A stretch of DNA of 56,674 nucleotides, filler included, from Catajapyx aquilonaris (taxonomy: Eukaryota), in the NCBI GenBank assembly GCA_000934665.2. It is 3 parts of 3 records of this genome, joined end to end, with 100 filler letters (N's around TTAATTAATTAA, not from the genome) between each part and the next. Parts side by side here need not be neighbours in the genome. Positions count along the whole stretch, not along the records: positions 37,833 to 56,674 come from JYFJ02006593.1; 2 more parts are not named here. One strand, given 5' to 3'. Within the stretch, counting starts at the first letter, position 1; each line of letters starts with the position of its first letter. The translations under genes and the position numbers were made by a program. The notes beneath the pieces are model-generated. The model saw nothing but the letters and a program-made list of their open reading frames with translations. It did no database searches and was not told where the DNA came from. Below are positions 1 through 56,674 of the stretch, in pieces.

Positions 1-1411
1 ATCCCGGGCGTTTCCCAGCTACTTTGGGTCCTACTAACATGATGTGCATAGTGGTTTCCGAATAACACGCCGAAAGTTTTTTTTTGTTGCGCTGTGTTAT
101 CGCTGAGCATCCTGCTTGAGATAAATGCAGGAAAATCACAGCGGACGACTGTAAAGCCTATAAGCAAGTGCAAGTCCCTGTATAGGCTTATCTGCTGTAT
201 TATAACTCCATAGCCTAACAAGAGAGAATCAGCTGGAGTCAACACTAAATCCTTCACTAAAATGGACACTCATTTCCCCCTACTTTTATTACCTACTACT
301 ATTACCCTACTATTATTTGAGCCTTTCTTGCACTCGACCTGAAATCAGCAGTCTGTGACATTCAAAAATGTCAAGAAAGTGCAATAATTTTAAACAGCGA
401 AATGAAAATTATAGCCACCTTATCCCTCTGATTGTGTGTAAGGTTGCCGAGGAGCTCAACAGACACTGAGACAGGGGCAGCCTGCACATGTAAAATATTT
501 GCCCACATAATTATTTCCTCCTTAATATTGGTGGAAAAAGTGACTTGCAAGTAAGGAAACAAATAATGAGTAACCAGGTCAGTGCCATGTAAAAAAGCTC
601 TCAGGAACACTAAAACATCTACGCTGACTCATGCCCGATTCATGTCAAGCTCGATGCATATCACACTTATTCTGAGAATTCCACCTATCCTGGAATTGTA
701 GTATAAGGGCTCTAAAAACTGAAGGGAATGGAATACTCACTTGGAAACATTTCAATATTCACAAAAAGCCGTGTTGTTCTATCAGATAAATAAATCAGCT
801 GTTACCCCAAACATCTCTGTCAAACTCTGTGGAAACATCAGCTGCTATCCACTGAACTGCACCACATCAGACACATCTTCATCCCTCAACATGGAAGGTT
901 TTAAAAGCCACAATGGATATAATTGAAAGTGATTTTTGCTTCTTACCTCTTAAGATGCACATTTGGTCTACTTGTTTCCATATTACTTACATCTGCTGCA
1001 TATGCAGGGTGCTCAAGTGAATAGATATACCACATTACATAACCATGATATGCCACATTATAACCATAAGACTAGTCAATGCATTTTATTACCATTTTAA
1101 GTCAAATACACCTCAGGCGATGAGAAGCATATACTGTAATGGTGCCACATGTGCTGAAACAAAATGACCTCCGTTGAGGTTGTCTGTCCAACACAACCTG
1201 AACATAACAGCACTGCATCAAAACAGTACATCTACCTGGATCACTGCTCGAAAGTCAAAATCCTACCAGATGCTTTCTCAGAGTGCCACTGTTGCCTGCG
1301 GCTTGTAATTGCTACACCTGGTACACCAATAAAGCATTATCTCCCAGTCCAGTACAGGTGTGAATTAACGAAACACCTGCATTTTGGGGAAAAAAATTTA
1401 TCCAGTATAAG

Positions 1412-2140
1412 TACGAGGCGCGTCCTGAAAGTAAGTTCTGTTTTTTAATTAGAAAAACCACAATGCACCCCCAGAATTTTTATTTATACACCTGAAATCG
1501 ACAACTGTCTACTTTTTTTCAAAATAGTTTCCAGCCATACTGGGGCATTTTTCATTAACTTACACAATATTTTGTATGCCTATGTCATAGCTAGGTGTGC
1601 TGCCAGCGCCTTACCCAGCGGGGATATCCCGAACCATATCGGTCGACTCCGATTGGCCTCCTGTGGAGTAACCATGGAGTTGCACAGGAATTGACTGATA
1701 TGGTTCGGATTATCCCCGCTAGGTAAGGCGTCACAATATTGGGTAGCGAGACTAGTGCCGCCTGTGGCAAACCCCCCTCAGTGGGGGAGCAGAGTTAAGC
1801 TTACAGGGGGAGCTATGCACTGGTATAGGAAATGTCAGGGGGCTGGATTACCACCTGTCCATGGACAGGAAGAAATCCCTTGCAAAGCAGAAGGTTGATG
1901 ATGACTATGAGTTGCAATCCAGCGTTCAGGGATCGCGGTAATGGCTGGCGGCAGACCTCTATGACATCGGCACACAAAGTATTGCGTAAGTCAATGAAAA
2001 ATGCCCCAATTTGGCTGGAAATTTTGAAAAAATGTAGATAACTTGGTTGTCAATTTAAGATGTGTAAATAAAAATTCTGGGGGTGCATTGTGATTTAAAA
2101 AAAAAACAAAAACGGAACTTACTTTCTGGACGAGCCAGTA
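1412..2140. mobile_element. mariner-type non-autonomous element with a nested palindromic MITE (~1608-1730)
   Basis: About 90-bp imperfect TIRs starting TA-CGAGG with TA flanks; internal CCCAGCGGGG...CCCCGCTAGG inverted repeat. Confidence 0.75.
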
Positions 2141-3056
2141 TAAGGTGGAAAGCGGCATTTCATATTGCCTGCCTATGTACAGAACATGTAGAAAACTAGA
2201 AATTGATGATGGCCAGAGGGCAATGATGACAGATGCGGTTACCTCATGACAGGCCTACGACCTGCAGGTGGTTGTATCAGATCAGATTAGAAGGAATCAC
2301 TTTTTATAAACTTGGGCCAACTCAACACTTTGTACCTCAGAAGTGGCTTGGCTGTGGTTTAAACCACATCATCATATCACCCATTCTTAAATGCAGTATA
2401 TCTCTACTGCCTTTGCCTGTATTAGGAATGAATTATGTACTTTTCAATCCAAAGGATCATCACTTCCAACTTTTGATTCATACACAATACACCATACCCT
2501 CAATACAATATCCTCAAAAAATTCCCATGATTGTAAGATAATATTTTATTTCCTCATATTGTTACAAAAGCTTTCTTGTCAATAACTTAAGAATAAGTAA
2601 TTGCATCATTTGTACTACTTCATCCAAATAACGATTTGGTGTACAATTACTTTAAAACTACTAACAATTCACAACTTTTAAAAATAAAAAATCTAGTGGT
2701 GTGTCAAGAAAGAAAAAAGGGAAACCCCTCCCATCCATGTTATGACCAGGAGAGGGAGTACTTTTATTTCAATGGCACCCCAAGGCAACTGGCTCAGTTC
2801 AGAGGAAAGGCACATGTGCATAATACTATTGGCACTGTCATGACGAAGGAGGGAGGAGCTAATGAGGTTCACACCCTCTTTGGTGTTTTTTTTCTGAAAC
2901 CAACTATACACGAAAACTGCCCAGCAAACAGCCAGGAAAAAGAAAGCAGTGCCAACCATTTAAAAAATCCCATTCCCAAATGCCTCACAATCAATTCATT
3001 TGAATCATCAACATAATTGGCTGGTACCATTTCCTCATGGCTACCTACACATTACC

Positions 3057-3259
3057 TACACTGTAAACCGCAAAACATTAAAAGAGCATCACTGGTGAGT
3101 CTCTTATGGAACATCAATTTATAATGCTCAGCTAATGCTCTTGTGATGCTTTTTAGCAATGAAAAAGCATTGTTGGAGCATTAAAAAAGCATTAAAAATT
3201 GATATTCCATGAGCGACTCACCAGTGATGCTCTTTTAATGTTTTGCGGTTTACAGTGTA
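3057..3259. mobile_element. TA-flanked MITE
   Basis: Perfect ~40-bp TIRs CACTGTAAACCGCAAAAC.../...GTTTTGCGGTTTACAGTG, TA on both sides. Confidence 0.9.
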
Positions 3260-3284
3260 GCAGATGGGGTCTTGGAATAATACA

Positions 3285-3332
3285 TTACATACTGATCACT
3301 GCCCGATTTATCTTGAAAATGGAAACCAGTTG
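3285..3332 (-). CDS. NSMCE4A: NSE4-like terminal exon (QLVSIFKINRAVISM*)
   Basis: Polypyrimidine + CAG acceptor, in phase with the previous exon; peptide fits the Nse4 end (IV..F.I..PVI type). Confidence 0.7.
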   Translation of the reverse strand, partial: QLVSIFKINRAVISM

Positions 3333-3689
3333 CTGAAAGAACAAGACATTGATTAATATTGCATGAAGAAGGTACGTGGGTTGTGTCGTAAGTCATTTGC
3401 ACGTATTTTTCCATTCAAAAACCGGTTAACACATACAGATATGACCTTTGCTGAGTTTTGAAGCTCTGGCGATTACCATTTGATCTGATATATAGATGTC
3501 GCCCACATCTGGGGGGTGGGGGGGNNNNNNNNNNNNNNNNNNNNNNNNNNNNNNNNNNNNNNNNNNNNNNNNNNNNNNNNNNNNNNNNNNNNNNNNNNNN
3601 NNNNNNNNNNNNNNNNNNNNNNNNNNNNNNNNNNNNNNNNNNNNNNNNNNNNTGTGTCATCCATATCTACAATCTGTTTTAAAAAACAT

Positions 3690-3960
3690 TGCCCTCAATG
3701 CGTCTGAGTCCCACGCGAAGGCAAAATGGTGGCACTGTTTCACCTCAAAGAGATGGTGAGGAACCACCAGTGAGGATGCCAACTTCCCTTTTCAGAGTCC
3801 TAAGTACAGTGCTCTGACTTGTCCCACACTCAAAAGCAAGCTCCAGTGTTGCCCATCTCTGGGTGTCCCGCATGCAGCGTCCAACAGCTCCAAGCACGTC
3901 AGGCTGGAGCCGTCTTAAGGCGATGGTGCAGTGAGGGGGTAACGATCCCTCTTTGTTTCC
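3690..3960 (-). pseudogene. Degenerate mariner transposase fragment
   Basis: HTH-like LAFECGTSQSTVLRTLKR followed, after a frameshift, by VPHHL (mariner WVPHEL motif). Confidence 0.5.
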
Positions 3961-4178
3961 CTGCCTCCCTTGCGATATGGGCGACTTCTATATGCCAGCT
4001 CAAATTGTAAGACCTGTGGCTTAAAAACTCAGCAAAGTTAATCTCTGAATGTGTTACCGTTTTTGAATAAAAAATATGTACAATGACTCATAAAACAACC
4101 CACGTACATAAGAAATCAGCAGTGATTAATGGTTCCAATGTCACCACATACTCAGTCTAGACTCTAGACACTACTCAC

Positions 4179-4535
4179 TTGGTGCCGCTTCATTGTGAGT
4201 GGCTTCACAATCTGCATCCTTCCTTTTGGAGCTGAATTTCCACCTTGTTCTGCCATCTTGGACTTTTTCACAATGCCAATATTGAGTTCACCTTCCTTCT
4301 CATAGTTAAGCCAGACCTTATCATCCCGCACAAGAAAACTGACGTGGTACATGTTTTCAATGGTCCGGGAGAAGGATTTGGGGTCCAGTACAAATGCAAA
4401 GTAGGGCATGAATTTCACATTCCTTTTGGACAGGGCTTCCTTCAAAATTTTGAAGATAGCTTGTGCCTTCTCCTCTGCAGATTTCTCTGGGTTTGAAACC
4501 TGCTCTCCTAATTTGAGTTGCCTCACTGGTTTTGC
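4179..4535 (-). CDS. NSMCE4A: NSE4/NSMCE4A/EID3-like kleisin, penultimate exon (Nse4 C-terminal domain)
   Basis: YFAFVLDPKSFSRTIENMYHVSFLVRD matches the Nse4_C P.SF..T.EN.F..SFL.RD motif; CAG acceptor, GTGAGT donor; 357 nt, phase 0. Confidence 0.85.
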
Positions 4536-5141
4536 CTGTTGGTCAGAAAGGTATAAATATATTAGGGGTTGCACATAAATTCTTGTGGCTCTTGTACTGG
4601 GCATTCCAAATGTCAGCCCAGATCAGTATTCATTTTTAGAAACCTTCTATACCACATGCATATTAGCCTGCTTTGCCTCAAGAGGATCAATATTTTGCAA
4701 ATACACCAAAGATAAATAAAAAAGGAAGTCTGGGCCTCTCAGAAGGAAAATCAGTTAGCCCCCCCCCCCCCCCNNNNNNNNNNNNNNNNNNNNNNNNNNN
4801 NNNNNNNNNNNNNNNNNNTTTTTTTGGGGGGGGGGGGGGGTTGAAGGTCACACGAGCTTAGGTGAAAGTGGGAGATTTGAATAGGTGTGTATTTGATAAA
4901 ATTGGTAGCACTTTTTCCAAAAAAATAATGAATTAGTAATTTCTAATGCTTTTTCAAACTGTCCTGTATATCGTCGCGGTCCGGACAAAATTACGTCGCG
5001 GTCCGGATCCGCCAGTTGAATAGCCCTGCACTCTCATTTAAGTAACCCATCCATGCTAAATAATATGAAATGTCACAGCCAAGACATTCCAACACAAATG
5101 GTAATATTACCCTGAGTAACAACGGCTCTCTGAATCTAAAC

Positions 5142-5397
5142 CAGGTGTTCCCAACCCTTTTGCACCCGCGACCCCCAAATCACCTAAAATTTCTCCACGG
5201 CCCCCCTTACAAAAGTAACATACATAAATCTTTAATGAAGCAGCCAAACATCTTTAATGAAGCAGCCAAACAATACAAGAAATTTCCCCACAATATTAAT
5301 ACAAAACACCAAATATGGTACAATGCCTCTCACGGCCCCCCTGGACCTGCTCCACGGCCCCCTTGGGGGGCCACGACTCCCAGGTTGGGAACCCCTG
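5142..5397. mobile_element. hAT-type MITE
   Basis: CAGGTGTTCCCAAC/GTTGGGAACCCCTG TIRs; 8-bp TSD ATCTAAAC. Confidence 0.92.
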
Positions 5398-5694
5398 ATC
5401 TAAACAGATGCAAAAAAATATTTCACTTGGCAAATATGCTTCTGACAAACGTGTTATCTGTATTGGTCTTGAACCAATTTAGCTCAAATAAGGGTCTAAA
5501 TCACATTAGGTGCAGTCCATAGTTTCACACTTCAGCCATTTCCTAACCATGAGCAAACTCAAAAGAGAACGTCTTAGTGGCAGAAATGGGCTTTGGGAGG
5601 AGTATTATTACCAACACAGGCTTGGGGGAGGGGGTGGTTCCCAAGGGAGGGCACTGTTCTAGTTTCAAGTACTTTCAGACTGTACTTATAACCT

Positions 5695-5862
5695 GACCTT
5701 TTCTCCTAGTCCTAGGCAGAGAAGGAAGTGCAAGTCAGCCGGGACACATCAGGTGAAAAGCAGAAAAAGCCACAGCAACCAAGTAACTGTGACAGGGATG
5801 GGATTTGATCCCTGGACCTCCCGCTTGGCGAGCCAGTAGCATAGTCACTAAACCATCGTGCC
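5695..5862 (-). mobile_element. tRNA-derived SINE, family A
   Basis: A-box/B-box-like head; homologous to 19911-20062. Confidence 0.65.
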
Positions 5863-5937
5863 CCCCTCCATAAGTAAAAATGTAGGCTGATGTCCTTGAA
5901 CGGCAAAAACTAAATCTAGAGTAGGATCGAATTATTA

Positions 5938-6118
5938 AGGCCCATTCACACAGGCCGTCGACGGTTTTGGTTTTAGTTCTTGTTGACGCCGTGGACCAAT
6001 CAGAGCGGGCCCTCACGGTAACCATGACGCGTTGTTTACGTGAGGGCCCGCTCTGATTGGTCCGCGGCGTCGACGAGAACTAAAACCAAAACCGTCGACG
6101 GCCTGTGTGAATGGGCCT
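5938..6118. mobile_element. PIF/Harbinger-type palindromic MITE
   Basis: Near-perfect ~80-bp arms AGGCCCATTCACAC.../...GTGTGAATGGGCCT; TTA TSD. Confidence 0.9.
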
Positions 6119-8155
6119 TTAAAGACCTGCACTTTAACCCTAATAAGAAGGGTGGTTTTTCACGTTTTTACAAGGATCTGCAAAGAATTCGCTTGCTTTG
6201 TCATTTGGGGGACAAGAAATACACTAGTGAATAAGAACGTCTAGTGTCCAGGCTTGATCCTGAGGCCATCTATGTGACCCTCCTCTCATACCATATGGAG
6301 ATGTAAATTCTTAAATGAGTAACAAGGTGGCACAGGGGGAATGTTTCAATCAAATTTTTTGTCACTCTGCCTGCTTGACAAAAAGTATATGGGTATGTAG
6401 GCTTGACATGGCTGAACAAAGCAGTACATAAGCACATGGCATGAATTACGTCACAGGCCTGCCAGGCGAGCTGCAGTGATAAACACACACCCCCTTCCTT
6501 GTGCCACAGTGCCGCTAATTGGTATTTACGAACATTATTTATTTATTTTAAAATGATTGAATTATCTTTTGCACAAATTTTAGGGTGGAATCTCTTGAGG
6601 AGGTTTGGGGGCAACTATGTATGCCAAAAATTTGCCGGCCAAATTATACCCGAGTCCACTACATCCAAAGTGGTGTGTGAGTGTTATAGTCAGGACCCTG
6701 CCAGGAGGCCCATGGCGGGGGCCCATGGCGGGGGCACGCAGGGGGGCATGCAGTGAAATTCTTAGGAGGAATGTGTCCAGACTTTAGGGTCACCGTGCAT
6801 GTGTCCAGACTTCAATACTGATAATAAGCAATCAATTCACTCCCCCCAATACTGATCCGATTTTAAAGACGTATTCACGTCAAAAGCTGCGGCTTGTGTT
6901 CCTGACACAACCTAATGTTTTTTTCAGCGGCCACAAAAAGATGATTTCATTCAAGTTAATCTGGTTAATCCGGTTTATTTATGCAAGATTTTGCAGTCCA
7001 AAATTCGCGATATTTTTACGTGCGAGAAAATTTAAAAAGGCACACAGAAACCACGTTACATAGTGGGAAAACGCTATAGTTTCACCAGCAGAATTTTTTA
7101 AAGCCACCGTAGCAGCATATGATATGCCTGTCTTATTAGGGTTAAGACTAATTTTTGTTTTTACTCCATTCCCCCTCATAGGCTAATTTGCAGATATCCA
7201 TCATCACCCCAAGGGAAAGTGCTAGACTGTTTTTCTACTGCCTGGTTTTTCTCTGCCCTGTACAGTGCTGGGCATATATTCCATTGTACTGCTAGCAACA
7301 TTTCCAATGGGGCAGAAGTACACATTGAATTGATGGAGTGCGAACCGTGCGAGTAAGAAATGGTAGGCCTTAGGGAGGCGGAGTGGTGCTGCGGTAACGC
7401 ACGCGCCCACGGATGTTAAGGTCCGGGGTTCCCCCCTTCATCTTGTGCAGAGTTGGGCCATCTCTGGCTTTGTCTCGCGTGGAAATTTCTGCTAGACTAA
7501 TCCACCATAGGGAGTTCACAAAATGACCAATATGCAACATTGCACTTGCACTTTGCACATCCCCTCCTACCTACCCTAATCGTGGACCAACTAAATAATT
7601 GTAAATTATACACATGGTTCCAAATTATGGTGGTATTCCCATCCCCCTAAAAGGGCCTTTTGGCCCTAGCACAGGGTATTTAAAAAGAAAAAGAAGAAAA
7701 AAAGGTAGGCCTTGGCAGACGTTACTGGCTGGGAAGCCTTTTTCTCCATTGCCTCCAGCTAGTGACGTCACCCAAGGCAACATATTGTGCAAGTGGAAAC
7801 TGGCTAGAAGTGGTTAGAGCAAGTGATACTTGCTTGCACTTTGTGGCTTTTGCCAAAGTTTTGTGATTTCCTGTCAGTTTATTGTTGTTATTCGGTTTTT
7901 GCTCTTGTTCACGACCTTATATTTATACATTAGGCCTATAAAATTATTCTGGCTTTTTAATTTTCTGTACCATTATCTTTCATATAGTAAAATTTTTGTG
8001 CCTATTTCAGGGTTTTTTCGTGATTAAAAATCTGGACTCTAGTAATAGGCCACTGAATGAGGACTTGGAAATTTCAAGAATGTATCAAGACTTGCTTCCA
8101 AAAACCTCCAGTCATCCATAATTACGAAAATAGAAATTAAACTCAAGTAACTGAC

Positions 8156-8392
8156 CTGAACCACATTTGCAAAGGGCTCAATGTTAAATCCCATGACTGT
8201 TCTTGGAGGAGCTCGGATTTTGTGGAGATTATGTAACTTCACTCCCATGGCCCACATGGAAGCCCCCTGAGGCATCACTCTGGCATTAGGATGGAGAAGA
8301 AACCGAAGTTGATCTTTCAAGTACCAGAAGTAGAGGTGATGCCATGGTAGCAAGGACAATCCAAAATGTGGTTCTGCCACAACCAACTCAAC
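8156..8392 (-). CDS. PRMT7: PRMT7 exon 7 (last one found; no stop codon)
   Basis: EPHF..SLLPWHHLYFWY...LHKIRAP...GF; follows a 58-nt intron; ends phase 0 at GTCAGT. Confidence 0.92.
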
Positions 8393-8450
8393 CTGAAAGT
8401 CACACAATGCCATGTGAATGGTATCTGATGCAGAAGAATGCCATCCATAC

Positions 8451-8802
8451 CTTCTGACCATACGACCTGACAAGAGATTCTGGGGTCAGAGGGGCCCTCA
8501 ACACTTTGATGCTGCTTCCATTGTGCCCGTTGGTCAGATGGTCTGCCCACTTCTTGGTTATACATGCCCATTCTTCCCTGGTCTCCCATGCTAAAACACT
8601 GGGAGATCCCATGCAGGCTGCTAGGAGGGGCAGGGTAGACCCATCGCTTAGAGTGAGGATACACCTAGGCTCAGTGATGGCTGGTATTAAAGCTGATATA
8701 AATTTTTCATTCCGGAGCGCATTGTTCAGCTGCCCAAATCGTGTGCGAGGCATCCTAGTGTGCAGCTGGCAGTGGCAAGATGGTCGTTCTGCACTGGGAA
8801 CC
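8451..8802 (-). CDS. PRMT7: PRMT7 exon 6 (start of second module)
   Basis: RPSCHC.LH...RTRFGQLN...LSDGSTLPL; follows a 54-nt intron with frame preserved. Confidence 0.92.
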
Positions 8803-8856
8803 CTAAATTGGAAAAATGTCTAGCATCTAAGAAGGCAGTGACAATCAGAAACTTAC

Positions 8857-9180
8857 ATTCCTGGTGGTGAGACAAGATCAAACCACCAAGAGAGCCAGTC
8901 ACGAGATGCCCACAGCTCAGCCTTTTCAGTAGCCTTCATCTGCAGCTCATGAGGCAAGAAATAAACAGCCTGAAGCCAGTGGTCCCGCCACTGAATCTCC
9001 TTCCCTTCTTCCTCCTCTTGTGCCCATTCAGGAGCACAACTGAGAACTATGTTGCCTTCAGTGTCCATATCCAGACACCACCACATGAAAACTGCATGCG
9101 CTTTACCAGTGTTGAGACACTCAAAGAGTGCAGACCTTCTTTCTAGTTCTGGAAGTTCCTCTTTGCTGCCCCAGTCAAAG
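8857..9180 (-). CDS. PRMT7: PRMT7 exon 5 (THW-loop equivalent)
   Basis: AVFMWW..MD...LSCAP.W...QWRDHWLQAVY; phase 2 at both ends; GTAAGT donor. Confidence 0.95.
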
Positions 9181-9268
9181 CTATTTAAAATAGTGTAATA
9201 AAAAATAAAATAAAACTGTGACTTCCTTATACAGGCAAGACAAATAGACAACACAGAATAATTCTCAC

Positions 9269-9507
9269 CTATAGATTGGCATCACAGGTGAGATGGCCAC
9301 AAACTGTTCTGGCTTCAGTTGACTCAACTGAACATTATGCGCTATTGATGTGTCCCCAGAGCAAGCAAGCATGTCATGGGGTGGAGAGATATCATCAAAA
9401 CCTTCAGGAAGTCTGATAGGAAACTGACGTTGCTGTTTATGGAACAAGTCACATTCCACTACTTGGGCATAGACGGTGGCTCGGGCAGGAACCACTATGG
9501 CATCATC
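9269..9507 (-). CDS. PRMT7: PRMT7 exon 4
   Basis: VVPARATVYAQVVEC...VQLSQL; 239 nt, ends phase 2 at GTGAGA. Confidence 0.93.
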
Positions 9508-10777
9508 CTTTAAAAACAAGCAAATAGTGCTGATTAAAATTTTGAAATTGAGATGCTCCTTAACTAGAGCCTTGAAGTTTGTAGCAGAGAGAAATGAATG
9601 AACCGTGTTGGAGTCAATTATCTAAGTGCTGCTGGTGACACTGAAATTGTATAAAGGTAATTTTCTTTTAAAAATACAATTTCCTTGTTACTGGGAGTCA
9701 TGTTCCAAATATCATGATTATAGCAGAACAATATGGGGTGTTTCGACACACCAACCCAGTATTCGACTCATAATACATAAGTAAGTAGAGAGGTCCTACA
9801 ACTGAGGTAAAAATGTTCTACACAACCTGGCACAATGTCATAATAGTAGAGGCAGTTTTGGAGGGCTAACATGACATTGTGCCCAGTTGTGATCCCACGA
9901 TACTGTTTCCTACACTTTTTAAAACATTTCAGCTTACAATAATTTTTATATAAACATTTTAATGGTAAATTTGGTAATATAATTTTTGTACAAGTTGCCT
10001 GATGAAGTTAATTCATCAACAAAATTAGCAGTCTAACCATCCAAACTTCACATAACATGGCAATGAAATTGATATATGACACCATGGTATTGAGAAAGAC
10101 CTTTGCAAATAAAAATTATTAGCAGTTTTGATGTGAAAGTGGCCCATTTTAGACCTTGTAATTACTCATGTTTGGATAGCTTGCTTTGATTTGGCCAGAA
10201 AGAGCTGACATTGGCATCTGGCATGTATGCATTTTGAACTCTTTATGTAAAATCCCAGTCGATCGAATGCTCTCATTTACTTATTGGCAAAAGATATGAC
10301 CCACTGTGTCTGACTCATAGTGAAGGATAAAGTCACATACATTCATCTGATTTTCAAAACAAGTCTGTTCTCCTTCCCCTCATTAATTCATTCCTAACAT
10401 AGGAATACGTGAAAAGGAGCACTTTCCACCCTTATCCTCCACTCCCCACCAGGTGATACTTCCCACAGGGATGTCATTTGCCTAAGTCAACTGGCCACCC
10501 AACCTTGATCCAGGATGCAGTATTTTTTTCAAAACCACCTGGCTCTTCTCAAACCCATGTCGTTCCACCAATTGGCCCAAAGGGCAAGCTACTCCCAACA
10601 TCGGAGCCAGCACCTTTAGCATTGCTAACTTGGATCGAAGCAAATGCAAAGTACTCACTATTTATCTTCATCTTGGTAACTATTCAGTTGCATATTTCCT
10701 AATGACAATTACTACAAGCACTATTACTATCCATAACACCAAGCAGAGTGCTGTCAAATATCACAAATAAAATTTAA

Positions 10778-11812
10778 CTAGAAAAACCCTCACTATGCTC
10801 GAATTTCTCTATGGCGCAGGCGTAGAAAACCGATTGCTGCGCTCACGGTTTTTCTAAGCCTGCGGTGTGCACCGCATTGTAAATCGCTTCCAACTTATAG
10901 CCAGTGATGATGCCCATCTCCCAATCATATGTGTACTCCCCACCCCCACCCGTTCCTTCGTCCGTGATTCCGTACTGATATCCGGGATTCCGTACTAGCC
11001 TGAGAACAGTCTGAAATCACATCTTTGCATTGGCTGGGAAATATGCATTTACAAACCTCAACATGTCCATACCTTAGGAATTTTACAAAACCCCAATATA
11101 TTATTGTATGAACAGAAATTCACAACCTCTACCGCCTCTACTCACATGCACTCACACACATGTATCTACATTTTATGCACACTTTCCGACCAGGTTTTTC
11201 TAACTACTCATAACTCCCCTTCATTATAAACATTCATGGAACTCGGCAATGTTTGTATTAGATCATCAAAAACTGGTTTCATTCTTCCAGACACTTTCTT
11301 TTGACATTGTCGGCCTATCCCCGGGTTCAGTGTTGAATATTGTGGCCAATCCTGCTTACCAACTCTTCCCACGGGGGTTCCAGTAAGGACCTTGTTTTAA
11401 AAACTGAAATTATTTTACTTTGTTTATTAAACGTCCATGGAGTTGGCACCACTGATAAACAACATCCCGACAGTAGCCTATGTTCGGTTTGTTTAAGGCA
11501 TTCCATCCCCCCCCCCCTCCTCTCCCCCTCCCGTGTTGTGAGGTCACCATGATGATGCGGATAGAGGAGAGAGGAAGGGTCGAGGGGTCTTCACAGGAGA
11601 GGAGATGTGTCCTCGTTGATGTCCAGAAAGCGACTGTGGCATTCTTCCACCCATTGCGCGTGCTCGGAATGGGGGCCAATCGGAAGCGTCATGGTAACAA
11701 TACGTCCAGGTAACAATAAACGGGGGCCAATAGGAAGCGTGCAGTAACAACAATATGTGGCCGGGCCAATCAGAGGGCCCGGTCTTGCAACAAAGCATTT
11801 TAATATTATAGA
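10778..11812 (-). mobile_element. Non-autonomous Helitron
   Basis: Minus strand reads A^TCTATAATATT...GGGTTTTTCTAG^T: 5'-TC, 3'-CTAG, AT target, degenerate subterminal hairpin. Confidence 0.6.
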
Positions 11813-11989
11813 TGATCATTATATTTCATTAATAATGCAGCCCTTGCACTAAAATTTCAAAACAATTCACGCAGGCAGCTGATATCTATGACAAGTCCTC
11901 TCAAGTGTCAGGAAGAGCATGATCTGAAGTCAGGATGAAGGTCAATCGGGCATGAAGACATGAAAACTATACAACAGTTTCCCACACTT

Positions 11990-12200
11990 TATCAGTGGGG
12001 CTTAACGTCGGCCTATTTCTGCGGCTAAGGCTCCACACGGACACCAGGGGGTGAGCCTTCTCCTGGAAATTTGGCCACTCTGGGGATCTTTAACGTGCAC
12101 TCGCGCAATGTCACAAGCACACGGGACCGACGGCTTTATTTCCCCTCCGAAGGAAGGCGCACTCTCACTTTTCTACCACCCAGATAAAAGTCACCGACCC
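11990..12200 (-). mobile_element. SINE with Meta/Ruka-like central domain
   Basis: CCTTCGGAGGGGAAATAAAGCCGTCGGTCCCG...GCACGTTAAAGATCCCC motif. Confidence 0.6.
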
Positions 12201-12228
12201 CACCAGCCCCACGCAACTCCTACAATAT

Positions 12229-12485
12229 GGTAGGGTACTTACAGAGTCTCCACCAGCCTGGAATTTGGCGCTGGCGTCGCTCACTGTCCTCCAGTGGGCA
12301 CCAGTGGGTTGCCAGACTCACTCATGTGGCTGTTAATGAATCTGCAGAATAGGGCTGAGTGTGTTGTACTGACGACTATTGACGGTTTGGGTTGGTTCAG
12401 AAGGCGTCTGCCTGAGTGAGTCTGGCAACCCGCTGGCCCCGGTGAGCGATGCCAGCATCAGCTAAGACTCTGTAAGTACTCTACC
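12229..12485. mobile_element. MITE
   Basis: GGTAGGGTACTTACAGAGTCT/AGACTCTGTAAGTACTCTACC TIRs plus an internal GGGTTGCCAGACTCACTCA inverted repeat. Confidence 0.75.
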
Positions 12486-12613
12486 GTCACCATAAGGTAA
12501 GGGTGGGAGTTGCAGGGGCCTGGTGGGGTCATTAGTTTCCTTTGGATGAGGAGTCAGAAAGTTGAGATTAACTTAGATCAATCAGGAGATAGCTATCTGA
12601 TCTTGTGCTAAAT

Positions 12614-12852
12614 TGGTGGTTCCCAACCTGTGGGTCACTATGCCTTTTCCGGGGGGTCGCGCAGTGGCTGCAGTTATTTTTACTTGAAATAAATTTTATA
12701 GGACATTTCACCACGAAGGTTTAAAAAAAACATTTACATGTTTTTAAATATGTCTACACTATACCAATACTTTTTTTTTGGGGGGGGGGGGGGGGNNNNN
12801 NGTTGTCATCACAGGTTACTTGACTATCATAAAACGGGGTTGGGAACCACTG
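12614..12852. mobile_element. hAT-type MITE
   Basis: GTGGTTCCCAACC/GGTTGGGAACCACTG TIRs; TSD TGCTAAAT. Confidence 0.85.
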
Positions 12853-13081
12853 TGCTAAATGAATTTGACTCTTTTTGGATGGATAGAGAAGGCCCTGCAG
12901 GAATGACAGTTCAAGACTAAAGAAGGAAGTGAAATCCACCATGCACCCATGGCTCCATCATCACAACACGAAGTTTTACATGTGAGGCACTTTCAAACTT
13001 GTGTTGTGGTGTAACAAGTGAATTATTTAATCACAGAAGTTCACATGTACAGATGCAGTGTTAGGCCAAGTTTTCAAATTA

Positions 13082-13282
13082 TACAGGGTGTTCCAAATAT
13101 CAGGGTAGTTTTTAGTTATCACTAATATCACCTAAAGTAGTTATTTTTGTGTGGCTTGTTGCACCCCAATCGAAATGGTCTAATATAGCAGTTGCTATAA
13201 TAGAACACCTGGATCGGGGAGCAAAATGCTACAAGCCAAATTTCCCATAACTAAAGTGACCCACATACTTGGAACACCTTGT
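13082..13282. mobile_element. Tc1/mariner-like MITE
   Basis: TACAGGGTGTTCCAA.../...TTGGAACACCTTG imperfect TIRs. Confidence 0.6.
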
Positions 13283-13377
13283 GTTACAAGTTTCTAATAT
13301 ATACTCAATACAGGAAGCAAGAAAAGTGCACTACCCTACATTATGAAACAGTATCATATATATGAAGTAATACTAAC

Positions 13378-13599
13378 TTCCAACAGGTGAGCCCGAGCAT
13401 GGCAGAATGCTGATATGGCTTCTTCCCCAATGAGTTCCGTGTCAAATACTTCAGCCACAAGGATGTTGGCCCTTTTTTCCATATCACCATCCTCTCCGAT
13501 AGTCAACTCTGTAGACACCTTGCCAATCACCCGTATCTTCTTAGCCATGCCATTTTTGCTGATCATGGTCCTTGCACACTCAGCAACAGGTTTCATTTG
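13378..13599 (-). CDS. PRMT7: PRMT7 exon 3 (double-E loop)
   Basis: RANILVAEVFDTELIGE; AG/GT boundaries; 222 nt, phase 0. Confidence 0.95.
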
Positions 13600-14564
13600 C
13601 TGAAAATGTGAAACACAGTTACACGAAGTTTTCTCTGTGTGAACTACAAATTGCTGTGATTGGTACTATCGGTACAACATTACTGCAGACACTCTTTCAT
13701 AAGAAATTAAAATGTACACAATAATATTGTGCCAATAGAGCATGCATTGGCCTTGAAGTCAATCCACGTGCCAGTAAAACATGAGGTTGTTCATTCTGAA
13801 CCCTGGCACCAAACAATATTGTCAAACAGGCACGTTGGTCACCATGCAGAACCAGGCATCATACCAGACATGTGGGCAGGGATTTAGGAGTCATGGGGCA
13901 GGGCAGAAGAGAGAGAAAAAACTGCTAGTGGTGGAAGTTGTTTCACATGACAAGCTGTTGTGCTCAGGTTGGCTGTGTGTAGGGGTGTATTGTATGTCAT
14001 TTACGTATCATTGTAATTGTAAGCGTAATTTTGAGACAGGTGAGGGAGTGAGAGGTGCCACAAGGTAAAACCAGTGGGTCACTCACACAAAGAAACTTAT
14101 CCCTGCAATCAACTTCAAATCTTTACAAAGTTTTTACTTTTGGATTCAGCCCATGCTGCAGCAACTGCCACTGCCTATCCCATCCATGAACTGTCAGCAT
14201 AATATTATTCCGGACAACTTCAAGTGCATTAATCATGGGGATAATACTGTGCTGATAGTACATTGCCACCATTACAACCATAAGTTGATAAGTTGCCTTG
14301 TGAAATTGGCCCTTAGCTGTGTGCAAAGTTACCACACAATTCCATACATGTCAGCTCCACGCCACGTGTCAACCTAAACTTTTATTATCAGCTTCTCAAG
14401 AATCTGTCTCAAGTTAGTTAAATATATAGTAATATTTCTGGGTCAAAGCAGTTCCCACTTACATCATCATATGAAAACAGACCTCTCTGAACAACCCAAC
14501 ATGATAACAGAGGGTGATAATATGCTTAGCATGCATTTGACACAAGGTACCTCAGAATAATCAC

Positions 14565-15172
14565 TAGAGTCCAGATTTTTAGGCAAATGTAGGTTTTATA
14601 GTGCCTAAAATTGACCGAAGCAGCCGTAGGTGAGGGGATATGGTATCCGGCTGCTAATCGGGAGGTCCGGGATCAAATCCCGGGACCGGCAACTCTGACC
14701 GTGGTTTTCTGTGGTTTCCCACGGTCCCTCCAGGAAAATTCCGGAGTTGTTTCCGTATTTAACAGGCCACAGCCGCTTCCTTCCATCCCTATCCCTTCCC
14801 AAAAAGCAAAGCAAAAAGTAAAAAGCAAAGAGTTCCTGAGAAAAAAAATTGGGATGCACTCCCCCCCTAAGGGAGCCAATCGCTCTATCACGGGCTAAAT
14901 TATTTTTTAAAAAAATTCGTGCCTAAAATTGCCTATTTTGCGGGTTTGGGAACTGACTATTCTGGCTTTTTGTGACTTTTCATGCTTATTTGGCCTTTTT
15001 TGGGATAGTGTTCGAACTTTTTGAAGCAATTTCTGGACTTCTTGGGCCTATTACGGACCTATTTCTTCAGAAGGATGGTATTTTTTTGAGGAGTATTTTT
15101 TGTGCTCCTGAAAGGTCCAAAATCATTCGGAAGTAATGCGAATCATGTTCGTGCCTAAAAATCCGGACTCTA
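14565..15172. mobile_element. hAT-type MITE interrupted by a SINE
   Basis: TAGAGTCCAGATTTTTAGGCA/TGCCTAAAAATCCGGACTCTA TIRs; TSD ATAATCAC. A related right end lies at ~8022-8041. Confidence 0.88.
14614..14918 (+). mobile_element. tRNA-derived SINE, family B
   Basis: tRNA-like head, then GTGGTTTTC...GGCCACAGCCGCTTCCTTCC body; 13-bp TSD GTGCCTAAAATTG. Confidence 0.85.
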
Positions 15173-15511
15173 ATAATCACACACATGGCATAACGACTTT
15201 GAGACTTGGTTAGCCTCATAGTACTCTCAGTTATCATTGTGGGTTGTCTAAAGTGGGTTGCATTCAGGTAAGGTGGTCGGTGCAACAGGCCTTTACACAA
15301 AAATCCAACTACAGTAAAACCTCAATATAACACTCCTGCATATAATGCTTTCCTGCTTTTAATCCCTTTTATTGGCAATTGTATCTCATTTTAAACGGGC
15401 TTGCCAGAGAGAAAGTGCACGAAAATGGATGGTGTACATTCTGGGATACAACCTCTAGTACCTTTTAAGCATGATCTTAGAATACTCAGGTCTGGTCACT
15501 CCCACCTACCC

Positions 15512-15798
15512 CCTGCCGGGGTGTTTTGCAGGAGGAGCTCACCTGAGAGCGCCATGAGACCTTTCAGAGCACTGGTATGTGGCGACCCTACCGGACTACG
15601 CTGAACTTTATAGGTACAAAAGGGAAGCGCTACATTAGGGGACCCAACATGGTCGCCGGCGGCCATGTTGGGCCCGCATGTAGCGCTTCCCTTTTGTACC
15701 TATAAAGTTCAGCGTAGTCCAGTAGGGTCGCCACATAATCCAGCTCTGAGAGGTCTCATGGCGCTCTCAGGTGAACTCCTGCAAAACGCCCCGGCAGG
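15512..15798. mobile_element. Long palindromic (foldback) MITE
   Basis: ~140-bp arms CCTGCCGGGG...CCCAACATGG / CCATGTTGGG...CCCCGGCAGG. Confidence 0.82.
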
Positions 15799-16914
15799 CG
15801 ATAAGATCAAAAGGTAGTACGAGTGTCCGGGGGCTGCTTATAAGTGTACTTCACCACCTGTTGGGAAAAGCCTGCACTGTGGGGGGAAAAAAGAATCCAA
15901 CATGGCGGGTGCTACAAAAAATGTTGGCACGCCGCTGCTAAGAAAAATTATTATTTTTATCGCCATAACATGGTTAGGTGGTAGACAGCGTTACCTAAGC
16001 GATATGCCTTCCGCGCCACCAAATAAATTCCATCATGTTTTCTGTGGCTGCTCTAAACCTGACATTCTTAATTTGTATAATTTTTTCAAAGATGCTTGTA
16101 AATTACTGAAATTTTGTGACATTGTTTTGTAGAGTGTTCGGTTTCGACATCATCTGTTACTTGTACTAAATACATGAGTCCCCCCCCCTACTATGGAACG
16201 CTAGTTCCCTTTGAGGGGAGCAATAAATTTGATTTGATTTGATTTGATAATATGGTTAGGAGAGACGAAATTTGATACAAATGTCCTTCGGACCATCCTC
16301 TTCCAGATATGGCACCACCCCCGCTTTCGCCCCGGAGGCCGATTGGCTACCTTGAATCGAGTGAAAAGTATTTTTCTGAGTGAACTATGCTTCTCAAGAG
16401 GATATGTGCCAAACAAAGGTTGTAGAGAAACATCAAACATATATTCTACAAAAATGTACAAGTGCTTTTTGCACATACAGTCCGTATTTTCAGAGCTACA
16501 GCGACTTGAAAAAGACTTTTCAGTTTTCACTCGCTGAAGGGTAGGCAACCCGCAATTACAGGCCTCCAGGGCGAAATCGGGCGTGGCGCCAAATCTGAAT
16601 TTGAATAGTATGGTCCCATTCCTACAAAATTTCATGCTTTTATGACCAAGTGCACTGTTGACCCTTGACCCTTGACCTGGAAGGCAACAATAAAAACGAA
16701 ATTCATTGATTGCAGCATATCATACCAATTATTTTAGTTGAAAAATCCAACTGCCATAATATATTTTACTAATGTCCTTTCCAAGTTTGCCCAAAGGGTT
16801 AACACCCCCCCCCTCTTTCGGGGTCCCTTGATCATTTCCATGAGGTAAATTTTACTGCATATAATGCTATCCCGCTTATAACTCTACTTTTGGGCGGTCC
16901 CTTGAAGAGCGTTA

Positions 16915-17126
16915 TACAGGGTGGTCCAACATCAAGTGTCGTTTTATAACGGCGATTAATAGCAGTGATTTTGCGATGACGTAGCAGCGACGCGTAAAAT
17001 GTCCCACTTCGGCGCATCTTCGGCACCATCGAAGTGGGCAATTTTACGCGTCGCTGCTACGTCAATAGTAAAGCGCTTCTATTAATAGCCGTTATAAAAC
17101 GACACTTGATGTTGGACCACCCTGTA
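16915..17126. mobile_element. Tc1/mariner-type MITE
   Basis: TA-CAGGGTGGTCCAACATCAAGTGTCG.../...TGATGTTGGACCACCCTG-TA. Confidence 0.9.
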
Positions 17127-17247
17127 TAGAGGTTTTACTGCATAACAGGTCCTGCTCCATATTTGTTTTATTTAAAAATTTAAGTTGACGGATATCCTGG
17201 CAAACCAGAATCAATCACATAAAATGATCTCTAATAACCAGAAATAC

Positions 17248-17397
17248 CTCACAAGCAGTGACAGTGTCCGCACCTAACTGGACAGCCATCATGGAGAGCA
17301 ATCCAGTGCCAGTTCCAATATCTAAGACGTTAGCTTCCTTGTTCTTGGCATGCATGGCATTGATGGCCAGTCTGAGTCCAGCAAAATACTTTTCATT
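17248..17397 (-). CDS. PRMT7: PRMT7 exon 2 (SAM-binding motif I)
   Basis: NEKY...VLDIGTGTGLLSMMA...TACE; TTTTGCAG acceptor, GTATTT donor; 150 nt. Confidence 0.95.
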
Positions 17398-17683
17398 CTG
17401 CAAAATAAATGGAAAATATTAGCTTAAATTAGAGCCATCCAACATACATTAATATTTGACTTTATCCCAGTTCTTCCCTTGTGAAATTGGCAGTTAAGAT
17501 GGGCTCAAGTAAAATACTGCATTGGAAATTATTTCACCCAATATTTTGCTAATGTCAACACCACCAATGTGCAGTAAGGTCTACATTTGCTAGTCCAGTT
17601 TCACTTGACGAATGCAGTATGCTGTAGTCATCTACCGTCATCTACATAATGCAGGCAAGCAACTCTCAACCTTGTTGCACATT

Positions 17684-18024
17684 GAGGATGTTCCTAAATG
17701 CACCGGTAGCCAACCGATGCGACCAGAATTGTTCCTAAATTCTCCGGTCTACCGACTGGTAGCAGAGGCAACGTGTAGCAGAGGCAACGTGCATGACGAC
17801 ACCGGTAGGGTAGCGGTCGCATCAGGTTAGAGGATATGGTTCGTCCGGTCGATCAACATGGCGAGTCCCACCACTGGTTATGAGTATGTGAAAGTCGCCA
17901 TTTGTTACCGGTGTGTACCAAAAAACATTCCTTCAATCCGAGCCCTGACATATTCAGTAGACGTACCGCAGGGGAACTGGCCGGGCGCAGCGGTCGGTGC
18001 ACCGGTGCATTTAGGAACATCCTC
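17684..18024. mobile_element. MITE
   Basis: 24-bp TIR GAGGATGTTCCTAAATGCACCGGT; ATT on both flanks. Confidence 0.82.
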
Positions 18025-18256
18025 ATTGCATGTATGTCTTTTTAAATACATGACCACAGTATATGTATACTCGTATTTCCCTCACATTTTTTTTTGCGTC
18101 ATTGGTAAGAGCACCTTTCATTCTACAAATCCTGCTAATTCAATAATAACTCCAAGATGTGAAATTCTGCATCATATCCACCTCAAGCCTGGTACTCTCG
18201 TTTGTGTTAAAACCTGCATGCCTATGTGATGCAACAACTGCAAGTACTGTACATAC

Positions 18257-18481
18257 CCTCTCCGAATCATGGAGCATATCCCCAAAACCCGCTCGAGCCC
18301 ATGTCTGCTGCTGGTCGAATTCAGATTCTTCTTCTTCTTGGTTATCCTGGGTGTATTCCTCCAACTCTGGAGACGTGCTTCTTGGCGGCGGATGCGGCGA
18401 CTCCCACGGCCAATCACGAGTGTTCCACCATGGCCCAACTGAGGTGACACTCACCTCCGACCCACCTATGTCATTGTCCAT
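18257..18481 (-). CDS. PRMT7: PRMT7 coding exon 1 (MDNDIG...ARAGFGDMLHDSER)
   Basis: First in-frame ATG, in ACAATGG context. Ends with a PRMT7-type AR..DMLHD.ER motif at a GTATGT donor; 225 nt, phase 0. Confidence 0.85.
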
Positions 18482-18720
18482 TGTCTCTGACAGACACACG
18501 AGACACAGTTGGGGAGCACTCGGAGCAGCAATGAATCTCACGTGGCTGTCTGGCCTGTGCGAGTTCTCTTTGTAAGCGGGCTCGTTCGTATATAATATGA
18601 CTAACCTGCATCCACCAGAATAATGTTTACAGCTGACGTAAATAATTTACAGGAGTAAATTTTTTAATGTGTATTATATTATTGGCATTTTGATAAGAAA
18701 ATACCGGACAGCAGAACCGA

Positions 18721-18728
18721 TGACGTCA
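18721..18728. promoter_or_regulatory. CRE/ATF palindrome upstream of PRMT7
   Basis: TGACGTCA ~240 nt upstream of the ATG, TGACGTAA at ~18634; motif match only. Confidence 0.25.
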
Positions 18729-18875
18729 CATATTCAAAGCTTAGTTCGTGAACAGGTATGCCGATGACTGAATGCAGCTAGCGATGGGCCTGACTGCTCT
18801 TTTTCAGAAGCAGCTATCACTGCTATTGCTATTTAGTATTAGCAGCTATTTTAAACAGCTAATGCTATTTTAAAG

Positions 18876-18975
18876 NNNNNNNNNNNNNNNNNNNNNNNNN
18901 NNNNNNNNNNNNNNNNNNNTTAATTAATTAANNNNNNNNNNNNNNNNNNNNNNNNNNNNNNNNNNNNNNNNNNNN
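18876..18975. other. Artificial scaffold linker
   Basis: 44 N + TTAATTAATTAA (stops in all six frames) + 44 N. Confidence 0.97.
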
Positions 18976-19910
18976 CCGCTTCTGTCCGCAAAGGGGAGGG
19001 GGGGAGGTAAAAAAGTGAAAAAATCTGTCCGCGCGGATTATGGACGGCCCCTTAGAATCAATTTACCCAAGAATATTTACCCTACAATGTAAGGTAAAAA
19101 ACGGCCACTTTCTTACCCTCTCTAGAGAAGGTAAATGGTTAAGAGTGTAGTCTCCCTCTTCGGCCCTGCCAGGCACAGTATGTCGCATCCCTGCTCCTGC
19201 ACACTACTGCCACCTAGTGACGCATTCACCCTTAATATCTGACCTCCTCATCCCTCATTCCCCAGCCAGACTTGCAAATGGTCCGCAACAATTGATCTGA
19301 TGAGAAGGATGAGCAGCCAAGTGCAATAATGTTAGTGCGGCTGTTAAGAAGCATGGGAAAGTGCCAGTTGCGTGTTCCTAATAGCAATTCCCCTCCTCTC
19401 CCCATCCCCCCTCCCCTTCCCCCCTCCCCTTTGAAGCAGTGATTTGGTACTTTGGAGGTAGGCCGGCCATGAATCTCAATGAATGACTCCTAGTTGTACC
19501 CTAGGCATGATTCACATTCAAAAAGTTAGCAACACTATTTAAAATTTGGAGTTAGGAGCATCTGTTACTAACCGGTTGTAATACAGGTTCCAGATGTGTT
19601 TATGCAAAAGAGGCTGGCCAGCTATAATGAAAGTTTGCTTCTGTTTTATCTTAGGGGGCCGTTGAATTTATAACTGGTCCCAGGCCGCCGTTTTAAACCC
19701 TGGAAGTTGTAATGCCTAAGCTGGGAGCGAAAGTGGGGGAATTTTGGACGGTCATTGTCGCAAATGGGCGGGGCATGGTAAGGATCGTACAGGTTGCGAG
19801 ACTTCAAGGTCACAAAGTAGAAGCGGGAATAGGGGAAATTTATCGGTTATTTACTCCAGCCGTGAGACTACAGTGTGAACAATGTGGGTGGGGGGTGGGG
19901 GGAGGGGATA

Positions 19911-20062
19911 GTTGTCTAGTGGCTTAGTGGCTATGCTACTGGTCAGCCAAGCGGGGAGTCCCCGTCACCTTCGCTTGGTCGGGTATTTTCCCGTTTTTCA
20001 CCCGACATGTCCGGGCAGACTTGCAGCCCCTTCTCTGCCCGGGACCAAGAAAAAGGTCTGGT
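19911..20062 (+). mobile_element. tRNA-derived SINE, family A (second copy)
   Basis: Shares TTAGTG.CTATGCTACTGG...CCAAGCGGG and TTTTCACC.GA..TGTCC.G..GACTTGCA..CCTTCTCTGCC with 5695-5862. Confidence 0.65.
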
Positions 20063-20294
20063 ATTTCGCTTTCACTCCCTTTTCTGCCCAGTGTCAAGAG
20101 AAAATGTCTGGTATTTAAGAAAATTACTCGAATCTAATTAAGAACGCTCTCCTTTGGGAACCGCCCCCCCCCCAGGTCCAAGGGCCTGTCACGGGTTTTA
20201 CAAAAAATATGGCCTTAATTGTTGCATATGAAACAAATTACATTTTTGATTTTAATTAATATTGTAATTGTTACAAAAGTAATTTTAGACATTT

Positions 20295-20484
20295 TCTATA
20301 CAAGACTTGTAGAACGGTTGTGTCCGTCTGTCCGTCCGTGGACAGGTATCAGGGCCCAAACCGCAAGAGATAACAGCAAACGGTTTTCGGATTCGGATTT
20401 GGCGGACCCTAATTTCATGGCCGACTTCCGGTGACAGGCCACGTCCGGTTTTCCGGGTTCACTCTATCCGCCAAGGTCAACTAG
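20295..20484 (+). mobile_element. Short Helitron-like element
   Basis: TCTATA start, GTCCGTCTGTCCGTCC microsatellite, CTAG^T end. Confidence 0.55.
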
Positions 20485-21053
20485 TTTTATTTAGTAGTTT
20501 CCAACGGCAAATGAGACTGACAACAATCAATGTCACTGGTGTCATATTCAAAGTGTCAGCCTCTGCCCAATAAGAAAAAGTCTACACGAATCATCCATGA
20601 TTTGCTAATCTTACTTATATCTGGTAACAACGCTACACTAACAAGGGGGTGTGGCCAGCAAGCGACTTGATTACTGACCCTGCAAATTTGCGCGACACTT
20701 ACCAAGCCACACCCACTTGCTAGCTCTACCGTATTGACAGTCCTCGCACATTCGGCGCAATTAAACTGACCTGACCCTTTGAAGAAAAATGGGTTAGGGA
20801 AGAGGCATTTTCAGGGTTGGATTACAAAGATGTATGGTGTGCCCCCGGTGGGGAGAGGCGGAGTGGGAAGGAGGTGAAAAATGGGGTTTCAACCGAACCT
20901 ATTCATTCCTAGAGAGGTAGACGGAAAACATTTTACGGCGAACACAACCAAATGTCATGTTCTATTCCGGTTACTTTAAACTACTTCAGTGAAATAGACA
21001 GCAAGTTCTATGATAGAATCTTGAACTATTCTGCTGCGTACGAGACGGACAGA

Positions 21054-21302
21054 TCTATATAAATAAAGCAGTTTGTGAGTCTGTCTGTCTGTCCGCCCGC
21101 CAACCGGTGTTGGGGGTTGATTACAGATGGCAGGCAAATGACGGTTGCCGTTATACAGGCGGGAGAGGTTGAAGGTGGAGTAGCAGGACCACAGATGGCA
21201 TTGGTGGGCGGACACACAGAAAGACAGACAGTTGACGGGACTACTGGCATGTGTTTTCACTTCATTCATTTCTTCCTGGGCAACGCCGGGTGCCGCAGCT
21301 AG
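21054..21302 (+). mobile_element. Short non-autonomous Helitron
   Basis: A^TCTATATAAATAAA, (GTCT)n, hairpin-like CTGGGCAACGCCGGG, then CTAG^T. Confidence 0.75.
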
Positions 21303-21375
21303 TTGTTACAATAAGAGCCCATCGCCCTCAATCATGCTAATTGACGGTGCCTGGCAGGGCCACAAGACAGTTGTA

Positions 21376-21739
21376 CTAGAGAGCCTTGAAGAAGAGAGTC
21401 GACAACGTGTTATGTAAGGTAATTTCTGATAGGCTGGAGTCATTTTGGAGTGTTTACGTGTCGTATGGGAGCCGCCATGCTGACCGTGGAAACGGTGGCT
21501 GGCTCTGACGTCACGATTGTAGTTCAGGCCTTCTGGATGCATCCAAATTGTGCTAGGGCATTCGAACTACAATCGTGACGTCAGAGCCAGCCACCGTTTC
21601 CACGAGTTTAGAATACCCTTTCCACTGAAATTCAAGATGGCGGCCCCCATACGACACGTAAACTTTCCAAAATGACTCCAGCCAATCAGAGACGACCTTA
21701 CATAATAAGGTGGCGACTCTCTTCTTTAAGGCTCTCTAG
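21376..21739. mobile_element. Palindromic MITE
   Basis: CTAGAGAGCCTT/AAGGCTCTCTAG ends; internal arms with GGCTCTGACGTCACGATTGTAGTTC inverted. Confidence 0.8.
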
Positions 21740-22129
21740 ACAGTACTGGTGCGGTCATCAAAATCCATACAGACACTTACTTCAGACATTGTCTGGATGA
21801 TCCTGAGGGATAATTTTAGTTCTTAATATTTCCCGTCACGACGTCCATCTCTAGGGACCCGTCAACATCAACCACAATTACCAACTGTTGTGAGTTGCAC
21901 TGCTAATCTGGTGGGGGCCCCTGTTGCCAAGTGACGGAATTAGATTTGGAGAGGGGAAGACCTGACATAAATGAAAGCGGGAAAAAGGTTATATAGCTGT
22001 ACTTCACGCTGAATACTGATTGGTTAAGAGACAGGTTGGACAGTGGCCTGATTTCCTGGAGGGACTAACTGTGTAGTACCATATCATTCACCTAGATGGC
22101 GCATTTTTGGCCAGGAGTGGGAGAGAGGC

Positions 22130-22735
22130 ATGAGGAAGAAAGTCGCAAAATTTTGACGTCACGATCAACTCCGATTGGCTGTAGTTACAGGCCTACTGGC
22201 TCCAGCCAATCAGAGACAACAGTGACGTCGTAGCCGGCCACTTTATCCACCGAAACGCAAGATGGCAGCCTCCATAGGACACGTAAACAGTCCATAATTT
22301 CTCCAGCCAATCATAGACAACCATGACGTCAGAGCGGGCCACTTTTCCCCGAGAAAAGCAAGATTGCAGCCTCCATGAGACACGTAAATAGCCTATAATT
22401 ACTCCAGCTAATCAGAGACGACCGTGACGTCAGAGCAGGCCACTATTTCGATAGAAACGCAAGATGGCTGCCTCCATATTACACGGAAACTGTTCATGAT
22501 TAATCTAGCGGCTAGAGTAATTATGGACAGTTTCCGTGTAATATGAAGGCAGCCATCGTCGTCTCTGATTGGCTGGAGTAATTATAGGCTATTTCCGTGT
22601 CTCATGGATACTGCCATCTTGCTTTTCTCGGGGAAAAGTGGCTCGCTCTGACATCATGGTTGTCTGTGATTGGCTGGAGTCTAGCCTATCAGAGACGACA
22701 GTGACGTCAGAAGTTGGCGACTTTTCCTCGAAGCT
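22130..22735. repeat. Foldback element built of ~100-bp subunits, related to 21376-21739
   Basis: Three tandem CCAGCCAATCAGAGAC..TGACGTCA..AAGATGGC units followed by inverted units. Confidence 0.7.
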
Positions 22736-23342
22736 CTGTAGGGGTGGCGCTACTGTAGTTTCCACACTGAAATCGACGGTCCTCGCGAACGATTACTGAA
22801 TCTGCCTATGATATATCGATTTGGTTCGCATCGATGGATCGCTGCAAGTGTTTGTAGCGGCAGGCTCCACCAGCGCCGAAGCGGCAGCCGCATGGGGAAA
22901 AGACGAGCTAAGCTCACGGGAGTTTCCATAAAGCCTGTGTAGGAGTGGTTGATGGCTGATATGGACAAACATAGGCACATGCTACATACCGGCGGTATAT
23001 CACGATTGTTCCAAGAACCTGTTTACGGCTAGCACTAAAACCATGATTTTCCTAGTCAATAAAAGACGGGGTGTCATTGGCCCAAACAAAAGCTTGAAGA
23101 AACACACACACACATACACATGTCGCATGATCTGCGTGAGCCAATCCATTCCGGGATTGATGGGAAGGTTTGCGAAGAAAATTACGGGAAGTGGTCACAA
23201 CACGCTAACATCAAGTGTCCGTGTTAAGAGAGATGTCGTGTCCCACGCATTCCTTTTAATGCCCTATGGAGGCCTCTATAGCAACACTGACTCCGATTGT
23301 TGCGAATGGACATTTTATGGGACATTTTTATGTACTTTGTAG

Positions 23343-23553
23343 GTGTCATGGATCCGTCAGCGTGATCTGCACATCTTGACCTCCGGATTGCACGTCTACA
23401 CTAGCGACGCACGGTTCGAGGTCATCCACCCTCCGAGGTCATCGGCCTGGACCCTTCGGCTGACCTCGGTTCAAAAACGGGACCAGGGCGTGTACGAGTG
23501 TCAGGTCAACACTGACCCCAAAATGATGCTGGCCATTCACCTCCGGGTTACAG
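23343..23553 (+). CDS. Dpr-family Ig protein, Ig1 second-half exon
   Basis: VSWIRQRDLHILT.G...YTSDARF...W.L....Q.RD.G.YECQV.T.PK is the Dpr signature; AG acceptor, GTAAG donor, ends phase 1. Confidence 0.92.
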
Positions 23554-23569
23554 GTAAGGTTTCAGATAT

Positions 23570-24770
23570 CCCATAAGAGCTCCCGTAATATGGTGACATA
23601 AAATATTCCTAACATTTCCAGTAAGATATCCCGTAAAATTTCGCATAGGATACCCTAAGATGTCCCAAGTAATATGTTATTTCTCATAACGCATTCCGCC
23701 GAATGTCCCCTAAGATATCTCTTAGGATACCCCTAGCATTTTCCATAAGATATCCCTGCCATATCCCGTAAAACGTAAGAGCTCCCATAAGATGGTCCCT
23801 AAGATGGTGCCATAAAATGTTACTAACATTTCCGGTAAGATTTCACTAAATTTTTCAATACGGTATTCTTAACATTATTTTCCCGTAAGATGTCCAATAA
23901 GGTGTTCCCGCAAGATGCCCCTAGGATACTCTTAACATTTAATATAAGCTGTCCCACAAGATATGGACCTGACATATCCCATAAGCTGCCCCGTAAAATG
24001 TCCCGTCACATATTCTGTGGTATTTCCCATCAGATATCTATAATCTATAGATCAATGGATAAGATGTCCCCGTAAGATGGTGCCATAAAATGTTCCTAAC
24101 ATTTTCCGGTGAGATTACCCGTAAAATTTCCCATAATCTATCCCGTAACATTTCCCATAGGATATACAGCTAAGGTGCCCCAATGAATATCTCTAACATT
24201 TCTCATGCTCCTTAGAATACCCCGTATGATATCACATAGGACATCCCTAACATTTCCCATAAGATGTCCAATAAGACATGTTACATATCTCGTCATATTC
24301 CCCATAAGATGATCCCTAGGACATCATATAAGGTATCTAGAAATATACCCCATAAACTGATTCATAGGACATTCCATAAGATATCACGTACCCTATAAGA
24401 TGTTCCATAGTATGTCCCGTAGAATATCCCGTAAGATATCTCATAGAGGCAACTTTTGAACAGGCGTATGCCGTAGAATGTCCTCTAATATATCCCGTAG
24501 GCTATCCCGTAAGATATTCCATGGAGGCAACTTTGGGTGTCCCATAGAATGTTCCATAATATATCTGTAAGCTATCCCGTATGATACTCCATAGAGGCAA
24601 TTTTTGAACAGGGGTTTGCCATAGAATGTCCCATAATATATCCCGTAAGATTCCCCATAAGATATTCCATGGAGGAAACTTTTGAACAGGGGTGTCCCAT
24701 AATATATTCTGTAAGATATCCCGTAAGATATTACATATGAGCTATTTTTGAACAGGGTGTCCCATAAAGG
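23570..24770. repeat. Degenerate ~12-bp minisatellite (AAGATATCCCGT-like)
   Basis: Dozens of variant units; right end organised into a larger TTTTGAACAGG-containing repeat. Confidence 0.8.
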
Positions 24771-25399
24771 CAGAAACATATCTCTTCAAATAGACGCTCT
24801 ATTAGACGTCACTTGATGCCTGCACACGCTCCCTCATTTGCTGACGCATCTCTATAGTGTTTGCTGGGGATTGGTGGAGAGCGGAGGGAATGTATGGAGT
24901 GCGGATTGTAGCCCCGATGCATAATGCAAGGAACGGTCCGCTATAGGGATCCCACCCATTGTGATCTAGGGACGGATGGAGCTGGGGGGGGGGGGGGGGG
25001 GGNAATTTGTGTCCTGCAAAGCGCGCGGGACGGTTTAGCATTGCTGATCAGATGATGTTTCTAAAACTTGCAGAGAGAGGGAGTATTTTATAGAGAGAGG
25101 AACGGGTTTCGTTCCTTCTTTTTTATGGAGGAAGAAACCGTTTCTACGCAGATGAAACGGGGATTTGTAGAGTCCTGACAGTGTTTTATAGTCACAGGCG
25201 GGACCGTAGATCATGGTTATCCTAGATATAACTATTAACTGTCGTTCCTAGTGTTAGTTGTTCCCATATCTGAACCTAAATAACCCGCTAGTGTCATCCG
25301 TATGGCTTTTGGGTGACCGCACCAGTACTATCCTTGTGTGGCCCTGCCAGGCACTGTGCGCGGCAGGCCAACCAAGGGGTTATTCACTTACATTTTTTG

Positions 25400-25612
25400 C
25401 GTACCCGGACTATTCCCCGGACTATACCCTCACACTACTCCCAGAGTACCCCCAGACTACCCCTGGACCACCCTCGGACCACCCTCGAACTACCACCGGA
25501 CTACCCCCGGACCACCCCCGGACTACCCCCGGACTACCCCCGGACTACCCCCGGACTACCCCCGACTACCCCCGACTACCCCCGACTACCCCCAAGATGT
25601 ACACGGACTACC
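25400..25612. repeat. 10-11-bp tandem repeat (CCGGACTACCC)
   Basis: Directly visible array. Confidence 0.9.
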
Positions 25613-27539
25613 ATTAGTGAATAACCCCTCGAGGCCAACGAACGTTATTGTGGCTTTCCCAATTTGTGATGGTAACCTGGTGCCATTATTTTGACCCAAA
25701 TTCTCTGGGTCCACATGGTCGTTACGGCTCAAAGACAACGACTTCCATGTGAACCCAGCCCAAACCAGTGGAAGAAACCACTAACTGTGGGCTTGTGCTT
25801 CCAGATGGCGACATGCTCGATTCGCCATACAGGGCCCCGAGCTACCCTGCAGACAAGGAACGAGGTGGGCATTGCATGAGACACCCTGTGCTTGTGTACA
25901 TGTCACCTTGTGGACATTTCCGCTCCTGTTCCCTGTGCAGTGTGTGCTTGCGTATGTGTGAGTGGGACAAGTCGGGCGAATCAGAGTGTGCGTACCGATT
26001 TTGCATGCTCTAAAAAGCACGGCTAGAGGTCCTTCAACCAGATAACCCCGCCTCTTGATAGAAGGAAGTGTGAGTAAGAGGCGTGACGGTGCGTGACATC
26101 CTCGTTTCTCTTAAGTTAACGTAAATTAACTGAGCATACCAATATGTGGAGCATGCTATACTGTCATCTAGCTTGGGCACATGTCAATCAAACGTGACGT
26201 GATGGTGCGTGACATACCTGGTCTCTTCAAAGGGCAAACTCAGCGCAAACAATTACCGCTATCTGTTGATTGCCATCAGAAAGAGAGGTGAAGTGTGATT
26301 GACGTGACGGTGCGTGACATCCAGTTTCTCCCACATTTCAAAATCGCTTATCGCACTGAACGTATGTGTTGTTAATTACTTATTTCAGTTATTTGGTTTC
26401 TGCACATCCGTGACAACGCGTGACCCCCGTGACGACCCTTATTCATCTCACTGAGCTTAATCTTACATATAGAACGGCTCTGTCTGTGGACATGTATCAG
26501 ACAGACAGGCAGAGCTGTGCTATAAGACTTTTTTCGAGCCCCCTGGCTGCCCCCTCCTCCGCCACCCCCTGCCCCTGTCCACACATTCCCCTCAGACCAG
26601 ACAGACATACAGAGCCGTGCTATAAGACATTTTTTTTCGAATGTTGGGTTCCGGGTTCACCCTATGCGCCCCTTCCCCATGGCTCCTCCCAGTCCCCCCA
26701 CTGCCCCTTCCCCCAGATCACCCTTCCCCCCCAGTCCCATGACTGACGTTGGGGGAAAATAGCAGTAAACATGAAAAGGTCTACTCTAATCACGCTCACT
26801 TGTTTTGACAATGTTGTATTACAATAAAGTTGTTTCTGGACATCCGTGACGACGCGTTACACCAGCCGTGACGACCCGTTGCATCTCTTACGTTCATCGC
26901 ACCGAGCTTTTGTTATGTTAATCTTGACATATAAAGCAGAAATCACTAATAAAATGGTTTCTGGACACCCGTGACGACCCGTGACATCCCTCCATCTGAC
27001 CCGTCCTTTAAAACTCTACCAGCCATTCTTTAGAATTGGCAACTAGGAAGCTTCCATTCGCTGATAGATGAGATGCTTCCACCACAAAAACCGGGCCCAT
27101 TTCTGCCATACCTCTCTACACTGCTGCCCTCTGGACGGCGTCACCATCTATTAGAGCCTGGGTGTCATTAAATGGATGCCTGGTCCCCCCCGTTCCCCCG
27201 CCGGGAATCCAGTCGAATCCATCAGCCTCCCACTTTTCTAATCTCCATTGACCATACCCCCCTCTACACTGGGACGCACTATCACTTTGTACACACCATT
27301 TGTTTGGTGTGGTCTGGCTCCACCTACCGTCCGCTCGCAAAATTGAGAGAGGTTTTTTTTAGCAAGGTTGCAAATTGTCAGGTGTCAAGTTCACCCTAGA
27401 AACAGGTTGTTCAAAAGATATACTTCTATCGCCATATGTACTACTATCACGCACATAAAGATTGTCGCGAGTTATCCTGGCTTGGATGCAACCCGTTGCA
27501 CAGATGTCTGATGTGTGTTGCTTATCTGATCCTCCATAG

Positions 27540-27790
27540 TAGGGCTGTGCGATATCCGAAATTACACATCGACTTTCGATACTTAAAAAATATCGAACGA
27601 AGTCGATATATCGAAAATTGAAAAATCGACATCGAAAACCGACATCGAAAAGTATCGAAAACCGACATCGAACCGACATCGAAAAATCGCGATATTCGAT
27701 ACATCGAACATGCCAAGCGTCAGATATAGCAACTTCTATATTAGAAAAATATCGTATCGACAGTCGATATCGAAATATCGCACAGCCCTA
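27540..27790. mobile_element. hAT-type MITE nested in another inverted-repeat element (~27450-27880)
   Basis: TAGGGCTGTGCGATAT/ATATCGCACAGCCCTA TIRs; TSD CTCCATAG/CTCCTTAG; outer arms AAAGATTGTCGCGAGTTATCCTGGCTTG inverted. Confidence 0.85.
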
Positions 27791-28548
27791 CTCCTTAGCT
27801 GTCTTTTTGGACACACACAATGCACACATGTGCAATGGGTTGCATGCAAGCCAGGATAACTCGCGACAATCTTTGTTTTGGCCATTGACACAAAAGAAAT
27901 CCTGTTGGATATCTTCTGGACATCTGTTGGATATCCTCTGGGTATCCGGGACGCCAATCACGGATATATCGATATGTAACCTAGGCTTTGATATTTCCAC
28001 CTAGATGGCAGTACTGACAGGTAGTGGCAGTTGAGAACGGCTTGTCCCTGCAACCGGTTTTATAAATTCTAGTCGCGTTCGGATAGAATCAGGTTCTGGA
28101 GAAGGGTCTTGCATTCCGGATGAAGCTAGCTTGGAACCACGGAGCCCCCGATAGTCTCCGATGGTCTCATAGGACCAGAGATGACCACTCCAATCTCATA
28201 TTGTGCAGAGAGGGAGGACTGGGAAATAACTGAAAGAGAAAAGGAGGTCAGTAGTGACCTATTGGCATCTGGAATCAGATCAAACACGGTTTAAAGCTGG
28301 GTTTCTGGGAAGGGTGAGAGAGTAGAGTGATTTAAATTCGCGTTGAATCATCACAAATAGCACTTAATTTTGTTAAATAATTTTGAATCATTTGACGTCA
28401 CTATCGAATCAGGTTGATTCACCTCAAATCACATCCGATGGTGTTAAATCACCTCAAATCAAATTCGTGTTAAATCATCCCACGTGTTAAAATCGCTGCA
28501 AATCATGTTAATTCGCGGTTGAATCATTTTAAATCATTTTGTTCCTAG

Positions 28549-28845
28549 GTGACTACGAGGCCAGGATAATAGAGCATGAGAAGCAGGAGGCCAAACTGGG
28601 GTCACCGGTCAGCTTCACCTGTATCGCCAGGCACAAGTCCATTTCGGACACCCTGTCCTGGTATCACGGATCAAGTAAGATCACTGTGGGATCCAGGAAG
28701 GGGATCAGCCTGGAGAAGCACAGTACGGCCAATCACACCACGACCAAGCTGGTCATCTGGGCCGTAGAACTGGCCGACGCTGGGAGCTACACGTGCCTGC
28801 CGCAGTACGGCGCTTCTGCCTCGGTCACACTTGTGGTCAGGGAAG
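28549..28845 (+). CDS. Dpr-family protein, Ig2 exon
   Basis: GSPVSFTC...WYH...L.I......DAGSYTC.P.....ASV.L.V; phase 1 at both ends. Confidence 0.9.
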
Positions 28846-29227
28846 GTGAGCAGAATCAGATGCTTGAGCGCGGCTCACAACGGTCTTAAGCATGACTCAC
28901 GGTTGCCAATTTGGTGTCGTTTTGGGTTTAACTTATTAGTGATATTTATTACAGCTGTAAGATTGTGCTACTATCCACTATCTAGGCCTACTACTATTAA
29001 TATCTATTAAATCTATTAAATTTTAATTAATCGTCGTATCAATGTAAACAACGTTGATTGAGGTGGTTCACTTGGCATGTATGTCCGTTGTGCTCTCAGC
29101 AACCATTTTGTATCCAGACTTGTTTTTGGAAGAACTTACTGTAATTTTTTCACTGACGTAAGATTATCTTTCAGATTATATACTATCTATGAGTTACATT
29201 ATCTATTTTGTTCTCTATTCCCCACAG

Positions 29228-29358
29228 GAGAGCAGACTCAAGCCATGCAAGGAGGAGAGAAACCCCTTCCCTCAAAGGACGGATCCTCGACAACTCAATC
29301 CCATTTTGGGGAATTGTGGCCACTTTTCTGCCTGGTGGCCACATTAGCCTTCACATGA
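29228..29358 (+). CDS. Dpr-family protein, last exon with GPI-type hydrophobic tail
   Basis: GEQTQAMQ (Dpr GE.PAAMQ-like), small-residue region, hydrophobic end LWPLFCLVATLAFT*. Confidence 0.8.
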
Positions 29359-31269
29359 CAGGAGATGGGAAGACGTAAATTGTCATCAAAGAGGGTCGTG
29401 CCCGCTGATGGGAAAAGACACAAGAGGAGTCCCCCCTGGAGGAGACTCATATTTTTTTGAAGCGCATTTTTTTGATTCCGACCTCTTTATATAAAACTGT
29501 GACCTCCCACAAGTGTTGGATTGGATCAAGAGTTTGGTTCATCCTGGACACAATTTGGTGGGATTGGTCTGGCTGAATTTTTGCAGTGTGAAGTGGACAC
29601 AGTTGGATTCAAAATGGCGGATAGGACTAGATCACAATCGAGGTGTATTATTCTGCTAACCTCAATGTACAAATACTTGCACGTCTATATTTATATTAAA
29701 AATTGCGACTCTATCTAGACTCTTATACCATGCAGTTAATAATTGTGGGTTAAGATAACAACTTAGTAGGGTCAACAATTTAGTAACAGTGGGCAAATCT
29801 GGATACAAAATGTCGATTGGATTGAGCAAATTAAATATTCATGCTAATTTTAGTGGTCATTAAAATATATTTATATTGACTGAATAATTTAGATATCAAT
29901 TTTGAATTATTTTAAACTGAAAATTTCCCAAATAAATATAAAGTTTTGTTGTGTGAAAAATTAAATGCAAACTCTAGAAAACTCGAGATTCAAAATGGCG
30001 ACCTGATTGAGCAAATTAAATATTCATATCAATTTTAAGCGTAATGAAAATTTGTATTGAAATTATAATTAGTAAAATAAATTTAAATTAATTTTAAATA
30101 AAAATTTTACAGAGTAAATTTTAAATTTCAATGTGTCAAAAATTAAATTCAACCTATAGCAATTTTATTTTAATATAAGCTGTAAAATTACAGAAATTAA
30201 ATGTAATTTAAATTGTCAAAAAATTAAATAAGCTTTGAAATTTGTAAAAATCTTAAAGCCAAAGCTTAATTGGAATTTTTAGTTTCAAATTAATTTATGA
30301 AATTGTAAAATTTCATGTATAGACTTCATAATTTAAAAAATTAAATTGCACCATTAAAATTCAAGTATTTCCAATATTTCGATTAATTTATTAATCAAAT
30401 ATGCTTAATCGTAGTAGGCATTGTTCACCTTATAGGTTTATCTGGTACACGAACTGTTTTAATGCCCAGTGTAATTACCTGAGTGCAAACAACTTTGGAT
30501 TCAAAATGGCGGCTTGGAAGTTTTCGAGCCAAGAAAACCTGTTTGAAAAATGGAGTGCACTGTAAGCTGTTCTGCATTAGTGCTTCGTTGGGTAGATATC
30601 ACCTGGAATTACCCAAGACATGCTAAGCCATTAATCCCCCCCAGGGTGGGGTGGGAATAACCCGGAGTTTCTAGGCTCCGGAAAGTTTCCAGGAAAATAT
30701 ATATGCCAATATGTATCAGCAAGAAAACCTTATATACCTTCCAGCCAAAAACTAGTTTTCGCCGAATTGTTTAGTCAGTACCATGTCACTTTAACCGTAA
30801 AATCCGGGGGACTGTTCCGGATTAAAAGTCCTGACAGGCCTTATGACTCGGAGGTATATCTACGATGAAATGGGGAGGTTTTTCTGCACCGATGGATCAT
30901 TAATATAAAAGGCACTTCATAGAAACACAACCCCTTGAAGCTTAATTGAAAAGTAACTACGGGGATTTCCGGGCTTAAAACAGCCACCCGGATTCTTTTG
31001 ACAAAACTAATGCAGGAGGACTTTGCCTGTATTTCCACTTTTCTGAGCCTAAGGCGATGACGTACAAAAGCTGCTCCGGATTTTAAGTTAGAATGACATT
31101 GGATCATTTTTAAACTACTGACTTCAAAATGTGTTGACGTCATTTCCTGTTTAATAATTAAGCCGTGAAGTCACGTGGATTTTTCCACCATTTTCAGGAG
31201 ATATGATGTCACAAATGACGTCAGCCAATCATTTTGGTCATAGACGCTTCCATAATCTGTTGAATTAAT

Positions 31270-31705
31270 GATAAACGGTGATGTAAGACCCGTTCAGTAA
31301 TTAGAAAACCGTTTAGTAATTGTGAATGATGACGTGCTACCCGTTTAGTAATTAGGAACGATGACGTGACTACCCGTTTAGTAATTAGGAATGATGACGT
31401 GACTACCAATTAATAATTTGGAATGATGAGGTGAAACCAGTTTAGTAATTGGCAACGATGACGTAACTACCCGTTTAATTTATTAGGACACATGACGTGA
31501 ATCCCGTTCAGTAATTAGCAACTATGACGTGAAACCCATTCAGTAATTAGCAACAATGACGTGAAATCCATTCAGTAATTAGCAACAATGACGTAAAACC
31601 CGTTTAGTAAATGGAAACTATAAGGAACTACCGTTTAGCAATTATGAGCGATGACGTATTCACCCGTTTGATAATTATGAGCGATGACATAACTACCTGT
31701 TTAAT
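31270..31705. repeat. ~31-33-bp tandem repeat
   Basis: CCCGTTTAGTAATTAGGAACGATGACGTGACTA-like units. Confidence 0.85.
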
Positions 31706-32869
31706 ATTACCTCCATTTTCCGGATATGACGTCACATCTCTCCAGCCAATCATGTAGCCCAAATGAGGTCACACAATATGAAAAATACAAAAAATAACTG
31801 ACCTGTTTAATATTTAGCGTTTATTTAAGTTACACTCCCTAATTTCTTTTGCTACTTAAGTGTTGTATATTATTTTCGTACGATACTGTCCTCATGCTTA
31901 CAATGTAAGTACTAGATTATGTACATATGTTAGCCTAATGGTGTATGTAAATTTTTTTCCGGTGCATTGTTGTAGCATTCCGTACTGAGAGTTAATATGA
32001 ACTGTGTAAACATATATAGTGCTACAAAAATATGTCGTGCCAATTTTTGAATATGTGTCAAGTACATGCAATTACCAGGTAATTTCAATTATTATTTCTG
32101 AATGTATTTGATTTTGAAAAACATATTATTACACTCTTAAAATATGTAGAGTGTTTTGTGGCAGTTTGAGTCATTTTCTATCAAAATTCACTCACCGTCA
32201 GTTAATTAGTGGTGCTCATCACTAATTTTTACTTACAAATATATTAATTTTTTAAAACATCTGAAGATTTTTGATTGCTCGAGTGATTTTTATCGATATT
32301 TGAGTCCAATTCACTTGAAATCATTCGAAATGTGGCCACTAGATGGCACCCAAATAATTATAATTACTTCGTACTTACCTGGTAATTGCTTCAATTATTT
32401 TTGTCAGTTTTTTTTTGCTCCAGCCTCATGTATATTCATGTCCAATCACATATCCCTGTTTATATTAATGTCTTATTGGCGCGCACAACAATAAATCGAG
32501 TCTTTGAAACCAGCTGGCGACATCTGTCCTTACTAGGCCCAATACATCAATTACAAACATGGCGTGATTAATCAGCAGGCAGACTCGTGACGTTGAGGGC
32601 AAATGTGGCTTTTGGGTTTGGTGGCGTTGTCAACCGCACGTGGTTAGCATTATAAAATCACATGGAATCCAATCTGCTACAAATCAAAGCAAGAGCCACA
32701 GCCCGGGACTGATTCATTGCGCATTACGTGTTGACATACACCTAAGTACTGTTCCAGGTGTCAATTGGTGTCCACATGTGCAGCTCATTGTTTTTTAAAC
32801 AAAATTAGTTCTGGTTGGATGACGTCATTGCAGGGTGTGGAATATGACGTCAGCAGTCCAAGATGGCGG

Positions 32870-33903
32870 ATACGACGATATATCGAGCAAGATATCGATT
32901 AATGATGTATCGAACAGTTGATCGATTTATCGATGGGGGGAACAGGATATCAATTTATCCCTCCATGGAATAGGTCGCGTTATCGATATATCTAGCAAAA
33001 ATTGCGAACATGATATCGATTTATCGATATTTTATATTGGAACAGCAGATCAAATTTTTGACGTATCACAATATCGAGTTATTGATGTATTTATCAGGAG
33101 ATGGGTTTATCGACGCATCGAACATGCTATCTATTTATCGATATATGGACCTGCAGATCGAATTATCGATGCATCACGAGATCTACTAGTTATGTATCTA
33201 GCAGGAGATCGATTTATCGACACCTTGACCATGACATCGATTTCTCGTTATATGAAACAGCAGATTGAATTTTTGATACATCACAAGATCGGGTTATCAA
33301 TATATCACACAGGAGATCGATGTATCGCCCGCACTATATGTCGAGTATGAACTAAATCGATTCTTGCTTTAATATATTTAACGATATAGTTATCCATTTT
33401 CTAGGAGGAGATCGAGTTATCGATGTATGGAACAGCATAGCTTTCGATATATCAGCAAGATATAGATTCATAGATTTATCAACAAGATATAGATTTATAG
33501 ATTTATCAACAAGATATAGATTTATAGATTTATCAAACAAGATGTCGATTTATAGGTTTGTGAAACAGGATATTGAGTTGTCGATATACCAAACAAGAGA
33601 ATTTATCGATTTATCTCAAGAGATCGATTTATCGATTTATCTCAAGAGACAGATTTATCGATTAATCACACAAGAGATAGATTTATCGATTAATCACACA
33701 ACGATTTATCGATATATGAAACAATAGATCGATATATTCAGATTTATCAAACAGAAGATCGATTTATCGCCGCATAGAACATGAGATTGACATATCGATA
33801 TATTCCACTCTCGACGAGCCGCATGTGGAAGATATCGATCATCCCATCGATATTTAACCCACGTCGATTTTCGACATGGGATTTCTGATATCGCACATCT
33901 CTG
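32870..33903. repeat. ATCGAT-rich degenerate minisatellite, possibly an expanded hAT MITE
   Basis: Repeated GATTTATCGAT; ends GATATCGCACATCTCTG, like the TIR at 27790. Confidence 0.7.
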
Positions 33904-34903
33904 CTACTGTAATCATTCCAAGATGTCTCCTTGTAACATACTGTTCCTAATATCCGTCCAGATCCCACCTTAATCGCATCAGATCAACCAGATGATCAAC
34001 CCTGATCCTGCAGATCAGCCAACCTTTCTTCTTGAGAGCCCCTTTCTTGACAATACCAGTACCGGCGGTGCACACACCCGGCACTAAAAGTCCAGATGAC
34101 CTCATAACCTTTGGAGAGTAGGAGGGGGTGGTCCGGGTTAGTGTCTGCCTAAGGCGTGCGGAGTAATTACACCCGGCATGGTCCTGCTTATCTTTATCAT
34201 CATAGCCTCCACCTGGGCCTATATAAAAGCAGACTGGGGTTGGCTGGAATAGATTGCACTTGCGTCACAATCTCCTGCTCCTCCTCCCCCTAAAAAAGTG
34301 GAGGTAATGCGAAATGGACCAGCTTCCCCCCCTACCATTCATCCCTGGCAGGCCTCTGGGCCAAACAATAATTATCTTTTAGTATCCGGGAGCGCAATTC
34401 GGGACAACTATATTATAGAGGGCGCCATATTGCGTAGCGGCAGCTGCTTGACTCTTCCGGAGAGAGAAATCCGGGGATGGTCCAGGAGGAGGATGAGGGG
34501 GTTTTGCAGGTGGAAAACTTGCCCTCTGGTTGGGGTGTCTCCAGGGAGACGTAAAAGGCAAAGGAGTGTCATTAGCCAAGAGCAGGAGGGGGTCAAGTGG
34601 GGGGTGGGAGGTATGATGTGGACTAAATGAAACATGGCTGTCGTCGCGGTGGGTGTGATGCCAACTGTTGGGAATCGTAACTCACTTTTGGTTTATGAAA
34701 GGATGCACAAAGTGGGACTTGGTTAGTTAGCTAATATTAGTTGGTCAATATTAGTTGGTAATATTGAAAATTAGTTATTCATAATATTATTCGTGAATAT
34801 TAGTTGGTAATATTGAAAATTAGTTATTCGTAATATTATTCGTGAATATTAGTTATTGATATACTAGCTATATTAGAAATTGATATAAAACTGTAGCTAG
34901 TAG

Positions 34904-35131
34904 CGAAGCAGGTTGGCACAGTGGATAAGGCGTCCGACTGCTAATCGGGAGGTCCTGGGTTCGAATCCCGGGGCCGGCAACCTTGACCGTAGTTTTCTGG
35001 GGTTTTCCACGGTCTTTCTAGGATAATTCCGGGGTCGCTTCCGTATAATAGGCCACAGCCGCTTCCTTCCTTCCCTATCCTTGGAGGTTGAATGGCAAAT
35101 GCTGGGCCAACCTCCTTAAATATCAATTAAA
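34904..35131 (+). mobile_element. tRNA-derived SINE, family B
   Basis: A box, CCGA-CTGCTAA-TCGG arm, GGTTCGAATCCC B box, family B body; flanked by GTAGCTAGTAG. Confidence 0.85.
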
Positions 35132-35240
35132 GTAGCTAGTAGAGAATGTAACTAATATAAAACAGTAGCTAGTAGAGAATGTTACTAATATAAAACAGTA
35201 GCTAGTAGAGAATGTTACTAATATAAAACAGTAGCTAGAT
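35132..35240. repeat. 33-bp tandem repeat
   Basis: GTAGCTAGTAGAGAATGTTACTAATATAAAACA x3. Confidence 0.85.
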
Positions 35241-37545
35241 TATTAGCTAGTACTGTATGTAGTGATTTATAATTAGTTAGTATTTAAATGTTAAACATTA
35301 GTTAGTATAATATCAGTTATTAATATTAAATCACATAGTAGCAGCTATTTTTACCTAAAAACACGCTCATTTTTCCTCGCCATTTTTTTTCGGAGACACA
35401 AAATGATTTAGACGGTAATATCGTAATCGATTCCGTTAAACGCAGGGTCTAATCTGTAATTGCATAACGTGAGGATTGGGCGTCAGGCCGCAGAACGCGA
35501 TTATAGGCAAGTCTTGTTTGAATTATTGCCTACTAGCAAATGCGATTTTTGTATGAGCGATTTTTTTTGTTTTTGCGAAAAGCTATTTGTTCGGATTACA
35601 GGTCACAATCGCCTTTTTTTTTGCATATTGGACGTGGTGGGGGGGGGGGGGNGACGACGGTCATATACGTGTTTGTGTGGAGGAAAATCGCGGGTCGAAA
35701 ATGGGAATCACGTATTGAAGAGATGTGATGTGTTGGATACTAATGTGGATTATTGGGAATCGGCGTAACTCGGGCACAAATTGGAACCAGTTTTTTTTAC
35801 GATTCTGGTGGGTTTTGACCCCCAAATTTAAGCCAAGTCCGCTCATCATTACACCCGTCGAATAAACACTTAATGTCCCGTTTACGAAAAATAACTGTCC
35901 AAAATAAGGTCCAAGTCCTGACAATCCAACCGGTTTGGATAAAAATTAAGCCCGGTTCCAAGAAGAAAGGATCATTAAACGACCCGAAAGAAAAGAGGGG
36001 GGATTCCTTTTCCTTTGTGCCCCTCCCCTTAGATCTATCGATGAATAGAACTCCACAAAAAGGTAATAGCAAAGTTGGAGGGGGGTCAAAGGGTGTCCTT
36101 TATTACAGATAAACCCCCTTTTCAAGATCAATTTTGGGACACTGTCCAACTAAATCGGGTGTCCCCAAATGGGACAAAAAAATTGGGCCATCTATGTGAG
36201 GGATGGTACTACGTTCACTTAACTTCCAATATTTTCAACCCGGTGGGGGGTTCTAATTGTTGAAATTGGTAAAAAATGGAGTCCGTTTTGGGTCATTAGT
36301 GGCACATTTTCACACAGCTATTAATTATCAGTTAGGACCATTTGGGTTCAAATAGAGCTTAAAATAGCGCAGCGTTACTTTCTCCCTGTGGCATTTTCAC
36401 TGGCAATTTGTACGTTTTTTCTCCCGTTCCAAAAACCGGTATTTAGGCAATTTGGTGCAGCGTAGTGGCAACCGCTAACAATGTTGCTGCGTACTGGTGG
36501 CGCCCTCTTTCGATTTTTTTCCCGAAAAAAAATTGTTGTGTACCATGACCAAAATCGGGTCAACAATATATTGTTTTCGACCTGCTCAATCAGCAAACGT
36601 GGTCGTTAAACTCGGTTGTATAATTTACTACCGATGTTAAGGCGTCAGGTGGCAGCACTAGGTTTGTTGTGAAATTTGACACCATTTTAGACTAGGTCCA
36701 TGTCATATGAGGACATTTAGGTCAAATTAAATTTCATGCCGTTCTAGACCATATCTAGTCACTAAATATGATTTTCTGGACCTTGAAACGGAGTTTGTGA
36801 TGTTTGACCTCTGAGGTCATCTCAGGTCACATGACAAATTGGGATAAAATAATTGTAAAAATGATCATACACCTCAGGTAGTGCAGCCATGAAATTTTAT
36901 ACAGGTCAACAGTTATGACCACAAAATAATATTAATAAGATCAAAATATTCGTCCAGGGTCACCACAGGTCACAGTACGAAAGACCAAAATAAGTTAAAT
37001 TGACCGTACCTCCTGCTGGTGTCTAAATATCAATTTCTATGTAGTTAATATTGTTTACTGACTCTAATATTGGGGCATGTACGATTTAACCTCAGGTCAT
37101 GCCAGGTCACGACACAAAACAATTCTAAAATGGGTTAAATTACCACATGTAGGTATCGAGATATCAATAATTTCCACACAGTTAACATTGTTCGCTGACC
37201 CTAAAATGGGATGTACATTACGTTTGACCTCAGGTCACTCCAGGTCAATTACAGAACGAGGTCAAAATGATGAAAATTAACTGTCAAACATCAACGGCAT
37301 TATTAATAGGTAATAAAATGGAAATATGGTCATATTTGACCAGAAAGGTCATCTTAGGTCAGTTCACGAAACTTGTCCAAAATCTGTACAATTGACCATA
37401 CCACCTGTATGAGTCGCGACATCAATTTTTACGCATTTAAAATTGTTTACTGGCCCTGTAATGGGGCATGTTCGATTTGACCTCAGGTCATTCTAGGTAA
37501 GTCAAAAAACAAGGTTAAAATTGGTGAAAACATACTGCATACCAC

Positions 37546-37662
37546 AACGACGACGACGACGACGACGACGACGATGATAAATATTAAAATGGAAGCAACA
37601 GATGGCGTTGGGGAGGTGGGATAAAATGGCGTCGTTTATACAACAACAACAACAACAACAAC
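37546..37662. repeat. (GAC)n and (CAA)n microsatellites
   Basis: Directly visible. Confidence 0.9.
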
Positions 37663-37732
37663 ATCACGACATTTCCCTATGAGGGGTAGTCAGCGATGAA
37701 GGGAGATGCAAGCTAACCCAACATATGAACTA

Positions 37733-37832
37733 NNNNNNNNNNNNNNNNNNNNNNNNNNNNNNNNNNNNNNNNNNNNTTAATTAATTAANNNNNNNNNNNN
37801 NNNNNNNNNNNNNNNNNNNNNNNNNNNNNNNN
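37733..37832. other. Artificial scaffold linker
   Basis: Identical 100-nt structure to 18876-18975. Confidence 0.97.
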
Positions 37833-38136
37833 AGTTCAACATTATGCCCAATATTTTCTTTCATTAAAGGTCTGCTGAGAAAGGCCAAGTGATAATATGC
37901 AGTTATTTCCTTATTGATAAAATTGATGTATCAGCCCGTGATGAGAACGAAGACCAAGCTATTCATTGGGTTCTTGGGAAGGACACGTGAAGGTGGTAAC
38001 CATCCTTGCAAGAAACGGTTATGGTTAACAAGGGCGGGTACGACTCAGCCTGAAGTATGTCTAGTCCATGTTGTTAAAAAAATAAGTCCATATTCCTTCC
38101 ATAATCTCCTTATGTATTTCTGCCATTAATTTTTGA

Positions 38137-38178
38137 ACTCTATACATGTTTCGGCCTATTTGGCCTCGTCAGGAGAGT
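38137..38178 (-). ncRNA. Minimal type I hammerhead ribozyme (Penelope-type)
   Basis: ACTCTC CTGACGA GGCC-aaata-GGCC GAAA CATGTA TAGAGT: full CUGANGA/GAAA core, 4-bp stem II, palindromic stem III, GUA cleavage triplet, 5-bp stem I. Confidence 0.75.
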
Positions 38179-38559
38179 ACAGTATTTTCTACAAAGAATA
38201 AAATTAACCCTATAACACCCATAACAGACTACAACACATTCTTGTGTTGCTGCTGGTCTGTTGTATTGTTGTGATGGTGTTGTTTCTTTTGCATCCTGCA
38301 TAACATCAGTAACTGCATGTTGAATATTTGCAGCCACTAATCTCCTCCTTGCATATTTTGCATTTAGCACCTGTCTGTGAACTTTATACAGGGGCAACAC
38401 CTCTTCACAGGTAAGACAGTGCCTGTATAGTTCAACATTATGCCCAATATTTTCTTTCATTAAAGGTCTGCTGAGAAAGGCCAAGTGATTATATGCAGTT
38501 ATTTCCTTATTGATAAAATTGATGTATCAGCCCGTGATGAGAACGAAGACCAAGCTATT

Positions 38560-38875
38560 CATTGGGTTCTTGGGAAGGACACGTGAAGGTGGTAACCATC
38601 CTTGCAAGAAACGGAGCCGCCATTGACGATGAAGGATTCAATGACATGACGAATCTACACTGCGCCGTCAAATTCGTCCATGTGAAAGTTTGCTTGACAT
38701 TGGTGCAGATGTGAGGGCCGGATGTTACGAGGGGTTCCAGGCCATACATTTGGCAGCCAAGGTTGGGGACTTGGAGGTGGTTAAACTGCTGCTGGAGAGG
38801 GATGCATTCCTGGAGGCCATAATATATGAATCTCGAGGCTGCTTAGCATGCCCACGGGAGTGTGGTGAAGCGTGA
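38560..38875 (+). pseudogene. Degenerate ankyrin-repeat fragment
   Basis: GHVKVVTILARNGAAID, LHCAVKFVHVKV and AIHLAAKVGDLEVVKLLLERDA across frameshifts. Confidence 0.8.
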
Positions 38876-39049
38876 GGAACAAGATTGCAGGGGCAACACC
38901 TCTTCACATGTAAGACAGTGCCTGTATAGTTCAACATTGGCTTGTGCTGCCCAATATTTTCTATTGAAGGTCTGCTGAGAAAAGGCAAGTGATAATATGC
39001 AATATAATATTCTTGCAACGTTTTCGCACAGTACTACAGTTTCCTCTTC

Positions 39050-40300
39050 GCTCATGTTAGCCTCTTATGCTCTCGTGCCGAGTTTACATACGCGGTTCTC
39101 GTTAGCTCATCTACTTCTGGCCATTTCCTGAGTTTTATCATTACCCGGGCCTTGCTCACCCTCACATCCTCATCATTCCAGTCTACTTTGTATGTCTGTG
39201 AACTGTGTCTTAACATTACGGCTATTTCCCATGGGCCCTTCAATATTAATATAATGAAGCCATTTTTATGATGATTGTGAGCTATACCTGCACAGTGTGA
39301 CGATTCACCTTCCTCACAAAATATGCAGCAGAGCATATCCTGCGAAGCATTCCTGGTTTGGTGTTATGCACAGGACTTTAACTGCATAAGATCTGGCATG
39401 GAAATCCCGAGCATCCTCAAGGGTGACAGAACCACAGGAAAATTTCTTTTCTCGACGGTTACATGTCACAAGAGTGGGCTCACCTCTCGCAGTCGTGCAT
39501 CTGTTCAAAGAAATGAGAGTGAGTATCACTTCTTGTATTGCAAGGTATCGCCGTTGACAGTGACACCGTTTTCAATTTGCATGATTAAGCTCTCGTAAGA
39601 AATCAGACAAAGTCCTCTAAAGGCATAGGTTTCGATTCTCCACAGAACAAACCAAGCACTAATGGAACATTGTCAAGCTCATGAACCTTGCACAAAATCG
39701 GCCAGAAGCTCAAATTTTTCGCTGTTAAATATGGGCAAGCCATCAATGTTGAACGAGAGAGTCAACACCTTTGGAAAACGAGTGGCATTTCTCAATTTTA
39801 CATTGAAGCACTGCTCTAGTCCAAGGTGGTAATATTCCCCTTTTTCTAATTCACTTGTCGAAGTTGCACGTAGAGTTTTCAGAATTGTTCCAGCATCTTG
39901 TGGCAGATCAGAAACGTAAGGCTGCAGAATGTTTAGTAAACATTTTGTTTAGCGCCGTACTGCACAGGCCCATTCCCTGAGTTGACAATCCAGCCCACCC
40001 TATTCAGCTAGCTCTGCAACATTATCCGATGAATGGTCAAGGTCTGGTTCCTCATCCGAATCTGATGAGAAATCGGCAAAAATCGAATGGCCGAGCACGA
40101 GGAGAGCAGCAGGCGTTGCAGCAACTGCGCCTCAGGTACCGAATCACACAAATTCTTACTGTCATCTGCACTAATGCCTGCAGTTAGATTCTGATCAAAA
40201 TTATTTGTTTCATTTGTGACACACTCTGAGGGAAGAGTACTAAGCCCTTCACTAAGGCCGGCTGCAATGAGAGCATTGCACTCGATATCAGTCACGCGCT
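39050..40300 (-). mobile_element. Degenerate CACTA/EnSpm-type transposase
   Basis: LPQDAGTILKT...GEYYHLGL...LTLSFNIDGLPIF motif; many stops and frameshifts. Confidence 0.7.
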
Positions 40301-40489
40301 TTTTGACAATTTGATCACAGTTTCTGGCTCTCTGCCTTTTTGAAACACTTGTCCATTCCGGGTGGGATGGATTGGGTCAGGTCAAAGGGAGGGAGGGTTG
40401 TGGCATGCCGGTATAGGAGGGGCAAATCATCCGATCCCTTCCCCCCTCCCCCCGGGTTCAACAACACCCCAATTTCTTAAACCCGTTGA

Positions 40490-41020
40490 AATATCAAAAC
40501 AATTTAAACACGCTGCGAGAAACTGTCTTTGAGGCTCAAGCAAACATGTTCCAGGGGCGGTTCTGATCCGCAGGGTGTCCACTTGAAGTTTTCTTCCGTC
40601 TTCGGGGGTCATGGCCATCGTACGCCGTCCACTGAGGGTGACCACAGCAAACGCTTCCGATGCCTTCCCATGCACCTCCTTGTGTAATCCAATGCTGCAC
40701 TTTCCAGTATCCAACCGTCACCATGACAAAGTTAAACTGATGGCTGGTTTGAGTCCATATTAAATCCCTAAGTTCGCGCGATTTCGGAAGGCCAAATTTC
40801 AGCCTTGATGGTGGGGTCGGTGGATTCGCCAAATGCAGTCACCTGACGAGGAACCTTGCGCCACTCTCCTCGAATCTGAACCATTGACTCGTCTGCATGT
40901 AGGTAGTTGACGTTCTTCTCCAGTGTTGAAGAAAGATGTGGCTGCGTCGTAGGTGAGGATTTGTGCAGATGACACATCCAAACCGAGGTCCCAAATTTTT
41001 TTGCCAGCACACAGGCACAT
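40490..41020 (-). pseudogene. Intronless ALKBH2-like 2OG-Fe(II) dioxygenase pseudogene
   Basis: Joined frames give LGLDVS...FFNTLEKNVNY...VQIRGEWRKVPRQVTAFG...WP..IAR.RDLI...T.HQFNFVMV...SIGLHKE, colinear with ALKBH2 as I recall it. Confidence 0.7.
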
Positions 41021-42025
41021 TCAGTTGTAGTGAAGATGCATTTTTTTAAAATTAAAACATTATCATTTTAAAGGCATTATTCTTATAAATATCAAAGCTC
41101 AAACAGCTGGCAATACAAAACCAACTTCCATCGAAGATGGTCTTCAATGGGTATCGGCCGACCACGACGAAGGCGTGAGAATATGTGGGTCTCGTCGTCG
41201 ACCGATGGCCAGGGTGGTAGAATGCCTGGTGTCGTTAGCAGCCTCCGATGTATCACCTCAATTCTGGCTTGATGCCGCCTGTACCAGATAAGTTGTTTAC
41301 CCAAGGATAAAAAAAAAGACCCGACTCTCATTAGGTTAACACAATGTCTGCAAAACGGAGTAGTCGGGTGGCTTCTCTAAAGTAGTCATACAATTTGGAC
41401 AGAGGGAAATTCACATATGGTTGGCCAATGCATGAGGGAAGCAAATGTTAATAATATTTGTGGGAGCGCGAGTTTCCCAGCAGTTATTCGTCTGCTCTTA
41501 TCGTCTTGTCAATAAAATTGGTCAGCAGCTGGGTGCAGTGCAGGGGGGCATCCGGTCATTAGGAAACTCCCCAACAATTCCTACCTCTGAAAAATGTCCA
41601 AGACCGTCATTGTGAAAGCGTGATACAGATACAGGATGCTTTTCGATATGTTAAATCAGCTGCTATAACAGTGGGCGATACACTCTAGGGATTAACACCT
41701 CGGATACCAATCCTTTCAGGTTGCACTCCTTCGAGGATTTAGATAACCGTCTAAACCCCTCCATATGAAAGTGAATCACACAAAAACCCATTCCCACCTC
41801 TGAAAATGACAAAAATAAGGTTTGAAATATGATACAAATTTTTGTGGCTTTTTTTCAACTTGCATTTTTATTACATCAGTTGAAAAATTAATACAGTAGA
41901 AACCCCACAGGTGTCTTCAGGCACCTCGAGATACCATTTGCTTGCAGTGGGAGGGCTTCACAATAATACAATGGGCAATCGCTGATTTCATAACCCGAGG
42001 TTCCAAATGAAATGTTACGGCATCA

Positions 42026-42118
42026 GCCAGATTGAGGTATATCTCAATCAGAAGTTGGTGACGCCCTCGGCCAATACTTACCCGTACCGAGCCTATTTGC
42101 AAACTTTACTCTCTTGCT
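42026..42118 (+). mobile_element. Maverick/Polinton major capsid protein, internal fragment
   Basis: SQIEVYLNQKLVTPSANTYPYRAYLQTLLS matches the capsid SQ.DV.LN......N.YPYRAY.ETLL motif. Confidence 0.75.
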
Positions 42119-42934
42119 GCACTTTGAGTAAGTACATTACTTTTGCGGTTAATAGTACATAATGAATAGGCTACTTGTGAGTCAGTTTTCAACATTTATT
42201 AGTCAGGCAAAACTGGGCAGGATTTCTCGTCGAAGTCCCACACTAGCTGTAATATTGCTTTTTCGAACTGTCTCTGTTTGGCCGCTGGTTAATCCAAATA
42301 TAGTGACTCCACATACTCCGAGCTGCGCATACTTTGAGGGCTTCTGATTGATTCGCCTGAAAAGAAGCATTAATTACAAATGATGGGTGTGATGATTCAG
42401 TATAGGTTGAAACAGGTTGACTCCTTTTTGACAAAGAATTATATGCAATGACGTCACAGTTTGTATGTTACTTTACTTAATAAATTAGGGGAAAACGATA
42501 TTGAAGATTTTCATTTGACATACCCTTGAATATCTGCCAACGTTCCCACCAGAACATTGTCCACTGATGCCGATGCTGGTGGTGCCAGCTTCCTTCTCCT
42601 CCTTGGCTTCGGTTCAGTGTCATGTGATGGGGTGCTGAGGGGAGTCTCCGTTGAGGACATGGGTGTTGCGGAAATGGGATCATCAGCTGGTTGCATGGGA
42701 TCTTCATCAGGATACGTGTCTGTTGCATCACTATGCAACCAGTCCAGGTTTACTGTCAGCAGTTTTTTACAGCCTTGGAGAATACTTCGTTCCCTGAATT
42801 AATAGCAATTAAATTCTGTAACTCTCAACTATGTTGGAGGCGAAAGAAATTGTTGCATAGTTTATTACAATACCGACACTTCATTGTAATAAGTATGGAG
42901 TCTGTTAGAAAGCTTGATTCATTTAACAAGTTAC

Positions 42935-43870
42935 GTCACAACTGCATTTGCACAGGCTGGTGCATGGTAGTTGAGATTTCCCACAGCTACACCGTTTTCC
43001 ACATCAGGTTTTGCAGGAACAAGAGATTACCTCGCGGCACGCCCTCCCTGCCTCCGGCAGGGTCGTCCACTTAATCTGGAGTAAGAAAAATGTACTTTAA
43101 CGAGAAATACTGACCACTGCGTTGCATTGCGTATAAATCGTATAACATAATCTGTACCTTCCATACTCCTGGCGGTGTCTTAATCCACCCGTACAATGCA
43201 GGGTCGGGAAGAACGAAGTCCTTCTTCAGACTCTGCCCCCAAATATGCCCCGCCTGGTAGGCAGCTCTCTGGGTATGCAGATGGAGTGCATCTTGGGTGG
43301 GGGGGATCTTCTCTATGTCTCTACCCTTACTGAATAGGTGAAGACGGGCGGTATTGACCTCTTCATCTTCTGAACATCTGACATACATGATAGCCACATA
43401 CCTCTCCAGCACAGGCACAGCCTCCTCAATTGCAAGCAAGGAGGGGGCCTTTGACAAGCACTCAAAAGATTGCATTTACTTCAGGAAAATTTTTCCACGC
43501 CGCCAGAGCTGTACTTTTTCCTTTGCCCCTGAATGCAGAAGTAGTGTCGCAACCCGTGAATGCGTGGAAGAAGGGAAGACCCGAACACCTTTCTGGACCA
43601 AGACACTGTCTGATAGAGGAGACATCCAGCATGCGGTAGGACTTCCCGGCACCCAAGGCTATCCTTAAGCTTTGACAGCCAGGTAGAGCATGCAAAAAGG
43701 CAGTTGCCAGTACCACCACGTCTGTGTCGACCGTGCGGATCAAAATGTGGTTGAGCCCTTCCCTGCACCCATCAGCGACGTGGAGGATCATTCTATAATC
43801 TGCTTCTTCATGGACGCAGGGCATCATATTTGTCAGGTCACTCTCAATTGAAGAGATGACCTCTTGTATC
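42935..43870 (-). mobile_element. Academ-type (AcademX) transposase C-terminus: XPG-like nuclease + Cys8 finger, degenerate
   Basis: HEEADYRMILH, T.DTDV.VL, FHAFTGCDTTSAF.GKGK, PPTQDAL..H..RA.YQAG.IW; intron 43076-43157; then CSCKT*CGKRCSCGK..LPCTSLCKC. One frameshift and one stop. Confidence 0.78.
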
Positions 43871-44699
43871 CTTACGTTTCTTAAGACTCGGTTATCCGTT
43901 CACGCCTTACACAAAATCGACTTGGGTCATTGGGGTCATCGTCTCCCCTTTCTGGGTCACTAGTTTTTTTTTCGCAGTTGTAAGTGGTGAGCCAGCGTGA
44001 AGTTGGCTCACCAATCTTTGAAACTTGATATCTCGGGTTGTATGAGGGGTCAAAGGTCAAATCGACATGGGTCATTGGGGTCATCGGCGCCCCTTTCTGG
44101 GTCATTAGTGTCATAGGCGCCCCTTTCTGGGTCATTAGTTTTTTTTCGCATCTGTCGTAGGTGGTGAGCCAGCTTCACACACGTGCGATCTTCCTCAGTT
44201 ATCCTTGGTACATGTTCAGTACATACCCGTTCAAACCCTAGGTACCCTATCGCGAGTACAATTGACCTGAGGGCCTCGAGACAGTCGTGATCGGGTTTCT
44301 CGCCCCCGACAACATAGGTCTACACCCAAAAATGATCTCGCTAGGACGATTGTAACGGATTTAATGGCCCAGAATGACTTAGGCCCCAAACTGTACTTTG
44401 CGTGACTGTAGAGAGGTTAAAGGTCACTGATCCGATGGGCTCCTGTTCTGAATATGGTCCTTAGGTCCCTACTGACACGACAAAAAAAAAATCGCTTTTA
44501 ACCTATTGTGCATAATTCTTACATCAAACCGCCGGACTATAGGTCTTGGGTTGACAATAACTCGGCCTCTGGAAGGACGGCCACGGCTGGGTCGTCTGGT
44601 CAGAGGTGGAGTAGCTCCGAATCGTCTCTGCACCCTCGGGTAGAACTTCGAGGAGGCATAGGCTGACGTGCTCGGCTGGCCTTCTGGCAGGGCTGGCTT

Positions 44700-44852
44700 G
44701 GACTTGACCACAACCGTGACTCCATCGTTTTTGTTTTGTTTTCAATCACTCCTTTGCACTGCTCCGCTGCCTCCGACAAGTACAATTTCTCCTCCTCGGT
44801 GAAATTGGCTGCCTTCGTCCCCCTTTTCTGGTGCTGGTGCTGCAGTCACCAT
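44700..44852 (-). pseudogene. Myb/SANT-like DNA-binding fragment (Harbinger/MSANTD3 type)
   Basis: KAANFTEEEKLYLSE....KGVIENK..DGVT...K. Confidence 0.65.
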
Positions 44853-45526
44853 GCTTCCCAGGTCTGACCTCAGCTGTCAGACCTGCGACCTACGTCGGCC
44901 ATGTGACTTTCAGATGTGCTGTTGAGGCCTAATAATTGTAGTCACCTTTACATTGTTCCATCACACTGTGCAATTGTGGTCTGGTCTTAAAATGAATCAT
45001 TCGTGGTGGCCATGTGCAACTGTGACTTCAGAAGGAACGCAATCAGCTGCCTCTTCCAGTAGAGTAGGTCAACATACGAGTAGATGTATAAAGTGTGGAT
45101 TTTCACTGTATAAGTATCAGACACTTGTATAGCATATGCCTAACAGCCACGTGGAACAGGTTCCATCACTTGCATGCTCACAATGCATTCACTTTTCCAG
45201 CCACTTAGGCTAAGTGTTAACTTTTCCATGAAGGCATTTCTAATGCATAAAATATTAGACCATGGTTACTTGTCCACTTGACTCTTTTCCCCCTCAATCT
45301 ATAAACAGCCCATTTCGTTGGATCACCCTGTACATGCATTTCTTATGTTAGGCGGAGGAGGTGTGTGCGCGCGCGAGCACTTCAGCTCCCTGCCTTGCAG
45401 GAAGCCAGAAAAATAAAACCTGCCAACAGCAGTAAAAGGTTTATTATTTTATTGCATTCCGATATCAACGGATGTTCAGCCCTCCTGAGAAGGCGTCCTG
45501 CTAGCACACTACACCAGCCGCTGGAC

Positions 45527-46800
45527 AGCTGCGTAGCTAAAGTTTTCCGCGCCCGGGAACAAAGTCAGTTTTCGCGCCCCCTCGAGGCTCCCCCCCCCTC
45601 CTCCCTCCTGCCCCCCTCGGCCCTCGCCCCTCCGCCCGCGTGACAAAGTGTGAGCCATATACAATTGCGGAAACTTACATTACTTTGTACATAACATAAT
45701 TAATATAAAGTATGGTGACCTGAAAAGTTAAAGTAAAGAGAAATGGTTTCATGAAATGTTTTTGATGCTTTATTGTTATTTTACTTCAAAGAGAAATTCG
45801 CCTTGTCTTTGCTGCTGCAGATTTATCGATTATGTCATCAACGTTAATTCTGTCGGTAACTTCCCGCTCCATACTCAACAAAGCCAAGGATGACAATGTT
45901 TCCTGACCCATACCTGATCTCAGGTAGGAGAGGATAAGTTTTAACTTGCTGATTGTTGCAACATCCATTTCCAGTTGCGAAAGGTCTTATAGTAAGATCT
46001 GAAGACCAACTCTCAGATTTGGAAATACATCATCCCCATACTGCACAATGAAACGGAGCAGGTCCTCTGGTGTCGAAACCTTAACATCACCCCTTGTCGT
46101 GAGCAGCATTCGGCAGTCCATTATTTCACTGAACATCTCCAAGCCATCCAAGTGTGTATCATAAATGCTTCCCATAAAAATGCGATTCTGTTTGAAGCTG
46201 CTGTCATTAGTTGTTGTGCACATCAGTTTTTTTATGTCTAAAAGAAAGCCAAAATTCGAGTCCAGTTTCTTCAAGCTGATGAATCTGTCTCCCATCTCTG
46301 CGTGTATTTTGTCAATCATACTTTTCATAATGATAATTCATACCCCGTTATCAGCCTTTTCCGGCTCTTTAGGGGGGGAAGTTTGTTTTGCCTGGAACTC
46401 TTTGCTTTTTCATTTTACTGTGCTTTTTGGAATAGGAAAGGGACGGAATGAAGCGGCTGTGGCCTATTAATTACGGAAGCAACTCCGGAATTTGCCTGGA
46501 AGGACCTTGGCAAACCACAGAAAACCACGGTCAGATTTGCCGGCCCCGGGATTTGATCCCAGGACCTCTCGATTAATAGTCGGACACCATATCCCCTCCT
46601 CCAAACTGCTTCGGTCATTGTTTTCTTCTTCCTCCGCCGTCTCTCCACTTGGACATCAAAAGCTTTTACCATTAGCGATATGCCTCTCATTGGACGTCCC
46701 ATTCGCGCGTTTTTTGTTGCTCTAACTTGAAAATAACACCAATCACCCTGAACTAAACAATCACAGTACTTCATGTCCCATGTTTCCAAAAACCCTACCA
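45527..46800 (-). mobile_element. Degenerate hAT transposon, 3' part
   Basis: FPNLRVGLQILL...SKLKLILSYLRSGMGQETLSSLALLS.E dimerisation domain; CAGCTGCGTAGCTA terminus with GCGCCC subterminal repeats. Confidence 0.85.
46330..46617 (-). mobile_element. tRNA-derived SINE, family B, inside a hAT transposase
   Basis: Colinear with 14614-14918, including the 3' tail. Confidence 0.82.
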
Positions 46801-47139
46801 ACTTCTAGTCCCGGTTCAGTCTTACAGCACACACATTTGGCTTCCTGTATACTTAACCCTGCCACATTCCATGCTGCTGCTCTAAATATTACATTAGTTA
46901 TACTCCAGGTTGGGGTGTGTGTGAAGAATTACAGACACCGATTGAACGGCCAGCGATCAGTTTAAGGATATCTTCGCCCATCTAAGAAATGTTATCAAAC
47001 GAAATGCAGTATTACTTTTACATTGCGAGGAAAAAGTCACGTGAAATCACTTCATGAAAAGTTCTTCTCACTTGATTTTACGGAATAATAATTATATTAA
47101 AAAATCCTATGAACTCTTCTTACGCATTCAAATTCCCTA

Positions 47140-47960
47140 AGTCCCTGCAGGCAGGGTACTCATGCCCCCCCCTCATGTGGCACCAATGGCAAGTGTCAAT
47201 CTGATATGGAGACTTTCCAGGAATGATCTAGACTTCTTTAGTCCCCACTTGAGGGAAGAGGTCATTCAGTAGTCTCTTAAGGCCGCGACACCACTTGCTG
47301 ACACCCGCACCAGAAAAATGTAGCCCATCCTTGGCCATAATATCATAATCTCTCATAATAATAGTCCCTCATAATTAAAATGATTCTTTTAAAACTGCCC
47401 ATTCATTTTGCCCTAACCTCGTTGCAAAAAATTAGTGAACTCTGAAAAATTATTCAAAAGTCTCGCTGAACTTTGGAGAAAGGTAATCCAAGCAATTAGT
47501 ATCATATAGGCCTACTGTACCTCAACTTTGTACAGATGAGCACCAGCAATCCGCTGCGTCATCTTCTTGATCTTCCTGTTCCACCACATGCGATGCCTGT
47601 CAAAAGCTGGTTGGTCCACTCGAGGCGCGACTTCTGCCACGATTATTCGGCAATTGGGCAGGTCTCCTCTCAAATTGCCTCAGAATCCCCTCCAATTCCT
47701 CCTGGCGTTTGGCCAGTTCAGCCCCGGCCGTTGTTGGGTCACTTGTGTGGGCGTGGGCGATTTCGTTGGTGCCCACGGCTACCACCACGAAGTCCAGCTT
47801 GTTCATATTCATCCTGACCACCTCCATGGTAGGCTGCAGGTCAGCTACACGCCCCCCCTGGCAGGCTGAATGTGATGATATGATGCTGGGGAGGCAGCAC
47901 GCGGTTCCCCGGGCTGTATTTTATCATGGAGTCTCCTATCAAAATTCCCTTCAGGATCAT
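47140..47960 (-). pseudogene. SGNH hydrolase + CCHC knuckle gene, copy A (frameshifts and a stop)
   Basis: Exon 47521-47960 (GDS, GTNE) and exon ~47140-47339 (KDGLHFS...CHWCHMRG). Confidence 0.75.
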
Positions 47961-48339
47961 CTGCAAAAACAAGAACTTATACAATTAAAGTACGAATTTT
48001 TAGGCAGAAAACACCCTGAAATAGGCACATAAATTTTACCCTATTTTACCTTTGCGGGTGTATGGATGGAGGATAACATTACAGAAAAAGGCAGACATAA
48101 TTTACAGGCCTTAAGTATATTATAAGGCGACAAACCAGAGCAAAAACCGTATATGGTAACAATGAAATACCGACAGAAAATCACAAAACAGTGTGTATGA
48201 AGAACTGGTCGTGCAGGCGGAGTGAATAACTAACTCTGCATGTCATATATACTATATCAGTCTAGTGACTTTGAGCTAAGTAGCTTAAGAATGCTGTGTT
48301 CAAGCATCCGGTCATTAGGTGTCCCTGCAATTCCTAACC

Positions 48340-48715
48340 CAGAAAATCCCGAAAAATATTTGAAAATACAGTATACTGACTTTCCCTGAACTTGGATCCC
48401 TGATGTTTCCAGAACCTGTATGTCTCTGATTAATCTGCGGAATAAGACTCCCTGCCCAGCTACTTTGCAGTCCTTTTCTCGAACCAATATCACAAGTTGA
48501 ATAACTTGCAAAGAAAACCGCAAGTGATCTGGAAGATTACCCAAAGTAATGTATACACTGCTAAGAGCTTGTGCTTCGTTTTGGCTGCACCTATGGGATT
48601 TACTGTTTCGAAGGCATCCTGATACAATATGATCCGAAGAGCATCGAAATTGAAGCCTTTTTCGTAAAAACAACATATGTCAAACAACTTTTCAGGAGAG
48701 AGAGAAAACATTCTC
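48340..48715 (-). mobile_element. CMC/EnSpm-type transposase fragment
   Basis: LYQDAFETVNPIGAAKTKHKL.AVY.TLGNLP..LR..L..IQL...LIRDIQ.LE..GI, with one frameshift. Confidence 0.72.
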
Positions 48716-49213
48716 TGGTCTGAACAAATGCAAATTCACACAATCAAATAATAGTGTCTTATGGACACACTCATGTTAATCTTCATGAAATTTCAATATC
48801 TGAGAGCGGTAGATTTGATGAAAAAAAAAATCCAGACTAAAATTGACATATGCTTTCTTACTTAAAAGTTGAAATAAAAATCCATAATGTTCCACTTTCC
48901 ATTATATTTCATTATGAAATACATAATTTTTACCCTCAGAGAATGCACTGATTCATTCCTACAGATCCTCGCAGCCACTGCTGTTATCTTCCTCATCAAT
49001 GTCAACAGTCTTGCCTCTGTCGTCAGTTCTGAAGTCTTCAAAGAAATTCTTGTTCTCAGATTCTTTGTTCTCAGATTCAGATCACTTCAGCATGTGCCAT
49101 CTTGGCAGTAGAGATAGAGGTTTATCTATGTGAGCTAGATGACAAGACATGCCACTACAGCTCATAATCTAGTTATATTTTATGGATTGTACACGTGTAT
49201 AGGCCTACTGTAC

Positions 49214-49648
49214 CTCAACTTTGTAAATATGAGCACCAGCAATCCGCTGCGTCATCTTCTTGATCTTCCTGTTCCACCACATGCGATGCCTGTCAAGAGC
49301 TGGTTGGTCCTCTCGAGGCGCGACTTCTGCCACGATTACTCTGCAATTGGGCAGGCCCCCTCTGAATTGTCTTAGAAACTCTTCCAACTCCTCCTGTCGT
49401 TTGGCCAGTTCAGCCCCGGCCGTGGTTAGGTCACTTGTGTGGGCGTGGGCGATATCATTGGTGCCCACGGCTCCCACCATGAAGTCCAGCTGATACCGAT
49501 TCCTCCTGAGCACCTCCATGGTTGGCTGAAGGTCTGATACACGCCCCCCTGGTAGGCTGAACGTTGTCACATCGTGCTGGGGCAGCACGCGGTTCCCCGG
49601 GCAGTATTTAATCATTGAATCTCCTGACAAAACTCCCTTCAGGATCAT
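49214..49648 (-). CDS. SGNH hydrolase gene, copy B, open first coding exon (second exon absent)
   Basis: Open 145 codons with GDSM, PGG and VGTND; TTTTGCAG acceptor, GTACAG donor. Confidence 0.7.
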
Positions 49649-49830
49649 CTGCAAAAACAAGAACTTATAATAAGCCAGAAGGTGTATTATAATGACCAGA
49701 GATAACCCCTTGAAGTGTGACGTTCACACAATAGGAAAACCTGGTGACACAACTCCACACCCAACCAACCAACCAACCACAACCCTTTTACAGAGATAGA
49801 CTCACCCCCGAGTGTGACGAAATTGGTATG

Positions 49831-50032
49831 TTTATTTAGTTTAGTTTAGTTTATTTTATTTCTTTTCCCCTGGTAGGCTTCCGCCTTTACATAAGGGGGA
49901 GGTCCCCGCAATGTTTACATTAAATACATTACACTTACATATGATACATAATATTATGCTCCCTGTAGTAGTATGAAGTGTTCATTAAACAAAAAGGTCG
50001 CATATACTAAACAATAGGAAAAAAAGGGGGGN
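49831..50032 (-). mobile_element. 5'-truncated non-LTR retroelement insertion
   Basis: 14-bp direct repeat ACGAAATTGGTATG on both sides; (TTTAG)n tail. Confidence 0.7.
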
Positions 50033-51519
50033 ACGAAATTGGTATGTGACCCATCTTGAGAGGACTGGGATTGTTCAAGATTGGAATGTTATTCCCCCTG
50101 AGGCGAAAAGGACATGGGTTAACTCCTTTCTATACTTTATCCCTTGCCTGCAAATTCTCCTTCAGCCAGAATTGTGCTTGAATTGCTTCTGCTTCACTGA
50201 TCTCCTCTGCGAAGCAATCGTTATCATAATTATTTTAAACGCATAAAAGTAATTGCTATGGATTGCTAAATGCAGGGTGGGTCAATAGATCAGACTGCTG
50301 GGAAGGGAGGGAGCTGAACCGGGCAGGCTCTTACCATGCGGGCTGGGAGACACGTGGTCTTTCATGCTTTTCAGGGTCACATCTTAAAATCTCTGGCTAA
50401 CCCCACCCATCAACTGTACCTGACAAATACTTCCGTTATTTAGCCACATTTTGACGCATGAATCATTTGGATATGTTCACCATAGCGCGAGTCACAAGCC
50501 ACTAAAAAGGTATCACATCGATTGACCCACTCTGTATAATACCATACCTGTAGGATCAATTATAGCTGGGAGTCTGGGACACACAGCCTCTGTTTTGGTA
50601 CTCCGTCAGTGTCAACACTTTTGCCACTTTCAGGTGCTGTCCTTTTCAACCCTCGTTTCCTCCAATTGCGGAACCTTTCTTCGAGCATTCCCTTTGCAGG
50701 TTGGCCATTTTGGCTGCGAATGTAGTACAGCGCCTATATGCAAAGTAATATAGGCCTACATCACAATAAATCGAGAAAAACTAAAACTAGCCCAACATTT
50801 CCCCATATTTCCCATGGGGTGGGCTCAAGATACCCGCGCCTATGGAGATTCACATGTTAGCGTTTGGCTTAATAACTTAATTCAGACTGAACGAAATTAC
50901 GTGCAATTTTTAAACAATACGGCACAGCATCCCTTGTGATGGTGGCTTTTTGTAGACCGACTCATGATCTAGGGTATGATTTCATGATGAAAATTAATTA
51001 ACGGAGAAAGGTTTCACTCACAGTTTCACTCACAGTGTTTTAGAAATGGAAAAAAAACTCTTGTCTAAACTGAACTAAATGACTATCTATTTTTTTTCCA
51101 TTCATCACAGCATCCTGTATGTTGACCGATTCCATATCCAGTCAAACATCTGAATGTGAATCACACAAGAACCCATGCCCGCCTCTGAAAATGACAAAAA
51201 TAAGGTTTGAAATATGATGTAAATTTTAGGGTCACTTTTTCAACAAGCATTTTTATTACACCTGTTGAAAAAATTAATACAATAGAAACCCCACCGGTGT
51301 CCTCAGGCACCTCGAGGTACCATTTGCTTGCGGTGGGGGGTTTCACAATAATACAAAGGCCAATCGCTGATGTCACAACCAGAGGATCCAGGTGAAATTT
51401 TATGGCATCTTCTGACGTTAGTATTACAGAACTGTAGTGCAATGCTACACCTGCCGTTAGACAGTCTATTCGCTAGAGCAAAATTAAACTCATATGTGCT
51501 ATGCAACCACAAGATGTCA

Positions 51520-51816
51520 CGCAACTGCTCCAGTCCTCGGGGCCACATTTCAGCTGAGATGGTAGACCCTGAGAAGGAGATAGCGAGATCGGAGGATTCT
51601 TTAAAGGCGATCACATGCTGAGAGATCTGGGGGCGGTACTTGACATTCTTTGTGCCCATGATGTTGAAAAGAGTGCTGGCAGACTCATAACGCAAAAGTC
51701 TACATAGAAGCGTAAGCATAAGCATAACGATATTTTTGATTGAAAAATCATGGCTTTCATCTACAATGAGTCATTCGAAGCTTACAAAGAGCGAATTGGA
51801 TTTGTTTGCCTTACCA
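51520..51816 (+). mobile_element. Maverick remnant: end of basic core gene and start of major capsid gene
   Basis: IGGFFKG...KRKHKHNDIFD*, then ATG at 51750 giving MAFIYNESFEA(+1 nt)TKSELDLFALP. Confidence 0.75.
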
Positions 51817-52164
51817 GGGATTAGAAAAGGTTGGGATACTTCCGGTCACGTTCCGATAACGTCGAGACATCTGGAGGGAGGAAGGCAGAAACAGCGATCG
51901 TATCTCATCGCGTGGGGCGATACGATAACTGCAGGAATACGGTAGCTCATTCCATGCTATTGGCAGCTTATGGTTCAAAATCCACCTCAACAGTTACACT
52001 TTCACTGCAGGATCGGCACAAATTCATGCAGGTTGACACGATCTTGGCATAATTCAGCCCAGGCTGTAAGAAAGGGCTGTAGAGGAAAAACCCTCTCCCT
52101 CCCACAGTAACAGATTACATGTTACTTCATCATGACTGAATTTATCTACATTGGATACGCCACA

Positions 52165-52260
52165 CTGTACTATGGGCGCCAAAAGAATTGACCGGAGTTG
52201 ATGTGTATATAGCGCCATATACCCATCAACTCCGGTCAATTCTTTTGGCGCCCATAGTAC
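52165..52260. mobile_element. Small palindromic MITE
   Basis: ~38-bp perfect arms TGTACTATGGGCGCCAAAAGAATTGACCGGAGTTGATG. Confidence 0.85.
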
Positions 52261-52289
52261 AAGGAAACCACTGCCCTAAACACACACAA

Positions 52290-52930
52290 AAAAACCTAAA
52301 AACTCACATTCACAACTTTGCCACCTTTCTGTTCTTGGGTTTGGTGTCCTGCATATTTCGGTTGCGAAACCGCACCCACCACAGCACACGTATCCTGCAA
52401 AACAGGTATACAAAATCCTCCTTCCTTTCCAGTGAGCAGAAATCAAAGGAGCAGTTGCCTTGTACACAGGTGGCCAATTTAGCCACAAGATTAAGCTCAC
52501 GAGACATTGTGTCAAAAACTTAACCTTCATTTTCTTAAATGGACCCATATCAGTATGTTTTCTTTGTTATTTTTGGCAGAAGCCTGACACCATCCTGAGA
52601 CAATTCACTGTTGGCAACTGCCTTCAATGTACTTCCCCTCCACAAGGTCACCATCAATTTTGATGTTGTGGGATTTCAAATTGTTCCGTACACTCTTTAC
52701 CAAGTGAGGACGGTCGTACATAGAGAAAACTTTGTCTTCCTGGAAACGGCATACGGCAGTGCAAGAGAAATGCCAAAGGCATCAAAAGCACTTCTATTTG
52801 ATCCCTGATCTGCTACCACCATCTTCAGAATCAAGCTTGTTTTCTTAACGTCACGGATGCACGTATTTAAGACTTGGAACAACTCCTGGAACAACTGAGA
52901 AGAAGTTATGACATACAGCTCCTCGATCAT
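52290..52930 (-). mobile_element. Internally deleted P-element/THAP9-like transposase
   Basis: VVADQGSN, YDRPHLVKSVRNNL, PK...H...FKKMKVK..Q and C-terminal RIRV......N......NRKVAKL. Confidence 0.78.
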
Positions 52931-53129
52931 GGCTCAACTCTCTTTAATTTCAGCTCTCTCCTCATACACTTCGTGGCCGCAGCCGTCATTCTGTATTGTT
53001 TTTATGAATATTTTGCCCTGCACTGTCTTACACATATTGGAAGGATGCCTCATCGATTGGCCAATGCCTCTGCTTCAGTATCATGTTCCTCCAGTCCATG
53101 CTCTGGAGAAACAGTGAGGTTTTTGTAGT

Positions 53130-53625
53130 ACTCACATTCCTTGAAGTTTGATCCAGTTTGATCCGAGATGGTTCGCGTGGAGCGCTGCAACATCATGCAT
53201 TTTAACTTCGCTCGCATTGTTTGTAACAGTTTTGGCAAGTGGGTCCCTTCCAAGCCACGACTTTTCACGCTTCGTGATAGAAACTCTAGTTGTTCCATGT
53301 TGAAATCGATAGTTTGGCTCGGCTCTCACAAGGGCACAATTTTTCCCTCCTCTCTGGTTGAAAAGTCGCTTGGTTGCTGATATCTTAAATGGGAGTGGTT
53401 TTTTGCACTGACCTGCACTGAATGTTTTCCAGTCATACACCTCCCAGCCCCTGTCATCTTGGCCTCCAAGGCGATGAAGAGTGGACGTGTCCGAAATGAT
53501 GCTATAATAGTTTTCTGGCACAAGGATGGATTCGAACCTCCGAACAGCTTTTTCGATCACCCCGAAACTCTGTCGGGAGGCATGAATGAATGTCCTGGGA
53601 CTGGGAACAAGGACATTGGTACCCC
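53130..53625 (-). mobile_element. Sola-like transposase C-terminal fragment
   Basis: FPVPGHSFMPPDRV/FGVIEK...I..PE.Y...WEVYDWK; superfamily assignment tentative. Confidence 0.55.
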
Positions 53626-53777
53626 TTCAAATAAATAACTTAAATATATCTCGATGACTAAAATTAATGCCTACAATTGGATGTGGGCCTCATTTCTCCC
53701 CCCAAAAATCGATGACTGTTACTTGACACCCATACCCAATCTGAAATGGCATCACCCCAATACATTAAAGAGTAGGT

Positions 53778-55128
53778 TTACCCTGGTATCCCTAAGTCCC
53801 TGCAGGCAGGGTACTCATGCCCCCTCATATGGCACCAATGGCAAGTGCCAATGCCAAATGGGGACTTCCCAGGAATTATGTGCCCTTCTTGAATCCCCGC
53901 TTCAGGGAACAGGCCATTCAGAAGTGTCCTAAGGAACCGGCACCACTTGCTGAGACCCTTAATGGAAAAATGTAGGCCATCCCTGGCCAGCAAGTCTCGC
54001 CGGCCACAGAAACGAGCCTGTTGAATGATGTGTGAAAGGGCATTATTAAAACAACTTTATTATAGGCTACTGTTATGAACTTTGGAGCAATGGTGTCGGT
54101 TATGCCGAAGGTAATCCAAGCAATTAGTATCATGTGGTAGCATTTTAAATAAATAGATGGGCAAATCCGGTTTTCAGAGGAGATTTTGATGCCGGCGGAA
54201 GGGATGGAGTGCCCTCACCTGACCGCCAAGTCTGGTGAAAATCACCGCAGACCCGGAGATTGTTATGATGCACTCGTGAACTGAGGAAAATCAGTCTGAC
54301 TTGAACCTTCCATGTCACAAGTCGTGTTGGAAGTGCCCATTACAGTCATTCTTGTTCGTGCCCTTATGAAGTTTATATATCCTCCTGAGACCTGATGTCC
54401 AATATATTGGGCATCCGGATTTAATTATTATTTACCGCCTTGCTATGGAGCAGATCGGAATAGCACTATGCTTGAGTGGTATGCTCACGATTTGGTGCTA
54501 GAGCGAAAAAAAAAAAAAAAACTCAAGTCTATCTGGCAAGCAAACTGAGCAGCTTCCATGACAAAATGGCCGTTCAATTCCACTCTTAAACTACAAAAAG
54601 TTAGTGTAAAAATGTGGAATTTATCTTTGTCTTAATGCACCACGTGACAGTAATTGCTTGGATTACCTTCGGCACCACCCATTCGGTTGCTGTAAATATC
54701 AGCGCGACTTTTTAAATTTATTTTTTAGGGTGCACTAATTTTTGCAACAAAGTTAGAGCGAGGCAACTAGTTGGTGTTTGAACTGGGCATGAATTCACTG
54801 TGAATCTTCGAAATCCAAGCAGATTCAGATCACTTCAGCATGTCACATCTTGGCAGTAGAGATAGAGGATCATCTAAGTGAGCTAGATGACATGACATGC
54901 CACTACGGCTCGTAATGTAGTTATATTTTATGGATTGTACACGTGTATAGGTCTACTGTACCTCAACTTTGTCAAGATGAGCACCAGCAATCCGCTGCGT
55001 CATCTTCTTGATCTTCCTGTTCCACCACATGCGATGCCTGTCAAGAGCTGGTTGGTCCTCTCGAGGCGCGACTTCTGCCACGATTACTCTGCAATTGGGC
55101 AGGTCCTCTCTGAATTGTCTCACAAACT
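53778..55128 (-). pseudogene. SGNH + CCHC gene, copy C (exon 1 cut by hAT; exon 2 at 53778-54017 open)
   Basis: Exon 54962-55128 is near-identical to copy B. Exon 2 reads ARFCGRRDLLARDGLHFS...CHWCHMRGHEYPAC...*. Confidence 0.75.
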
Positions 55129-55129
55129 C

Positions 55130-56674
55130 TCTGGGCCGGACTGGCTAGTGGTTGGCCCCACCGGCTGTTAAATCGTGTTGGCCCCCAATTGCTCAATCAT
55201 TTACCGTCCCCAAAACCTTCACATTATTGTACCAAAATTGGTACGGTAAGTACGAGTATTATAAAATCACGGAAAATTATTGTTGCATTACAAAAAATAA
55301 CTGCACAAATTATACGAAGGTTACATTTTTGGCTTGTGAGGATTGACTTTGTTTTTTGCCAGTAGGTTAAAATTAACTTGACCTGCATTCATGTATCATA
55401 ACTCTTAACTGAATTTGGGAATGAGAACTACTTACAAGTTACAGCTTCAGCATTATAGACCATTCGCATGAACTAGCGGCAATATCATCAATTACCTTAT
55501 TATAATCGAAATGAAAATCTCTTTCAACATAGAACAAAACGAAATCCTCTAGCAAATCTTGACCCAATGAAGAACGTAAGCGATTTTTTATGATTTTCAG
55601 AACTGAAAAAACTCTCTCACAGGAAACCTGTGTACAAGATAACGTTAGCACAAATTTGTAAGCCACATATAGTGATGTATAAAATGATCCGTGACCATTT
55701 AACTCGTACAGTAATCCCAAAACACAAGGTAGACAACGTTGGCATTTCACCTTTTCTTCAAAATTAAATGATTCCGTGAAGATATCGATATCATCCATTG
55801 CAAATCCCGAGGCTGTTCTTCAGTGTCGCTCCGATCATCAGTGAATTCGAAGTTTTTGTCAGCATCAGATGTTTTCTTAACTGCACTGTAATCGTCATAA
55901 TGCGTCGCAAATTGTATCAATTCCCTACACAGCTCAGCACGATTTGTTCCAGTAAGTTGGGCCAAGTTTTTAAGCATGTTTTCGTCACGATGGGCACTAT
56001 GAAGGTTCTGGAAGTTTCTTGGATCTAATTGTGCAATATCGCTCATAAGTTCTCCATTCAAAATAAAACACTCCTTCAATTGGTGTACTGCTGTATCAAT
56101 TATCACATAATAAACATCTCTTTCGAATCTCTTGGATGGTGATGTGTAAATTTGTCTCACTTCATCAGCAGCTAATTCTCCTGCTCTTCGCTTTGCAATC
56201 GGGATGCGCTTTGATGGTAAGCTAGGTTCTATTTCGATGTTGACTTCATTTTCAGCTAAACGTTCGTTTAAATGAGCCACAAAATCAGTGGCGATGTTGT
56301 GGAGTATTTCAAAGTTGTCCCTTTTCCCCCGGATTTGGCCATGCAAGGTGTTTACCATTCGGCTTGCTGCCAGGTAACTGAGACCACTTGTTTGAAGATA
56401 CTTGGAGGCAGGAGTAGAAACATTGAATAAATCACGGTAAATGAAGGCAACCATGATATTCTCAAACTTGCACCAGTTGTTGAGCAATGTCTTTGCTGTA
56501 AATGTCACGTCCGATGAAAAATCACTACTATTTGCAATTGTGAAGAGGCAGAGTAGTAGAGTATAGAACTTGTTACAGTCTGCAAACGGAACATTCAAGT
56601 CATCGAAGACACTGTGCAATGCTCTGTCCTTGCTCCACCAATGAGTCGAATCTTCTTCTATCTTCTTCTTCTAA
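55130..56674 (-). mobile_element. hAT (ZMYM1-like) transposon, 3' part, one frameshift
   Basis: PASKYLQ...F.RDVYY.IID, then LTLSCTQVSCERVFS.LKIIKNRLRSSLGQ..L; terminus CTGGGCCGGACTGG at ~55131. Confidence 0.9.

Follow-up and report, generated by a model that had tools for sequence, protein, structure and literature searches.

The locus raises two questions: what kind of gene joins an SGNH esterase to a zinc knuckle across two exons, and how such a gene came to be present more than once within a short distance. To the first, the answer we favour is that the region probably holds three decayed same-strand copies of a two-coding-exon gene from a rare animal family, whose product of ~224-230 amino acids consists of an SGNH esterase of the retrotransposon-ORF1p type, a linker of ~40 residues and one Gag-type knuckle. 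The evidence for this reading, and the alternatives to it, are given below.

Three decayed copies

Three related loci (A, B and C), all on the minus strand, were recovered by tblastn and a family HMM in six frames within the window, that is, the whole 56.7-kb stretch of DNA analysed; the remaining matches (E >0.3 in tblastn, >2 with the HMM) gave no fourth locus there. The three related copies of an earlier note on this DNA were thus found again. In blastn alignments the identity is 89% between A and B over 477 nt, 95% between B and C over 311 nt, and 82% between A and C over 204 nt. The features are as follows.

47134..47981, minus strand: copy A, whole unit by blastn limits (21 nt of acceptor region, exon 1, intron of ~150 nt, exon 2); pseudogene
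47521..47960, minus strand: copy A exon 1; donor GT at 47520-47519
47135..47368, minus strand: copy A exon 2 remnant; in-frame TAG; knuckle at 47147-47191, with x5 spacing
48260..48735, minus strand: transposase-like frameshifted ORF pieces ~300 bp upstream of A; Transposase_21/Plavaka lead (embedding score 0.92)
49072..49669, minus strand: copy B; exon 1 intact, with the acceptor region before it and 142 nt of intron after it, up to the end of homology at 49072
49214..49648, minus strand: copy B exon 1; starts at ATG, 145 codons long, with SGNH blocks I-III (GDS, PGG, GTND); donor GT at 49213-49212
53789..55130, minus strand: copy C, 5'-truncated unit by blastn limits; intron and intact exon 2 kept
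54962..55130, minus strand: copy C exon 1 fragment, approximately the last 56 codons; donor GT at 54961-54960
54018..54961, minus strand: copy C intron, GT..AG, enlarged by repeat insertions
53778..54017, minus strand: copy C exon 2; 79 codons (54017..53781) and TAA (53780-53778); block V (DGLH), linker and CCHC knuckle (53802-53843)

No single copy is complete, as had been claimed. Relative to B, exon 1 of A carries two 1-nt insertions (at ~47671 and in the G-run 47852-47858) and one 3-nt insertion; at both 1-nt sites the extra base is lacking in each of 3 DNA runs (3/3 contigs per run). Copy A has also lost its acceptor, and its exon 2 contains, besides the TAG, three extra G in the knuckle that change the spacing to x5. 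Copy B ends inside the intron. Copy C lacks its 5' part, and the insertions in its intron include a repeat of very high copy number (~54146-54416) and a duplication in inverted orientation (54103-54144 / 54634-54674). The copies in the window would be dead relics, and intact ones may exist elsewhere in the genome. Contig depth over exon 1 of A is 2-3 times the local single-copy depth, from which several more copies are present in the genome.

The dN/dS ratios among the copies differ between pairs. Ka/Ks is 0.30 for exon 1 of B versus A (145 codons, Ks 0.27), which points to past purifying selection on the protein between the copy lineages, and 0.43 for exon 2 of C versus A (75 codons). Copies B and C show 6 differences only, with a Ka/Ks of 1.36, so the recent history is neutral.

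The exon junction

Exon 1 of B and exon 2 of C join in phase 0 across a GT..AG intron, reading KVE|ARF, exactly where the earlier note had placed the junction, and exon 2 of C is preceded by ..caacag. The further claim that splice sites are conserved between copies stands for the donor, gag|gtacagtag being kept in 3/3 copies, and falls for the acceptor, which is seen in copy C only: B ends 142 nt into the intron, and in A the sequence at this place is unalignable and contains no in-frame AG. The resulting 224-aa product is pieced together from two copies, with exon 1 taken from B and exon 2 from C. Against a profile made only from the homologues P0005-P0008 (see below), this product gives a single-domain alignment that runs through the junction (residues 4-181, 69.5 bits, E 1.6e-23). 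The ORFs of two other homologues, P0001 and P0002, end just beyond the end of exon 1, reading 'VS', as expected of a GTxAGy donor; the intron position would be common to these proteins and the window copies. Judged from these sequence features, exon 1 is predicted to be spliced to exon 2.

The esterase domain and the knuckle

The spliced product contains all the SGNH catalytic blocks, with GDS, PGG and GTND in B exon 1 and DGLH in C exon 2, and the block columns are conserved in the homologues too. Exon 1 of B matches Pfam Lipase_GDSL_2 with E 2.2e-7, its 32.0 bits lying slightly below the cut-off of 32.9. When the family profile was compared with the PDB, the best match was 4c1b, the ZfL2-1 ORF1p esterase (E 1.9e-17), with PAF-AH as the next-best solved group (~1e-10). 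An AlphaFold model of the homologue P0005, made with the family alignment, reached a pLDDT of 80.8 and a pTM of 0.82, and its Foldseek matches are SGNH hydrolases (TM ~0.6, E ~1e-6). Motifs, profile and model agree with the SGNH identity proposed before, and 4c1b with the proposed link to LINE ORF1 esterases.

The product ends in C-x2-C-x3-GH-x4-C, the knuckle being CHWCHMRGHEYPAC. Among 113,344 six-frame residues the C-x2-C-x4-H-x4-C pattern has two occurrences, of which the knuckle of copy C is one. Residues C213, C216, G220, H221 and C226 are invariant in P0005-P0008, so that the Gag-type CCHC knuckle read earlier in copy C is found again at the C-terminus of these proteins. Among 43 relatives examined, C-x2-C-x3-GH-x4-C is present in 5, all of them family members, the spliced window product included. 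Pfam zf-CCHC (PF00098), a very short model whose weak matches are dropped by the HMMER filters, was unreported at E <=10 for exon 2, P0005, P0006 and P0008; in the PDB profile search a retroviral NC protein matched weakly at the knuckle (E 0.37).

The family

Exon 1 was used for a HMMER scan of 1.84 billion representatives at a threshold of E <=0.001. Five proteins were returned, four of which are true relatives: P0001 (7.4e-16), P0002 (6.4e-13), P0003 (5.5e-8) and P0005 (2.2e-5). Three more, P0006, P0007 and P0008, came from a profile search. Proteins P0005-P0008, from public assemblies, are intact and stand-alone, 228-231 aa long, and all end in C-x2-C-x3-GH-x4-C. Exon 2 matches P0005 by BLASTP (E 1e-5) over both DGLH and the knuckle. 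In the tree the family forms one clade (98/92), apart from the 14 LINE-ORF1-like esterases sampled; within this clade P0001 and P0002 are the partners of the window product (100/98), and the deep nodes of the tree are unresolved. On these comparisons the esterase-knuckle architecture is real.

The product would act like an esterase-type ORF1p that lacks the coiled coil used for multimerisation. Binding of single-stranded nucleic acid would fall to the knuckle. The SGNH domain would take an acyl ester as ligand or substrate, a lipid or membrane ligand of the kind suggested for ZfL2-1 ORF1p.

Multiplication of the gene and alternative explanations

Since the intron is retained, the gene would multiply as DNA and not by retroposition; it would either be copied within segmental duplications of a transposon-rich region or travel with a DNA transposon as its passenger. 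Homology between the copies begins 21 nt 5' of the ATG and ends at the stop codon, and directly outside this unit the flanks are unrelated (local-alignment z -0.2 and -1.0). Simple segmental duplication fits poorly, because at a Ks of 0.27 co-duplicated flanks should still be alignable; an autonomous mobile unit fits poorly as well, because no TIR or TSD was found around the copies within the window.

A polypyrimidine-AG acceptor lies immediately 5' of the ATG in A and B, and the gene could on this account serve a DNA transposon, for instance one of CMC/EnSpm type, as its second, accessory gene, spliced from the element transcript onto that acceptor; the copies would then be wrecked elements. 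En/Spm produces two proteins from one transcript by splicing. The exact start of homology 21 nt upstream, the kept intron, the additional genomic copies indicated by depth, the discrete unit ends with unrelated flanks, and a Ka/Ks of 0.30, compatible with an element lineage under selection, all accord with such an origin, as does the tnp2/Plavaka-like fragment upstream of A on the same strand. However, a cargo gene would be expected to share its backbone on both sides, and no shared sequence is present in the flanks of the three copies; TIRs and TSDs were likewise not found. The transposase-like fragment adjoins copy A only and is separated from it by an unrelated repeat end (47996-48189, also at 7858-8031), and its CMC/tnp2-like identity is a lead from embedding, the pieces having no Pfam match. 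We regard the accessory-gene origin as unlikely. It is improbable that the copies are fragments of an esterase-bearing retroelement, whether Penelope-like, Ngaro (whose SGNH ORF lies downstream of that for the recombinase) or a CR1/L2/RTEX LINE ORF1. Esterase ORFs are indeed on record, in passages of the respective reports, for CR1, L2, RTEX and Penelope elements (PMC3905857), for rotifer LTR and Athena elements (PMC5408684), and for Ngaro elements as an extra SGNH ORF after the YR, of role not known (PMC9210276); Penelope-like elements carry introns that are conserved (PMC8557442). Of the esterase carriers, the earlier note had named CR1 and L2 only. Among solved structures a LINE ORF1p esterase comes closest, and the same-strand, partly truncated copies are reminiscent of partial tandems. 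Nevertheless, RT, endonuclease, APE, GIY-YIG, integrase and recombinase families are represented in none of the 115 ORFs of at least 62 aa between 30 and 56.7 kb, in line with the earlier statement that no RT or endonuclease lies nearby. The unit limits 5' of the ATG and at the stop codon, a 3' boundary with no poly(A) or other terminal repeat, and the separation of the family clade from the sampled LINE-ORF1-like esterases speak against this origin too, as do the missing coiled-coil and PHD parts of the family and a knuckle found in none of those relatives. The locus is accordingly no ordinary LINE ORF1 followed by ORF2, as had been argued: RT and endonuclease are missing from these ORFs, an intron is present and the homologues stand alone.

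A still more improbable explanation takes the intron for an ancient insertion within an intronless ORF, or the exon join for coincidence, so that the 224-aa protein was never made from this lineage. Its support comes from the GTACAG donor, weak at positions +4 to +6, from an acceptor present in a single copy, and from the later insertions clearly gained by the introns of B and C. Against it, removal of the GT..AG segment leaves an SGNH domain exactly collinear with an independent profile, without gaps and with a spacing ahead of DGLH that is normal by comparison with LINE esterases. The join is in phase 0, the exon-1 frame hits a stop 2 codons past the donor in 3/3 copies, and P0001 and P0002 seem to break at the same point. 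Returning to the two-exon esterase-knuckle gene, a narrower reading, held tentatively and somewhat more doubted than believed, is that it represents an undescribed animal family in which an ORF1p-type esterase, a Gag-type knuckle and an acquired spliceosomal intron are combined, either as a domesticated host gene that descends from transposon ORF1p or as a new ORF1p-like accessory protein of DNA transposons.

Comparison with known systems

The family and ZfL2-1 ORF1p (4c1b) are both SGNH esterases in which the S, G, N, D and H residues are intact; among the fold matches of the P0005 model ZfL2-1 ORF1p ranks highest by sequence identity (22-24%). Their ligand pockets are probably alike, and both are thought to work with a nucleic-acid-binding part. 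Unlike LINE ORF1p, the family carries neither a coiled coil nor a PHD or zinc-finger/leucine-zipper part at the N-terminus, the protein starting 3-6 residues before the first strand, whereas the long relatives do carry such parts. The C-terminal CCHC knuckle, in turn, is present in 0/14 of the LINE-like relatives sampled. The window gene further differs in its predicted splicing, in the absence of an ORF2 downstream and in its separate clade.

With Jockey-type ORF1p and retroviral nucleocapsid the family shares the canonical C-x2-C-x3-GH-x4-C spacing, placed here at the C-terminal end of a small protein of transposon-like character. It differs in having only one knuckle and in lacking an RRM. 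The likeness to Ngaro lies in a stand-alone SGNH ORF carried by a mobile element; as a passage of PMC9210276 describes it, the Ngaro ORF comes after RT/RH and after the tyrosine-recombinase ORF, with which it overlaps, within split direct repeats. Compared with that description, the window copies are without RT, recombinase, shared flank or split direct repeats. The SGNH fold is also common to the OSK domain of Oskar and the PAF-AH Ib catalytic subunits, neither of which has a knuckle. OSK has lost the catalytic residues (in a passage of PMC3905857), whereas the esterase-knuckle family keeps them.

Implications

SGNH esterases recur in unrelated retroelements, namely those listed above, and their role there is a matter of conjecture, with membrane targeting and RNP assembly among the ideas. 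The stand-alone form of 225-230 aa couples the esterase to a putative nucleic-acid-binding knuckle in one short polypeptide. This protein, conserved across divergent organisms and apparently under past purifying selection, is an easy target for expression and assay. As the window copies would be dead, their value is that of a pointer to the family. If the family is indeed undescribed, it would offer a minimal, coiled-coil-free system for testing the function of transposon esterases. A host gene would be a new instance of ORF1p domestication, and a DNA-transposon cargo would show that esterase genes are shared by DNA elements as well as by retroelements. As a separate observation, locus L002 has a classical LINE layout, in contrast to copies A, B and C.

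Layout of the three copies

Three related units lie on the minus strand of the window between 47.1 and 55.1 kb, and their parts are arranged as follows:

47134-47981, minus strand: copy A, with a polypyrimidine-AG acceptor (21 nt), exon 1, an intron of ~150 nt and exon 2
47960 (ATG) to 47521 (end), minus strand: copy A exon 1
49072-49669, minus strand: copy B, with the same acceptor as A, an intact exon 1 and then GT
49648..49214, minus strand: copy B exon 1, 145 codons, intact
53789-55130, minus strand: copy C, starting in the middle of exon 1
54017..53781, minus strand: copy C exon 2, 79 intact codons plus TAA, preceded by ..caacag

Copy A is dead. Compared with copy B it contains two 1-nt insertions (at ~47671 and in the G-run 47852-47858) and one 3-nt insertion, its exon 2 contains a TAG and has a knuckle with three extra G, and alignment to the other copies is lost at its intron acceptor region. 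The likeness of copy B to the other copies ends 142 nt inside the intron, and copy C keeps its donor GT at 54961-54960, followed by an intron of 944 nt that is swollen by repeat insertions. The copies in the window are relics. Exon 1 of B and exon 2 of C join in phase 0 into a product that carries the SGNH catalytic blocks GDS, PGG, GTND and DGLH and terminates in C-x2-C-x3-GH-x4-C. The description in the earlier note of three related copies with SGNH blocks and a zinc knuckle was borne out, blocks and knuckle being present in the B/C join, and the sequence of both exons agrees with the phase-0 junction proposed there. The claim that splice sites are conserved between copies holds for the donor, kept in all three, and fails for the acceptor, which is visible in C alone.

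Neither tblastn nor the family HMM, run over all six frames, revealed further copies in the window; a candidate at ~8.3 kb (weak tblastn match, E 5) did not survive the family HMM or an inspection of the frames. The knuckle pattern C-x2-C-x4-H-x4-C occurs twice in the 113,344 six-frame residues of the window. The second occurrence (16984-17025, minus strand), which lies in a short reading frame away from any SGNH signal, is probably due to chance.

Relatives and the proposed spliced protein

When exon 1 was compared with 1.84 billion representative proteins in a full HMMER scan, only five matches were obtained at E <=0.001, four of which are true relatives; the match to P0004, a 1796-aa protein aligned in seven short stretches, was judged spurious. 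Three further full-length family members came from a profile search. The full-length knuckle proteins P0005, P0006, P0007 and P0008, from public assemblies, are 228-231 aa long, start a few residues ahead of the first SGNH strand, keep every catalytic block and end in the same knuckle as the window product, its Cys, Gly and His columns being invariant in all four. By itself, exon 2 aligns with the last third of P0005, DGLH and knuckle included, with E 1e-5. A profile built from P0005-P0008 only, and therefore independent of the window, aligned the spliced product as one continuous domain spanning the junction (69.5 bits, E 1.6e-23), and the spacing from the last strand to DGLH in this product is that of LINE esterases.

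The closest relatives are P0001 (38% identity) and P0002 (34%), whose ORFs end just beyond the equivalent of the exon 1 end, where Val-Ser is read. Since Val-Ser is the read-through expected of a GTxAGy donor, the intron position would be common to P0001, P0002 and the window gene.

A word-indexed search for which exon 1 was the only query assessed 27 candidates, and not one reached E <=0.001; phmmer of exon 1 against PDB returned nothing but two chance-level ABCC3 matches (E 0.55 and above). The 15 pattern matches in viral contigs included no relatives. Metagenome contigs yielded two distant loci, neither belonging to the knuckle family, one being a classical CR1-like LINE (PHD-esterase ORF1 followed by APE-RT ORF2) and the other an esterase ORF. 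In the protein atlas P0005 fell among GDSL-type clusters only, with all scores <0.9.

Fold, phylogeny and comparison with transposon esterases

P0005 was modelled with AlphaFold from the family alignment; the model has good confidence in the SGNH core (pLDDT 80.8, pTM 0.82) and matches SGNH hydrolases in PDB (TM ~0.6, E ~1e-6). The best PDB match of the family profile was 4c1b, a structure of the esterase domain from the ORF1 protein of the zebrafish LINE ZfL2-1 (E 1.9e-17), with a PAF-AH-like protein from a bacterium (4e-12) and the mammalian PAF-AH Ib (~1e-10) ranking next. At the knuckle there was a weak match to a nucleocapsid protein of a retrovirus (E 0.37).

Among the proteins searched, relatives of greater length have the typical make-up of LINE ORF1 proteins, in which a coiled coil or PHD precedes the esterase. 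A maximum-likelihood tree computed for 34 esterase domains placed the seven rows of the knuckle family in one clade (98/92), within which the window product grouped with P0001 and P0002 (100/98). The 14 LINE-like rows fell outside this clade, with deep branches poorly supported. Of 43 relatives scanned for the knuckle pattern, five carry it, and each of these belongs to the knuckle family. Hence the domain is probably of the transposon-esterase kind, within an architecture that is the family's own. In comparison with the LINE esterase-type ORF1p, the knuckle family lacks the N-terminal multimerisation part and has a C-terminal knuckle and an intron.

Esterases of transposons are well known from CR1/L2 (PMC4120745), from CR1, RTEX and Penelope (PMC3905857), from rotifer LTR and Athena elements (PMC5408684) and from Ngaro (PMC9210276). 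ORF1 proteins of the esterase type and of the knuckle type are treated as separate classes (PMC3905857, PMC4120745). No title or abstract on a fusion of an SGNH domain with a CCHC knuckle was found in the literature searched, a scope that excludes most subscription papers and Repbase reports, and this absence is no proof that the fusion is unpublished. The esterase-knuckle family is rare and has no name; the relic copies lead to it, and it would offer a handy minimal system for the study of transposon esterases.

Copy history and selection

Homology between A and B starts exactly 21 nt upstream of the ATG and that between A and C stops at the stop codon; outside these limits the flanks align no better than shuffled sequence does (z -0.2 and -1.0). 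The intron is still alignable in part between copies. Exon 1 gave Ks 0.27 and Ka/Ks 0.30 (145 codons), and exon 2 Ka/Ks 0.43 (75 codons). On these values, with synonymous divergence modest, the A and B/C lineages split while the protein was under selection. The comparison of dN/dS among copies proposed beforehand detects selection between these lineages. B and C, with only six differences over 56 codons, appear to stem from a partial duplication that is both recent and neutral. That A and B are old paralogues whose flanks merely diverged was ruled out, because shuffle-like flanks do not fit a Ks of only 0.27.

Contigs assembled from DNA of this organism and aligned at 80% likeness contain further paralogous copies, and the depth over A exon 1 is 2-3x that of local single-copy DNA. 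At both sites of the 1-nt insertions in A, the extra base is absent from all three contigs in each of three runs, so that copies with an open exon 1 probably exist elsewhere. An intron-removing joint was found in none of 15 of the 17 joints among the DNA contigs.

Possible function and origin

An esterase fold with intact catalytic residues, the kept knuckle, a splice that leaves the domain collinear, selection in the past and the lack of retroelement machinery nearby together point to a protein that would be ORF1p-like. Its knuckle is predicted to bind single-stranded nucleic acid, and the SGNH domain would act on an acyl ester, either binding or cleaving it, by analogy with the proposal for ZfL2-1 ORF1p, an active esterase with lipid-dependent behaviour (PMC3905857). 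Features in the neighbourhood of the copies are the following:

48260-48735, minus strand: frameshifted ORF pieces that share the strand of copy A and lie ~300 bp upstream of it
47996-48189 and 7858-8031, opposite strands: two copies of a repeat end, 70% identity
55442-56670, minus strand: hAT-type transposase remnant (Dimer_Tnp_hAT, E 1.4e-5), with an open frame of 307 aa that is cut by the end of the window

Retention of the intron in every copy suggests that the gene multiplies as DNA. It may be a host gene, perhaps a domesticated ORF1p, whose family expands by local duplication in a region rich in transposons, as the position of the copies on the same strand within 8 kb would suggest; the discrete ends and unrelated flanks, however, argue against simple segmental duplication. 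Alternatively, a DNA transposon may carry it as an accessory gene whose expression would depend on splicing to the acceptor ahead of the ATG. That acceptor, the discrete ends of the unit, the multiple copies and a tnp2-like neighbour favour such a gene, whereas the lack of any common backbone, TIR or TSD among the copies argues against it. The neighbour in question, the pieces at 48260-48735, resembles tnp2 (CACTA/CMC) and Plavaka transposases in an embedding search only (score 0.92), which makes it a lead, and gave no Pfam match. Between these pieces and copy A lies the repeat end 47996-48189, part of an unrelated repeat; it stops 14 nt before the A acceptor region, and contig depth over it is ~350.

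An origin of the window copies from a retroelement, be it Penelope-like, Ngaro or LINE ORF1, is less likely. Penelope-like elements keep introns (PMC8557442), and the SGNH ORF of Ngaro comes after a recombinase (PMC9210276). In agreement with the earlier statement that reverse transcriptase and endonuclease are absent nearby, Pfam matched no RT, endonuclease, integrase or recombinase in the 115 ORFs of at least 62 aa at 30-56.7 kb. The only transposon domain matched in those ORFs was the hAT dimerisation region (55442-55819), within the remnant directly upstream of the truncated copy C.

Other features of the window

The intron of copy C includes a very high-copy repeat (54146-54416; summed contig depth ~5500-8200), and at 54376-54377, within it, breaks occur in many contigs. 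Close to copy C on its downstream side lie open reading frames 58-164 aa long (52605-53626, minus strand) that gave no Pfam match; one motif in them may resemble P-element/THAP9-like transposases. At 52166-52261 there is a near-perfect palindrome with 48-nt arms, 96% complementary and without spacer, whose depth is ~3000-4800 versus ~20 for single-copy DNA. It is probably a high-copy foldback/MITE repeat, and the sole Rfam match, a sub-threshold one to the miRNA family MIR7996, falls on it (43.8 bits versus a gathering score of 119).

Exons of host genes were also recognised:

4164-4622, minus strand: Nse4 C-terminal domain exon
8853-9281, minus strand: arginine methyltransferase oligomerisation subdomain exon
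17215-17418, minus strand: methyltransferase-like GTG-motif exon, read by eye
28533-28889, plus strand: immunoglobulin domain exon
38645-38872, plus strand: ankyrin repeat exon

The window is therefore genomic DNA of an animal, in which genes lie to the left and transposon debris to the right.
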